DNA of 64,000 bases from Podarcis gaigeae (lineage: Eukaryota): NCBI GenBank assembly GCA_964106915.2, contig OZ066914.1. The stretch is one strand, 5' to 3'. The notes below the pieces were generated by a model that was not told where the DNA came from, did not search any database, and worked only from the letters and a program-made list of their open reading frames with translations. This document shows, one piece after another, positions 1 to 64,000 of the stretch. Numbering within the stretch: position 1 is the first letter of the stretch; the number at the start of each line of letters is the position of its first letter. A program made the position numbers and the translations under genes.

Positions 1-82
1 TTCCAGAAATCATTTTATTTACTAATTTATCCTTCATTCTAACATATGCTCTTCATCTTTTATATATACATACTGTATATAG

Positions 83-184
83 CTTCACAGAATAATGCAG
101 TTGGGTGTGGTTATATCGGAGTTGCTTGAGAATGGTTCTTCAGTTTTGGTTTGCCTGGAAGATGGCTGGGATATCACAGCACAG
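83..184 (+). CDS. SBF2: SBF2/MTMR13 coding exon (pseudophosphatase motif)
   Basis: tatag|CTT CAC AGA...GCA CAG|gtgag; translates [44 protein letters not shown] replaces the catalytic HCSDGWDRT, as in SBF1/SBF2. 102 bp, phase 0/0. Confidence 0.93.
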
Positions 185-1187
185 GTGAGCCTATAACATA
201 TTAATGGCCAGCAAAGATCACTTTGCTCTGACCAGTTTACTATATTTGTTTAATAACTTCAGGTACCAAAGAATGCATCAGACTTAAAACCCTTCACAGC
301 TTTCTTTTATATAACTTTTAAAAAAAACCCATCCCTTGAATCTTTAATCCTTTAGAAAGAAATGAAATTTTTGCTGATGGCCAACAGATGTGTAGTGTTT
401 CTGTGTGGAACTGGATCTGTCTCATACATTCATACTTGCAAGCACTCTTGTCCTATAATTCTGGTGTTTAGAAAAGGCATGGTGTAAAAATAAACTGCCA
501 GTAATTTTAGTCCTATATAACAAACCATGGAAGAAATGAACAGTAATTCCAGATCTCATTGGCTATGTTGTTTTTTCTAAAATTGCAACAGGTTACTTAC
601 TATATCTAACATAGTTTCTGAGTTATCATGGCTTAATGTGAAAAAGCAGTGTGCTCTGATTTCATTCATCCCCTAGTGTGAGCAGGATAAACCCATTATG
701 CCCGAACCAGGGATTGCAGTTTGTTGCTCCCTAAGTAGTTATTATCAGCAAACATGACTTAAGATTGGTTATCAATTGTGGCTTGTTTGGGAGCTATAAA
801 CCATGGTCCCTGGTTTAGATATAACATGAAACCAAGGGCTCCTAGTTTGTGTATTCCATGTGCACCAGAGGAGTGGTCCCAGAGTGATTGGGCGGTAGAA
901 ATTTTAAAAGTTGGACAACTTGTTTTTTTTCTTTGAGCCTCATCCTCACCCCTCCCAATTCTTTACTGTTCTGGCAAGCTGTATCTGATGGTGACGCAGG
1001 GTTTGCATCACTCTACAAGCAATATTGACATTGTACACATTCACAGCAGTTCTGCTGATTGGTCTCACACTTCAAAGATAGAAGTACTAGGTACACTAAA
1101 CAGTTGGTAGGGGGAAAGAGACAAGGAAAGGTATACACCACAGCAGTGCCCAGATATTTCTCATGCAACATACTAGATTGTTTCTAA

Positions 1188-1421
<234 letters not shown>

Positions 1422-1440
1422 TGAGCAAATCTTTATCTCT

Positions 1441-1441
<1 letters not shown>

Positions 1442-1485
<44 letters not shown>
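1442..1485 (+). repeat. (AGAT)n microsatellite
   Basis: about 11 perfect tetranucleotide units. Confidence 0.95.
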
Positions 1486-4208
1486 GCAAAGTACCAACAT
1501 TCCAGGGTAATGGACAAATATATTAGAAAAAGAGGAACATGTTTTATGTTCTCAGTAGGATAAATAAATTTAGTGCGACAGAAAAATGTGAAATTAAAGC
1601 CGTTTTCATGGTAGTAGTGTAATGTACTTCTACCATACATCTCAAAGAAAATATAAGCAAGTATCCACAAATCTGCTCCATAGATGTTATGCCTCTAGTC
1701 CTCTGGCAAAAAGGACTCCCCCTAGCTCTCACTTGCAAAGCAGTTTGTAAAGTTAAGTGACAGCAACAGTATCTTTCTCTCTTTTTTAATACATATTTTC
1801 CATATCTCAGCACAAATTAGAGAACCCTAAAGCCCTCTTCATTGCCATAAAGCTTTGGGGGGGGGGGAAGGTGGCAAGTTGGTGGCAATCACAAATAGTG
1901 GCTGCCCGATAGGCCAACCCAATATTTGCAGACACCTGCAGGTAAGATTTTTCTACATTTGCAGAGCTCACTGGTGCTAACCCATCTACCTGAGTCAACA
2001 CCAAGAAACAAAAATGAACATGGTGGATCATCCAGCTCAGTATCATATTTCCAACAGAGGACATGTGATGCGCAGATCAGCTTGTAAAGAGGATGCGGTG
2101 GTGATAGCCATCACTTGTTAGCTCCTGGCATCTGAAAATCATAGCCATGATGCCTTGTACATGAAATGGACTATAGTTCAAGAAACCTTGTGTTATAATA
2201 AAATGGTTAGCCTTTAAGGTGTCTCAAGACACTGTTTCTTTTTCTGCATATATTATTATCCTCTATCAAAGGTTTTTGATTCCTATGGTCAAATCTAGTA
2301 TTACACTGGAATAACTACTTTTTGGATTGTAGTCTTGCCTATGTAGAACATGGTTTTCTAGAATTAATTAATTCTGCATAAAGATGACAATGGAATCCTT
2401 CTGTTTCTTTATTTTGGGTCTGCTGTGCAAATTCAATCAGAAGCAATAAGTGAAGGTTTTAATGGCATGCCACTTTTAACGCACTGAATGAGACTGGAAT
2501 GATCCTGTGGAAAAAAGCCGTCCTTGTTTCAACTAGAAAGAACATATAAAACAGGGATTCTTAAATTAGAACTGCATCATCTTACAAAAAGCCATTGTTT
2601 ATGCCAGTATCTCCAGGTGTCAGCTGAATTATTAATGTGAATCATTATTTCACAATAGCAACATCTGGTAGATCTTGTAGATGTTTCTAGGAAGACAGAA
2701 TTTGTGACAGTGATGTCACACTAGAAAGCTTCCATCACTTTCTCCAGAATCCCGTGTCAGTTTTAATGTGTTGTTATAATGCTGCATTTGCATAAAACTT
2801 TTATCTGTGAAAGTTATTTCTTCTCTTCCTACCTCTTTCCACTTCCCCACCCTTACTGTAGTGAGGAAAAGTTACAGCATATGTTGCTGTCTCAGCCATG
2901 TGTTTTCTTTGTAGGCTAGACGTAGACTGGGTATAATCCAAAGGTACACTTAAAATGAAATCTCACTGAAATGATGAGAACACCTTCCACCCCACTACCT
3001 CTATAGTAACTATCTGTCCTAGGAGTAGCCAGTGTCCACCTTCTAGATGCTGTGGACTCTGCCTGCCAGACTTGAAGAAAGCACTAGGAATTTGGTGGAA
3101 TATAAAAAAATGTTCAATGGATTGTTTTTGTGGGTAGCTTTTTCCTTTCATAGTATTATTAACATCATCATCATCACTTGGGAACTTATAGATCTGTTTT
3201 CAAAACCCATTTGGCATGGATGCACATCTTCAGTAAATGCTACTTATCCATTTTAAGTAATTAACAGAAATCGTAATTGTTGTGACTGAAGGTCCTAAAG
3301 AAAAATGGGAATACTGGAGCCATTCAGCCTCCTTTTCACCTGCTCTGTTCTTTTCCTGCAGAAAAAAAGGACAAATTACATATTATGTGGAAGATCTGTG
3401 AGGGACTTTACTTTCCTTCTGTGGGCAGGCAGCATCTGTGGGAGGGGTGAAAAGTAAAGCACTCCTCCCCCACTACTGCTAACAGATTTTCAGGACAACA
3501 CCCCCCCCCCCCGGCTGCTTTCCAGGTTTTTAGTTTTGAAAAAAACACCTAGTGAGTCAATCACAGATTCCTTGTAACTCCTAGTACTTGAAGAAATATT
3601 GACTTCACTTTTAGCCCACTTAAACAATAATACCACATTGCCCTAGTTGGCTTTAATACAGTTCCAGCAGACAGTGTGGTGCAAGATTTTCATTGCTGTT
3701 ATTGAACCAAAACTGGAATTTCAAGGCATTGCAAATATTTTCAAATAAGGCCTGCATTTTTATGTGTGTCCCCCCCCCCCACTTTCTGTCCCATGATTTG
3801 GTTTGCAAGAACTCTCAATGCAGCTAGCAACTTCATAATGATACAAGCTATGAAAACAAAATATCAGTCTTCAACAAATCAAACTGAGATGCTTTTGTAA
3901 CAACTTTTCAAAAGTGGCATTGTGGCATGATGATGAAAATAGCAGTAACAGTAAATTGTTTGTTTATTAAGACCACAGAATTTTAAAACACATATTTGGA
4001 ACCTTTCCCTAAGAGCACTATAGTGCTTTGACAGAAGTGATAAAAACCCATTTTAATCTAGCAGTTATAAGGTTGTAGCAGAAAAGCTTGCAGAGGTGCC
4101 TGATCGATGAAAGTAAGATAAATAATATATTTTGCTGTTTAAGTTTAGTTTTTTTAAATAATATATATTATTGTTGTAATATATGTTGCTATCATTTGTG
4201 CATTTCAG

Positions 4209-4335
4209 ATTCACAACCAGTATCCAACAGAGTTTGAATTCAATCAGTATTACCTGAAGTTTGTAGCATTTCACTATGTTTCCAATCGATTTAAAACATT
4301 CTTGCTGGACTCAGACTATGAAAGACTGGAACATG
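4209..4335 (+). CDS. SBF2: SBF2 coding exon
   Basis: ttcag|ATT CAC AAC CAG TAT CCA...GAA CAT G|gtaag; [42 protein letters not shown]. Confidence 0.96.
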
Positions 4336-4663
4336 GTAAGGATCCCAGTTTTGCTGGTGTTACTTTTTATTTTAATTTTAAAGCACTGACAAAGTTAATA
4401 TTGAAGTTGTTGTAATATACCTGCCACCCTTTGCTATCTTGAAATTTGTTCTGTGGCTGCAATCTTATACATAATTACCAGGACATAAACTCTATTGAAC
4501 TCAGCGGGCCTACTTATGAACAGACATGTAATGGATTGCATTTTATAGATTGTGACATTGGAAGTTACCTATGACATTTAAAATTCCTGGCAAGTAGCTC
4601 CTTTTCCTAACCAGGAAAAGGAGGACACTATGCCTAGGAACCACATATCCACACTGCCTAGAC

Positions 4664-4869
4664 CAGAGCTTTCCAAACTGTGTGTCGCGACACGGTAGTG
4701 TGTCAGCTGCAGTGGGTAGGTGTGCCGTGTGAATGTTCCCCATGCTCCTCCCAGGGCTGGAAAGGGGCTAGTTTAACCTCCTGTTTGCTAGTAAAACTAA
4801 ATTACTGTGTTGCGAAATGATGCATGTCTAAAAAGTGTGTCACCAGCATGAAAAGTTTGGAAAGCTCTG
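4664..4869. mobile_element. hAT-type MITE
   Basis: TIRs CAGAGCTTTCCAAAC/GTTTGGAAAGCTCTG; 8-bp TSD gcctagac/gcctagaa. Confidence 0.85.
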
Positions 4870-5094
4870 GCCTAGAAGGTAGAGCTCAATATGTGATATC
4901 ACCAAAAGTAAAGTGTGTTCATTGCTCCCAGATAAGTCCTGCCTTCAGAGCTTTGAAGGCTTCTATTCCCTTTGGAGCCCCATTAGAATGAAATTTTATT
5001 TTTCTCACTTAAGTAGTTCACATCGCAGAATTCATGGGCCAGGTTGCTCACCGGGCAAGATGGTTTGAGCATATAACGCCAATCCTGTCAATTA

Positions 5095-5362
5095 CTGTAT
5101 TGGCCCAAATAGAAGCTGCACCCGAATATAATCCACCCCTTTAAAATTCAAGGTGAGAAAAGGAAAAAGATACTATACCTGAATATAAGCTGCTCCCTTA
5201 AAATTCCACAGGCACTCACACCCGTTTCATTTTACCATATGTCTGTTTCAGCAACAATACTGTAAAAGCCAATTTTTGTAAGGTTACGAATTTAAGCCGT
5301 ACTTTAACTTTTCACAGTCAGAATTTGGGGGGGAAGTGAGGCTTATATTCAGGCCAATACAG
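5095..5362. mobile_element. Tc1/mariner (pogo/Tigger-like) MITE nested in an L2 remnant
   Basis: TA|CTGTATTGGCC...GGCCAATACAG|TA; flanks (about 5060-5092 and 5365-5580) read as an L2 ORF2 3' region (HITPIL...AQFKVLV...YKALN). Confidence 0.75.
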
Positions 5363-6026
5363 TAGTTTCTGGGCCCAATTCAAAGTGCTGGTTTAGACCT
5401 ATAAAGCCTTAAACAGCTCAGGACTACAATACCTAAAGGACCGCCTCTTTCCATATGAACCTACCCAGATCCTGAGATCATCTTCTGAGGCCCTTCTTCA
5501 TGTGCTGCCTCCTCCACAAGAGGTCCGGAAGGTGGCAACTGAGAATGGGCCTTTTCTGCAGTGGCTCCCTGCTTGTGGCATGTAAGCAAGTTGAGAGAGG
5601 AGTCCTCGTTTTTGCCACAATTTAGTGCTGCTAGTTAACAGGCATTAGCAGTTAAATTACACTGTGATGTCACAGGCAGCTGTTAATAAAAGGCAGCTGA
5701 ATTTCTTACAATTATGTTTATATCTGAAAGTACTCATGACACATCATCAGATGCATCTTTTCCAAACTTATAGGAAAAGAAAAGAAGCCTTAGAAGGTCA
5801 CAAGCTTACGTATAAGAACATTGGAGAACAGGGAGGAGCTATCTAATGCTGTCCCTCACTGGCCATTGTTCTGCTCCAAACCCCGCTTCTCTGCTTAGGC
5901 ATGCTCAGTTGGATATTTTTACACGCAAACCCTGTGCTGTAAAGGTCCTTCATTTTCAAAAGTTATTTTCACTATCTGGCAAGGAGAGTTCTTTCCTTCA
6001 ACTTCTTATGTTTTCTTGTTTTCTAG

Positions 6027-6154
6027 GGACACTGTTTGAAGATAAAGGAGAGAAACATGGCAAGAAAGGAGTTTGCATGTGGGAATGCATAGACAAAATT
6101 CACAAAAGAAGTCCTGTTTTCTTCAATTACCTCTATGCACCAGCTGAAACAGAG
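6027..6154 (+). CDS. SBF2: SBF2 coding exon
   Basis: ttctag|GG ACA CTG...ACA GAG|gtataa; [43 protein letters not shown]; phase fits the previous exon. Confidence 0.95.
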
Positions 6155-6573
6155 GTATAAAGCAGAAAGGTTCAGGATCTTCATTATCCTGGTACCTGAA
6201 TAAAGTTTGGTGTCTCATTTGAGACTTTCACTGAGTGAACTACCTAGATGACCTGAATGTTTACTAGCATAAACAGGACTACAGAACCATGGCCAAGATC
6301 ACAAGAGCCTATCCAATGGCTGGGGCATGCTCAGTTGGATATTTTTAGTTCTTTAACAAGCAAAATCCTGTACTGTGAAGAGCCTTCAGTTTCAAAAGCA
6401 CTTTTCACTATCTGGCATGAAGCATTAATGTTTTCCAAACACAACCACCTGGGCATGAGGAAGTAATTGTGCAGTTTGCTTTTTTTTAGGAGAGGGGGAA
6501 TAACAGCTTTGGTTCTGCAACCTTAAGCTTGTGTTGTGGGGCAAAGGTGTACAGACAGTGTAAGGCAAGCATA

Positions 6574-6940
6574 AAAAAGGTAAAGGTAAAGGTACCCCTG
6601 CCCGTACGGGCCAGTCTTGACAGACTCTGGGGTTGTGCGCCCATCTCACTTAAGAGGCCAGGGGCCAGCGCTGTCCAGAGACACTTCCGGGTCATGTGGC
6701 CAGCATGACAAAGCTGCATCTGGCAAGCCAGAGCCGCACATGGAAACGCCGTTTACCTTCCCGCTGGTAAGCGGTCCCTATTTATCTACTTGCACCCAGA
6801 GGTGCTTTCGAACTGCTAGGTTGGCAGGCGCTGGGACCGAGCAGCGGGAGCGCACCCCGCCACAGGGATTCGAACCGCCGACCTTTTGATCGGCAAGTCC
6901 TAGGCGCTGAGGCTTTAACCCACAGCGCCACCTGCGTCCC
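6574..6940 (-). mobile_element. Sauria SINE, full length
   Basis: Minus strand begins GGGACGCAGGTGGCGCTGTGGGTTAAA and ends in an (ACCTTT)n tail; 13-bp TSD TAAGGCAAGCATA at 6561-6573 and 6941-6953. Confidence 0.92.
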
Positions 6941-7745
6941 TAAGGCAAGCATATTTCCCTCTAATTTATTTGTGCCTATTACTAGAATATCCTATAACTC
7001 TGCATTAAAACAGCATCTTGGCTGGCAGAGCAACAGGTAAGGCGCTGGGACATGGTCTCAGGAGGTGATCGCATGCTAATTCTTGAATTTAAACCTGGTT
7101 TTACTACTGAAAAGCTATAGCTTTGTTGGTGACACAGTTATAAAGGTACATGCCTGGCACTGTGGAAAGAGTTGAAACCAGGATCAGTAGAACTAGTGAC
7201 AGCTCCTTATCACAAAATCTTAGAACCAAAAATCTGCAAAGCTATTTTTATTTAAACATGTATATTGGTGGGGTTTCTGAGTCTATAAATAATATTCAGC
7301 ATATTTACTTTAATAATATCACCCATTTCTATCAGCATTTTATTACATCCTTTCAAAAGGACCTTTCTGACCTATTTTGCTAGATGAATGAGGAGCCTAA
7401 TATATCCTTGATAAATGGAATTTGAAAGAAAGGGAGGGCTTTCCAAGGTTAGAACTGAAATAAAGAGATAATGTACCCCCTGAACAGTATGGACAAACTG
7501 AAATTTGAATTTATTACCCTAATAAGGAAACTGAATATTTATCTTGTTCTTACAATTGAGGCAGCTTGCTTCAGCAATGCAAAAAGTTTGAGGTCAGGTC
7601 AGGTATGTTCCAGATGTTATCTATAAAACGTTAAGTACACAAGAGCAGCTGAAGTAGTGCACATCAATTGGCCTTTGAGGAAGTGGGGACAATGATACCA
7701 GAAAGCCATTATGCATTATTAATCTGCTGGCATTAATTTCTACAG

Positions 7746-7979
7746 GCATTAAAACCAAATGTAAACATATCCAGTCTTAAAAAGTGGGATTACTACACAG
7801 AGGAGACTTTGGCTACTGGTCCTTCTTATGACTGGGCCATGGTAACTGCAAAATGTAGTACCTTGGATGAACCTGACCAAATGGACATGTCGTCTTCCCA
7901 CAGTAAGAGGAAAATTGTCTGGCCATGCTATGACAATATTAGCAAAGTGCAGCCAGATGCCATCACCAGCCTATTAAAT
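7746..7979 (+). CDS. SBF2: SBF2 coding exon
   Basis: tacag|GCA TTA AAA CCA...TTA AAT|gtgag; ALKPNVNISSLKKWDYYTEETLATGPSYDW...IVWPCYDNISKVQPDAITSLLN, 234 bp. Confidence 0.95.
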
Positions 7980-8910
7980 GTGAGTATAATTTTTTTAAGC
8001 ATCTATTGGTGTCAGGTAACATCCATTCAATTTTTAAAAATGTATTTCCCTTAAGAAAGCAGAAATAGAGCAAAATTATATTTTGGCTCAAAGGAAAGAC
8101 CACTCCTTTTTTCTGAGTTAGGATTGCCTATGCCTGTTTCCCAGACTAACTGAAAGCCAACCAATTGTCTGTAGAAATTAAGTTAGCAAAATACAATACA
8201 TTTTGGATGTTAGTCCTTTTCTGGAAATATTGAAATGTATCATAAGATTTTTTTAAAGTCTGTGAGTGGTCTTTAGGATATTGTCTGTGAAATGCCCAAT
8301 TTGGAGTATTTTTAACTATTTCACACAAAGAACTTATAGCTTCTCTCATTGTACAACAGAACTGCACTGGCATGTATTGGTTAGCTTCATATAAACTCCA
8401 CGTCTGCCTAAACTAAGTGGAGCTGCTATGTAGTGTGGTTATCCTGCTAACTTCTAAGGAATAATAAATTCCATTGAAAAATGGTTAGGTAGTATCAAGG
8501 GTATTGAATGCAGACAAGTGTTAGGAAGATGTGTTTTAAAATCTTTAAAATAGTTTTTATAATAAGCAGCAGCAAGACATTTTCCTGAACTAATTGCTAT
8601 TTTAAAGCAATAAAAAATGCATACCAAACATATCAATTTGGGGGGCAGGGAAATGCCTAAATATTTTCAGCTTACAATCAGTAATTGCTGTGCTTCCGTA
8701 CTATGGAAAATGGATTCAAAGTTAGCCTATAATAATAGTCCATGTTCGGCTTTATATACTTGAATTCAGTTTTTTCCTTTCTCTTAGCATATGATCCTTC
8801 TGCAGTTTAGAAGAAAGAACTGTAATTTAGCAGTAAATAAAATGTGGTTTTGAAACATAATAACTATTGGCTCCAACTAGCTATTTATGACATGTTCAAT
8901 GTTCCTAGAA

Positions 8911-9178
8911 CAGGGGTTGGCAACCTGCGGCCCATGGGCCACAAGCAGCCCACAGGGGTCATTTAAACAGCCCATGAGCTACCCCCGAACCAAGCCACCC
9001 ACTTGTCGAGTCCCCGCATGCTGCGCTAAACCGGCAGAGTGGGGACTCGCTTCCGCGGTGCCGCAAATTGCGTCTGCACAGACACCAGAAATCGCATCTG
9101 CACAGATGCGATCTGGCCCACGGAGCAATCTCCACGGGAGTAAACTGGCCCAGGTGAGGTAAACCTTGCCAACCCCTG
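8911..9178. mobile_element. hAT-type MITE
   Basis: TIRs CAGGGGTTGGCAA/TTGCCAACCCCTG; perfect 8-bp TSD TCCTAGAA. Confidence 0.9.
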
Positions 9179-10250
9179 TCCTAGAATTTATACTTCGCTT
9201 TAGAACATAGAGGCTTAGATCCTAACTTTTAACCCTGTGAACAAAAGGAGGGCTGTATTTGCAGAGCACAATGCTCTTTGGGGTCATAGCAGATGATTTC
9301 CTAAAATTAGAGTTTTGAGGGCATTTCTTGCCACCTTATTTTCAGTGTTCTTTCTCTTTTGAAGCAGAAGATAATACAATGACCAATGAGCTAATACCTG
9401 CTATAAATACAACGCTGCATTTTTATTAAAGGATTAAGATCAAATGTTTCACAACAGAAGTTCAATAACAAGCCATATGCTCTTATTCAATTTAAGTAAC
9501 AAAAACTTTGATATTAGCCAATGCTGCCATAGTTTATTACTGTGTGTCATGATAAGTTAACATGAACAACACTTAAATGGCAAAGCTGGTTTAAAGGTAT
9601 AGCTGACATTTACTCATATAGTATCTTTCACAAAGTTTCGTGTTCCTTGTGCTCCTGCATTCATCTGCTTATGGTTTGTTTCAAGAGAAACAAACCATGA
9701 GCCCAAGTTCAGACAACATGATAAACCAGACTATGGCTTGTTTCATGACAGCCCAGCAGGAACAGGAACAGGAACACGAGAGGAGCTAAGTATCGATGAT
9801 TTGCTGCTCATTCGCATTAAACCATAGCTAATTTTAAATATTGTTTAATCAGATGCACAAATCAAATGCCTATCTCACGAAAAATTCACACAGGAACATA
9901 CATTAATAAAATGTCGCAAGAGGCTACCAAAGAGTTCAAATTCCCAGTTTCACAACAAGAACAACTTACAGTCTGGCATACATACTAAATAAGTTTTTCT
10001 GTTTCATTTTTGTTTTTTATTACAGTTTGGTACTGTTCCTTAGAAAAAACAGGGTAAATGTTACTCTTGGCAGTTTGTAATATTGATGTCATAGCACTGG
10101 GCCTGAATTTTGCAAATACTCTTTTAAAAACATATCCAGCCCTTTTCATCATTTTTCATCATGGCAAGCAGTTATAGCTTTTGTTTTAATGATACAAACA
10201 AACCGTCAGAAATATTTAATGTCAGGAAAAACCCCTTCCATTGTTTTCAG

Positions 10251-10355
10251 GAAATCGAAAGATTGGAGAACAAGTTAAATCAAAGCCCAGAAAGGTGGCA
10301 GCCATTGTGGGAAAAAGTCAAAGTAAATGTTAAAGAAGATACAAGGCAGGACAAT
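10251..10355 (+). CDS. SBF2: SBF2 coding exon (coiled coil)
   Basis: ttcag|GAA ATC GAA...GAC AAT|gtaag; [35 protein letters not shown]. Confidence 0.94.
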
Positions 10356-10802
10356 GTAAGTTGCAGAAAGTACACTGATCAGTAATTGCATTCCTTCTTC
10401 AAACAAAGACTGGCAAGAGTTGTGACCAAAGCACCTTCTGAAATTGAATTCTTACCTGTTTAAAGTAAAAGTGGCAGTTTTAGATTTGCTTAGATCTGGA
10501 CTTACACACAGTAGTGGTTTTCCCTTCTTCCTGGTTATTTCTAATTTTAAGAATTTTGTGAAATAGTTATACTCTTTGTTTTGTCAATGCATGAAGAAAA
10601 TAGTATTGCCTAATGAGGTCAGCTCCTTACACTTTTAATTCACTCTGTGAATTGGTGTGCTGTACTCTTGCCAAAATGTTTTAATGGTCACTGTGGTTCT
10701 AACTTAAACCAGTCAGGAATCCCAGTTTAGAATGTTGCTTTGTTGAAACCTTGACTACCCCTCCATCTTAAAACTTCTTGAAATTTTATCTCTTTTTCAA
10801 AG

Positions 10803-10996
10803 CATCGGAGACATCCTTCTGGCTCGTCAGCAATCATGTCTGCCAATCTGCATTCTTATCAAAAGAGGTCTTTGTTACATCTACCAGACAGTGGATTGGG
10901 TGAAGAACAGAACACCAACATCTCACCCTCCAATGGTGTGGAAAGGAGAGTAACTACGCTGTACAATCAGTTCACATCAAAGAATGATGAAAATAG
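10803..10996 (+). CDS. SBF2: SBF2 coding exon
   Basis: caaag|CAT CGG AGA...GAA AAT AG|gtaa; [37 protein letters not shown]...[13 protein letters not shown]. Confidence 0.92.
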
Positions 10997-11756
10997 GTAA
11001 TTTGAGTGGTTAGCATATGATTCACCTCTTTTTCAGCCAGGAAGGAAAGTCACATCCATTTCTTAATCTGCTGTTTCAAACTGAAGTTCATCAAATATAA
11101 CAAAAAAGTAATCAGGGTATTAAAACAATACCATATTGAAATAGAAAGCCTGACAAATCAAGTACAGACAACTAGCTACTATCTCTCTTATAAATTTTGC
11201 CATTTTAAAATACTGTTTTATTCATATTATTTACATTTTTTTCTTCAAAAGAATTTTGAGGTAAATCCTTGGCTCAAAGAAGAAACGTTTCTGGGGATGT
11301 ATGCTGACTATTTAATGCTTTTGAGTAATGAGATACCATTTATTAAATCTGCATTTTTATTTTCAGTTTAATTCATAAGTATGTCCAGAGTGGCTGGGGA
11401 AACTCATTAAATTATTATTTACAATCTAAGGCATCTGGCTTCTTTCCTCCTAATGGCCATATTTCATTTAGAGGCAAGATGCTAGTTGCATTAAGACTCT
11501 ACACAGAGAAATAATTGCTACATAGTCTGGCATACAATACAAACAGTATTTTTGATAACAGATAAAACACTTTAAACCTCATGGTTATCCAAGGATCACA
11601 CTATTCCAAATGCATTGACCTTGTAGGGATGTATGTACAATTCTCATTAAAGAAAATGTGGATTTAACTGCATGGATTTAACGAGAAATATGAGGTAATT
11701 ACTGATACTGATACATAAATGCTTACTTAGGTGACACTAGGGAGCTTAAGAGTAAA

Positions 11757-12206
<450 letters not shown>

Positions 12207-13313
12207 TAATAGAATAATCTTATTATTCGTGCAAAATAAGTTTTGCAGAGACTGCAATAAATAATTATACCACTAGGCTGAGCGGGGGGGGGGGGGAGAA
12301 AGCAATTGTACTATCTGATCTCCCTGCTTACAGATGTTTCTTTAAGAGGCCTGAGTTTCACCTTCAATGAAACAAGGAGATGCTTTCTGACGTCAGACTA
12401 GAATCTATGTTTCAGAAAACAGCAGCAAATGAACTGCTCAGTTTGTGTGTTGAGAGTTTCCACAGCACCTTGTACATAGGTCCATAAGAACTGCCTTGCT
12501 AGGAGAGACCAAAGACCTAGTCCAGTGGCTGTCAAACAGGTGCTCCTGTATGGTGGCACACCGTTTTATTCCCAGCATTTGTTCCTGAGGTACGCTGCCT
12601 CTGAACACAATAAATTCTGCAAGTTAATCACCCATGGGTGGCTCCTCAAAATACAGTCCATTCAAAATGCCTAATTATAGCTCCTGAGTTTGTAACATCT
12701 GTCTATGTTTATTATGTAATCTCTCACGCAGAGGACAGTTAGAATTTTAGGCAATCAAAGATCTTTTTGAAAAAAAATGTTCTGACCCCAAGGTGAAGCT
12801 TTGGGTGCTCTGCTGCATCCCTCCTCCCCTAAAGAGACTGGAATTTATCTAGTAATTTTATTGCATTTATATCCCACCTTTAATCCAAGGAGTTAAAAGC
12901 AGCATAGATGGTTTCCCCCTCCCCATTTCATCCTCACAAGAAGCCTGTGAGGTAGGTTATGTTGAGGGAGTGGCCCAAGGTCACTCAGTGAGGTTTATGC
13001 CTCAGTGGAGATTTGAACAGTGGTCCTAGCTCTTACTTCAACACTCCTAAGTATATCACACTGGCTCTTGGGATGTATGGCCAGCACCGCTGAGTTTGGG
13101 AACTGAAGTACCTTTGAGTGGAATTTTGAGAGCTGCCATTGAATAATACCTAGGTTGATGTATTTCTTTGCAGAATTTATAAGCAGCAAGTTGCTCCAAT
13201 ATTATTGTAAATTGCAGTCCACCCAAGTCCTAGTGGTTCAAATTCTGTGAAAACTATGGCAATTTGTTTGTTGTTCCTTTTCATACTGTATAATTTTCTT
13301 CTTTCGTTACTAG

Positions 13314-13445
13314 CTAAGATATTATGATTCTGTTGAGGATGCATGCTGCAAGGGCCATATCGATCTTGCAGAAGTAGAAAGTGTGATACCTGCTTCACCT
13401 ACTATGGGTGCTCCAAAGCATGCTAATGAGAGAGCATTCTTTGAT
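13314..13445 (+). CDS. SBF2: SBF2 coding exon (PH domain)
   Basis: actag|CTA AGA TAT TAT...TTT GAT|gtaag; [44 protein letters not shown]. Confidence 0.96.
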
Positions 13446-14037
13446 GTAAGTATATTGGCTACAGACCTTGGTAGCGTGGGGGGTGCAGGGGGGGCTGGCC
13501 ACACTGGGCGCAAATTACTTGCCTTGCCCCGGGTGCTGACAACCCACGCTACGCCACTGCTTGGACTACTTCATATTAGTACCAAAAATCCCTGCTCCCT
13601 CTGTGTGTTTGCATCTGTCTCTCAAACACACACATACACTCACACCTTTTTCCATTTTAAGAAAACTTTTAAAAAATAAAATAGATAAAACAACACTGCT
13701 GCTAAGGTAAGGCTCTTGATTGACGCATATTGGTTTTACTCTTGAATGCTGATAAAAGAGCACACTGCTATTCATGGCTGCATCCTTTTGAATATGAGTT
13801 TCAGCATACCTACTCAGGTGTAAGGCAAAAATGTCCTGAATATTCTGCCTGTCAAAGTAGAAATTACACATGGCAGGACAATAATCCTGAACAGATAATT
13901 CCCACCCCCATATCACTAATTCATTGTAATGTGTCACAGGCATGATATGCTGGATTTCTGCAATCCTCCCAAACCTTCTTTGAGGAAGAAAAGAGCCCAC
14001 AGGAATAATGTTCACAAGTGTTCATACAATGCCTGTA

Positions 14038-14185
14038 CACTGGAACCTCGGTTCTTGAACAGCTTTGTTGTCATACATTTTGGTTCTCAAATGCCGAAAA
14101 CCCAGAAGCAATTGGTCCATTTCCGAATGTTTTTCGGAACCCAAACATGCAACACAGATTTTGTTCAAGAACCAAGGTACCACCG
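14038..14185. mobile_element. Tc1/mariner-type MITE
   Basis: TA|CACTGGAACCTCGGTTCTTGAAC...GTTCAAGAACCAAGGTACCACCG|TA. Confidence 0.75.
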
Positions 14186-14705
14186 TATCTTGTTTGGAAG
14201 CCATTGTCAGCCCAAATGCATGGAACTCCTCTGTAACCAAAATTGACAACTTTATATATATATTGGAATGAAACAAAAAGTAACCTTTTGAGGGTTATTA
14301 CTTAGTATGTAGGATTTTCATGTTGCCAGCCCAACTTTTTCTGGGAAGATGAAATACAAACAATACAATATCTCAATATCAATTCTAGCCATTATTAAAG
14401 ACTGTGTATTTTATTCTCTTTAAGAAAGACAATTCATATATTTCCAGAATATCTAAGATGTCAAATTTTAACACCCTGAAGGAGGCAAGTTTGTTGTCTG
14501 TCTTGGTAAACCTTCTAATGTCTGAAGGGGAAATGGGAACCATGAGCTGGCAGTAGTTCCTCAATAGTTGGGTCCTCCTGTCAAAAATTACAATTTATCA
14601 CTGGGAGACATGTGATCTACAAACACCAAATTAATGTGTGCTGCACAAAGTCTAAATTGGCCACAATAAGCTCTAAAAATATGCTTAAGAAGGTATGGAA
14701 ATTGA

Positions 14706-14852
<147 letters not shown>

Positions 14853-16512
14853 TTAGGAATTTTGCTTTGCTGCCAACAGCAAAAAGGAAATGATTCCATA
14901 TGCAAAATAAAATCACTTTGGATTATGAGAAGATTTGTTATTGCAGATCAAGCAGCCTTATATTTCAGCCATAAATACTCAAAACATCGCCTTTCCTTAA
15001 CCATATAGCTTGTATTATGACTCTCCATATGGAAAACACTCAAAATCAATTAACTTCTCTGCCTGCAAAATGGTTCTCTTCAATAGAATTGCAGGCCTGG
15101 TGACCAGGCTGCTTTGTACTGGGATATGCTGTTATCTCAGACTTGCTATTTGTGAACAGTTTCTTCCAAATAACCCTCTATTTTCCAATGTTTCAGCAAG
15201 GGAGTCAATTATCAGGCTAGTAAATCTTATACAGCATTATTAAAATATTCAAGACCCATTAAGAATTGTATCCCACAGGTGCATAAGCAAAATACAGGTG
15301 CAAAAATACTATTTTTTTCTTCTGAAAGGCCTTTCCGGGCGCCTGAGGGGCCCTTCTGAAAAATGTTGGTTCTGGTTGTACAGGGCTGTATAGTGGAAAG
15401 GGGGAAGTGTCTATAATCAGGCTCATGCAAGATTCCTCAACCAAATTTCAGGTAATTTTTCCCTCCCCACTCCCACCCAACACAACACAGCCCACATTTT
15501 TCAGGAGACGTTTCCAACCCTCTGAGCTGCTGCACTTCCCAAAAGATTATCCAGAGGGGATGGAAAGAATGGATTGTGCAGGCTATCCTCTAGCCCTGTA
15601 TCCATGGTTTGGAAACCAATAAATATGCATGACAGAGTCTTAAGGCATTTATTCTAGACACCAAAAAAGTTTAAGAAAGGTTTCTTTCCTGATATTTTTG
15701 TCTCCAGATATATCTAGATAGTTGAAGGATACATCATTTTTTTATTTACATTCTCTTTACCTGTGGCAGTAGATAAATGAAGACAACAATAAAACTGACA
15801 AAGGTCGAAACCTTCTACAAATCACTTGGGAGAAAAGCCTAAGAAATATAAAAAGTATATTAATTTATGTGCTGTTCTGCTCGTTGTAAAATGAAATAAC
15901 ACAATGATAAATGCACTAAACAAAACAAACACTTGCACTGAAATCCTTGAAAGCAGACATTTGAAGGATAGAGGTAAATTATTTATAGCAGAATGCTAGC
16001 TAGATAACTGATTACAGATAAAGAATATGTACATAATTGGGCATAATATGGTGTGATTTGATACTTTAAAAACATTTTTGCACATGAATTGGAAGAATGT
16101 TTTTAGATTTTTTACATTTGCTAACATTGTGTTTGTTCATCTTAAAAATCTTTGAGGAATGTTGTTGGTTTTTTACAGTACAAAATTAATAACAAGTTTG
16201 ACTTGGTGCAATCTGTGATGACTTTGAGTGTGGAGTCTCTAGATAGCTAACATGACATGTTTTTGTTTTAAGTACTAATATGTTTAAATATCAAGCTAAT
16301 ATGTCAGAGTTTGTACATACTGGTCAGTATTTTCTAGTGTTTAGTAATGTTGCTTGTAACTTAATGGCTACATTCACATGTCATGCTAAACTATGGTCAA
16401 GTGTAACAACGACAAACCAGCGAGTGTTGGGCTTGCATGCTATTCCGTCCTCTTCTGGAGCAGCAAAGAGGAACAGCTCAAAAGCTTCCCACTCAAACTG
16501 TTTAGTCTTAAC

Positions 16513-16648
16513 CAGGCATCTCCAAACTCAGCCCTCCAGATGTTTTGGAACTACAATTCCCATCATCCCTGACCACGGGTCCTGTTAGCTAGGGATGATG
16601 GGAGTTGTAGTTCCAAAACATCTGGAGGGCTGAGTTTGGGGGTGACTG
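16513..16648. mobile_element. Palindromic hAT MITE (in probable SBF2 3' UTR)
   Basis: Near-complete self-complementarity; perfect 8-bp TSD GTCTTAAC. Confidence 0.9.
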
Positions 16649-17311
16649 GTCTTAACTGTAATTAGTAAAAACAAGGCAATTTGAACCCATATTTTACAAA
16701 GCTGGAGTATTTTCACTAATGATAGTTAATAGCAGGTACAGTTTAGAAACAAATGTGGTTGATGTAAAAGGGAAGAGGGAGTTTCATTCTGCTCAACACA
16801 AGTGTGCTAGAGGTGAGGAAGGGAGCATATTAGTCCAAGGCTCATTGTGGCTTTTCATTCTAACATCAAACCATGGTTTACAATCTCATGTGAACTGGGT
16901 CAACCAACTAACCAAACTGACTTCATTTATAGAATTTCAGTTACTGAAATTGTTTACCTTTTTTTAAAAAAAACCACTACTTTTTCTATATTTTTTTAAA
17001 GTAAATAGTGAATACAGATTTCACATTGTACTCAGACTAGGAAATACATCTGTTTTAAATACATTGGAATCCCAAAAACAAACAGGAATGAAGGATTTTT
17101 CTAGCATTTTCAGCCAATAAACCACCACCTATGAAAAATGGTGTTTGCACATTCATGTATTTTTCTTTGTATATGAAGTACTTTTATATGTACTTTGTAT
17201 AATTATTCTGTTCTATAGTTGTTTAAAATGTACACTACTTCTATGGTTGTAACTAGCCAATTTTAATTATTTTATGTATGTTACATAACTAGTATATGCT
17301 AACCAACTTGT

Positions 17312-17317
17312 AATAAA
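17312..17317 (+). terminator. Candidate SBF2 polyadenylation signal
   Basis: AATAAA preceded by a U-rich/TGTA-rich stretch. Confidence 0.5.
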
Positions 17318-18663
17318 GATACTTCTTAAGAAAGCATCCCTTCTTTCCTCTACCGAGTGGTATACAATAAATACCTTGCCTCATATAACTGTACAGTTAA
17401 ATTATATTCCAAATAACCCTGTAATAAAATTCATATTTTTATACAGGCAAGTGCCATCTTGTATGTGGAAAAGACTTGTTCTTAAGTGTGTTTTATCATT
17501 ATTAAACTCACAACATTCCATTACTACTACAGGCGGCCAGTAATATTTCACTATTATTACTTGCTTAGAAAAGTTGTGCTTCTGTATTAAGTGAATATAA
17601 AAAATAAAAATAAAAATCCACATGCAACATGAATATGGATACAATATACAAATGGCATGTTCAACAACAGTTAATGCTTGAGCCTTTTAGCACCAGAACT
17701 GCCATAGGAAGGCTTAGATATCTGGCATTTTCCGTTGTCTACAGGAAAATAGTTGGTTTAGGAGGCCTTTTCATTGAGTATTAATACTTCATCAAAAAAT
17801 TTATTCTAAGTATGCCCTCCAATTTATCTTTAAATGTGCCCAAAACACACTGTAATTTAGGGCACAGCTGCCAACAGCAAGATTTTGTGAAATTAATATG
17901 ATAAAAAATAGAGCAAGTAAATTATATAGCCCATAAACTGGTGACATTTTCTATTCAGTGCACTATTCTTGGGTTTCTTTGCATGCAATATAAGCATCTT
18001 ATGGTGGTAACCTTTGTACTTGTTTTGTTATTTTCCTAATGTTCAAATGTTTCACAATCTTTCACATCTCAGATATTAAATTTAATGTAGATAACATAAT
18101 TTTGAGTAGATTTTCTCATGAAGTGTTGGCAGCAGATGCAGAAGACGCTCAGACCATCTCCTCCGCATCTGCTGCTTGATTGTCACTTTGACCTGTGATG
18201 TTCTTGCATGACAGTTTGGCTCTGCAAAGGGGTTTGGTTTCCTAGAATGGCCAGCCAGCCCTGACCTGGCAGTTCCTAATAGCAGGCACCTTTATCTGCC
18301 TTAATCATCAGCTCCACAGGGACTCTGTAGGGTCGTCCTCAAACTAATGATTGCCTAGTTGGTTTGACTTGTTGATTGGGTTGATTCCTGGGTGAAAGGC
18401 CTAACCCAGTATTTTGATTGAGAGGCAGAGTGCTGGGAAATGGTGACCTGATAAGAGCATGGCAACCATTCATGGACACATCCACAAGATAAATGGCCGG
18501 TGGCAATGTGATCTGTTGGACCCTTCTTATTCAGGGTCCTGAGATTTGGAAGCGAATGTGTATGAGTCGAGATGTGAGACACAGTAGAGGAGAAGAGACT
18601 GATGGTGACCCTATACAAGTGACCACAGGTAGGGGGGCCATTGGGTGTATGGGTGATCTAGAT

Positions 18664-18799
18664 CAGTGTTTCCCAACCTTGTGCCTCCAGATGTTTTTGG
18701 CCTACAACTCCCATCATCCCTGACCACTGGTCTTGCTAGCTAGGGATGATGGGAGTTGTAGGCCAAAAACATCTGGAGGCACAAGGTTGGGAAACACTG
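18664..18799. mobile_element. Palindromic hAT MITE
   Basis: TIR CAGTGTTTCCCAACC; perfect 8-bp TSD ATCTAGAT; same internal core as 16513-16648. Confidence 0.92.
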
Positions 18800-19539
18800 A
18801 TCTAGATGACTATACAGGCCATTCATTACAGGCACCTGGTGCCAACTGAGTTGGTGCTACTGTTTAGTTTTATTACAAATGAAGGAACCTGTCTAGCCTG
18901 TATTACTAAGACCTGGGTGAGTTGGGCAGAGTGGATTTGATTCAAGGTTTAACAGATATCTGGTGCAGCATCCACCTTGTTTGGAGGTCCAGAGAAGGGG
19001 AGTCTCTGTGGCCCATAGAGTTTGTGTCTTGTTCACCAGGAAGCCTTTCCATCCTGGGGTGGGCTACGAAGGCCTGTACCTTGGTAGCCTCAAGGTGTGG
19101 TGTTGGGAGAATTCCATGGCACTGGTTCTGGTAGCTCAATAGCTCTATCAAGTGTAGGGTAAGATCAAAACGTCATGTTCTCCATGAAATCCATGGGGCT
19201 GTTCAAAGTTGTCAGCAGCCCAATGCATAGGATGTCACATACATACCCTGATTTGGTCTTTACCTCAGGGTGTGAGGGGTGGTGGTCTGAATATGGGTGG
19301 AGAGGGAGAGGTTTGAATTAACCTTTGTCATGGTCAGACATGGTTATGTTTGGTCTTACATCATGTGTCTTCCTCCTACAGTTGTGAGGGGTCCTTCATA
19401 GTGTCCACTGCCAAAGACTTGTGGAATTAGAGGAAATTATTAATGCTTTGGGGGATTTTCCAGAAGTCAGAGCCCGCAATCCTGCTAAGACCTTCATTTT
19501 AGTATGGAATAGCAGCAATCCAGCTGCAAACACTCTTGA

Positions 19540-19770
19540 AGGAAGCTGATTATCTTGACGCATTTCAGTTTGGGTTCAAGCCCAGCTTTGAGACAAAACA
19601 GGCCTTGGATGGATGACCCTGTTTGTTTGTTTGTTTGTTTGTTTGTTTCACAACATAAAAATACATTACTTATCTCTCAGTGGCTTTCAATACACTGATC
19701 ATGGCATCCTCCTGAACTGTCTCTGTGAGTTAGGAGTTGGTGGCATTGTGTTGCTGTGGATCCCTAATTC
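19540..19770 (+). mobile_element. L2-type LINE RT remnant with a (GTTT)n insertion
   Basis: Degenerate YLDAFQFGFKPSFETKQAL...LSVAFN..DHGILL RT motifs. Confidence 0.6.
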
Positions 19771-20458
19771 TTTCTTTTGTTTTAAAATACTTTTATTATA
19801 CTGTTTTATATTGTATTGTTGTTTTAATGATATTGTTTATTGTTTTTAAAATCTCAAAGTGGTGTACAACACAAAAAGTATTAAATTGTTTATAAATGCT
19901 TTTACATAAAACAAAAAATAAATATTGTCCTGCCCCTTCCAGCATTAGTTTTTTTTGGGGGGGATTATTATGTTTCTATGTATAACTGGCTTTCTTGATT
20001 TTTCTTCTCACTTGCAGCATCCTGCTACATCACTATTCCACAGAAATTTCTCTCTCACACGTACACACACATATTTACAGGGCACATACACAACTAGTTT
20101 TTTTTATAAAAAAGATGGCAAACTGCAAAGTACTGTAAAGTCCACTTCACACATGACAGAGAACTATGAACTAGCTCTGCATGATAAGCCATTTGTTTGA
20201 GTGATTCCGTTCAGTATTCAGGTGAGTTTAACTGTGCTGTTTAAGCCCTTCTGATGTACATCCTAGTGCCCTAATCGCTGCACAGAAAAAAATGTTATTT
20301 TTTTAATTTAAAAGGTACATCCAGAATTAGAGCATACTAAAATGAATATGAAAGAGTGAGAGAACTAAAAACAGGAATGAAAATAGGAGACTGAGAAGGA
20401 AAGAGAGCAAATATAAAATGGGCTGCTTTGAAAAACAGCTGGAAAAGCAGGGGCTAAT

Positions 20459-20811
20459 TAAAAGGTAAAGGGACCCCTGACCCTTAAGTCCATTCGCAGA
20501 TGACTCCGGGGTTGCAGCGCTCATCTCGCTTTATTTGCCAAGGGAGCTGGCGTACAGCTTGTGGGTCATGTGGCCAGCATGACTAAGCCACTTCTGGCGA
20601 ACCAGAGCAGTGCATGGAAACACCATTTACCTTCCCGCCGGAGCGGTACCTATCTATCTAATTGCACTTTGACGTGCTTTCAAACTGGTAGGTTGGCAGG
20701 AGCAGGGAGCGAGCAACGGGAGCTCACCCTGTTGCAGGGATTCAAACCTCCAACCTTCCGACTGGAAAGCCCTAGGCTCTGTGGTTTAACCCACAGCGCC
20801 ACCCGTGTCCC
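20459..20811 (-). mobile_element. Sauria SINE
   Basis: Same family sequence as 6574-6940. Confidence 0.9.
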
Positions 20812-22275
20812 ATAGGTGCTAATTAGGAAGCACAAATTAGGAGCAACAATGTTAGAATGGAAACGTGCTACCTGGATATGTGAAATTATTGCTATAGGAG
20901 CAAAAGCTAATGAGTTTGTTTGAATTTATCTCATGTGTAAATTGCACTTTACAGATATAACAATACAGAAAGAGTGTTTGTATCACCTTGTATCTCTTCA
21001 GTTGCAAAGCCTGTTGTCAGATCACATCTTCAGCTCCAAGTCATTGTGCATGTGCTGGTCTAAGTCCTGCAAAATAGGCCCAAATACTGGCTTAGCATGC
21101 TACTGTGACAACATCAATACATTATTTACAATGACATTTCACTTATTTTGCTTCACCGTCTCCATTTTCCAGCTGGAATAAAATAACTGCATCATTATAC
21201 TATGTGTGTCATACTAATCGATTTCCTCTTCCTATCTCAAGCACAGGATTGTCAGTAATTAATTGGAAACACAATAAGCAGACTTACAGCATCCTAAATC
21301 TGTGGATCAAAGTACACTAAATGCAAAAAGTTAACAGATGTGGGAGAAGTGGTTTAGGATAAAGTTTAGCATCACCATCTATGCATGTAATTTTCTTGTG
21401 CTTTGTTAGTATAGTGATTTCATTATTAACATTCCAATACGTACAACCCATCATAGCCAGGCAGTTATCTTTATTTGATCTTTAAGTGTCCTTGGGCTGA
21501 ATGCAAGTGACTGCACACAGTGTTCTTATTTTTCATATCTGCTATCATGCAAGAGTTTTGGCTCTTTATGGCTACCAAATGGTCACTTCAGAAAGTTGAA
21601 ATGCTGAGCTGGAATTTAAAAAATATATAAAAAATCCCTGTTCATTCCAGGAATAACTATCACACCTTCTACCTGGCCTGCTGCCACATGATGTTCATTT
21701 CTTTCCAAACATTTGGCTCCCATATGATCTAAAGTCTAGTTCTGTAACCACATTCTTAAGCAACAACACGATATTGCCATGTTCCACCCACCAATGTGCA
21801 TGGTTCCTAATATTGCATCCATATGAGAACATTACAGATGGTTAAAGTCCATTTTTGTAACTGCCACTGTGTGATGGTGCAGTACAACATATTTATCTAG
21901 ATCCTTTTGCAAATATTAAACCCCACTTTCACTTGGTGAACTTCAACCATTTTTACCTTTGACCTAGTTGAATCATCCTTCTTTGCTTTGCATTCTTTTC
22001 CCTGCGTTACATGATATTATTACATAAAAGCTTTATTTATGTGGCTAGCAAATAGATTGCCAAATAATTTTGGCTAATATTTAGATTTAGTGTCACTTAG
22101 AAAGGACTGCATTTTGACATTGTGTTATGTGGATGGAACATATCTGAGGCTGGCATTTAGCAGATGCAGGCTGGGCCAATAGGGAGTTGTTTTAATGGAC
22201 TATTTTAAATCTTTTTAAAATGATTACTTGTTTAAAATATGAACCTAAAATATGAACAGTAATGCAGAATCTACC

Positions 22276-22376
22276 TTGTTGTTTAGTCATTTAGTCGTGT
22301 CCGACTCTTTGTGACCCCATGGACCAGAGCACGCCAGGCACTCCTGTCTTCCACTGCCTCCCACAGTTTGGTCAGA
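22276..22376 (-). mobile_element. BovB (RTE) LINE 3'-end fragment
   Basis: (CAA) tail and the BovB 3' terminus shared with 35760-36305; TSD AGAATCTAC. Confidence 0.85.
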
Positions 22377-24051
22377 AGAATCTACTTACAATCACATTTA
22401 TTTTTTAGAGAAGAGCAGAGCAATCCACTCCCTGCTCCCCCACTTTATGCCAGACTTGGGAGTAGGGGCTGGCTTCAGCAGAGGTATCACTGCACTCAGC
22501 CCTCCTGGCCGAGCCGGACAGCCAACCTGAGTGATACAAACATCATCCCATCAAGGCTGATTTTCCTCCTGCCAAATACCGGTACCTTCCCTCTTTGGAG
22601 TATCTCCTGCAGAGCATTGAGGAAAGCCTCCATGTCTAAAACGTTGGCATCTTCTGTCTCGTGAGTCAACGAGTACACCTCCACCCAAACGGCTGCATTA
22701 GCAGCAATAAAGTGCCCTCCCCGGGACACAAACCTGGACAGTGTGTATGGAAGTCCTGGGCTGCCCAGACAACAAGACCCGCCCCCTGGCCTTGTTGGTG
22801 TGGTCCAAAGGAAAGCAGAGCAATACATTTGTTTTGTGTCCTGGTTTTGTTCTCATTTTTCTCCTTTTAAGCTTTACTTACGCTTTTTGAACTGTATGTA
22901 AAAACGCAAATAAAAATTACTTAAGAATTTTTTCCCCCAGGCTTTACATCTGAACCAGGCCCAAAACACATCTTTAATTATGTCAAACAGCACAGCTAGT
23001 AGCGTCCTATGGCAGATGGTCTTTATTTTAGGACAACTTGTGGCCCCAGCAAGCGAAGTGCCATGCAAGGACACTGGGAAAGCAAGGGGGCAACAGGAAC
23101 AAAAACCATGTATGATGTCTGACATGTTGTTTTGTGGGAAGCTCTCTTGGCAAACATTGCTACATTAATCAGGAATAAACTACCACTTTTGCTTTGCTGA
23201 TTCACAACCTTGTGTGGGTGTGTTAAGATATATACAAGAAGGTTTGAATCAACTTATTTTTCTGGAGTTGCATAAGATCTTGCATGTTTAACAGATCTGG
23301 GTCCAGAGATTTTCTTGAGATCCTTTTTACTATTAGTTTTATAATTGCACAAATTATGGCTTTCCTACTTTCTGTATTTTTCAGCCCATGCTTTATTTTT
23401 GTAAGTTTCTTCCAACTTTTCTGTGCAGAACATAGCTCCACCTTCCTTAGACAAACACCAGCTGTAAAGCACTGCTGCATACTTTGACCTGCGCTTGAAG
23501 ATAATACCAAAACATCCGTATTTGGAATTTTACAATTGAAAGACCCTGCAATGAACTTCCAATAAACTAAAAAAAATAAACAGAAGGATTACATTCTGAA
23601 TTGGGGCAAAATAGCAGATCAGGTTGCTTTTAAAGTTCTGGATGCATAAGCATGTGACCTGTCATAGCTACCACTTGTTGTCACACGGTTTCAAGCGGTC
23701 TATTTCCAAACCTTGGTGGGTGAGTAGTGAGCTATGGCATCTTCTAGTTCCTTTGGTCTTTATTTGATGAAATATCAAAAGCACTGAACATTTTCTTTTC
23801 TTGTCTACGGTTTAAAATAGCTTATAGTGATGACACTCACTTATATGAATTATCACTTCACTTTACTGAAAGTGAAGTTAGTTTCTCGGATAAATATTCT
23901 CTGGAGAGAGCAGATTCATACTCAGTGTGGGTCACTTCTATGTAGTTGGTCCCACGTTGCATTGCTAACAACTGAATCAGGAAGCCATTGGTAGCTTCCA
24001 CCTGCCCTTGTGAGATTGTCCTCCTAAGACTGACCTCTGGGGCAACCTAGT

Positions 24052-24509
24052 TGTCAGGAGCCAAGGCTGCCATTTTGATAACACAGCACACAAGTCGTAA
24101 TTAGCTTGAAGGTTTATTGCAATACAAACAATTAGCCTTGGATGTCTAACTTAGCATTTGCTTTACGAATCAGTTGACCCTTCTGGGGAATATTTCCAGG
24201 TTCTGCAGAATATCCTGAACCTATGACCCTTATACTTCCGGGTTTGTTTTCTGTCTAAGACCTTTCCCATACGTCTGTTCTTTGGGCTCCAGGGGTAAAT
24301 TAACTCCTCTTCCAGTGACAAAAAGCTACCCCTCCTGTTTTCCGAAGCTGCCTGTGCTTCTTGAGCGAGCTGACTTCTCTCCTCCCACTCTCTGCTGACA
24401 CCTTAACTACATTCCATTCTGTGTCGGGGGAGGGGAACTGCTCCCAGCTGTCTGACTGCTTCCAAACTCCTGCTGTGTTTCTCTGCTTGGGGCAGATGTG
24501 TTCATGACA
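24052..24509 (-). mobile_element. Gypsy-type solo LTR (older family)
   Basis: TGTCA...TGACA termini; 5-bp flanks ctagt/ctatt; minus-strand TATAA at 24230-24234 and AATAAA at 24113-24118. Confidence 0.65.
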
Positions 24510-24559
24510 CTATTCCTCGCAGTCATTTGACTGTAAGCTACAAGGGTAAAGAGTCTTGC

Positions 24560-24700
24560 AATGGTACCTCGGGTTAAGAACTTTGCTTCAAGATGAGAAC
24601 AGAAATTGCGTGGCTGGAGGCCCCCATTGGCTAAAGTGGTACCTCAGGTTAAGAACAGTTTCAGGTTAAGAATAGACTTCCAGAACAAATTAAGTTCTGA
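24560..24700. mobile_element. Truncated Tc1/mariner MITE
   Basis: Matches the internal part of 38099-38340. Confidence 0.75.
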
Positions 24701-25278
24701 CACTCTGAAGAACACAGTGTTACCCCTTTCAACTGGTTTCAGGTGGCATACTTGAAAACCTGGCAGATGATTCAAGAGACAGGGAAGGACAAATTTCCCC
24801 ATATTTGAACGATCTCGATAAGTAAGCTGCATTTTCATTGTGGCAGGTACTTGAGGAACCACCTTAGCCAGCCATGTCACCAGAAGGTCTTGGTACCAGA
24901 TGGATAACATCAAGACACATTAACTTGAGTCCCTTTTATTTGGCAGTATCAGAAATGTATGAGAAAATCATTTTTTTTCACTTCCTCCAGAAACTTTTAC
25001 AATAAACCTTTCAGCTGCTGCATAGAAACATTAAATTTTTGTCCTGATTCTTTATGGTCAAGAAATTGCCCTGGGGAAAACTTTATGTCCACTTTGTCAT
25101 AAATAAGGATAACCACATCCGGCAGTAGTGGACTCTTATGTTTTTTTAAACCAAGTATGCACTTAGAACAAATGACCTAATCATCTTCCCTGGCCTAGAC
25201 AAGTTATGGAGCTCCACAACTGAGCTGCATCATCTATATTGCCCACCCACCCCATGCTGTTTCCCAGTTCTGGTATTA

Positions 25279-25547
25279 CAGTGGTACCTTGCAAGACGAA
25301 TGCCTCGCAAGACGAATGCCTCGCAAGACGAAAAACGCGCAAGACGAAAGGGTTTTTCGTTTTTTTAGTTGCTTCGCAAGACGATTTTCCCTATGGGCTT
25401 GCTTTGCAAGACGAAAACGTCTTGTGAGTTTGCTTCCTTTTTCTTAAAGCCGTTAATACCCAGGGAATTCGCGCTCCGCAAGACGAAAAAATCGCAAGAC
25501 GAAACAACTTGCAGAACGAATTAATTTCGTCTTGCAAGGCACCACTG
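25279..25547. mobile_element. Tc1/mariner MITE with internal GCAAGACGAA repeats
   Basis: TA|CAGTGGTACCTTGCAAGACGAA...TTCGTCTTGCAAGGCACCACTG|TA. Confidence 0.88.
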
Positions 25548-26845
25548 TATTGATGTGAGACTCAACCAAAGAGGAGCAGTGCCTGAACTGCATTAAGTAC
25601 AACTGCAGCTGTACTTATGAAAAGTCCTTTATAATTTCCTCAGTCAGATCTTGGTGTCATATCCAATTCAAACATTCAAGTGTGGGAGATGTCCCATATA
25701 GGGCTACATCGCCTTAGGATGCATGTATATGGGATGCATATTGGAAAGTGTTCCCCATGTTAACATCTTCCTGAGCATGGAGAACTTTCATCACGAAAGC
25801 TTCTAGCCTCCCTTTTCATTGAGGGGTAAGCTTTCTAAAGCTTTCTGGGAGTTTTATTTTACTACAGCCTAGGAGTGGGGAACTTATGGAGGTCTAGATA
25901 TTGATAAACCAGAACTTCCATAAACCCTAACCATTAGCCATGGGTGGCTGTAGTTAATGGCAGCCAGAGTACAGAATTTAGAGGACCAGAGGTTGTCCAG
26001 CCCTGCTGCATACAGCTTTGCCACTGTCATTGTTATGTCCTACGTTTGGTGTCCTGGGGATGAATCCTTGCATACGTGTTCAACATTTGAGTACTGTCAA
26101 GTTATCGATGAAAAAACCACCACATATAAAACAACAAAGAAATCACCTGCCATCACTTCAGATGCACTGCCATTCATATATTTAGCTAAGCACCACTGAG
26201 ATAATGTGATAATCAAGCAACATTAAACACGTGTATAAATCAGTCCTAAATGGTATCCTTCATTTTATCCAGTCATGCAGCCAGGTGGACATTTAAGTGC
26301 TTAAACTCATTCATGGCAGCAAAGCTTGATATTTCAGAATACAGTATATCAGCAGTGAGCCCAAGAATCTTCAGTTCATACGTTCTTGGATACTGTTTTG
26401 TCTGTGTGATTCATGGGTTAAATATGACTTTCTGCCTGCCTGCTTCAAAGTTGTTTTCATCAAGGGGGAGCTGGGAGAGCATTTTGATCTCAATCATTTA
26501 CAATAGATGATGCCTGTCAACCTGTCAGACTCCCTTATTATCTTTCTATTATATTTTACCGATACCATCCTCTGTTACTACCAGGACCTGGCTTCAAGTA
26601 AGTTATGAGTAGTCCAGTTATACTGTTGTCTTCACTTCTTCCCCAATTCCAGGAAAACAAAAAGAGTTCTTTTTCTAAATAAACTAGAGTGGCAATTCCT
26701 CAAGGTTCGGAAATCTTTGTGACTGAATATCCAGCTGCCTCTAAAATTTATCACCTAAATCATCTGTAGCCAGACAGAAGATAGAAAACAAATGGTCTCG
26801 GGGAGGGAAACTGAGCTGCATACACTGTTTGGCAAAAACCAGGAT

Positions 26846-27239
26846 TAGGGCTGGGCGATATCTGGTTGTCAACATTGTGATGTATCAATAGCTAAATACC
26901 ACGATATGCTGATACATCATGATGTCTTAGCTGCTTCTTCACCCAGCCCTATTGAGCAAGCCCCAATGCTTCTCCAGCTCACGCAAGCCAGAGGGGCATT
27001 GGGGCTTTGTTAAACCACTCAGGGCGAGCCTCCATATCGCTCCACCTCAAGCAAGCTGTGTGGGGACTTGCAGAGTGAGCCTGAAAAGGTGCTTGCCCAG
27101 AACCTTCTTAGGCTCCATCTGCACCTTTGCCATCTGCAGGTAATTTAAGCTGCCACAATATACTGTATTGTCAGCTGAAAAACCTGTATTGGAATCTGGA
27201 CCCGTTTCAGACAATTTACCAATGCATCACCTAGCTCTA
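26846..27239. mobile_element. hAT-type non-autonomous element
   Basis: TAGGGCTGGGCGAT...ATCACCTAGCTCTA imperfect TIRs; 8-bp TSD accaggat/gccaggat. Confidence 0.7.
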
Positions 27240-28289
27240 GCCAGGATATGGAATATCTTATAAGGCAAGGAATCTGCCCTTTTTCATTTAACCTTCTCAT
27301 ACAGTTTCCAACCTATACAGTTCCCTTGATGTGTAAGTATGTTTTTTCATACCCATGAACACACTGGACCTAGAAGTTCTCTTATACCACTCTGAAACCT
27401 GATTTAACAATGCCACTTCAGTTTCCTGAATAATTATAAGAACTGTTGTCCCTCTTAATACCCAGAAGTTTTAGGAACAAATTGCTAATGGAGAGTTCTT
27501 AGTCACTGTCCCACCTGTGTCCTAAATAAACTGAACAAGCCTGACCAGTGGCAGGAAACTGAACACTGGCAGGTTTGGAAATCTCTCCAGCTTCTTGATC
27601 TTTTATTCTCTTCAGAGCAGCTGATCCCTTCCTCCAGGGCCTGAATCCATTTTTTTAAAAAAAAAAACATTGTCCAAGTAAGTTGATTCTAATCTACTCC
27701 AGACTTGTGGCACATGATAAAGTGCCGGCCGTCTCTCATTTTGTGGTAGGGATGTGTACAGCAGCCTGAAAAGTTGCCATTGAGGAAGATGAAGCGGATC
27801 CAGGAACAAAGTTAAGCTAGTTCTGCAACAGTGTGTAAAAGGCATGTCCTTGACCACTCCACCTGGTATATTAACAAAGTCAACATGCCCCAAAGGTCAA
27901 GGTACTATCTCTAAATGCAACGTGCAGTTGCTACAACGTTTGTGAGTTAGCCCTCAGCAGGACTACTTTGTGATTTTAGGACAAGCCTATTTATTTGCAG
28001 AGTGTGTTTGGTGCACCCAGTATTGTTGTCATTCAGTAAACCTCAGTTTGAAATGTTCACACTAATAAATATTCCAGGTTTTAATTGCTGCAGAGCTACA
28101 TGTGTACCAGAATACAGATCATGATTTATTTATTTTATATATGTGCATACCCCCTCATTCTATGCAAAAATTCTTTCAGGGTGGCTTACATAAATCTACC
28201 AAAAAAGAAAAGTGTGAAAAAATACAACCGATTTCAAAAATACAACATTAGCAAATAAACAGCAGGATAAAAGCATCAGTTCCCTTAAA

Positions 28290-28490
28290 GGGAAAGGGTT
28301 GTGGTTCAGTGGCAGAGCATGTGGCTTGTATGTAAAAGATCACTGCTTCAATCCCTGGCCTCTCCAGACAGAGAAGGGAGAAACCTCTGCCTGAAACCCT
28401 GAAAGGCTGCTGCTGCCTGTCAGTGTAGACAGTGTGGAGCTTTGTGGACCTAAGGTCTGACTCACTATAAGGCAGCTTCCTATGTTCTTA
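28290..28490 (+). mobile_element. tRNA-derived squamate SINE (Squam-like), degenerate
   Basis: A/B-box-like head (GGTTCAGTGGCAGAGCA...TTCAATCCC) and 3' end ATAAGGCAGCTTCCTATGTTC. Confidence 0.6.
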
Positions 28491-28757
28491 ACTGAAACAG
28501 TTCCATTATGTGTTAGAAATTAAAAGTGCCAGAAAGATAACTGAGGCGACTCTTCCATAAACAGAATGCCAAAACCAAGAAAGCTGCTCTCAGCTGACAG
28601 GGGCACTTAGACGAAGGCCTTCAAATATTACTCTGAGTAGGTTCATGTTCAAATCACCAAGTCTTCAGGTACCAATAGATGTATAGAGCTTTAAAGTTAA
28701 GCACCAATAGTTTCCTCAAATATATAATTTATTTATTATGTTGTAAGCTGCCTAGAA

Positions 28758-29104
28758 TGCTGTAGGTTAAACCACAGAGCCTAGGACTTGCCAATCAGAA
28801 GGTTGGTGGTTCGAATTCCCACGAAGGGGTGAGCTCCCATTGTTCGGTCCCAGCTCCTGCCAACCTAGCAGTTCAAAAGCACGTCAAAGTGCAAGTAGAT
28901 AAATAGGTACCACTCCAGCAGGAAGGTAAACGGCGTTTCCGTGTGCTGCTCTGGTTTGCCAGAAGCGGCTTAGTCATGCTGGCCACATGACCCGGGAGCT
29001 GTCTGCGGACGAACGCCAGTTCCCTCGGCCAATAGAGCGAGATGAGCACCGCAACCCCAGAGTCGGTCACGACTGGACCTAATGGTCAGGGGCCCCTTTA
29101 CCTT
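28758..29104 (+). mobile_element. Sauria SINE, slightly 5'-truncated
   Basis: 14-bp TSD TAAGCTGCCTAGAA at 28744-28757 and 29105-29118. Confidence 0.9.
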
Positions 29105-29129
29105 TAAGCTGCCTAGAAATGATGCTGTC

Positions 29130-29889
29130 TGTCAGAGCCACCCGTGGTCCCAGCTCACAAGAGACCAAAGTCCAGTCCAAGTTATATACAAAAGGTTTTA
29201 TTGAAGAACATTGTTGGCATTACATCCAAGCTCCGTGGCTCCGGATCTGTTACTCTTAGATCGTAGAAGTCCCCTCTGAGTCAGTCCCGCCCCTGCACCA
29301 GCTTAAGAGGCTTGTACTGCTCCACCTTTTCCTCTCCTTCCTTTTCCGCAGGGTCTTCCTGCCCCCCTGTGCTCCCTCCCTTCGGGACTCCCCCGAGGCT
29401 GAGTCTTCTGACGCCTGCTCCCCCCTCCTTCGTGCTTTGGGACCAGGCTCCTCCTCAGGGCTCTCCTCATTTCCGCGCGCCTCCACATTTGAACTTGGCG
29501 CGCGTACGTTGCCTCTGACCTTCCTTTCGACCGTTACGCTACTCTCGGTACTACACTCCTCCCCTTCCGGCAGGACGTTCTGCTCCGAACTCCTTCCCCT
29601 CTCTGCTCCCTGTTCTGCTCTTTCTGACACACTGGCAACTCCACCCCCTTCACTCCGTTCCGACGGAGAGGCCGGTCCCGATCTCCAACCCCCACTGGGG
29701 ATTCCCTCTTCGTTCCCCTGCTTCTGACTGCTTCCCTCTCTACTGCCCCTTGGCCTGACCAGGGGGGCTCCTTTTTGGGAATCCTCGGATTCACTTGACG
29801 GACTCACTGACAACCTCGGGTCATCGTCGTCCTCTTCCTCGTCGCCCTGGGACCCCTCCCCCTCGCTCTCTGTCCCTGAAACCCTGACA
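29130..29889 (-). repeat. 3' LTR
   Basis: Copy of 34854-35613 (offset 5724); minus-strand AATAAA at 29197-29202. Confidence 0.96.
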
Positions 29890-32800
29890 TCCATCCCCCC
29901 CTCGAAGCCCCCCCTTCCCCCCTCCCGCCCATCAGGTGCAGGTTGTAGGAGCTGCAGCTCTTCGGAGGTGGATGCAGGATACAGGTTGTGTACCTCCATT
30001 TCCTCTGCTTGCAGTTCGGTGTATGAGTGTTCGAATTCGGGTTCTTGACCCAAAGTGTTCTCTTCTCCCTCTTCCATTGGTACCTCGTCTGGTGCTGCCG
30101 GCCAAGGTCCCGTCAGCCATTTCCTGCGCCAGTCCTCCTCTGGTTGCTCGTCCCACCAATAAGAGGGTTCTGTGTCCACCCCTGAGCACGATCCCCTGGG
30201 CGGGCTAGATTCTGGCGTTCTCTCCTCGGCTGAAGAAAAACCCCGGAAAGTACTGTCTGAGAGTGTGGGCGTAAAGAGCCAGTCATCAAAGTACTCGGCT
30301 GGCATGGGTCTATGCGGGAAAAGGGCATGGAACTCGTCTTTTAGAAGAGGTTCGTCTAAAGCGTAGCCCGGCACCCAACCGTTGGCACTGGCTGGAGTGC
30401 CCTCTGTGGCTAGAAAGTATTCTACCCCCTCTTTCCCCCATCTCGAGTCCAGGATTTCTGTGACCTCGTTGAGTGGTTCGGCCCTAGGCGCCCTCTCCCT
30501 CTCCTGTGACTTAGTGTGTAGTTGTGGGACTGTTTCAGACTCCTGAAACCTGTGCGGTGCCTTGTAGGGGGTGAGCACCGACCTGTGAAATACTGGATGC
30601 ACTCTGGAACCTTCGGGGAGGGCTAGTCGAAAGGCTACAGGGTTGATCTTAGCCTCCACCTGGTACGGCCCTAACTGCCTGTGCCCTAGCTTCTTCTTGG
30701 CCAACGACTTGGTTGGCATCGCTTGGGCCGCTAACCACACCCAGTCCCCCACCTGGATCTCCTCCCCCGCTCTCCTGCTTTTGTCTGCCTGCACCTTATA
30801 TGCTTGCTTGGCCAGCTCCAAATGTCTCCGCAACTCTTCGTGCACCTCCTGCAGCTCCGCTGCAAACTGGTCGGCTTCTTGCGGCACCCCCTCTCTCGGT
30901 GCCCCGAACCCCGGGAAGGTTCTGGGATGACGACCGTTGTTCGCGAAGAACGGCGTCACCCCCGTGGACGCGTGCTTCGTGTTGTTATAGGCAAACTCTG
31001 CCATCGGCAGGTAGTCCACCCAAGCTGCGGGTCGCTGATTGGCGTAACATCTCAGGTACTGCTGCATGATCGCGTTGACCCTCTCAGCTTGGCCGTTGGT
31101 CTGTGGGTGTCTCGCCGACATAAGGTTGATCTTGACGTTCAGGATACCTAAAAGCTTCTGCCAAAAATTGGAAACAAACTGGCGCCCCCTGTCGGACAGG
31201 ATGGACTGCGGCAGCCCATGCACCTTGAACACGTGATCGATGAAGAGTTTGGCAGTCTGTTCCGCCGTCGCCACCTTTGCGCACGGAATGAAGTGCGCCA
31301 TCTTGGTGAACAGGTCCACAACCACCAGTACCGCCGTCTTCCCTCTGGAGCTGGGCAGGTCAGTAACGAAGTCCAGGGCTACCCTCTCCCACGGTTGCTG
31401 TGGCGTTTCCAGCGGTTCCAACAGCCCCGCTGGCTTCTGGTGTACTGGCTTGAACCTCTGACAAGTGTCACACCTGGCGACGTAATCCGCTACCTCTCCG
31501 CGCATCCGGGGCCACCAAAAGTCCCTTGCCACCAGTTCTATTGTCTTCTCCTTACCGAAGTGGCCAGCACTGGGGGCGTCGTGCAACTGCTGCAGAACCT
31601 TTGCGCAAAGCTCGTCGCTTGGCACGTAGAGGGCACCTTTGCGAGTTAGCAGTCCGTCGCGCAGTTGGAACTCTTCTCCACTCTGCACACCTCTGCGCAA
31701 CTCCTCCATTTTGGACTGTGCGAACTGATCCACTTGCAACGCGCGTCGCACCGCGTCCAGATCTACTGTGATGGCAGCGCACGACCACGCCTGCGGTGCG
31801 AAAATGTGCTTGGCTGCTACTGGCGCCGCTTCATCGAGATATTGCGGTTTCCTGGATAGCGCATCGGCTATAACGTTGGAATCTCCTGGGATGTACTCTA
31901 TCCGAAAGTCGAAATCCGCGAAGAATTCCGCCCAGCGCATGTGTCTCTGGCTTTGGAGCTTCGCCGTGCGCCAATACTCTAGGTTCTTGTGATCCGTGCG
32001 GACCTGTACTGTGTGCTTGGCTCCTATGAGGAAGTGTCGCCACGCTTTGAAAGCTGCGTGAATGGCTAACAGCTCCCTGTCCCATATGGTGTAGTTTTGC
32101 TCCGCCTTGCTGAGCTTTCGGGAGTAAAAGGCACCGGGTCTCCAGTTTCCATGTGGATCTTCTTGCAGGAGTACGGCTCCAACCGCTCTGTCTGACGCGT
32201 CGGTCTCCACTCGCATGGGCCTGCCTGGATTCACGTGCAGCAGCTGCTCCTCGGAGGCGAAAAGGCTTTTAAGCTTCCGAAAAGAGCGCTCCGCCTGTTC
32301 CGTCCACACGAACCTCTTCTTCTTGGAACTCAGAGTGTCCGTGATCGCTGCCGTCTCCTTTGCAAAACCTCTGATGAATTTGCAGTAGAAGTTGGCGAAG
32401 CCGATGAATCTCTGGACTTCCTTCCGATTGCGTGGGCTCTTCCAGTCCAACACCGCACGGACCTTGACGCTGTCCATGGCGAGCCCCTTGTCGGACAGCT
32501 TGTAGCCTAAGAAATCCACCTCCGTCACATCAAACTGGCACTTCTCTAACTTGGCGTAGAGCCTGTTCTCCCGTAGTCTCTGCAGGACTTCTTTTACGTC
32601 CTTCTCATGGGCCTCTTCCGTTTCCGAAAAGATCAGGATGTCATCGAGGAAACACACACATTTCTTGTAGAGAAGTCCCGCTAGCACGTGATGCATAAAG
32701 GCTTGGAAGACGTGAGATCCATTTTGGAGACCAAACGGCATAACTCTGTATTCATACGTGCCCAGAGGCGTGAACATGGCCGTCTTCCACTCATCGCCCT

Positions 32801-33767
32801 CCCGGATGCGTATGAGGTTATACGCTCCACGCAGATCCAATTTGGTGAAGATCTTCCCCTTCCTCACGGTTGCTAGGAGATCATCTATCTTGGGCATGGG
32901 GAAGGCCTTGGGCTTGGTCATACTGTTTATGAACCTATAGTCCACAATGAGTCTTTTTTGGGGCGTGTCCTTCTTCTTTACAAAGAACACAGGACTGCCC
33001 CCCACTGCTTTCGATTCCCGGATGAATCCACGCTTCAAATTGTGCTCTATGAACCCCCTGAGCTCTTGCATCTCGTCCTCAGACATGGAATACAGTTTTG
33101 CAGTCGGCAACTGCGCCCCCGGCACCAGGTCGATGGCACAATCATAAGGTCTGTGGGGCAGCAACTGGTCAGCTTCCTTCTCGCAGAAAACCTCCAGGAA
33201 CCCTTCGTACTTGCTAGGTACTGCCTGCACCATGCCAAGTCGCAGCTGGTGCTCAGCCCCCTCCTCCTGGCAGGACTGGATGCAATTTTGAGCACAGTAC
33301 GATGAGCAAAAGGTGATCTGGCGTTGGTACCACGCTACAGCAGGACTGTGTCTCTCCAGCCAACTCATGCCTAATACTATAGGCGTGTCAGACAGGTGGG
33401 TGACATTGAAGCTAATGACTTCTCGGTGATCTCCTATCCGCATCACCATGGGAGGTGTCTGTTGCACAACTTGCCCTCCAAGCAATTTCCTGCCATCCAC
33501 CGTGACTACGTTCAGAGGCGTCGTGGCGGGCAGAAGCGCTATGCGATGCTGCTTGACGAATTGCATCCCCACGAAATCGGCGTTGCTCCCAGAATCGATC
33601 GTGAGGGGCACTTCTAGGGTGGTCCCATTTGGCAACTGAAGTGTTGCGGTGAGCTGCACCGCTGGCTTGGGTGGTAAAGGGTCTGTGGGTTGCAAAGACG
33701 CTGGGGACTGTTCTATAGATCCGCCTGGCTGAGCCCCAGCATTCGTGCTTACAGCCAGGCACTTTCG
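29256..33767 (-). CDS. pol: Pol (protease, RT, RNase H, integrase, chromodomain, long acidic/basic tail), expressed by -1 frameshift from gag
   Basis: IDSGSNADF (PR); LDLRGAYNLIR, MPFGL, FLDDILI (RT); ETDAS, RELLA, RTDHKNL, ADALSR (RH); HDAPSAGH..CDTC, LDFV, SDRG, QAERVN, GPY (IN); EVTEILDSRW..EYFL..GWVP (chromo). No internal stops. Confidence 0.95.
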   Translation of the reverse strand, partial: RKCLAVSTNAGAQPGGSIEQSPASLQPTDPLPPKPAVQLTATLQLPNGTTLEVPLTIDSGSNADFVGMQFVKQHRIALLPATTPLNVVTVDGRKLLGGQVVQQTPPMVMRIGDHREVISFNVTHLSDTPIVLGMSWLERHSPAVAWYQRQITFCSSYCAQNCIQSCQEEGAEHQLRLGMVQAVPSKYEGFLEVFCEKEADQLLPHRPYDCAIDLVPGAQLPTAKLYSMSEDEMQELRGFIEHNLKRGFIRESKAVGGSPVFFVKKKDTPQKRLIVDYRFINSMTKPKAFPMPKIDDLLATVRKGKIFTKLDLRGAYNLIRIREGDEWKTAMFTPLGTYEYRVMPFGLQNGSHVFQAFMHHVLAGLLYKKCVCFLDDILIFSETEEAHEKDVKEVLQRLRENRLYAKLEKCQFDVTEVDFLGYKLSDKGLAMDSVKVRAVLDWKSPRNRKEVQRFIGFANFYCKFIRGFAKETAAITDTLSSKKKRFVWTEQAERSFRKLKSLFASEEQLLHVNPGRPMRVETDASDRAVGAVLLQEDPHGNWRPGAFYSRKLSKAEQNYTIWDRELLAIHAAFKAWRHFLIGAKHTVQVRTDHKNLEYWRTAKLQSQRHMRWAEFFADFDFRIEYIPGDSNVIADALSRKPQYLDEAAPVAAKHIFAPQAWSCAAITVDLDAVRRALQVDQFAQSKMEELRRGVQSGEEFQLRDGLLTRKGALYVPSDELCAKVLQQLHDAPSAGHFGKEKTIELVARDFWWPRMRGEVADYVARCDTCQRFKPVHQKPAGLLEPLETPQQPWERVALDFVTDLPSSRGKTAVLVVVDLFTKMAHFIPCAKVATAEQTAKLFIDHVFKVHGLPQSILSDRGRQFVSNFWQKLLGILNVKINLMSARHPQTNGQAERVNAIMQQYLRCYANQRPAAWVDYLPMAEFAYNNTKHASTGVTPFFANNGRHPRTFPGFGAPREGVPQEADQFAAELQEVHEELRRHLELAKQAYKVQADKSRRAGEEIQVGDWVWLAAQAMPTKSLAKKKLGHRQLGPYQVEAKINPVAFRLALPEGSRVHPVFHRSVLTPYKAPHRFQESETVPQLHTKSQERERAPRAEPLNEVTEILDSRWGKEGVEYFLATEGTPASANGWVPGYALDEPLLKDEFHALFPHRPMPAEYFDDWLFTPTLSDSTFRGFSSAEERTPESSPPRGSCSGVDTEPSYWWDEQPEEDWRRKWLTGPWPAAPDEVPMEEGEENTLGQEPEFEHSYTELQAEEMEVHNLYPASTSEELQLLQPAPDGREGGRGGFEGGMDVRVSGTESEGEGSQGDEEEDDDDPRLSVSPSSESEDSQKGAPLVRPRGSREGSSQKQGNEEGIPSGGWRSGPASPSERSEGGGVASVSERAEQGAERGRSSEQNVLPEGEECSTESSVTVERKVRGNVRAPSSNVEARGNEESPEEEPGPKARRRGEQASEDSASGESRREGAQGGRKTLRKRKERKRWSSTSLLSWCRGGTDSEGTSTI
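29890..29903 (-). other. Polypurine tract
   Basis: GAGGGGGGGATGGA immediately 5' of the 3' LTR TG. Confidence 0.9.
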
Positions 33768-33773
33768 TTTCCC
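33700..33773 (-). promoter_or_regulatory. Programmed -1 ribosomal frameshift signal
   Basis: Slippery G GGA AAC (33773-33767), 6-nt spacer, stem 1 GCCTGGCTG/CAGCCAGGC, stem 2 GCTGGGG/CCCCAGC. Confidence 0.88.
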
Positions 33774-34792
33774 TGAAGCTCCTCTTCTTGGATCACTTCT
33801 GCTGCTACTGTTGCTAAAGCTGCAGTGTGTTTCTGGAGCCTCTGGGGGCACTCTTTCGCCATGTGCAGTGCACTGTCGCAAATGTAACACTTCCTGGTTC
33901 CTCTAGGAGGCTTCGCCTTTACTGCACCGGAAGCTGGGGCTCTGGCTGTTGCTTGAGCCTTAGCACCACCAAGTTCCATCGGCTCCTCCCCCTGCCTCCC
34001 CAGCGGCGAGGGATGTGACTGACTGAACTCCCTGGGGATGAAAGAAGACGTTCTCGCTGGTGGACGCACCTGACGTTCTTCCTCATTGTGCCAAGGACGT
34101 CCCTCGTGACGTATCCCAATCGCCAGAGCCCTCTGCACCACCTCCTCCAGGGTCTGAGGTCTGTCTCCCCTGGCAAGTTCGTCCTTTATGGGACCGCTGA
34201 GACCCTCCCAGAACAAATCCCTCACAGGTGTGCAGTCTTTCTCCCAGCGTAACGCAGTCAGTAAAGCAAAAAATCTGGAATGGTACTGACGCACAGTGGC
34301 TTTGTCTTGCCGCAGTCCAAATATCTCCCTGCGTGCAAGATCCAAATCTACGGTTGACTGGAAGCAGGCATCCATCGCTTTAATGAATTCATCAGAATCG
34401 CGGCGGGCAGGGCCATCTTCACGCCACAAATTGCGCAACCAGTCTCTGGCCGCCCCATACAAGTGAGAAACAATAAACCCCACTTTCTCCTCCTCATCTT
34501 TAAAGTCATGACGAAGCAAGTGCAATGCATACAAAACGTCTGCTCTGAAACTGGGGTAGTGCTTCAGGTTCCCATCGAAGTGGGTGACTAGGCTGCCCCC
34601 CCCCCGCCTTCCAAGTCCAATTCCCTCTGACCTGGACCCTGGGAACCCTTCCCTGCTTGCACGCTCCCACCTTGTTTGCAGGTCTTGGCAGCGCTTCTCC
34701 ATTTCGTCATGCTTCTTCTGAGACGCAAGGACTGCAGCGGTGAGTTCGGAAACTGTAGTTCGCAGTGCTGTCAGCTGATCCTCCGCACTCAT
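33749..34792 (-). CDS. gag: Gag (347 aa), coiled-coil N-terminus, capsid, CCHC zinc knuckle
   Basis: First ATG in context GCCATGA; LRQDKATVRQYHSRF MHR-like motif, EPMELG, CYICDSALHMAKEC. Confidence 0.93.
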   Translation of the reverse strand: MSAEDQLTALRTTVSELTAAVLASQKKHDEMEKRCQDLQTRWERASREGFPGSRSEGIGLGRRGGGSLVTHFDGNLKHYPSFRADVLYALHLLRHDFKDEEEKVGFIVSHLYGAARDWLRNLWREDGPARRDSDEFIKAMDACFQSTVDLDLARREIFGLRQDKATVRQYHSRFFALLTALRWEKDCTPVRDLFWEGLSGPIKDELARGDRPQTLEEVVQRALAIGIRHEGRPWHNEEERQVRPPARTSSFIPREFSQSHPSPLGRQGEEPMELGGAKAQATARAPASGAVKAKPPRGTRKCYICDSALHMAKECPQRLQKHTAALATVAAEVIQEEELQGNESAWL

Positions 34793-34840
34793 GGCTGTCA
34801 CCGTTTGTGAGCTTTGCAAAAAAAAAATTTGCGTTCTTTG

Positions 34841-34851
34841 AGAGGGGACTT
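34841..34851 (-). promoter_or_regulatory. Primer-binding site of self-priming type
   Basis: AAGTCCCCTCT, 2 nt after the 5' LTR; lacks the TGG of tRNA PBSs; exact complement of AGAGGGGACTT at 35001-34991 within the LTR. Confidence 0.8.
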
Positions 34852-34853
34852 AC

Positions 34854-35613
34854 TGTCAGAGCCACCCGTGGTCCCAGCTCACAAGAGACCAAAGTCCAGT
34901 CCAAGTTATATACAAAAGGTTTTATTGAAGAACATTGTTGGCATTACATCCAAGCTCCGTGGCTCCGGATCTGTTACTCTTAGATCGTAGAAGTCCCCTC
35001 TGAGTCAGTCCCGCCCCTGCACCAGCTTAAGAGGCTTGTACTGCTCCACCTTTTCCTCTCCTTCCTTTTCCGCAGGGTCTTCCTGCCCCCCTGTGCTCCC
35101 TCCCTTCGGGACTCCCCCGAGGCTGAGTCTTCTGACGCCTGCTCCCCCCTCCTTCGTGCTTTGGGACCAGGCTCCTCCTCAGGGCTCTCCTCATTTCCGC
35201 GCGCCTCCACATTTGAACTTGGCGCGCGTACGTTGCCTCTGACCTTCCTTTCGACCGTTACGCTACTCTCGGTACTACACTCCTCCCCTTCCGGCAGGAC
35301 GTTCTGCTCCGAACTCCTTCCCCTCTCTGCTCCCTGTTCTGCTCTTTCTGACACACTGGCAACTCCACCCCCTTCACTCCGTTCCGACGGAGAGGCCGGT
35401 CCCGATCTCCAACCCCCACTGGGGATTCCCTCTTCGTTCCCCTGCTTCTGACTGCTTCCCTCTCTACTGCCCCTTGGCCTGACCAGGGGGGCTCCTTTTT
35501 GGGAATCCTCGGATTCACTTGACGGACTCACTGACAACCTCGGGTCATCGTCGTCCTCTTCCTCGTCGCCCTGGGACCCCTCCCCCTCGCTCTCTGTCCC
35601 TGAAACCCTGACA
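34854..35613 (-). repeat. 5' LTR
   Basis: No differences from the 3' LTR seen by eye; ORF-track translations are identical in several frames. Confidence 0.96.
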
Positions 35614-35759
35614 TCGTCCAATAAGACAGCTTAGAAAACTTTAAAATAAAATGGACTAGGAGGGTAGTGCAGTGGTTTCAACACTGACAAAATGTGTGCT
35701 TGCACTTAGCAGCCATGTTGTGGACAACCTGCAAATGTGGCCCCATTAGAGTAGCCTAA

Positions 35760-36305
35760 CCAAAGACGCCTGCTTCTTGGGAGGAAACCAATGACAAACC
35801 TAGACAGCATCTTAAAAAGCAGAGACATCACCTTGCCGACAAAGGTCCGTATAGTTAAAGCCATGGTTTTCCCAGTAGTGATGTATGGAAGTGAGAGCTG
35901 GACCATAAAGAAGGCTGATCGCCGAAGAATTAATGCTTTTGAATTATGGTGCTAGAGGAGACTCTTGAGAGTCCCATGGACTGCAAGAAGATCAAACCTA
36001 TCCATTCTTAAGGAAATCAGCCCTGAGTGCTCACTGGAAGGACAGATCCTGAAGCTGAGACTCCAATACTTTGGCCACCTCATGAGAAGAGAAGACTCCC
36101 TGGAAAAGACCCTGATGTTGGGAAAGATGGAGGGCACAAGGAGAAGGGGACAACAGAGGACGAGATGGTTGGATAGTGTTCTCAAAGCTACCAGCATGAG
36201 TTTGACCAAACTGCTGGAGGCAGTGGAAGACAGGAGTGCCTGGCGTGCTCTAGTCCATGGGGTCACGAAGAGTCAGACACGACTAAGTGACTAAACAACA
36301 ACAAC
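35760..36305 (+). mobile_element. BovB LINE, 5'-truncated 3' end
   Basis: RLLLGRK.MTNLDSILKSRDITLPTKVRIVKAMVFPVVMYGSESWT...LKLRLQYFGHLMRREDSLEKTLMLGK; (CAA)n tail. Confidence 0.95.
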
Positions 36306-38098
36306 CTGGAAGTTACCAGAGCATGAATTACCAAACATTATTCATTCATGCCAACAAATTTAAATGGGGAAATAATGCTACTTTTCTGGGTAAAAATGCT
36401 CTACATTCAGCAAATTTATTAAATTTGTTTTTATCTTGCACACACCACCATTTAGGGTTCATTGTGCAATTTCATGTTCTACAATGTATAAAGCATGGAC
36501 TTGGGTTTATACTCTTAGACTAGTTAAGGATGGATTCCGAAAGACCCAGCAGATCTATAGCCTACATTTTACAATGAAGTACGGTGTAGTTGAATAAGTC
36601 CCCTTTTATATAGAAGCATCTCAAAACATATGAATATTTCTGCAAGATAAAAATCAATATACTTAATCAACCTCACCAATTCTCCCCAAGTTTTATGCTC
36701 ACCTTAGACAAAGCCCACCCACTCCTCAAATTTTCTCTTCCTAGAAGTAATACAGTCTTTCGGTACTTGAGTCCAAAATCAATGCATGCCATAGAGCCCC
36801 TGCAGCTGTTGTTTACCATGTTGCTGCAACTTCTGGTCCTCCATGTGCCTCTCTGTGGACACAAAATTCTTCACAACAAGCCGAGAACACGACTTGTTAT
36901 GTAACTGGTGAGAGGCGGTAGCGGAGAATGAGGAGGACATGCAACCAAACAATCTACATCATGAAATTCCTGCATGACAATAGTGCTTCTTGTCTCCTTC
37001 CCACTCCAGACTCCCCAAAAGGTTTAAAATATAACTGAGCACATTAGCCTTTTTATTGGAAAACTGGAAATGCACATAAGCCTACAAAGAAGGACTTGCC
37101 AAAATAAGGCAAAACAAAACAAGAAGCTGTTCCGCTCCGAGGAAAGGGGCAGAGGCCAAAAAACTTGAGAAAGAGATTGCAAATAGGGTGAATAAGAGGC
37201 CTGGCCCAAGAGACAGCTACAACCCGGGGGCTCTGGGTTAAGGCAGTCAGACATTCTCAGTTTGGCCCGCCAGTGGCCTGAATTGCACATCCTCTACCCT
37301 GAAAACAAATGCCTCTGGGTGCAGGCAACATGTTCCAAATCTACTCCCCACCCACATTTCAAATTGATGCTCTGTCTTCAACAAAAGGCCTCACAATGGT
37401 ACAGGAGAGAATGTACAAAGCTGTTAAGACAAGAAATGGCTACCACTCTATTGCAAAGCAGCTAAAGGCGAGTTTCTCCTCAGTGGTAGTGATGTAGTAA
37501 GAGAGTGATCCATCTTTCAATGTGATATTTCAACACATTGAACCCTGAAATCTGAATTACATGGACATTATTACAACAGTAGCATTTCAAAAACTATATG
37601 TTTATCTATAGATATAGATACTGCAAAAGACAGAACACTGCTTGCAAAACTTCAAAAAAATGCAATAAAAGCTGAAGAAAAAGGAATGAATTGTTCTCTA
37701 CATCAACAGGAGGCTGAAGCTTTGAGATCAGAGACAGTAACAGCAAGAGGAGGGCACTTCTGCCCTTCTAGCTCAAGACTCAAATGACTCAAGAAGCCTA
37801 ACGAAATATGCTGAAAGTACAATCACAAAGACATAATCGAACAAGCAGCAGATAAAGTCCTGCTGAAACAGAGGGCATCAAGTGGTAGAAGGAGGTAGGG
37901 AGCTGTCCAGATAGGTGTGCTGACATAGAGAAAGCCCTCTTGCACTTCCCACCCCGACTGCACAATTGATGGCAGCAGGATGCATGCATGGAGGACCCCA
38001 CCCCACCCCACCCTGGTGACCATCATGACAGCTAAGAATTATGCAAGTATTTGATGAGTATCCCTGAGTATCCCTTGAGTCATGGTTATCTGAATGTA

Positions 38099-38340
38099 CA
38101 GTGGTACCTCGGGTTACAGACACTTCAGGTTAAAGATGCTTCAGGTTACAGACTCCGCTAACCCAGAAATAGTACCTCGGGTTAAGAACTTTGCTTCAGG
38201 ATGAGAACAGAAATCGTGCTCCAGTGGCGCGGCAGCAGCGGGAGGCCCCATTAGCTAAAGTGGTACCTAAGGTTAAGAACAGTTTCAGGTTAGGAACGGG
38301 CCTCCAGAACGAATTAAGTTCTTAACCCAAGGTATTACTG
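38099..38340. mobile_element. Tc1/mariner MITE
   Basis: TA|CAGTGGTACCTCGGGTTA...TAACCCAAGGTATTACTG. Confidence 0.88.
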
Positions 38341-38818
38341 CATTATGAATAAAGCTCATTATTCGAGTTTAGCTCCTTTCACCTTTTTTATCTTCTATGT
38401 AACATTTGTGATATCTGTACCATGGGATGCTCTTGATGTTGCTTGATAGCCAACTGCAGTACCCCACTTGCGCAACGGACATCTGCTGGCTTAAGTGGGA
38501 CGTTCCCTTTCTTTCCTCCCCCTGTGGGATCTCACCTATTGTTTATAATTAACATTGGTTCTCAATAAAGCACTTTTAAGAGAAGAGACAAAAAGGCTGT
38601 TCATGTATTGCATGAGTACAGTTTGTGACAGATCAGGGGCAAAGAGGGGCAGGAAGAGTCTTTCCTTACTTGTGAATGGGGATAAATTTGTTGCAGTCTT
38701 ATTTTAATGCAAATCTATCTAATTTGCATTTCCTCAAAACAATATGCAAACCTCAATGCATCCATCCTTCAAATTTCACACTTCTCTGAATTTTGTGGTG
38801 CAGTTCACTAATCAAATA

Positions 38819-39052
38819 CAGTGGTACCTCGGGTTAAGAACTAAATTCGTTCTGGAGGTCCATTCTTAACCTGAAACTGTTCTTAACCTGAGGTGCCACT
38901 TTAGCTAATGGGGCCTCCCGCTGCTGCCTCCACACAATTTCTCTTCTCATCCTGAAGCAAAGTTCTCAACCTGAGGTACTATTTCTGGGTTAGCATAGTC
39001 TGTAACTTGAAGCGTCTGTAACCTGAAGCATCTGTAACCCGAGGTACCACTG
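38819..39052. mobile_element. Tc1/mariner MITE, inverted relative to 38099-38340
   Basis: TA|CAGTGGTACCTCGGGTTA...TAACCCGAGGTACCACTG|TA. Confidence 0.9.
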
Positions 39053-40448
39053 TATTGTGTAGAAAAAAATGCATTATATTTAAATTTCAGGTTTTAAATT
39101 CCATATTTGATCTTACATTGTATATTTAAGTTTTAATGTGCATAAGCTGCAAATTGATTCAATTCAGCAAAATAGAATCTTCTGTGCATGTTGCTGAATA
39201 CAATCTCTAATAAGCAACATGCACCAACTGAACTGGCTAGGTGCACTGTCTAAGCGGAAATTGGGCGATGGAGAGGGTGTTCCACAACGAACGCAACTAC
39301 TTAGTTATGACTACTGCTCAGCTGTAGCCAGTGATTATCAAGTTAGAACCATTGTAAATTAGACCAAAACACTGTGGAAAATGAAACACTGAATGCACAA
39401 CCCAGTACAAGCAGTTTGTTTTAATTTGGCTTCCATGCAAGTACTTGCCATCTGATTGTGCCCTTGTTTATTCCTGACAACTAATAAAACCTGTCCTAAA
39501 TAAACCAGGAAGTGTCTATAGCTGATTGCCTTCTGAAATGACTGGCTGTGACTTGTACCGTTTCTTCACTGAGAACTGGTACAGCATCTAGTATGTCTTA
39601 AGAGTGGCTCTTTCCACCTACAAACATCTAACAAATCCCACAAATACATTCTCAGCCTGGCTACTGATTGATAAGGATATGCTTCTATCATTTACACAAT
39701 CCTGATCATTTAAGCACAATCCTGCATGTCTACCCAGAAGCCAATTCTACTGAAGTCAATGAGACTTACTCCCAAGTAAATGTGTATAGGATTGCAGCAT
39801 TAATTTAGACAATGGGTAAAGGGTTTGTAATGCAGTTGCGGAGACTCAATATGCAGTTAGTTACAGAGAGAGAGCCAAAAACCCTGTACAGGTATACAAG
39901 GGCTGCAAAGTAAGACTGAAGTGTTGACAGCAGATGTCACTACAGCCTCTACTGTATAATCACATGCTTGTTTCTGTATTGCTATATGATTTGGGGTATG
40001 CCTATGGACCTAATTTTCTATACTTGTCTGTCCAAATGACCTAAATGAGTGGCATTAGACTTTTCACATAATGCCTGGCTACATAAGCCGTTTAATGAAA
40101 TTACCAAAGTTGCATCACAAAATATTCCAAGAGCTAAACTGCTGGATTAACAGACTAGTCAAAAAGTAATACTTTTCTCAGCATGTCAAATAACAGCTAC
40201 CTCTTAAAAACTCCCCTGCGAACTCCTGTTTTATACTCCGTCATTCAGGGCATAATTGCACTTGAAGAAAATGAAATTCTTCAAAAGCACAGAGCACTTT
40301 TTGCTCTCTTTAGTGGGAGGAAAAAGCTTGTGCAGGTGGGTGCTGCACTGCCTATCTTTTCAGACAGAACTGCAACGGAGTAGTGAAGAGGCTTGTAACA
40401 AACTGGAGACAAAGAATCTGAAAACGGGGTCCAATAAATTTAATAGGC

Positions 40449-40800
40449 AAAGGTAAAAGTACCCCTGACCATTAGGTCCAGTCGTGACGGACTCTGGGGT
40501 TGCGGCGCTCATCTCGCTCTATGGGCCGAGGGAGCCGGCATTTGTCCACAGACAGCTCCCGGGTCGTGTGGCCAGCATGACTAAGCCGCTTCTGGCGAAC
40601 CAGAGCAGTGCACGGAAACGTCATTTACCTTCCCGCTGGAGTGGTACCTATTTATCTACTTGCACTTTGACATGCTTTCGAACTGCTAGGTTGGCAGGAG
40701 CTGGGACAGAGCAACGAGAGCTCACCCCGTCGCAGGGATTTGAACCGCCAACCTTCTGATCGGGAAGTCCTAGGCTCTGTGGTTTAGCCACTCGTGTCCC
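40449..40800 (-). mobile_element. Sauria SINE
   Basis: Family sequence; TSD AATAAATTTAATA at 40433-40445 and 40803-40815. Confidence 0.9.
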
Positions 40801-43029
40801 TTAATAAATTTAATACCCTTCCTCAAAATAGAGAAGTTTGTAGTTGGGACTCTACTTGTTCAGACCCTCTGCTTTACTACTTCTATCCCACTTGTTCTCC
40901 AAGGACCTCAAGGCAGAATACATGTTCTGTGAGACTGGTTAGGCTGAGAGTGACTGGCTCAATCACTCAGAGAGAAGTTTGCGTCCAAATGGAAACCTGA
41001 ACCTTGGTTGCCAGTGTGGTGTTTCCTGATTTTGGACTCCAGCTTCCATCCCAAGCACAAAAAACCCACTACTGTACATACTGCATCCAGCGGCATATTC
41101 TATTAAACTAAAAGTATGACCATAGTGAATTTTTGTATGCTCTAATATCACTGAACAGAGTAAGGCCTGGTACAGTCCATATCTCATCTAGCATCTGTCA
41201 AGGGTTTTCCAAAAATGCTCAGCAAAAGCTGAACAACTTTAAACTACTGATTCTTAATTTTGGACTCCCAAAAGTAGGGGTCGTCTTATACATGGGTGGT
41301 GTTATACACGGAAAATTACAGTAATTTCACAACTCTTCTAGTTTTATAAAGCCTGAGAGGAGAAAGTGAGCGAATGTTTGTGAGGAGAGTGATATTCAAA
41401 AAAACTGCTGGAAATAGTATTGTAAGCAGGACAAGTTCATATGTAAAAAAAACCAGAAGGGGAAGTTGAGGGAAGTCAAGGGGAGGGTGGAGGAAAGTGG
41501 GAAATTTAATCTGTTATTATTTGCTATGATGTAATTGTCGGGGTGGAAATAATAATGTAAAATTCAATAAAACAAACAAACAAAAAACTGCTGGAAATGA
41601 AAGGAGAGCAAGTGCTGGCAGAGACTCACACAGTCTCTAATTCAAAACTATGATGAGTCTAGTATGCATCGTATAGAACTAAGGCATCAAGTTGTATTTC
41701 CCAAGTCAAACATGCCAATATATCTAACCTTCTGTCTGTCATCCTGGGTTCACTATGGTTCATCTATGCTTAATTCCTGTAACAGTTTCTCTATTGGGTC
41801 ATTTTTTTCTATTTACATTGGTCACTAAAGCCAACAAGTCTGTTATCCAAGCAGCCGCAGCAACGTCAAGCCATAGGGATGGGACACCACAAAAATGTTC
41901 TGTCCTTGGCTTCAGCAGTCATCTTCAGTTTGAATGGGGTTTTTTTTTCTTTTACAAACCCCACAATTTATGCACTGAAGACAACACTTTCTTGTAGGAA
42001 TCCATTATTTTGAATAAGCTGAAACACTGAGAATATTGAAACTTGGGGTGGTATTCAACTAAGGTTTACTCAGAGTAGACCTACTGGAAATGATGGACCT
42101 AACAATGTTCACTATTTTCAATGGGACTGCTGTGAGGGAAAACTTAGCTGAATACTACTGGTGGTTTTCTGCGGTGCTCAAATGTTGCATGTTGGAAGGA
42201 ATTCACCACATAAAACCTTCAATGCATAAAATCTAACATTCTATTTCATAAAGACGCATGGCTGGGAAATGGTGGGGCACTTGATACTTTATGGGGCAAG
42301 CATCTTTTGGTGTTCACAGTGGTACACCCCATTAACATTTGTGGCACTGAATGTTGGTTATTCTGCAGTGGACACGTGTCAATTCACTTGCTCATTATTC
42401 AGCTCTGTACATGAACAAAGGCCACTTCCAAACTGGCATTTACTGAGCTACATTTCTCCCCACTCACTCATGGAGCACCTGCATGAAGTCATCAACAAAA
42501 CATCTGCATGAGGAACAGATCAGATCCCCAAGGAGTGCTACAGACCAAAAGCCAGGGTGTCAAACAGTTTATTTCCTGAGCATCACAAACAAATCAGTGT
42601 CCACTTGCTCTATTAAGAGGTCTTTGTCATCTAATCCTATATAGCCACATGTGAATGCACTTCTCATTCCATGCTATTTAACAGAAATATCAATTTTCTA
42701 CCAACAAGCAGTGGACTGTTCTATAAACTGTCAGTAATCCACATCTTATGTAATAGTCCCTCGTGAAAGTGTTCACAATACAGTTTATCTGGCATTGTCA
42801 GTGGAACCCATCTGTGTCTAATTCCATCCCTTGTTTTCAATTTGTTCAGGAACGATCTTTTCAAACATCATGGTGTGAAAGCTGACCACTAGTTTCTAAA
42901 ATGGGCTGACCTCATTTGTGTGCCTTCAATGTATTTCATATGCCTGAAAGAATTCCCAACATCCTAATTTTCCCAGTAAGCCATTTATAAGCATTGACTA
43001 ACAAGTTTCCAACATTCCATTTTGAGGCA

Positions 43030-43380
43030 AAGTGAGTATATTGTTGATGATAAGTCCATAAGCGCCTGAATGACATCACCCAAAGGTTTCATATATGTGC
43101 TAATTAGCATAGAATATAATCTTGGGGGTCACCATATAGCTCAATTAACCATGGTATCAAACTGTAGTCCCTCAACCCTCTAAGTAAGACAAGCACCAAT
43201 GTAAACTGGTACCTCCAAAGTCCATCCCAGTTAGCTAATCCAGAACCACCCCTTTAGTTACAAGTATAGCTCATCAACAAAGACAACCTAATCAGTCTAT
43301 GTCCCATAACCAAACCTTAAACTAGATTGAAATTGATCTAGATAATCTGCCTCAAATGGATCCAATACACTCAAAATTTT
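43030..43380 (-). mobile_element. L2-type LINE RT remnant
   Basis: Minus strand reads IYMKPLGDVIQ, matching the squamate L2 FNIYMKPLGEVI motif. Confidence 0.55.
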
Positions 43381-46300
43381 AATAAACCATTTTGTGCATG
43401 ACAAAGGTAGAAAGTGATTCAGGTCTATGCCAGGGATGAAGAACCTGTGGTCCTCCAAATGTTGTGTTATAACTTACTTAGAAAAAAAACAAAACCAGAA
43501 AAGGGGGTGAGAACAGGATATATATTCAGGCATCCACAAAAATAAAACAAACATGAGCTTCAATCTGGATAGCTCAGTGGCATGGTGCTGACAGGAGCAT
43601 GGTGCTAACTACATGGGTTGCAGGCTTGATCCCTGTATGGAACAGCTGCATATTCCCTGCACTACAGGGGGCTGGACTAAATGAACCTCAGGGTCCCTTC
43701 CAACTCCATGATTCTATGGAAAAAACATTTTGCTTCACCACCAGGGATGAAGAATCAGTGGTTCTTCAGATAGTAAGCGTTGGACTACAACATACAGTAT
43801 TCAATGGGGAAATTATTTAATGCATGTTTACTTAGAAATAAGTCCCACTATGACATTTGCAAAGTCACAGTCCTATGGTCCTTAAAGACTTGTAGATTTA
43901 CTGTTGTCTAGAGTTCACTTCAACAGCTTCCCCAAGTACTGGCAGATTATACATGTACATGGGTGTGAAATACATAATTGTAAACAATGGCGACAAAAAA
44001 GGCCATGAAATGCAAGCAGTACACTCTATGACATTTCTGGGCAAAATTCACATATATCAAGTTCACGCTACCTAGAAATGTCACTGACTCTGCTTCTCAC
44101 ATTTCTTAGCCTTTTGCCCCTACTGCATACATAAGTTTTTCTTTATTCCCATATATAGACATGCCAAATGAGGATACACATCATATATCTAATGATGTAG
44201 GGTCCAGGTCACAAAAGCTTATACTACAACAATGTTGTTGGTCTTTAAGGGCCACAAGACACAAGACTTGGTTGTTTTAGAAGAAAGCAGTATAAACAAA
44301 TATATTGACTTAACTCAAAATGCTGGCAGTCAGTATAAAATACTTGAAGGGTACCAGAGGCCATTGTACCTAAGGGTGGATTCCACAGTGCAAGTTCATC
44401 CCATCCGTTTAGAAACACAGGCTGTGTCCATAGAAAATGGATACAGCCAAGCACATCTGACTGTATTCAACCCTCCTTAGGCTGCACACACCCTACAGCT
44501 TGAAAGCACAATCTTTGACTCAAAGAATTCTGGGCACTGTAGTTTGCCTCTCACAAAGTTAGAACTCCCAGCAACCCTTAAACTACAATGCCCATAATTT
44601 TCTGAGGGGGAAATGTACTTCCAATGTGATTTCAAGGCCTACTGTGTACACAGACAGATATGGAAAGTGTTTTATGAACACAACATAAGAATAGCCCTGA
44701 CTGCCAACAGCACTCTCCCACACTTGATATCCAGCAACTGGGAATTTACAATGTGGGTAAAACTGCAGTCCTATATCACCTTTCCTGGGAACAAGTCACA
44801 GTGAACTGATAGAGTCTTACTTCTGAGTAAACAAGCATAAATTTATACTGGATAACCTGTGGGCCTCCAGATGCCTTGGTCAGGGATGATGGGAATTGTA
44901 GTCCATGGGTCATGTTGGCTGGGGAGGATGGGAGTAGGAGTTGAACAACATTTTGAAGGCCACAAGACCGCCACCCTTTGTGCGTATAGAAAAAGGCAAC
45001 ATTCCCAAACCTGGGACTAAATCTCCCAACAGCCCCAGCCAGCACCATTTTAAACAGGCTCTGGAGTAGGCACCATTTAACCCAGCGAGCTTAGTTCAAA
45101 GCAAACATGCATGAGATTCCATTCAAAATACTGACTAGCTACCTTCCCTGAAGTGGAGTTTTTGGGGGTCAGGCAAAGAGAAACCTGTAAAGGAACAAAG
45201 TCTGCTAAGCCTGCAAACAGCTACACAAACAAACTCTACTGTGGAGGTTTCCACATTTTCTATCTTCAGGCCCACTTAAGGTGGCTGGAAGTTACTGAGG
45301 CCCACTAGTCAGAAAATGGTGGTGTGGACCTAGTTTCAAAATGGTGGCAGCTGCAGAGCTTGGCATAATTAGCTGACTAACATCGCTGTCTACTGATCTT
45401 TCCATCTTTGGAAATAGCTAGATTCTTTCCCATAGTGCTTTCCCTATGGAAACAAATTCCCTACCTCAGTTTTCCACAAATGCCAATATTTGTTCTGGAC
45501 GTAATGTGATTAAGCCTTTTTTCTTCCCATCACCACATGTCTCTCAGTAGGTTTACTAATTTCCTATCATTTCTTCTCCCATTTGTCTTTCACTCTCTAC
45601 CAGTACCTTATCCTCCTCACCCCACTCCAAAAAACCACTGCCAGTTTCTTTCATTCTTCTTTTCTGGTGCTTTTACATTTCCTTCCTCTCTTACAACACC
45701 TTTCCTCTCTTATGCCTTTCCTTTGTATGCCAGTTTAATGTACGGTAACCTTTTATCTCTTTTTCCAGTTTCCTTCAACACCTCCTCTGGCCCTTTCGCT
45801 TCAGAGCAACCTCCTTTGCCTCTTCCTACACTGAGCTCTGCCTCTCAGCCACTTTTACTCATAATACAATAAGTTCCTGGGTCTGGCATTGTTACAACCA
45901 AAATAAAAATATAATAAAGACACTTACTGTTGCTGGCCGCTACTTCGATAGCCCTCTTGCTCTAAGAATAAGGGAACCGTCACACATCAGTGCAAACTCA
46001 GAAAAGTCTAACAGCCACAGAGTGCAAATGCAAGCACCTAATTGGCCCAGATGCAACTATACACACCTGATTGGCAGGGCAGCTCTTTCCACAACTGCAA
46101 CCCATAAGTTTACATTACTTAATGGGCCCTGATTAGGGAACAGAAGGATATAAATGGATAAATGAAAAAGGCCCACGAAATCCTCCAGCCCTATTTAATT
46201 TTTCTTACCTATTTGTGAGCTATTTTGTTTTTTACAAAAAAAAATCCCTTTGGAGATGGGGGTGGGAACTGCTCTCCATAGTTATTTTTTTCTGATTGGC

Positions 46301-46825
46301 TGTGATCTGCACATAGCAGACTGGCCACCACAGGAGAAAGATAGATAGAGAGAAACAGCTCCAGGTCTCTGAGACTTCTCTGTGAGTGGACATTTAAGGA
46401 TATGCGTGTGGAGCACAGGAGGGAGGTGGAACTATGGTTTTGGGGAAAACAAACACAAGGGCGGTTGTTCCTCTGTGGCATTATTGATAACCTGTTGTTG
46501 GTTATCCACAACTTTGCAGGGAACAGCAACGAGGTACCGGAGGACAGAAGCGTGGGCATCATGCAGCCCACCATGGCCCTTATGTCAGCTTGCTGCTAAC
46601 AGGTGTAGTGGAGGACACTGTCCCACTGACAGATGTTGAAGTAAGAGTCCACTGCCAATACGGTTAGGTTCTGTACATCTTCTTCTTCACCTGCTTGGGA
46701 CAGTTGCTGCCAATTGGGGCAAATAATACTGAACTAGATGGACTACAGGTTCAACTCCATAAGATGCATTACATTAAGCACTAATTAGAGAAAAGGGAAT
46801 TATGGTTTCCTTGTATTGTTTATCT

Positions 46826-47069
46826 CTGTCAGCAAACTTTTTCAGCAGGGGGCCGGTCCACTGTCCCTCAGACCTTGTGGGGGGCCGGACCATATTCTGA
46901 AAAAATATATATGAACGAATTCCTATGTCCCACAAATAACCCAGAGATGCATTTTAAATGACACATTCTACTCATGTAAAAACAAGCTGATTCCCAGACC
47001 ATCTGCGGGCCGGATTTAGAAGGCAATTGGGCTGGATCCTGCTCCCGAGCCTTAGTTTGCCTACTCATG
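46826..47069. mobile_element. hAT-type MITE
   Basis: ...CAGCAAACTTTTTCAGCAGGGGGCCGG...CTTAGTTTGCCTACTCATG; degenerate TIRs. Confidence 0.65.
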
Positions 47070-47409
47070 TCTTAGAGCACCATTCTATACCTACTTACTT
47101 GGGAGTAATCGCCGTTAACTACAGTGCTATTTACTTCCAAGTGAACATGCACCAGGTGTTAGGCATCTAGTTTTCAACAGAATGTTTATTTCTCCTTCTC
47201 AATATTTATTTTTTTCATTAACATTTAATTAGCTCCTGTTTAATCAGGGTAGCATCCTTCGTGTCCCACAAGCAAAGCAGCAATAATGCATTATATGTAT
47301 TTTAAAAGATGCATTTGAACTGTATCCCAATATCTTTTGAAAGATATATTCTCCTTTTAAAGCATTATTTGTTTAAACAGGGCCTTGTTTCAAAATTCAA
47401 GGCTGAGGT

Positions 47410-48020
47410 GTTCCTTGTTTCTGAGTTACTGGAGATGGGTTCAGGTCAGTGAAGAGTTTAAAAAAATAAAATGCAAGTTCATCCAGAAGTAGTCTCCAAA
47501 TGCTCCTGGTAATGTAAGATGCTAAAAACAAAAACAAAACCCTGTTCTCATTGAAAATATTCTGTAGGCAGCATCCACTGCACTGTGCTACATAGTGGCC
47601 CCGAGACAGGCTAGGACAGGGTGGAAGCTTTCTGGTTTTTGAATTGCCAAAGGTGGCCTCAGCTCAATAACAAAATACAATGCAAGCTCATCTAGTTTCC
47701 AAGTGCTTCCAGTAAGGGGTGCAAAAAGGTATAAAACAAAAACAAAAAACCTGTTCTAACTGAAAATATTCTGTAGGCAGCTTCTATCACCCCATGGTGC
47801 ATCCTGGGCCCCAAGACAGGCTAGGACACAGTGGAAGTTTTCTTGTTTCTGAATTGCTGGAGGTGGACACAGTTCAGTGAAGTTTAACAAAACACAATGT
47901 AAGTTCATCTAGTTGTCTTGCCATTTCCAACTGCTTCCAGTAAAGGAAGATGCAAGAACTTCCTGTTCTAACTGAACATATTCTGTAGGCGGCTTCCATC
48001 AGGAGGACCAGGCTAGGAAA
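47410..48020 (+). repeat. Diverged tandem repeat, about 210-bp unit, about 2.8 copies
   Basis: CCTGTTCT(C/A)A.TGAA(A/C)ATATTCTGTAGGC recurs at about 47541, 47750 and 47962; CAGGCTAGGA also recurs. Confidence 0.85.
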
Positions 48021-49068
48021 GCCAGCTGATTCTACAGGTCACAAACCAGTGGTTAAAGCTGAGGGAGGTGAACTGTCCAAGTGAATTGACTGAAGGGTCC
48101 AGCTTTTAATAGCTAGGCCCCTCAGAAATGGTCTTATACCAGATCAGGCCATTTCCTCATCTGTCTATTTAACTGGCAGCAACTATCTCAAATGTGTCAA
48201 GCAATCAGAGGTCCTGCCCATTGACTCTACCTGGCACTTTAAGCTGAAGAGGGAAGGTGCTGAACCTGGGGCAAAGCATAAGCTCTGACATTCAGCTATG
48301 GCCCCTGCCCTCACTTTGCTGGTTCAGCTGGTGTACCTGCAATAGAATAACATTCACAGAAATTAAATTAATCCCAGATGGATTTTTAAACTCTGCATAA
48401 CAATAAACAGAATAAGGGCCAGTTAGAGAGGACTGGGGTGGGACACAATTGCTTGCCAACCTGTTGGCCACCACTGTTCTATAGCTTCAACCTGCAGCCA
48501 TACATGTAGGTAAAGTACCAAATGTGCCCACACATCTAGAAGATGACAAGATGCACACACAGTTAGCAAGGCAGCATGTGACTCTGGGGAGAATGAAGGT
48601 TGTAGAAGGCAAGAATGGGAACAGTGAACTGGGCTGTGATTACAAGAGCATTTGAACATGATCTGTCTCTGCCATTCAGGTTGTGCTGGGCGAGGATCTT
48701 CAAATATCCCTAGTAAGTGTTAAAATGTTTAACTTCCTTAAACTTTCCTGCCCACTTCCAGACAATCTGAGTATACATCAACGTGATGTCTCTGAGCATG
48801 TCTATGACCATCTCCAGTTTAACTTGTATCTGGTTGTTATTTGAAATATGGAACCTATTGACCTCTTCCTCCTTTGCAACTCCCAAAGATGTAGGACAAT
48901 CAGCCCATCTAAGCTCAGACTGGCAGCAACTCTCATTCATTCGTTGGCCATTTATATACTGCTTTTTGGCCCAAAGGCTTCCAAAGCAATGAACAGGTTG
49001 AAAACAAAAGGAAATATGAGAAAACCACATTAAATACAAAAGCAAAAGTGCAAAAAAATCAATAAAAA

Positions 49069-49121
49069 CATATTATATTATATTATATTATATTATATTA
49101 TATTATATTATATTATATTAT
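49069..49121 (+). repeat. (ATATT)n microsatellite
   Basis: about 10 pentamer units. Confidence 0.93.
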
Positions 49122-51959
49122 GCCTGGGTCTTTCCCAGTCCTACCTGAAGATGCCAGGGATTGAATCTGGGACCTTCTGCATGCAAATCAGATGCTCTTC
49201 CACTAAGCTAAGGTCCTTCCCCACAACAGCTTGTGCCATACAATTCAAACTTCACAGGAACTGAAAGTGGCCAGTTGAGGACAAGTGGAATGGAATTCAA
49301 GCCATTACTGGAATTCTAATTTGAGACGACTCTAGAGAAGAACTTAACAGCTCTTTGCTTGTCCTCTTGGGCCTGACGCTTGACAGGAAATGAGCTTGAA
49401 AGGTTCAGAGGCAGGTCACAGAGCTAGTATCCCTGCCAGCTGCTCAGATGACCCTAGCAGTGTGTTTTGAGAAACCTGATACACTTGCTTATTATTAAAG
49501 CCTTTTTTCCTTGGAGAAGTCACGTCTAACACTGGGTTCTACCAGACACATGGCTAGCCTATTACATCCTCCCCCCCCCCCACATTCTTCTCAAGTGACA
49601 CTTGTTATATGACCTAAGACTAGAACAACGTGAAAAATCCCGTGTTGCAACGCAAGGTTGAATGTGCAAGGATCATCTTGTTTACAGGAATGCTCCTGCC
49701 TTGTTTGCCTTGCAGCATTTGTTGTGCCAATCCTTCAGACCACCTCCCCTGAGGAACCAAAACCAGAGCTGGAAATTCCTGATGTCTGAGATCCTGAATT
49801 CTGGAAGGCACAATTAAGCAGGGAAATAGTATCCAAGGCTGAGCTGATGAAATGTGGAAGGTACATTTGAGTGGACACAGTACTTTGTATTCCAGTTTAC
49901 TATTTAAAAGTGTCCTTTATACTTATGCTCCATTCTAAACAGGTGATTTTGCTGGCAGTGGTATTTCTTAGAAGCAGGAAACATATCAAATCAGATTGCC
50001 TTATGCAGTTTCTTTTTTTTTTCCTTTTGGCAAGGATGCCTAATAAATATTGCTGCACACAGTAATTTCCCCCCTAAAAAAATAGGTCCCGTACTCACCA
50101 TAAAGTTGCTACAGTAAGTGCCACACTTTTTAGCAACAAAAATAGGCCATTAACTTATCAAGAAACTTGCCTGGCTTCTTCAACAATGTTCTTAAATTAA
50201 GGTTGTACAGGCACCAGCACGTGTCCCACTAGAACAAGGGGAATATTATAAGAGCAGCCCTGTATGATTAGGCCAAAGCTCCACCTAGTTCAGCATCCTG
50301 TTTCCAACAGTGGACAGCTCTGCCTTCAACAAGCACCCAAGCAAGAAGACATGAAAGTGACAGCCCTCCCCAATTGCTTCCTCCTCCCCAGATTGATATT
50401 CAGAGACATACTTGGTTTGGCCATCACCACTGATAGTCATAGCTCTCCTCCCCCTGAATTTGTTTGCATGCACAGGTAATATCTCTGCAATGTTCACCCA
50501 CTGGATATGAGAATATTTCCACCCCCCACAATGTACAACTAGAGCTACAGAAGCAGCACAGAATCAGAGTGTATAGACAGTGCCAGAAACATGCCATGGA
50601 TTTATTTTAACTACATATTTAAATATTATTTTGCTGATTTTATTTTTCTTGTTAGATTTGTTCATTTTCCTACCCTTTCCAGTTTAGCCCTTGGCTTTTC
50701 ATGAGGTGCCAAAGCATTGTACATGAAGATTAAGTTGCACATGTATGACTCTGTATTCATGTTGTTGTTCTTTAATTTCTTCCAACTCATGGCTATCTTG
50801 TAGGGACCCCAGCTTACCTTGCCGATGCCTCCAGATCCCTCAAAGGCCCCCAGCATTCATATGAATCTTTTGCACACCTCTAGTGTTTGTTCCTCTAAGG
50901 GTAAGAGTTGTGTTTGTTGATATACACTTATATAATTATCAATTGCTGTTTGTGTGTTACTTCCAAAAAACCGAATAAACTTTTAAAGAAAGAAATAATT
51001 TAAGTTTATTGAAATGTTCATACGCTGAATTCAACCAAAGTGTAACTTATTATTATTTTAACCAGCAAAGTAACCCTTATCTGCTCTCCCCCCCCCCCCC
51101 CCCGTAGACTACAGCAAATATGTCGTTTTATATAAACTACAGCAAATGGCTGGTAGAGACTGATCATGGGTCATTAAAAAGAAGGAAGAAAAAGCAGAGG
51201 AACCATTGCCAGTTTGACAGCGGGGAATGCAGAGATAGCCCCTGCAGGCATTATGCATTTCCCTGGTAGAACAACCGCCAGTGGCTCCCAAATTGTGAAT
51301 CCACACACTAATTCTATGACCTTCCCATCCAGTGATGAAAGCAGCAACAGTGACACTGACTCCCAGTAGTTATGTGATTAAGCCATGGTCTGTGGAGAAG
51401 AGGGCCAGAGTCACATGCTTTTCAAGGATTTTATAGTGAGCTATAGTGTGTGTTCCTGATGCAAATACATTAGATGCTCCAGTTCAGATTTTACTAATGA
51501 TGGGGCATAGCTTTCATAGTTCTGGGGGATTTTCTTCTTCAGGTTAACATGGGGTGGAGGGTATTTCTAGACTAGGGAGAGAACCGCAGACCTTGATGCT
51601 GAATATGGCCCCTCTATCTGGCTTGTGGAACCCGGTGCACCAGTCCTGCTTTGCACTTTCCTTGAGTGTTTTTGCCTGTCTGGCATGTGTTCTTGAACAG
51701 TGATGATGTCTCTTACTTGCTTGGATGTAGATATCTGCCTGTGTGTGCTTGTACACACATTGCACACATGTGTACACACATTAATCTCCAAATTTTATAT
51801 GGGCGGAATAAGGCCTACTGTACAAAGGTAAGAGTCACATCCATTGTCCCACTCATTTTTTCCTCTAGCCCCAACCACTACTGACACACAGCCCAGAAGG
51901 TACCCCCATGAGGAGGTACCATAAGCTTCCGCCCCTGGTCTAGAACAAAGATCCAAAAA

Positions 51960-52499
51960 ATCCTAAAGAATGATATGAACTAATGCCAGTGTACTGGAAG
52001 AAGCAAAGATCACCAGTGTCCAAGCAATGATTCTTCAACATCAACTTCATGGGACTGGTCATGTTGTGCAGATGGCTGATTATCATCTTCCAAAGCAACT
52101 ACTCTATTTCGAACTTAAAAATGGAAAGCGTAATGCTGGTGGTCAACAAAAGAGATTTAAAGACTCTCTCAAGGCAAATCTTTTAAAAATGTAATATTAA
52201 CACCAACAACTGGAAAACACTGGCATGTGAGCTCTCCAATTGGAGAACAGCCTGTACCAAAGGTGGTCATGGACTTTGAAGATGCTCAAATTCAGGACGA
52301 AAGGGAGAAACGTGCTAAGAAGCAGGCACATTTGGTAAACCCTCAGCGCGATCAACTCCCACCCGAAAACCTACATCCCCACTGTGGAAGGACGTGTGGA
52401 TCCAGAACTGGCCTCCACAGTCACTTATAGACTCACTGTTAAAACCGTGTTCCTGGAAGACAATCTTACTCAGCTACGAGTGATCGTCAAAGAAGAAGA
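51960..52499 (+). mobile_element. RTE-clade LINE 3' fragment
   Basis: VLEEAKITS..AMILQHQL..TGHVVQM..HLPKQLLY.EL..GKRNAGGQQKRFKD.LK; C-terminal zinc-finger remnant HCGRTCGSRTGLHSHL; (AAG)n tail. Confidence 0.85.
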
Positions 52500-55400
52500 G
52501 GATTATTAGAAGTTTTAACATTAAACAGACATCTCTTAATAACAATAAAAAGCCAGAGAAATGTTGATTTGGGAGAGTCTCTAAAATTCCCTCACAGATG
52601 TTCTTCAAATCCTGGTCTCTCAGCCTCCACAGGCACACAACTAAGGGAATATAAAACACTGTGCTTCAGGATTTCAAGCCAGTATTAAACTATTCTTAAA
52701 ATCCTTATTTGGAGTCTTGTTTGCCAAATCTAACACCTCATGGTGGTTGCATTCCTCTGCAGCTGACCCAGGCACTGAAACCTGCGGAATTTTGTCAGAG
52801 GCTTGGAGTAAATGACGATGCATCTTTGCCATGGCATTGCCACAAATATATGTCTATTAAATTTTTTTACTGAGATTAGCATAGGGTAGACGCAAGAGTC
52901 CTTTCAGGCAGGTGTTTATTGTGGAATTGTTGCTCCTCATGCCCACAAGTTTCTTCTTGTTGTTTTTGCAGTGTCCACATGACATCATCATCAAAATACT
53001 GGCCCCTTACTGCTGCAAAAATATGGTAAGTAAAAATAACTCTTTACACAAATCTGCAACCACTGCTGGTGTGGAAACACATTTGCACAAGGGAATAGCA
53101 AGGAATATAATGACTGGGAAAAATGAGATGTGTAGAAATGTGCATACAGAAAAACTGCATCTGAATGAGCGAATTGTGATGGAAGGTTTCCATCTGGAAG
53201 CTCCCTTAGTATAGGCAGAAGTCTGAAGAGTGACTTCATGGGGAAAGTGCTCACTTTGTAAGGTCAATATATCAAGCTGGGAAATATCCCAGGGAAAGAT
53301 CCATGAAAGCGTAAGTATTGATGTGGAGAGCTACATCTTAAGTAAATGTAGCAACCACTGGACACCCATCTATTTTCATCTTTCATTATATGAGTCCATT
53401 CCACAGCCCCTGCAGAAGAGATTCTGTTGGATAAAGCATAATACCATAGCCAGTGAGGTGGTGTTAACAGAAGCCAAAATTGTCATTCATTGTATCAATA
53501 ATTTTAGTTCTCTTGCACAGTCTTGTGGAGAGAGAGAGAGAGAGCACATTTTGCATGGGGATTCTGATTCTAGCCACCACGCAGGTTGGTGGAACATGCA
53601 TAAGCCTATTACACCCTCATTCTGCCCTCTTCTGGGTCCTAAAGGCCCCGCGCATCAGCAGTCACACATCAACTGGATGTGCACAAAATGGTCACCATCT
53701 GTATATATGATGGTCAGCAAAGATGGAAATAGTTATGAGCACAGCCAGAAAAGAAATGAAAGTATTGAGGAAGCGGGCATGGAAAGGGAGTATCATAAAG
53801 GGGCAAATGATCTGCCCACCCAAAAGCCCACTGAAACAAGTCATCTATGACCCTGAGCAGTTTGGAACCTGACCTACCCCCAATTTATTGGATTATCCCC
53901 ATATCAGGTAAACCCAAATTTACAAAGTGAAAAACATTGAGATTGTGTTGTTGGAGTTAACTCCATGCAGACTAAACAAATAAACTGGGGATGCAGACAA
54001 CTGCAAACACCATAAAATCCCATGTAGACAAGCCCATGGTTAGGTGAGCCTCAATTTCTCTTGGGTTCTCTGCAAAGGCACATGGCTCTCCATTTCATTA
54101 ATTAAATGGTTAATCAGAATCACCAGCTTCTTGACCAGTGACACCCCACCCTGGGCCAGCCTCTTATTTTGAAGGTTGGGCTGTCCTGCAATGCTACTTG
54201 AACTAGTCTCTCATAATCACAAGTAGCATTCTGCATCTGGTGCAATCCACCCTAGAAAGGGCACTTTTCAGGTCAGGAAAAGAATGGAGCACAGAAGGTG
54301 GGTCTGGCTTTGTGGTAGAATCAGCTCCACAGGGAAGCTGCCCTTTTTTTAAAGTCACATTTGAATAGAAGAATGATATGTAGCAAGGAAACAGGACCTG
54401 GAATAAATAAGCACAAAGCACATTTCCTAGAAAAATGTGTTTAAGTACAGGTTGTAATCTTACGTGTGGTCTGACCTTTAAAGTTAGAGCACCCATGGTG
54501 GATGAAGAAAATAATCTAACTGACCAAGGAAGAGTACAATAATTGCACAATAAATTACCTATATATTAGGAAGGATTCTTCCTAAGAGGACAAGCTGCCC
54601 CAATCCCACAAGGAATGAAAAAAGCTTAGGTTATGTTGTTTCTTCTTGCCAAAGCAACAAAAGGAGCTAAACAAAAATGCAAACTATTTTAATTGATCCC
54701 GCCTGGCTCCCTGGGGGATGATGTGTTCCTCGGCTTGCAGACAACAGAACCAAGGAAGTTGTCCCATATTCATCTGCCGATTGTCTACTCAGAAACGTGG
54801 AATGAACTGAGCACTAGCAAAAATGAGATCAGAGATTGGCTTGGAAGCATCTGAAGACAAATGCCTGCAAACTGGAGTCTCATACAGTAGTGCAGAGGCC
54901 AGGGAATCTCATTTTACTGTGGATTAGCTCTTTAAATCAATTGCTTTTCTTTTTCTTTATGAAGTGTTAGCTATGTGTATGTCATTGTGCATGCATTAGA
55001 AAAACCAGAAGAAAACTAATGCACGTGAGGGCTCCCAAGATGATGGAAGGAGGCCAAAGGAACAGGAATGAAGAAAATAACAAATCAATTATTCTTTCCA
55101 AGTATTTGCACATGCTCAAAGATGAATACTTTTACACCAAGTTAGAGCAGCTGTAATGGACATTATAGGATGGGCTGCACAAACCAGTGATCCAAGCATG
55201 GATTGAGAGGTGTTTAGCAACCCCCACTTCCATGTTTGCAGTCCTAGGCAGGCAGCAAAAAGCAGAAAGTTTATCACGCCCCTTGTATGCCACAACCTAT
55301 GCAAGTCTATTCTATAGAGCAGGGGTGGCTTTCCAGATGTTGTTGAATTCCAGCTTCCATCATCCCTGACTATTAGCCATGCTGCCTGGAGCTAATGGGA

Positions 55401-56162
55401 GTTGGAGTGCAATCACTTTTAATTATTTATATAGTTAAATACAATAATCAAGTACTAGGCTGTTAAAAATACTAGTGCTTAACAGAAAGATGTAGTTCAA
55501 TAAAACTGTATACCGTTATTATTAATAATTACCCTCCTATCCTATACAATCTACTGCTAGTATGCCCTGCTATCCTATACAATGGAAGATGCACTCTTCC
55601 ATTGTCTCCTGAGACAGACGGGTGCCAATTACAGTAACTTTTCCTATACATATTCCAATAGTTAAATAGCCTCACTCTGTCTAATAGTAGGACCAATGCT
55701 GCCAACGAAGTCCAGCCTTTATTTGCAGAAAATGATCTAACTGGGAATTAGCATCCTCAAACATTTTGCAAACCTGTAATAAGGGATTGGTCCCTACCAA
55801 AGACCGGAAAGCCAAACTCAAGCAAAGCTTGAAACACAGAGGAAGTGAGAAAGGAAGCTTGTGGGTATTTGTTTCTTCTCCCTCTCCCTCCACCCCACTA
55901 CAGCCAATAAATAAAGAGAACTAGCTTTAGCCAGGTTGTGTTACTGAGGGCTCACCCAGACTTCTTTTCATGCCACATCTCTAAGCACAGGTCTGCGGAA
56001 AACCCTAATTGCCGTTTGTTCCATTTCAGTGTTAAGGAGCAGGTTTTCACACGGGAAATGCCAGGAAGGAGCTCTCAGACATGGCACTTTAAAGTGCAGG
56101 TTTGTGCCTAGAAAGTGGGGCAAAAGGTACATGTGGATGAGCCCTGGATCACCACACCCCCT

Positions 56163-56219
<57 letters not shown>
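56163..56219 (+). repeat. (CA)n(GA)n compound microsatellite
   Basis: Directly visible. Confidence 0.95.
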
Positions 56220-56223
<4 letters not shown>

Positions 56224-57394
56224 AGTGCCTCTGAAGGTACAAAAAGTGCTTTCTCCTAATCAGGGTGTTCACACCCCCTATTCCTTGAGTCCTGAGGAGT
56301 CAATTCATAGTAACCAGCAAAGTTAAGATGGTAATTCCCTACCTCAGATGCTTCAGAGATTATTGGAATGGCATCTTGTTCCTCATGTTGCTGCTTGAGG
56401 CCAATGAGCAATATAAAAGCCAGACAGGATTTCTGTGAAACTTAACTGCAAAATGTGGACTCCTGTCCAATTAGCAGACACACTGTCTTCCCAGGAGTAG
56501 ATAACAGGAGTACTCACTCTTTTCTGCTGGGTCTTCCTTCCCCAAGAGCAGGTAACAGGAGCAATATAATCACATGAAGAGCAGAATAACTCACTGTCCA
56601 CCCAGCAGTAGATGGGAATGATTCCTTACATCCTGCTAGGGACTGACTGATGCTTAACCATGGCTGATAAGTGCTCTTTTCATGCCCGCATATGTGATCA
56701 CTGTACATAGCATGGCTGATGGCCAGGGAGTGAACATCACAGGGTCCCATTGTACATGCATGCATTGGAAAATGTCTCCAATTTATGGGATGTTCATGCA
56801 CTTGCTGAAAGTGCATTTTCCCACTCTCTTCTTTGGGCGAGGAACTGCTTTCTTCCCAGGTGTGCAGCTTGATGCTCACTGAATAAGGGACCAGAAGTAG
56901 CATTTCTGAACATGAATAGCCTGCACTGTGGAGAAAACAGCTACACATGCAACATGGCTCTAAATGTGTTCATTTAGAAGCATATTCAGGATTTAAGCCT
57001 GTGGATTGAGTAGACCAAGACATTTTGTCTGTACAGCAGCTAGCACATTGGTATGTTAAATAAATATTAAGTAGTTATAACTCTGTTCCCTTCATCTGCT
57101 TGGAATCCAGAATATTTCTTTTCTATGGCTCTAGAACTGGGGGAGATGTTGCTTTCTGCATTCATTTCACACATGGAAGTTTTTTGTTCTCCAGCCTGAG
57201 CCTTGTTTTAAGCAGTTAATCATAATCATTTTTTCCTGTTTTGTTTGTTTAGCTACAGGATGTTTAAGATTCCTCTCTTCTTTTGCCCTTTCTGCAGCTG
57301 CTCTTATTGTTTTGCCTGTGTCTCTGCTGTCTTGCGGTAGCTTTCTAGGCATTTCACAACAGGATGAAGATCAAACCCCCCAAAAAAATAAAGA

Positions 57395-57930
57395 TTTTTG
57401 TTGTTTAGTTGTTTAGTCATATCCAACTCTTTGTGACCCCATGGACCAGAGCACGCCAGGCACTCCTGTCTTCCACTGCCTCCCACAGCTTGGTCAGACT
57501 CACATTGGTAGCTTCGAGAACACTGTCCAACCATCTCGTCCTCTGTCATCCCCTTCTCCTTGTGCCCTCCATCTTTCCCAACATCAGGGTCTTTTCCAGG
57601 GAGTCTTCTCTTCTCATGAGGTGGTCAAAGTATTGGAGCCTCAGCTTCAGAATCTGTCTTTCCAGTGAGCACTCAGGGCTGATTTCCTTAAGAATGGAGA
57701 GGTCTGATCTTCTTGCAGTCCATAGGACTCTCAAGAGTCTCATCCAACACCATAATTCAAAAGCATCAATTCTTTGGCAATCAGCCTTCTTTATGGTCCA
57801 GCTTTCACTTCCATACATCACTACTGGGAAAACCATAGCTTTAACTATGCGGACCTTTGTTGCCAAGGTGATGTCTCTGCTTTTTAAGATGCTGTCTAGG
57901 TTTGTCATTGCTTTTATCCCAAGAAGCAGG
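57395..57930 (-). mobile_element. BovB LINE, 5'-truncated 3' end
   Basis: ORF 57546-57992 reads LLLGIKAMTNLDSILKSRDITLATKVRIVKAMVFPVVMYGSESW... Confidence 0.95.
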
Positions 57931-60900
57931 TGAAAATAACGATTAGAAAATGGCAAAACAATGAGGGAGGAATCACAATAAACTAGATTCATTTCTGAGA
58001 TTGGAAGTCCTCTCTTGACTCTTCTTTTTTTTTTAATTGGGTTTTATAAACAAGAATAATGTTATACAAACAAGTTTACCAAGTTTTCTCATGTCATTTG
58101 TATGTCAGAAAGACAGCATAATAAATGTGGAAAAATATCTACATCATATGTTTTATTATTAGTGGCCAGTGTATAAGCTCTTGGTTTATGGTCCAGCAGC
58201 TCTATAAGGCTACCTATCAAAGTGTTAAGCTGAACCATTTCCTTGAGAAATAACTAAGCACAAAACTGGACGTTCAGCAAAGACCCAGATTCAGGAACTC
58301 AGATTGCTACAAACAGTCTAAAGAAATAGAAGGGGAGGACATACTTTGGGGGGGGGGAGCAGAAAGTGTGTCCGGCTCTGTTTCCCCCACCTTTGCTTTA
58401 CAGGTTATGTTTCAGATGTCACAGACAGATCAGTTTCAGGCAATTGACGAATAACCAGTCATCTCTCAACCAAATGTGGTCTGGACCAACTAGCCAATTG
58501 GCCTTTCCTGGAATGAAAAAACAACAATGCTCTCTCTTTTTTTGCCAGGGTCGGGAGAGAGATGCAGACCTTTGGCAGCATAAAAAATGTACCCTGCTCT
58601 GCCTCCTTCCATACATGTTTTTTCCACCTGATAGCAGATAGTAAAATGGTACTGAAGCCTTTTTGTGTTGAAGCTGTGCAAACAGATACACATGTGCTAC
58701 AAAAAACAAACAAATGAGCACAGCAACCAGAGTGCCATCAGAAAACAGCATGTAGGATGAATTTGAAACAAGCATAGCAAATCTTCTTTGTATTATATTT
58801 TAGATTGTTCCAGTGCTATTTTTCTAACACCTCCCCTTTTCTCTTATAATGGCAATGGTGCCCACCTGAGAAGTGCCAAAAATGAGTTCTGGCGAGTCCC
58901 TGCTGGAAAAAAAGCCCTGGATTAATTCATGAAACAAGTAAATGTAATTATGCATCGGTAAGAGACCATGTAAAAGGTCCTTTCTGACCAAAAGGTGGCA
59001 GTGTTGCTCTCCCCTCTAACTCTAGGCAAGGGGGAATGTCAAAATGTCACTATCTAGTTATATAAATATACTTTTCAGACCTACAATAAGGGTATTATGA
59101 CTTTTTCATGCAATCAGCATTATACTTTTTTAAATCTGAGCATGATTTGAATTCAAAAGTGGCAGTAGGAAAATATCCTAGTCAACACATACAAGCCACT
59201 ATGCAATTTATCATTTACTGTCTGCTGCTATTTGCCAACTCCCCTAAAACCGGCTTTTTGGGGGGGGGGGATTTATGTATTTATGGAATTTGTTGTGTGG
59301 CACTCTGCAAAAGAATAGCTTACTGAAGAATGATTCAGTTGAAACAATATTTTCTCTAATTAGGAAGTAAGAACATGTTGGCTTTTGCAGTAATTACTGT
59401 GCATTCTTTATCAATTATTCCTTGGAAAATCAGATTGCGACCACTGTACCCTGAAACAATATTTGCAAAGTAGGATGAATCAGGGTGTTGAATCATGAGC
59501 TAAAACATCTCTTGTATGATCTAAAACATCTCTTGGATAAATCACAAGACTTGCTCAAGGTGCCAAAAACAACAGAAATGGCATCATGACATTTACAAAA
59601 ATGAGAAAGCCCTGATTTCCAAACACCTAATCCTATGCAAACTTTCTAAAGTTAGCAAGGCAAAGTTCAACAGAGAAGTAGGGCTCATTTCACACACACA
59701 CCCCTGTCAAATGCTGAAGGTTACAGTTTCACACAATCCCAAACCAGCTTTGGCCTTTCCTTCTAATCCAGAATTATCTCCACCTAGAATGTTTCCCCTT
59801 TCATTTGTATAGTCTTGGTTGCCTCCCTTTAAGCCTTAGTTTCCTGTTTATTAGCTGCCTACCATGCAAAAGCAGCAGAGAATCTGGAAGCAGCAATCCC
59901 TGTGCTCACTTAGTGCCATGTGAATGGATGCTTTGAATATATCCACATGGCTTTTCAAGACATGTCTGTGTGTTATGCCAACATGCACCAGCCTCTGAAA
60001 TAGTGCATATGAAATGCCATATGATGGCTGAGCACACACAGGGTCCTCCTATGCTACTCTGCCCCTGAGCTCCCCCACAACCCCCCATGCAGGTTCTCAT
60101 AGCTGAGCCAAGATAAGCCGCTTGACTTTCCAAAGATGGCTGACCTCTCATCAACACAACACATCAGCCATCTTCATCCCTCAGCATAGGAATGATTTTT
60201 ACTACATCACCTTATCTGGAAAAGTTTTGCATTACTTGCGTCTCTGTTGGCTCCCCCCCCCCCAAAAAAAAACACCTGTACTGCTTCTGGGCTCTTCCTA
60301 GAAGTTTGAGAGCTTTTCTATACATACATTATGCAGAAAGAAAGGGTACAATTCTCAGCTCCATCACCATACTGCAGGTAAGGAGGTCATGTTTTCTACA
60401 ATAAACAAGGGAGTGGTTTGTTGCAGAACTTTCAATCATGTGCTATATGGAAGAAGTGTCTGTGATTGTTTGAAAGTGTTTGCAAGGGTGAAAATTAGAA
60501 AACGTGTCATCCACCTTCAGCCTGAAGTTGTACTGGCCATATTTGTACCTCCTTCTTCTGTGTAATGTGTAGTAGACCAGATGTGTGGCTCTCTTAGGTG
60601 CCAGAGGTTCTTTCTGTTTGTAGACTCTGTGCTTGTTGCTTAATTCATAGCACGTTTTAGCCACCGCTGACACCATGTCACTTTAAATAGTCTGGCTTTT
60701 TTAGATGCTTTATTTCTACTGCCTCTGCCTCTATAAACATGATTGTTTCCTCCTGATGAAATCAAGTGCCTCTCGGACAGGAAGTGTTCCCATTCCACTA
60801 TGGGTTCATTGTGACCTCTCTTTGCAGCCTATTTTCCAAGTCATCAAAACAACTTTAAAAGATGCATTTGAAACAAGTTTCTTTTAAACTTTTCCCAAAG

Positions 60901-61701
60901 CACAGTTCTCTGTAAAATCCGCATGTGGGTATCCTGACAGTTGGTGACTGTGGTGGGCTGATGCACACAACCAGTTCGCCCAATAGAAAAGAATGCTGAC
61001 CCCCCCCCTTCCCAAAATAGTCAAAATGTAATGTTATTAATTGGCCTTAAATCTAGCTATATATACACTCTGAAAGAGATACGGTAATACCCCTGCTGAA
61101 TCATTATTGTATTTATGAGGATGAGGAACCGAACACTTGGCTTAGCTCCTTTGTGTGCCAATACAGAATTTTTATATACAAGGCCAGTAGTAATAAATAC
61201 GTTATTATTTTTCAAAAAAGAAACTCTGTAATAATACAGCTGTTAGGGAAGGTGATCACAATGATGATGTTTGTGACACGGCCAATGTGTTTAGTAGCTG
61301 GAGTTTATATAGGGAAGGAGGAGTCACCTATCATCACATCATTTATCAGGCTGTTTATTGCCTTGGGTGACACATGTGCTTGTTTAGTTAGCGCTGGTGT
61401 GCAGCCTAGATTATTTCTTTGGCTCTGGCTCTAGAGCAGAAAAAGCAAAATGTCTCAATTTTCAAAATAAACATATGAAGTAACTAAGGCCCAGGTGTAT
61501 ATGTTTACACACACCCATACATGTATGTGTTTATTTTAAGTCCTATTTCCTTTGTTTTATTGCTCTTCTTTATCTTTCTAATGTTCATAGGTGTTTACTA
61601 CAGCAATGTACAGAGAGATGCACAGTTGCTGTTTTGATTGATTAGCTCTTTTGTGAGGGTTATCTTATCCCACACTTCAACTATAAGGTAATCTGGAATC
61701 A

Positions 61702-62092
61702 AGGGTGGCGCTGTGGTCTAAACCACTGAGTCCCTTGGGCTTGCTGATCTGAAGGTCGGCAGTCTGAATACATGCGACGGGGTGAGCTTCTGTTGCTCTG
61801 TCCCAGCTTCTGCCAACCTAGCAGTTCAAAAGCACACCAGTGGAAGTAGATAAATAGGTACCCCTGCAGCGGGAAGGTAAATAGAGTTTCGGTGCGCTCT
61901 GGCTTCCGTCACGGTGTTCCGTTGCACCATAAGTGGTTTAGCCATGCTGGCCACATGACCTGGAAAGCTGTCTGTGGACAAACGCTGGCTCCCTCAGCTT
62001 GAAGCAAGATGAGCACCATACCCCATAGATGCCTTTGCCTGGACTTAACCGTCCAGGGGTCATTTACCTTTACCTTTTACCTTACTTTTACC
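61702..62092 (+). mobile_element. Sauria SINE (different subfamily)
   Basis: GGGTGGCGCTGTGGTCTAAACC head, (TTTACC)n tail; TSD TAATCTGGAATCA at 61689-61701 and 62093-62105. Confidence 0.9.
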
Positions 62093-62104
62093 TAATCTGG
62101 AATC

Positions 62105-62470
62105 ATAGAATTGTGGAGTTGGAAGGGACCCCAAAGGACATCTAGTCCAACCCCGTACAATGCAGGAATCACAGCTAAAGAATCCCAGAGAGGAGACCAT
62201 CCAACCTTGCACCCACCCACATACATGAAGGTACGTTCACCACCTTCTACTATCAAACAGCTCTTATCACCAGAAAGCTCTTCCTAATGCTTAGTCAGAA
62301 TCTCGTTTCTTGTTGGTTGAATCCATTGGTTCATTGTTTTGTTTTTTTTGCTAAGGAACAGCAAAAAACAATCTTGCCCCATCTTCCATGGGAAAGCCCT
62401 TAAGATATTTTAAGATGGCTATCATTTCACCTCTCAGTCTTCTCCAGACTAAACAAACCCAACTCCCTTA
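62105..62470 (-). mobile_element. CR1 LINE 3' remnant
   Basis: ATAGAATTGTGGAGTTGGAAGGGACC...TCTAGTCCAACCCC, the typical reverse-complemented CR1 3' end. Confidence 0.75.
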
Positions 62471-62619
62471 ACCAGGAGCAACACATTTCCCCAGAACTGT
62501 CATATGGTTTTGTATGAAGGTAATAAATGCCACTTAAGAGTGCTGCTGTTTGAGTAATGGGCAATAAGAAATCTCTTCCACATTCATTTGCATAGGAAAT
62601 AAAAGGATGCTATACCGTG

Positions 62620-62790
62620 TCAAACTTGTCTCTTCTGGAACTTCCTTGTATAACTCTTCTATGATAGCTACCGTAAGTCTTTCTGCTAAGGCCACATCCC
62701 ACACAGCATTAAACCAGAGCCATGGTCTTTCTGATTGATTTTTCCATTGCTGGGCTATCACCAGGCATGCTGCAGTCATGGGGAAAAAAA
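62620..62790 (-). mobile_element. L1 ORF2 C-terminal remnant
   Basis: TAACLVIAQQWK...WFNAVWDVALAERLT resembles the non-mammalian L1 ORF2 end (AA..LIA..WK...W...E.LT). Confidence 0.6.
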
Positions 62791-63458
62791 CCCATTAATA
62801 CTTAAAATCCTTAAGACAACTTGAGGTAACACTCAGTGTGAGGAGAGTTAATGCTGGATTAGGCTGCAGTGGTTGTTTAGTGGTAATAGAAATAGCCGTG
62901 AAAACATTGATACAAAATTTTTGTACAATAATATATTCCCACTATACATGCATATCACATCCAGGCTTCCCACAGCTTTTTCAACACAGAACTTTAGCTA
63001 GTCTTATTGGTGTCCAATAGCACTGAAAAAAATTGAATCAACTAAAAACAAATAAAATATGCTAGGTGACAGGTATAGTAATTAGCAATATATTTTGTTC
63101 CCTGACAGCAAACACATTTTCCCTGATTTACTAAACTGCAGAAAATGCTTTGATTTCCTTGATTCTGTCTTTACCGGAACATCAGTAATCATAACTTTGA
63201 TTCTGTAAGGTACTAAATAGTGGCAAATCCTTACAATTCCTATGTAGCTGTCATTTTAAGGACACTCACTTGGGAGTCCCAAATGAACACAGTAGGGATT
63301 ACTTTTGAGGAAATCTGCATAGGATTGGGCCTTGCATTTTGTAGGTCCCTGGCAATTTTCACAGAGCATTTGTCACCTTTCCCTGAAATATATTTTGTCT
63401 GAAAGAATATGCTAAAAGGGTGGGGAACCTTTTTGGCCCTGTGTATGTCTCCACCCAA

Positions 63459-63780
63459 GGGACACGGGTGGTGCTGTAGTCTAAACCACAGAGCCTAGGA
63501 CTTGCCGATCAGAAGGTCGGTGGTTCGAATCCCCGCGACGGGGTGAGCTCCCATTCCTCGGTCCCTGCTCCTGCCAACCTAGCAGTTCGAAAGCACATCA
63601 AAAGTGCAAGTGGATAAATAGGTACTGCTTCAGCAGGAAGGTAAATGGCGTTTCCGTGCGCTGGTCACATGACCCAAAAGCTGTATGCCGGCTCCCTCGG
63701 CCAATAAAGCGAGATGAGCGCCGCAACCCCAGAGTCGGCCACGACTGGACCTAATGGTCAGGGGTCCCTTTACCTTTACC
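63459..63780 (+). mobile_element. Sauria SINE with internal deletion
   Basis: GGGACACGGGTGGTGCTG head, ACCTTT tail; near-TSD TATGTC(T/C)CCACCC. Confidence 0.9.
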
Positions 63781-64000
63781 TATGTCCCCACCCCTTATAT
63801 TCAATACCGGAACTACATATCCTCTTGAAGTGAAAAATGGCATCCAGCTACTTGTGTGTCTGCAAGGCATGACCACAAATGGTGGGTGGGGCAGATTTGG
63901 GAAGTAACTCTACCCTGGATCATCTGTTCATGGCATTAAGGGATTTTCAGTGAACAAATCTAGCTCTACCAAAAGCCAGATCTGAAGAGAGATTTTGTGT

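Follow-up and report, generated by a model that had tools for sequence, protein, structure and literature searches.

A pol frame that reads through the polypurine tract and U3 of a Podarcis gaigeae chromovirus encodes a conserved tail that probably stays on integrase

Introduction

Why should the pol frame of a retrotransposon continue past the chromodomain, through the polypurine tract (PPT) and across the whole U3 of its own 3' LTR, which is also promoter DNA? The question is raised by a very young, self-priming Ty3/gypsy chromovirus on the minus strand of a 64,000-nucleotide stretch of Podarcis gaigeae DNA (assembly GCA_964106915.2, contig OZ066914.1), called the window below. Here we examine whether the open frame is expected by chance, whether it is conserved as a protein, and what such a protein might do.

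Results

Organization of the element and its transcript

The element is bounded by two LTRs of 760 nt each (34854-35613 and 29130-29889), with 0 mismatches between them and TG...CA ends. The target site duplication (TSD) of 5 bp is perfect in 20 of the 40 retrieved copies as parsed, and that of the window copy matches at 3 of 5 positions. The remaining parts are listed in Table 1. The GGGAAAC heptamer at the likely gag-pol frameshift site was found in 4 of 8 other copies checked, and in none of three examined copies of clade 2, a group described below. A Pfam search with the 50 longest of the 160 stop-to-stop frames elsewhere in the window matched no family. Four unlabelled contig sets cover the whole element; they are uninformative on splicing or start sites.

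Table 1. Coordinates of the features of the element within the window.
Feature	Position	Strand	Remarks
5' LTR	34854..35613	-	760 nt, identical to 3' LTR
Self-primer, 11 nt, predicted first transcript bases (R start)	34991..35001	-	PBS complement; covaries across families; pairs in predicted fold
Primer binding site (PBS), self-priming type	34841..34851	-	
gag (capsid, zinc knuckle), 347 aa	33749..34792	-	
GGGAAAC slippery heptamer with predicted hairpin downstream; likely -1 gag-pol frameshift site	33767..33773	-	Inside gag/pol overlap
pol frame, 1548 codons without stop: PR, RT, RNase H, integrase, SH3, chromodomain, 349-aa tail	29256..33902	-	
Chromodomain, all three aromatic-cage positions replaced	30306..30467 (approximate)	-	Weak HP1 matches, E 0.015-0.03; residue comparison
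Hydrophobic anchor, 8-residue Ser/Thr linker and FxGF (candidate TND-interacting motif)	30237..30290	-	Definition from the accessible text of PMC9987994
Acidic linker of tail, 139 codons, chromodomain to LTR	29890..30305	-	33 acidic vs 8 basic residues
Polypurine tract, read as GGRGGFEGGM	29890..29926	-	5' edge approximate
3' LTR	29130..29889	-	760 nt
U3, coding end to end, 204 codons	29278..29889	-	
Acidic run DEEEDDDD	29820..29843	-	Relatives without it
Basic stretch near C-terminus, candidate NLS or chromatin anchor: RKTLRKRKERKRW	29322..29360	-	
LLSW codons	29298..29309	-	TTA, inside the pol frame, 29 nt upstream of predicted start site (TATA-like position, doubly constrained)
Last pol codons and stop, within predicted R	29256..29277	-	
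AATAAA polyadenylation signal	29197..29202	-	Downstream of pol stop

Directly downstream of the 5' LTR lie 11 nt that are reverse-complementary to LTR positions 613-623. This PBS and the LTR 11-mer change together across families, with compensating changes, and a predicted RNA fold pairs the one with the other. In the self-priming described for Tf1/Sushi elements, the 5' end of the RNA serves as primer (accessible text of PMC4600332 and PMC6317226). Because the self-primer would likewise mark the RNA 5' end here, R likely starts at 35001 and, in the 3' LTR, at 29277.

The pol frame stays open for 349 codons past the chromodomain, 139 of them before the LTR and 210 whole codons inside it, which agrees with the original prediction of about 350 and 210. 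It crosses the PPT as predicted, reading GGFEGGM-D there, spans the whole of U3 plus 19 nt inside the predicted R, self-primer included, and closes with a TAA at 29258-29256; AATAAA begins 56 nt after the first base of this stop, close to the distance first given. The basic stretch announced near the end of the frame is found at 29360-29322. The acidic run is likewise present in the LTR-encoded part, although it reads QGDEEEDDDD, one letter off the EGDEEEDDDD first reported. Self-priming, the lost aromatic cage and FxGF, the most conserved feature of the tail, had been overlooked.

U3 is 69% purine with few T, and purine-rich, GC-rich DNA had been flagged at the outset as naturally poor in stop codons. 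That caveat can be rejected: the 210 LTR codons were free of stops in 47 of 10,000 dinucleotide shuffles when read in the given frame (150 of 10,000 for any of the three frames) and in 1 of 10,000 mononucleotide shuffles, and 350 post-chromodomain codons were stop-free in 0 of 10,000 shuffles. Read in its two other sense frames, the LTR part contains 9 and 3 stops.

Conservation of the layout among copies and clades

The family is large and young, with 1387 first-look candidates of which 40 were scored, all at 99-100%. Of 29 parsed top copies, 27, the window copy among them, have the post-chromodomain frame at full length; one further top-copy locus was mis-parsed and is not counted in the 29. 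Exactly 1548 codons are open in 35 of 112 matches selected by integrase, and UniRef proteins of Podarcis muralis have the same pol run-on.

Relatives were gathered by searching with P. muralis tails and with integrase alone. Subfamilies of clade 1 have 79-82% integrase identity and tails of 348-388 codons; clade 2 has 51-52% integrase identity and tails of 183-187 codons, or 198-206 in older members. Where LTRs could be paired in relatives, 96-232 codons lie within the LTR and the frame stops 9-23 nt into R, a layout common to both clades across LTR lengths of about 396-830 nt. In a third lineage, U3 holds 117 open codons.

Because long open frames had guided the choice of many of the 40 full-length copies, 30 copies per clade were also drawn by integrase alone. 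The full tail was present in 23 of the 30 clade-2 copies and in only 6 of the 30 older clade-1 copies, the latter counted by inspection in a set that included 7 near-duplicates and in which most copies have pol broken elsewhere. The fusion of the pol and tail frames is kept in every intact family. The idea that relatives would share an open U3 frame fused to pol thus holds for two clades and fails for many of the older copies, which are often frameshifted.

Selection on the tail

With protein-guided alignments of natural copies, dN/dS in the U3 frame was 0.30 in clade 1 (11 copies, 180 codons; 2dL 110 relative to a dN/dS of 1) and likewise 0.30 in clade 2 (8 copies, 77 codons; 2dL 52). DNA-only alignments gave 0.32 for clade 1 (11 copies, 2dL 113) and 0.34 for clade 2 (12 copies, 2dL 71). 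The U3 body alone gave 0.34-0.36 (2dL 78 and 30); for clades 1 and 2, respectively, the linker gave 0.36 and 0.26 and the integrase core 0.09 and 0.07. In the last 17 codons dN/dS was 0.08 in clade 2; the clade 1 fit did not converge. The other sense frames of U3 had values of 1.0-3.0 (1.05-2.96 with protein-guided alignments). The non-coding control was short and noisy, with a dN/dS of 0.59 in one frame (2dL 4.4), and in the clade 1 control, too, third positions were the most variable.

Indels were compared in 64 clade-1 and 44 clade-2 copies, out of 84 and 54, after unparsed and near-identical copies had been dropped. Of those common to at least two copies, 8 of 11 in U3 were multiples of three versus 0 of 8 past the stop; two of the three U3 exceptions expand a G run, and the third is a 45-nt insert in a 46-nt version. 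Four copies have the same 1-nt G-run insertion in U3. Shared frameshifts also account for 5 of 8 linker indels and 2 of 3 integrase indels, mostly in G runs, and given such sharing, shifted tails may have been copied.

The original prediction had proposed that U3 doubles as coding sequence and had named dN/dS below 1 and indels in multiples of three as its signatures. Both are seen, dN/dS being about 0.3 in both clades, and together with a stop fixed just past the predicted start site in two clades they bear the proposal out. Judged by these patterns of substitution, clades 1 and 2 select on the tail product. The third lineage shows no selection signal in its U3 frame (dN/dS 1.37): its shared variants are 5 nonsynonymous to 3 synonymous in U3, and 1 to 14 in the integrase.

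Motifs, ends and predicted folding of the tail

The best-conserved feature of the tail lies just past the chromodomain, where both clades have Phe-x4-Phe, eight residues and FxGF in register. FxGF is intact in 64 of 64 clade-1 copies, and each of its three fixed positions has undergone synonymous change. Clade 2 harbors two FxGF motifs with acidic, Ser/Thr-rich linkers, the first of which aligns with that of clade 1; the motif is also found once in protein P0014 and twice in protein P0012. The linker before FxGF is 8-9 residues long in all cases, strongly acidic in clade 2 and with five Ser/Thr and one Asp in the window copy. The candidate anchor upstream of it comprises two invariant Phe, and only a three-residue helix is modelled there (pLDDT about 35-40 in a shallow model).

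In 20,000 shuffles, two FxGF motifs arose in 5-17 and a single motif in 206-297 (about 1-1.5%), and FxGF occurs once or twice elsewhere in pol. The case for the motif therefore rests on its position, spacing and conservation. Among database proteins with a complete chromodomain, FxGF follows that domain in 13 of 146, 11 of which belong to these lineages, the other 2 being unrelated read-through. Many other database proteins have long tails, which were discarded as gene-model read-through into unrelated exons.

According to the accessible text of PMC9987994, all known partners of the LEDGF/HRP2 TND carry TND-interacting motifs in which FxGF follows a helix and a linker of 8-16 residues. Exons of two TND genes are present in this genome; one is identical to P. 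muralis PSIP1 over 73 residues and the second is presumably HDGFL2. A complex prediction with P. muralis LEDGF 398-488 and 34 residues around the window FxGF was uninformative, with a score of 0.00 from a run in which alignments were unused and controls were not folded.

The U3 bodies of clades 1 and 2 do not align. In both clades the tail finishes with a basic stretch and then L-x-W, whose Leu is encoded by TTA, at the TATA position, in 60 of 63 clade-1 and 43 of 43 clade-2 copies. Given this overlap, the conservation of L-x-W may be DNA-level. The basic stretch before it shows synonymous exchanges, including at Arg codons. The idea that the acidic run is a conserved chaperone-like site was dropped, since relatives of the element do not have it.

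We performed a Pfam search of the tail, which gave no match, and an ESM Atlas search with the tail, which gave no usable match; a PDB sequence search with the clade-2 linker returned one irrelevant match. AlphaFold2, run on a 9-sequence alignment, gave pLDDT below 50 over the tail and no predicted fold.

Chromodomain and integrase phylogeny

The aromatic cage residues of the chromodomain are kept at 0 of 3 positions in clade 1, at 1 of 3 in clade 2 and at 3 of 3 in the third lineage. PF00385 matches the clade-2 proteins P0006 and P0007; the Pfam chromo search of the window protein itself gave no match, its resemblance to HP1 being weak only. In a 48-row integrase tree, all 13 rows that have FxGF and a broken cage fall on a single branch (100/100). 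Its sister rows come from this genome, Rhineura and Vipera, and have an intact cage and no FxGF. This tree includes database relatives only and is rooted at its midpoint. As far as integrase sequences tell, FxGF and the loss of the chromodomain's aromatic cage fall on the same branch.

Comparison with known elements and motifs

The element resembles Tf1/Sushi elements (V-clade), as described in the accessible text of PMC6317226, PMC4600332 and PMC3601003, in its PR-RT-RH-IN order, a chromodomain after the integrase, a self-priming PBS, a TGTYANR end and a 5-bp TSD. By domain order, chromodomain, self-priming and ends it is assigned to the Tf1/Sushi chromoviruses, for which the same portions of these papers describe no long LTR-encoded tail. 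Fish Tf2-like integrases appear to continue for about 15-28 residues beyond the PPT and to end in R..SP.[YF], with the cage mostly kept, as seen in protein only and with the LTR edge inferred.

The statement that Gypsy pol normally ends before the PPT, made in the original prediction, was too broad: plant CRM and Tekay chromoviruses enter the 3' LTR. In CRM group A, pol crosses the PPT into the 3' LTR, as it does here, and the LTR-encoded integrase end (CR motif) is a proposed targeting domain (accessible text of PMC3059260); the pol frame of the Beetle and Tekay Bingo elements of beet also runs into the 3' LTR (accessible text of PMC3605345). The present element differs from CRM group A in several respects. 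CRM elements are from plants and primed by tRNA-Met, whereas the PBS here pairs with the element's own R; the CR motif replaces the chromodomain there, whereas a degenerate chromodomain precedes the PPT here; and the tail here has 349 residues and takes in all of U3, with the TATA position and the self-primer, its best motif (FxGF) lying before the PPT. Pol entering the LTR is thus already known from plant chromoviruses, and the element is a variant of that arrangement.

Retroviruses also have U3-overlapping genes, namely nef, MMTV sag and foamy bel/bet. Like these, the element has coding sequence past the integrase that overlaps U3, but theirs are separate ORFs and here it is continuous with pol. 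The tail differs in the same way, being fused to pol, from the aORFs of LTR retrotransposons, separate sense frames past the integrase and near U3 (accessible text of PMC7264820).

The FxGF module itself has FxGF in a disordered context in common with the TIM/IBM of IWS1, KMT2A, JPO2 and JIL-1, and may also share their hydrophobic anchor and 8-9 residue Ser/Thr/acidic linker (accessible text of PMC9987994 and bioRxiv 10.1101/624023). Those are host chromatin proteins, whereas the candidate motif here would be in a retrotransposon integrase tail. We found no vertebrate chromovirus with a U3-long tail in a literature search that covered paper listings and openly accessible text. The same search, within the same scope, found no retrotransposon integrase with FxGF or a LEDGF link; element descriptions in supplements may mention a long frame. 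A U3-long, selected pol tail is apparently undescribed in vertebrates.

Discussion

The tail is very probably translated and selected as a product, with the transcription start placed at the self-primer, and it probably stays on the integrase. We lean towards a disordered 349-residue integrase tail, conserved at the protein level, that would help to guide the integrase to host chromatin in place of the degenerate chromodomain. Transcription from the self-primer would leave U3 only at the 3' end of the genome-length RNA. Ribosomes that had frameshifted to make Gag-Pol would then read U3 and stop in R, about 55 nt before the poly(A) signal, and the integrase would keep a disordered tail after its chromodomain. 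The FxGF module, once its linker is phosphorylated, could bind the TND/IBD of LEDGF (PSIP1) or HRP2 (HDGFL2), a step that its resemblance to known motifs makes possible, if short of an even chance, and for which our confidence is higher in clade 2. The U3-encoded part might serve mainly as a charged spacer, presenting the basic end as a signal for nuclear import or nucleosome binding, a role on which we are evenly divided. A complete targeting swap in this squamate lineage, in which the cage decayed as the integrase gained an FxGF-mimic tail, largely written in the promoter, and hijacked LEDGF/HRP2, is a tentative proposal.

The selection and frame data would fit equally well if the element's protease released the tail, once translated with pol, as a free accessory protein, such as an LTR transactivator or an anti-silencing factor recruiting TND-bearing elongation factors. 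The tail does have a basic end and an acidic body of its own, and a TND-binding motif may serve transcription as well as integration. We nevertheless regard release as rather unlikely, since the first conserved motif begins about five residues past the chromodomain with no conserved spacer between, and since the LTR-encoded part of CRM is described as an integrase C-terminus (accessible text of PMC3059260). Alternatively, the advantage of the open U3 might lie in the RNA, through a shortened 3' UTR that spares it from nonsense-mediated decay, the peptide being just harmless and disordered. Long 3' UTRs trigger this decay; the stop is always near the R start whatever the LTR length, the U3 bodies are wholly different between clades, and the third lineage keeps an open U3 without dN/dS below 1. 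Such an RNA effect as the main cause seems quite unlikely to us in view of the amino-acid constraint indicated by the dN/dS of the U3 body and of the last 17 clade-2 codons and by the synonymous Arg exchanges, and it leaves FxGF unexplained.

A tail made alone, from a spliced or sub-genomic RNA as for the retroviral U3 accessory genes, would make the fusion to pol incidental. Clade 1 has a donor-like GTAAGT or GTGAGT right after the 5' LTR, a pyrimidine-rich AG lies beneath the FxGF codons, and in-frame Met codons occur at pol 1276, 1302 and 1337. This origin is nonetheless very unlikely: the donor-like sequence is accounted for by the PBS and has no counterpart in clade 2 or the third lineage, clade 2 has Val in place of the Met that precedes the LTR, and frame fusion persists in every intact family. 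As for an open frame that is a by-product of purine-rich, stop-poor promoter DNA, the composition of U3 invites the idea, to which we give almost no credence; the shuffles, the frame-specific dN/dS and the indels in multiples of three refute it for clades 1 and 2.

Annotations in which pol is trimmed at the PPT leave out a conserved portion of the protein. In this element a vertebrate LTR has a U3 that is, over its full length, both promoter and selected coding sequence, TATA position and self-primer included. Lentiviral integrases reach the LEDGF domain by another surface; if FxGF binds LEDGF or HRP2, the tether that lentiviruses use would have originated independently here, by motif mimicry. 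If the targeting swap is true, U3 would supply the spacer and a basic chromatin anchor. Since this one genome is rich both in a cage-intact lineage and in two FxGF lineages without the cage, it contains a built-in targeting comparison that bears on how vertebrate chromoviruses choose their insertion sites.

The third lineage

The third lineage, a more distant chromovirus lacking FxGF (copies L170-L193, L210-L213 and L228 of G000, the Podarcis genome searched), has an integrase that is about 55% identical and an intact aromatic cage. Its tail comprises 131 residues, with 117 of its codons falling within U3. The frame stops about 39 nt upstream of the element's own self-primer, the stretch complementary to the PBS at the predicted start of R, and immediately before a TATA-like GATAAAA. 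A search for selection on this U3 frame among the G000 copies gave no signal. After the stop lies a short tandem repeat of the TCCTGTTCC type that varies in copy number, and the LTR alignments (L210-L212, L216, L228) break there.

The basic end of the tail contains RRSARL. The available text of PMC12487698 gives RRSARLSA as the HMGN nucleosome-binding motif; the basic end matches six of these eight residues. The database protein P0085 terminates in RRSARI.

Two gene models, P0020 and P0021, from Vipera latastei and Rhineura floridana, comprise an intact chromodomain followed by an acidic tail of 100-120 residues with a basic end. Both are known here as protein gene models, and they cluster with the lacertid lineages in the integrase tree (support 98/97).

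Among the older and more heavily broken copies, whatever their lineage, a large proportion lie on C32, a 29.5 Mb contig of G000; some of them are near-identical duplicates. This contig may represent a sex-limited or otherwise non-recombining chromosome.

Junctions and flanks of the window element

Other repeats lie on both sides of the window element, and its flanking duplication is not perfect. Because the dinucleotide GA also sits between the PPT (polypurine tract) and the LTR of this element, the junction sequence suggests that the unprocessed 2-nt end of the element may have been retained. The fragment just outside the 5' LTR is presumably SINE- or LINE-like. The sequence beyond the element's 3' end is part of a 341-nt repeat, an inverted copy of which lies 11 kb away with 90% identity. 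The splice-donor hexamer over the PBS is found in clade 1 only, the window's chromovirus family with its subfamilies.

Features at the edges of the window element
Feature	Position	Description
Splice-donor hexamer	34848-34853	GTAAGT, perfect; directly after 5' LTR, overlaps PBS
Flank	35614-35618	GACGA
Flank	29125-29129	GACAG
Repeat fragment	35720-36330	Just outside 5' LTR
341-nt repeat	28765-29105	3' flank
341-nt repeat, inverted copy	40449-40789	

Short C-terminal peptides in other integrases

Eight database integrases, four named from fish and four unnamed (P0027, P0031, P0079, P0082, P0093, P0117, P0138 and P0155), stop about 15-28 residues past the GG-x-V signature and share an R..SP.[YF] terminus. 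In these proteins GG-x-V would mark the PPT/LTR edge, and the stretch ending in R..SP.[YF] is possibly a short conserved peptide encoded by the LTR.

Follow-up and report, generated by a model that had tools for sequence, protein, structure and literature searches.

LTR retrotransposons copy their primer during plus-strand synthesis, and the primer copy anneals to the PBS of the minus strand at the second strand transfer. The PBS of tRNA-primed retroviruses and Ty3-type elements is restored in each cycle by this copying. To our knowledge, bench proof of priming by an element's own RNA (self-priming) exists for fission yeast only, and self-priming in vertebrates has been inferred from complementarity. 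For Tf1, published reports describe a three-duplex 'pretzel', in which the primer:PBS duplex is joined by two helices next to the PBS (bioRxiv 2022.12.06.519325), a cDNA 3' end that consists of a PBS copy plus untemplated bases (PMC11042837), and strong template-independent synthesis (PMC3035444). Other reports, with reference to Butler et al. 2001, describe self-primers in yeast and vertebrate members of the Tf1/sushi group (PMC6317226, PMC4600332), record the V-clade in sauropsids (PMC2774666), give TGTYANR and CNTNACA as the start and end motifs of Sushi LTRs (PMC3601003, Table 3), and report for L1 that the cap is copied by RT as an extra base (PMC11702581). Self-priming is thus already known from Tf1 and has been proposed for vertebrate sushi elements, to which the lizard families described below are an addition. 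Our literature search returned nothing on lizard self-priming, on covariation in vertebrates or on a genomic footprint of rewriting at the PBS end; the classic Tf1 papers and Butler et al. 2001 may already describe bases at the PBS end that are cap-derived or untemplated.

The window analyzed here, a stretch of 64,000 nucleotides, carries on its minus strand a Ty3/gypsy LTR retrotransposon (35613-29130, 6484 bp) that contains the PBS site. We consider it likely, with a probability of about 0.9, that this site belongs to the priming region of a young, multi-copy lacertid Ty3/gypsy family (family A), whose PBS covaries with its own LTR, and which is primed in the Tf1 style by the 10-11 nt at the capped 5' tip of its own RNA. 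The features of the element are as follows.

34854-35613, minus strand: 5' LTR, 760 bp, TGTCAGG...CTGACA, same sequence as the 3' LTR
35026-35031, minus strand: TATA-like CTTAAG of presumed function, first base 30 nt upstream of 35001
34991-35001, minus strand: predicted self-primer, expected to form the initial 11 nt of the RNA, with a 10-nt core at 35000-34991
34959-34967, minus strand: R arm of the R:U5 helix, CGGAGCCAC
34921-34926, minus strand: AATAAA polyadenylation signal
34876-34884, minus strand: U5 arm of the U5:leader helix
34857-34865, minus strand: U5-end arm of the R:U5 helix, GTGGCTCTG
34852-34853, minus strand: 2-nt spacer GT between LTR end and PBS; the offset is 2 in families B and C too
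34841-34851, minus strand: PBS, AAGTCCCCTCT; almost no variation at positions 1-10, very strong variation between copies at position 11 (34841)
34838-34840, minus strand: C after the duplex (predicted cap copy) and variable tail positions, of presumed origin
34805-34813, minus strand: leader arm of the U5:leader helix; its AGCTCAC is retained in the sister families, although their leader differs and is longer
33749-34792, minus strand: gag ORF, ATG at 34792, stop at 33749; Retrotrans_gag, Ty3_capsid
33767-33773, minus strand: GGGAAAC slippery-type heptamer, within the gag/pol overlap
29256-33902, minus strand: pol ORF, 1548 codons stop to stop
29890-29903, minus strand: polypurine tract
29130-29889, minus strand: 3' LTR, 760 bp

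The element has the characters of the Ty3/gypsy class, with TG..CA LTRs, gag, the order PR-RT-RH-IN, a polypurine tract and no env. Pfam searches identified the capsid in gag, and protease, RT, RNase H, integrase and a Tf2-like SH3 domain in pol, and the best match of the RT among solved structures was Ty3 (4ol8, 7q5b). Comparison of Gag with solved structures gave no match, and a search for Gag homologues returned 8 unnamed proteins. At the gag/pol junction, the heptamer suggests a -1 frameshift. The chromodomain is weak or degenerate in the window element (PF00385, E 0.0027, 18 bits, below the 25.1 cut-off), whereas those of the family B and family C Podarcis proteins score above the cut-off. 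The first-pass annotation had called the element intact, which holds for its identical LTRs and its open gag and pol; however, the flanks (GACGA at 35618-35614 and GACAG at 29129-29125) form an imperfect 5-bp target duplication despite the identical LTRs. We also observed that the pol frame reads through the whole U3 of the 3' LTR (29889-29256; also 35630-34980) and stops ∼20 nt past the predicted RNA start, so that the promoter and self-primer are also coding. The Pol tail encoded in U3 is long and acidic, followed by a basic RKRKERKRW stretch, and the same U3-coding arrangement was seen in the Podarcis proteins and LTRs of families D and B.

When compared with Tf1/Tf2 of Schizosaccharomyces pombe, the element shares a PBS of ∼11 nt complementary to the RNA 5' end (predicted in the lizard element), three duplexes, and a Tf2-like SH3 domain in the integrase. 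In contrast to Tf1/Tf2, it resides in a vertebrate and its gag and pol occupy separate frames, with a slippery heptamer where they overlap; it also has a degenerate chromodomain, a 760-bp LTR whose U3 encodes the Pol tail, and a leader arm 27-67 nt from the PBS, and hundreds of lizard copies record variation at the primer end. As in retroviruses and Ty3, the PBS lies directly past the 5' LTR, but it has no TGG and no tRNA match (partial tRNA set), and its probable primer template is its own LTR. With respect to Sushi elements of the V-clade (Sushi-ichi, Amn-ichi/ni/san), the LTR start fits TGTYANR and the LTR end fits 4 of the 5 fixed letters of CNTNACA, as these motifs are given in PMC3601003. 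The nearest RTs were Podarcis muralis proteins (96-86%, 70% and 54%), then those of Anolis, snake, gecko, amphibian and fish, and fungal Tf2-named proteins, so that a lacertid host is likely. In an RT tree of 28 rows, built with no reference Sushi/Amn sequences and no non-chromovirus outgroup, the RT of the element fell in a squamate clade (SH-aLRT 97) beside fish/amphibian and fungal Tf2-named proteins. Judged from sequence, membership in the Tf1/sushi V-clade is likely.

All seven words quoted in the first-pass annotation were found at their minus-strand coordinates, including the exact complement of the PBS at 35001-34991. The annotation had also described the PBS as lacking TGG, and TGG is absent from the first 9 nt past the LTR in 94 of 94 family copies. 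By the own-LTR complement criterion in the methods of PMC6317226, the PBS is of the self-priming kind, being complementary to its own LTR over at least 10 nt and lying 0-5 nt past the LTR. The 11-nt match proposed earlier is found in a minority of copies, the window copy among them, but the family-wide core is only 10 bp: in a set deliberately enriched for T and A variants, the 10-bp primer:PBS core was intact in 90 of 94 copies and the 11-bp duplex in 17. To evaluate chance matches, LTRs were simulated with a Markov model, and a complement of at least 11 nt arose in 221 of 20000 (∼1.1%), and one of at least 10 nt in 951 of 20000 (4.8%). None of 4884 mock PBS positions in the internal region reached a 10-nt LTR complement. 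A single 11-nt match is, on its sequence, modest evidence alone (p about 0.01), and the weight comes from relatives.

Comparison of the PBS with tRNAs gave no good match. The tRNA set was partial, with 52 matches at 30 loci yielding 28 distinct ARAGORN calls (some spurious) for 9 amino acids, and the best match to the family A PBS in this set was 7 nt long and internal, while identity to tRNA 3' ends did not exceed 6 of 12. The PBS is thus not complementary to a tRNA 3' end in this partial set, as is the case in vertebrate Tf1/sushi elements.

The two supporting duplexes that had been noted, TTGTGAGCT/AGCTCACAA and GGAGCCAC/GTGGCTCT, are present as quoted, with one G-U pair in the latter. When the RNA was folded from 35001 or from 35000, the primer:PBS and R:U5 helices had probabilities near 1, and the whole 212-nt fold had a z of -2.0. 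The U5:leader helix crosses the primer:PBS helix, forming a pseudoknot; accordingly, its probability was 0 in a nested fold that included the primer, and 0.57-0.88 once the first 11 nt were removed. The full three-duplex pretzel was found in families A, D and E, and was incomplete in B and C: no R:U5-end helix of at least 7 bp was found in family B, and the side helices of family C are weak. The leader word AGCTCAC is kept while the leader lengthens from 27 nt in family A to ∼60-70 nt in the sister families, and the U5:leader words are kept across differing leaders but are invariant, so this helix provides no covariation. A leader hairpin, GCAAA...TTTGC (34832-34816), brings the leader arm near the PBS, and the A:T boundary and the length of its A/T run differ strongly between copies.

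Related families in the same genome were located via diverged Podarcis proteins and were sampled by sequence patterns. Each of three further lizard families (RTs 54-90% identical) carries a PBS of its own, to which a stretch of 10-12 nt in the LTR of that family is complementary. While the PBS of family A is AAGTCCCCTC(T), five variants were found in the D/E group (AAGCTCCATCT, AAGTTCCGTCT, AAGCTCCGTCT, AAGTCCCGTCT and AAGTCCCCTC(T)). Every variant has its counterpart ∼148 nt upstream, within the LTR of the same element, and an exact 10-12-nt LTR complement was present in 21 of 27 retrieved D copies. Family B (RT 70%) carries the 11-nt PBS AATC[T/C]GACAGT with its own complement, and its variable pair switches between T:A (20 of 40 parsed copies) and C:G (16 of 40), with 3 copies discordant and 1 misparsed. 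The PBS of family C (RT 54%) is TTGCTCCCGC, with a 10-nt LTR pair; 1 of the 20 loci sampled had no LTR pair, and automatic ends were wrong in several (L162, L169, L170, L180, L186). All families have a common geometry, in which the PBS is offset 2 nt from the LTR, the base predicted to come first is a purine preceded by a pyrimidine, and the sequence ∼30 nt upstream contains an A/T-rich word. This word is CTTAAA at the same place in the other aligned relatives, and also in one family A copy. Two side observations concern the same LTR segment: R/U5 of family C (L168-L187) is a variable tandem repeat, with 189-293 nt from primer to LTR end, and neither family C nor family B has an AATAAA downstream of the primer within the LTR.

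Compensatory changes between the PBS and the start of R, which had been proposed as a check on the earlier claim, were found in the A/D/E group and in the family B switch. Among 24 aligned A/D/E copies, 97.9% of 479 primer:PBS and R:U5 cells were paired, and two-sided changes occurred in 3 of 11 primer:PBS pairs and in 3 of 9 R:U5 pairs. Two-sided cells numbered 42, compared with a shuffle mean of 14 (0 of 500 shuffles as high) and with 0-3 in slid controls, although these copies are kin and their relatedness inflates the cell counts. The number of pairs with a two-sided change (6) was not above the shuffle (171 of 500).

The distal end of the PBS varies between copies. In the first 100 of 295 family A matches, tallied by eye, position 11 was C in 76, A in 14, T in 9 and G in 1, whereas positions 4-10 had 1 change in 700 cells and position 12 was nearly fixed (2 changes per 100). 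The search patterns fixed the first PBS bases, where variation is observable only in 30 BLAST-found copies, and there was none in these 30. On trees of 89 copies, a set enriched for T and A from which rearranged or long-branch copies (L046, L062, L063, L025, L003) were left out, the position 11 column required 28 parsimony steps, whereas none of 1880 other columns needed more than 8. When the tree was built from gag only or from the LTR only, its 28 steps compare with 28.8 for shuffled labels, so that position 11 has no tree signal on either flank, indicating that its state arises at individual insertions. A similar boundary was seen in D/E pairs at least 97% alike, in which PBS positions 1-10 were identical in 131 of 133 pairs, base 12 in 119 and base 13 in 37. 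Among 81 D-group places (by eye, after removal of 19 double-listed rows), position 11 was T in 76, A in 2 and C in 3, and position 12 was C in 78 and G in 3; after T11-C12 (73 of 81), position 13 was C in 29, A in 26, T in 16 and G in 2. The three G12 copies, two of which were checked, have an LTR complement one base longer, followed by C. C also directly follows the duplex in 99 of 100 family B copies and in 98 of 100 family C copies (position 11), and the LTR base at that place varies by family. In family A, changes at positions 13-14 were found in 4 of 16 T-class copies (L046 left out) and in 1 of 76 C-class copies (Fisher p 0.003). The tail of family B consists of a few inherited haplotypes, and that of family C is largely constant (by eye, about 29 of 100 copies deviate). 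With the B and C tails so much more stable, only A and D/E show a clearly random tail.

These observations suggest a mode of working like that of Tf1, which we regard as real and well supported in the lizard element. Pol II would initiate mostly at A35001. As folding and covariation suggest, the RNA tip would then pair with the PBS in a duplex stacked on the R:U5 helix and crossed by the U5:leader helix, as in the Tf1 'pretzel'. By analogy with Tf1, RT/RNase H may cleave past the duplex, and the freed 3' end would prime the minus strand 2 nt before the LTR end. The copy statistics suggest that plus-strand strong-stop synthesis proceeds to the very 5' end of the primer, where the cap is copied into a C and untemplated bases follow. 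A primer copy of this kind, made from a capped tip, would consist of the complement, a C and untemplated bases, and would mismatch the leader; after the second transfer, this version would be fixed in some of the new copies, and the PBS would be rewritten from the LTR. We propose this rewriting as the cause of both the covariation and the hotspot at PBS positions 11-14. If the PBS is rewritten, the T at 34841 of this copy is likely a rewritten base that records an RNA begun at 35001. The footprint fits a primer of 10-12 nt, with the element's own LTR as template and a start mostly at the A equivalent to 35001. A counterpart is the extra 5' G of full-length L1 insertions, which PMC11702581 attributes to an RT-read cap fixed in the genome; unlike in L1, plus-strand transfer would fix the cap-derived base in the interior of the element, where the PBS ends. 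Overall, the claim that the element self-primes gains support from the covariation and from the PBS-end footprint of primer copying. We lean, with less assurance than for self-priming itself, towards the view that lizard sushi-type elements write their own capped RNA 5' end into new insertions, as a primer copy, a cap-derived C and untemplated bases over the PBS end. The constant C after the duplex could instead stem from an RT preference for C addition, and the 14% A class at position 11 of family A is not predicted by simple primer copying.

Most family A copies pair over 10 bp, with C opposite A35001, which would indicate either frequent initiation at G35000 or a state inherited from the founder and rewritten only sometimes. 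A start mainly at G35000, with a 10-nt primer, C11 as the cap copy and T copies as products of minority 35001 starts, is conceivable for family A, but we hold it to be the less probable account. It would explain C11 in 76 of 100 copies and in nearly all sub-lineages, and has parallels in family C, where C follows a 10-nt duplex, and in the 10- and 12-nt classes of a few D and B copies. However, A|G is no pyrimidine-purine start and C|A is, the sister families, in which the spacing is likewise 30 nt, show T11-C12 in 73 of 81 copies, and in family A position 12 hardly varies, although this account predicts random bases there.

Two other explanations do without self-priming. Covariation demonstrates pairing and not priming, and the LTR:PBS duplex might be a structural or regulatory hairpin (for packaging, dimerisation or PBS shielding), with a tRNA fragment or other host RNA as primer; the 28 tRNA sequences cover only 9 amino acids, and an internal match may exist among other tRNAs. 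We judge this very improbable, since at least 7 different PBS words track their own LTRs, more than any one host RNA could keep up with, and the multiplicity of PBS variants makes a host RNA primer unlikely. In addition, the changes that extend pairing (T11, G12) match upstream LTR bases, as expected only with the element's own RNA as template, and the best tRNA matches were as short as given above. The match might also be chance or a relic in a G/C-skewed LTR, with the hotspot produced by recombination between co-packaged RNAs or by gene conversion; matches of at least 10 nt do occur in simulated LTRs, and tandem and recombinant copies exist. This reading is largely refuted, and has very little probability left, given four families with the same geometry, the compensatory changes, and a hotspot that is free of signal on either flank's tree and has four states, which recombination could not create. 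Self-priming from the element's own capped RNA remains the preferred reading.

Pol II initiates by rule at a purine preceded by a pyrimidine. The start at about 35001 proposed in the first-pass annotation has indirect support from its C|A step 30 nt after the TATA-like word, from the geometry of the relatives and from T11 in 76 of 81 sister copies. An index search for RNA runs that contain this stretch gave none. RNA reads of a related species (mostly 90-95% or less alike), mapped to the window and to a family D locus, yielded no usable 5' ends and gave no peak at the predicted start. Among the ends listed, the only tagged 5' ends lay 8-11 nt upstream of it, at a G-run. We do not take these for a true start, since the G-run resembles the switch oligo, and the ends likely reflect strand invasion.

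If the rewriting is true, the starts of germline transcription are preserved in genomes, insertion by insertion, as a fossil record. The footprint would then prove that capped self-priming takes place in vivo in a vertebrate, and would offer a sequence-only test for any proposed self-priming clade. PBS and primer would remain matched without selection on two sites, and the start would be predicted to one base. As a logical consequence only, abundant reptile elements would stand outside PBS-directed control by tRNA 3' fragments. In this vertebrate family set, genome sequence alone yields both evolutionary evidence (compensatory change) and mechanistic evidence (PBS-end rewriting).

Family A has at least 295 copies in the lacertid genome by a PBS-spanning pattern. 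The full-length copies retrieved had a median LTR-LTR identity of 99.6-99.8%, and most copies have 5-bp target duplications; the family is young and recently expanded. A pattern search for orphan cDNA ends (LTR end, PBS copy and unrelated DNA) found none, its 19 matches all being 5' LTRs with leaders, 18 from sister family E and 1 from a family A deletion. Tandem elements ∼5720 bp apart with one common LTR were observed at C3:53257579/53263300 and C15:99287281/99293001, and in L097 and L025; they resemble the Tf1/Tf2 tandem arrays that PMC11042837 ascribes to integrase-independent insertion. In one copy (L046, in the C32:14608774 region), an internal deletion fuses the PBS end to pol at a C-rich microhomology, and looks like an aberrant plus-strand transfer. 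Several copies lie within tens of kb of the starts of contigs C2, C9, C15, C23, C24 (first 60 kb) and C32, and some of those near contig starts are flanked by CCTAAC, a telomere-like repeat. Contig C32 is very rich in all families and is possibly the W chromosome. In the window, squamate-typical short dispersed repeats of SINE and MITE type were seen at 6684-6915, 16522-16652, 18673-18803, 20461-20791, 28758-29106, 40449-40789, 55332-55412, 61711-61917 and 63472-63778, and one of them starts ∼25 bp from the 3' end of the element.
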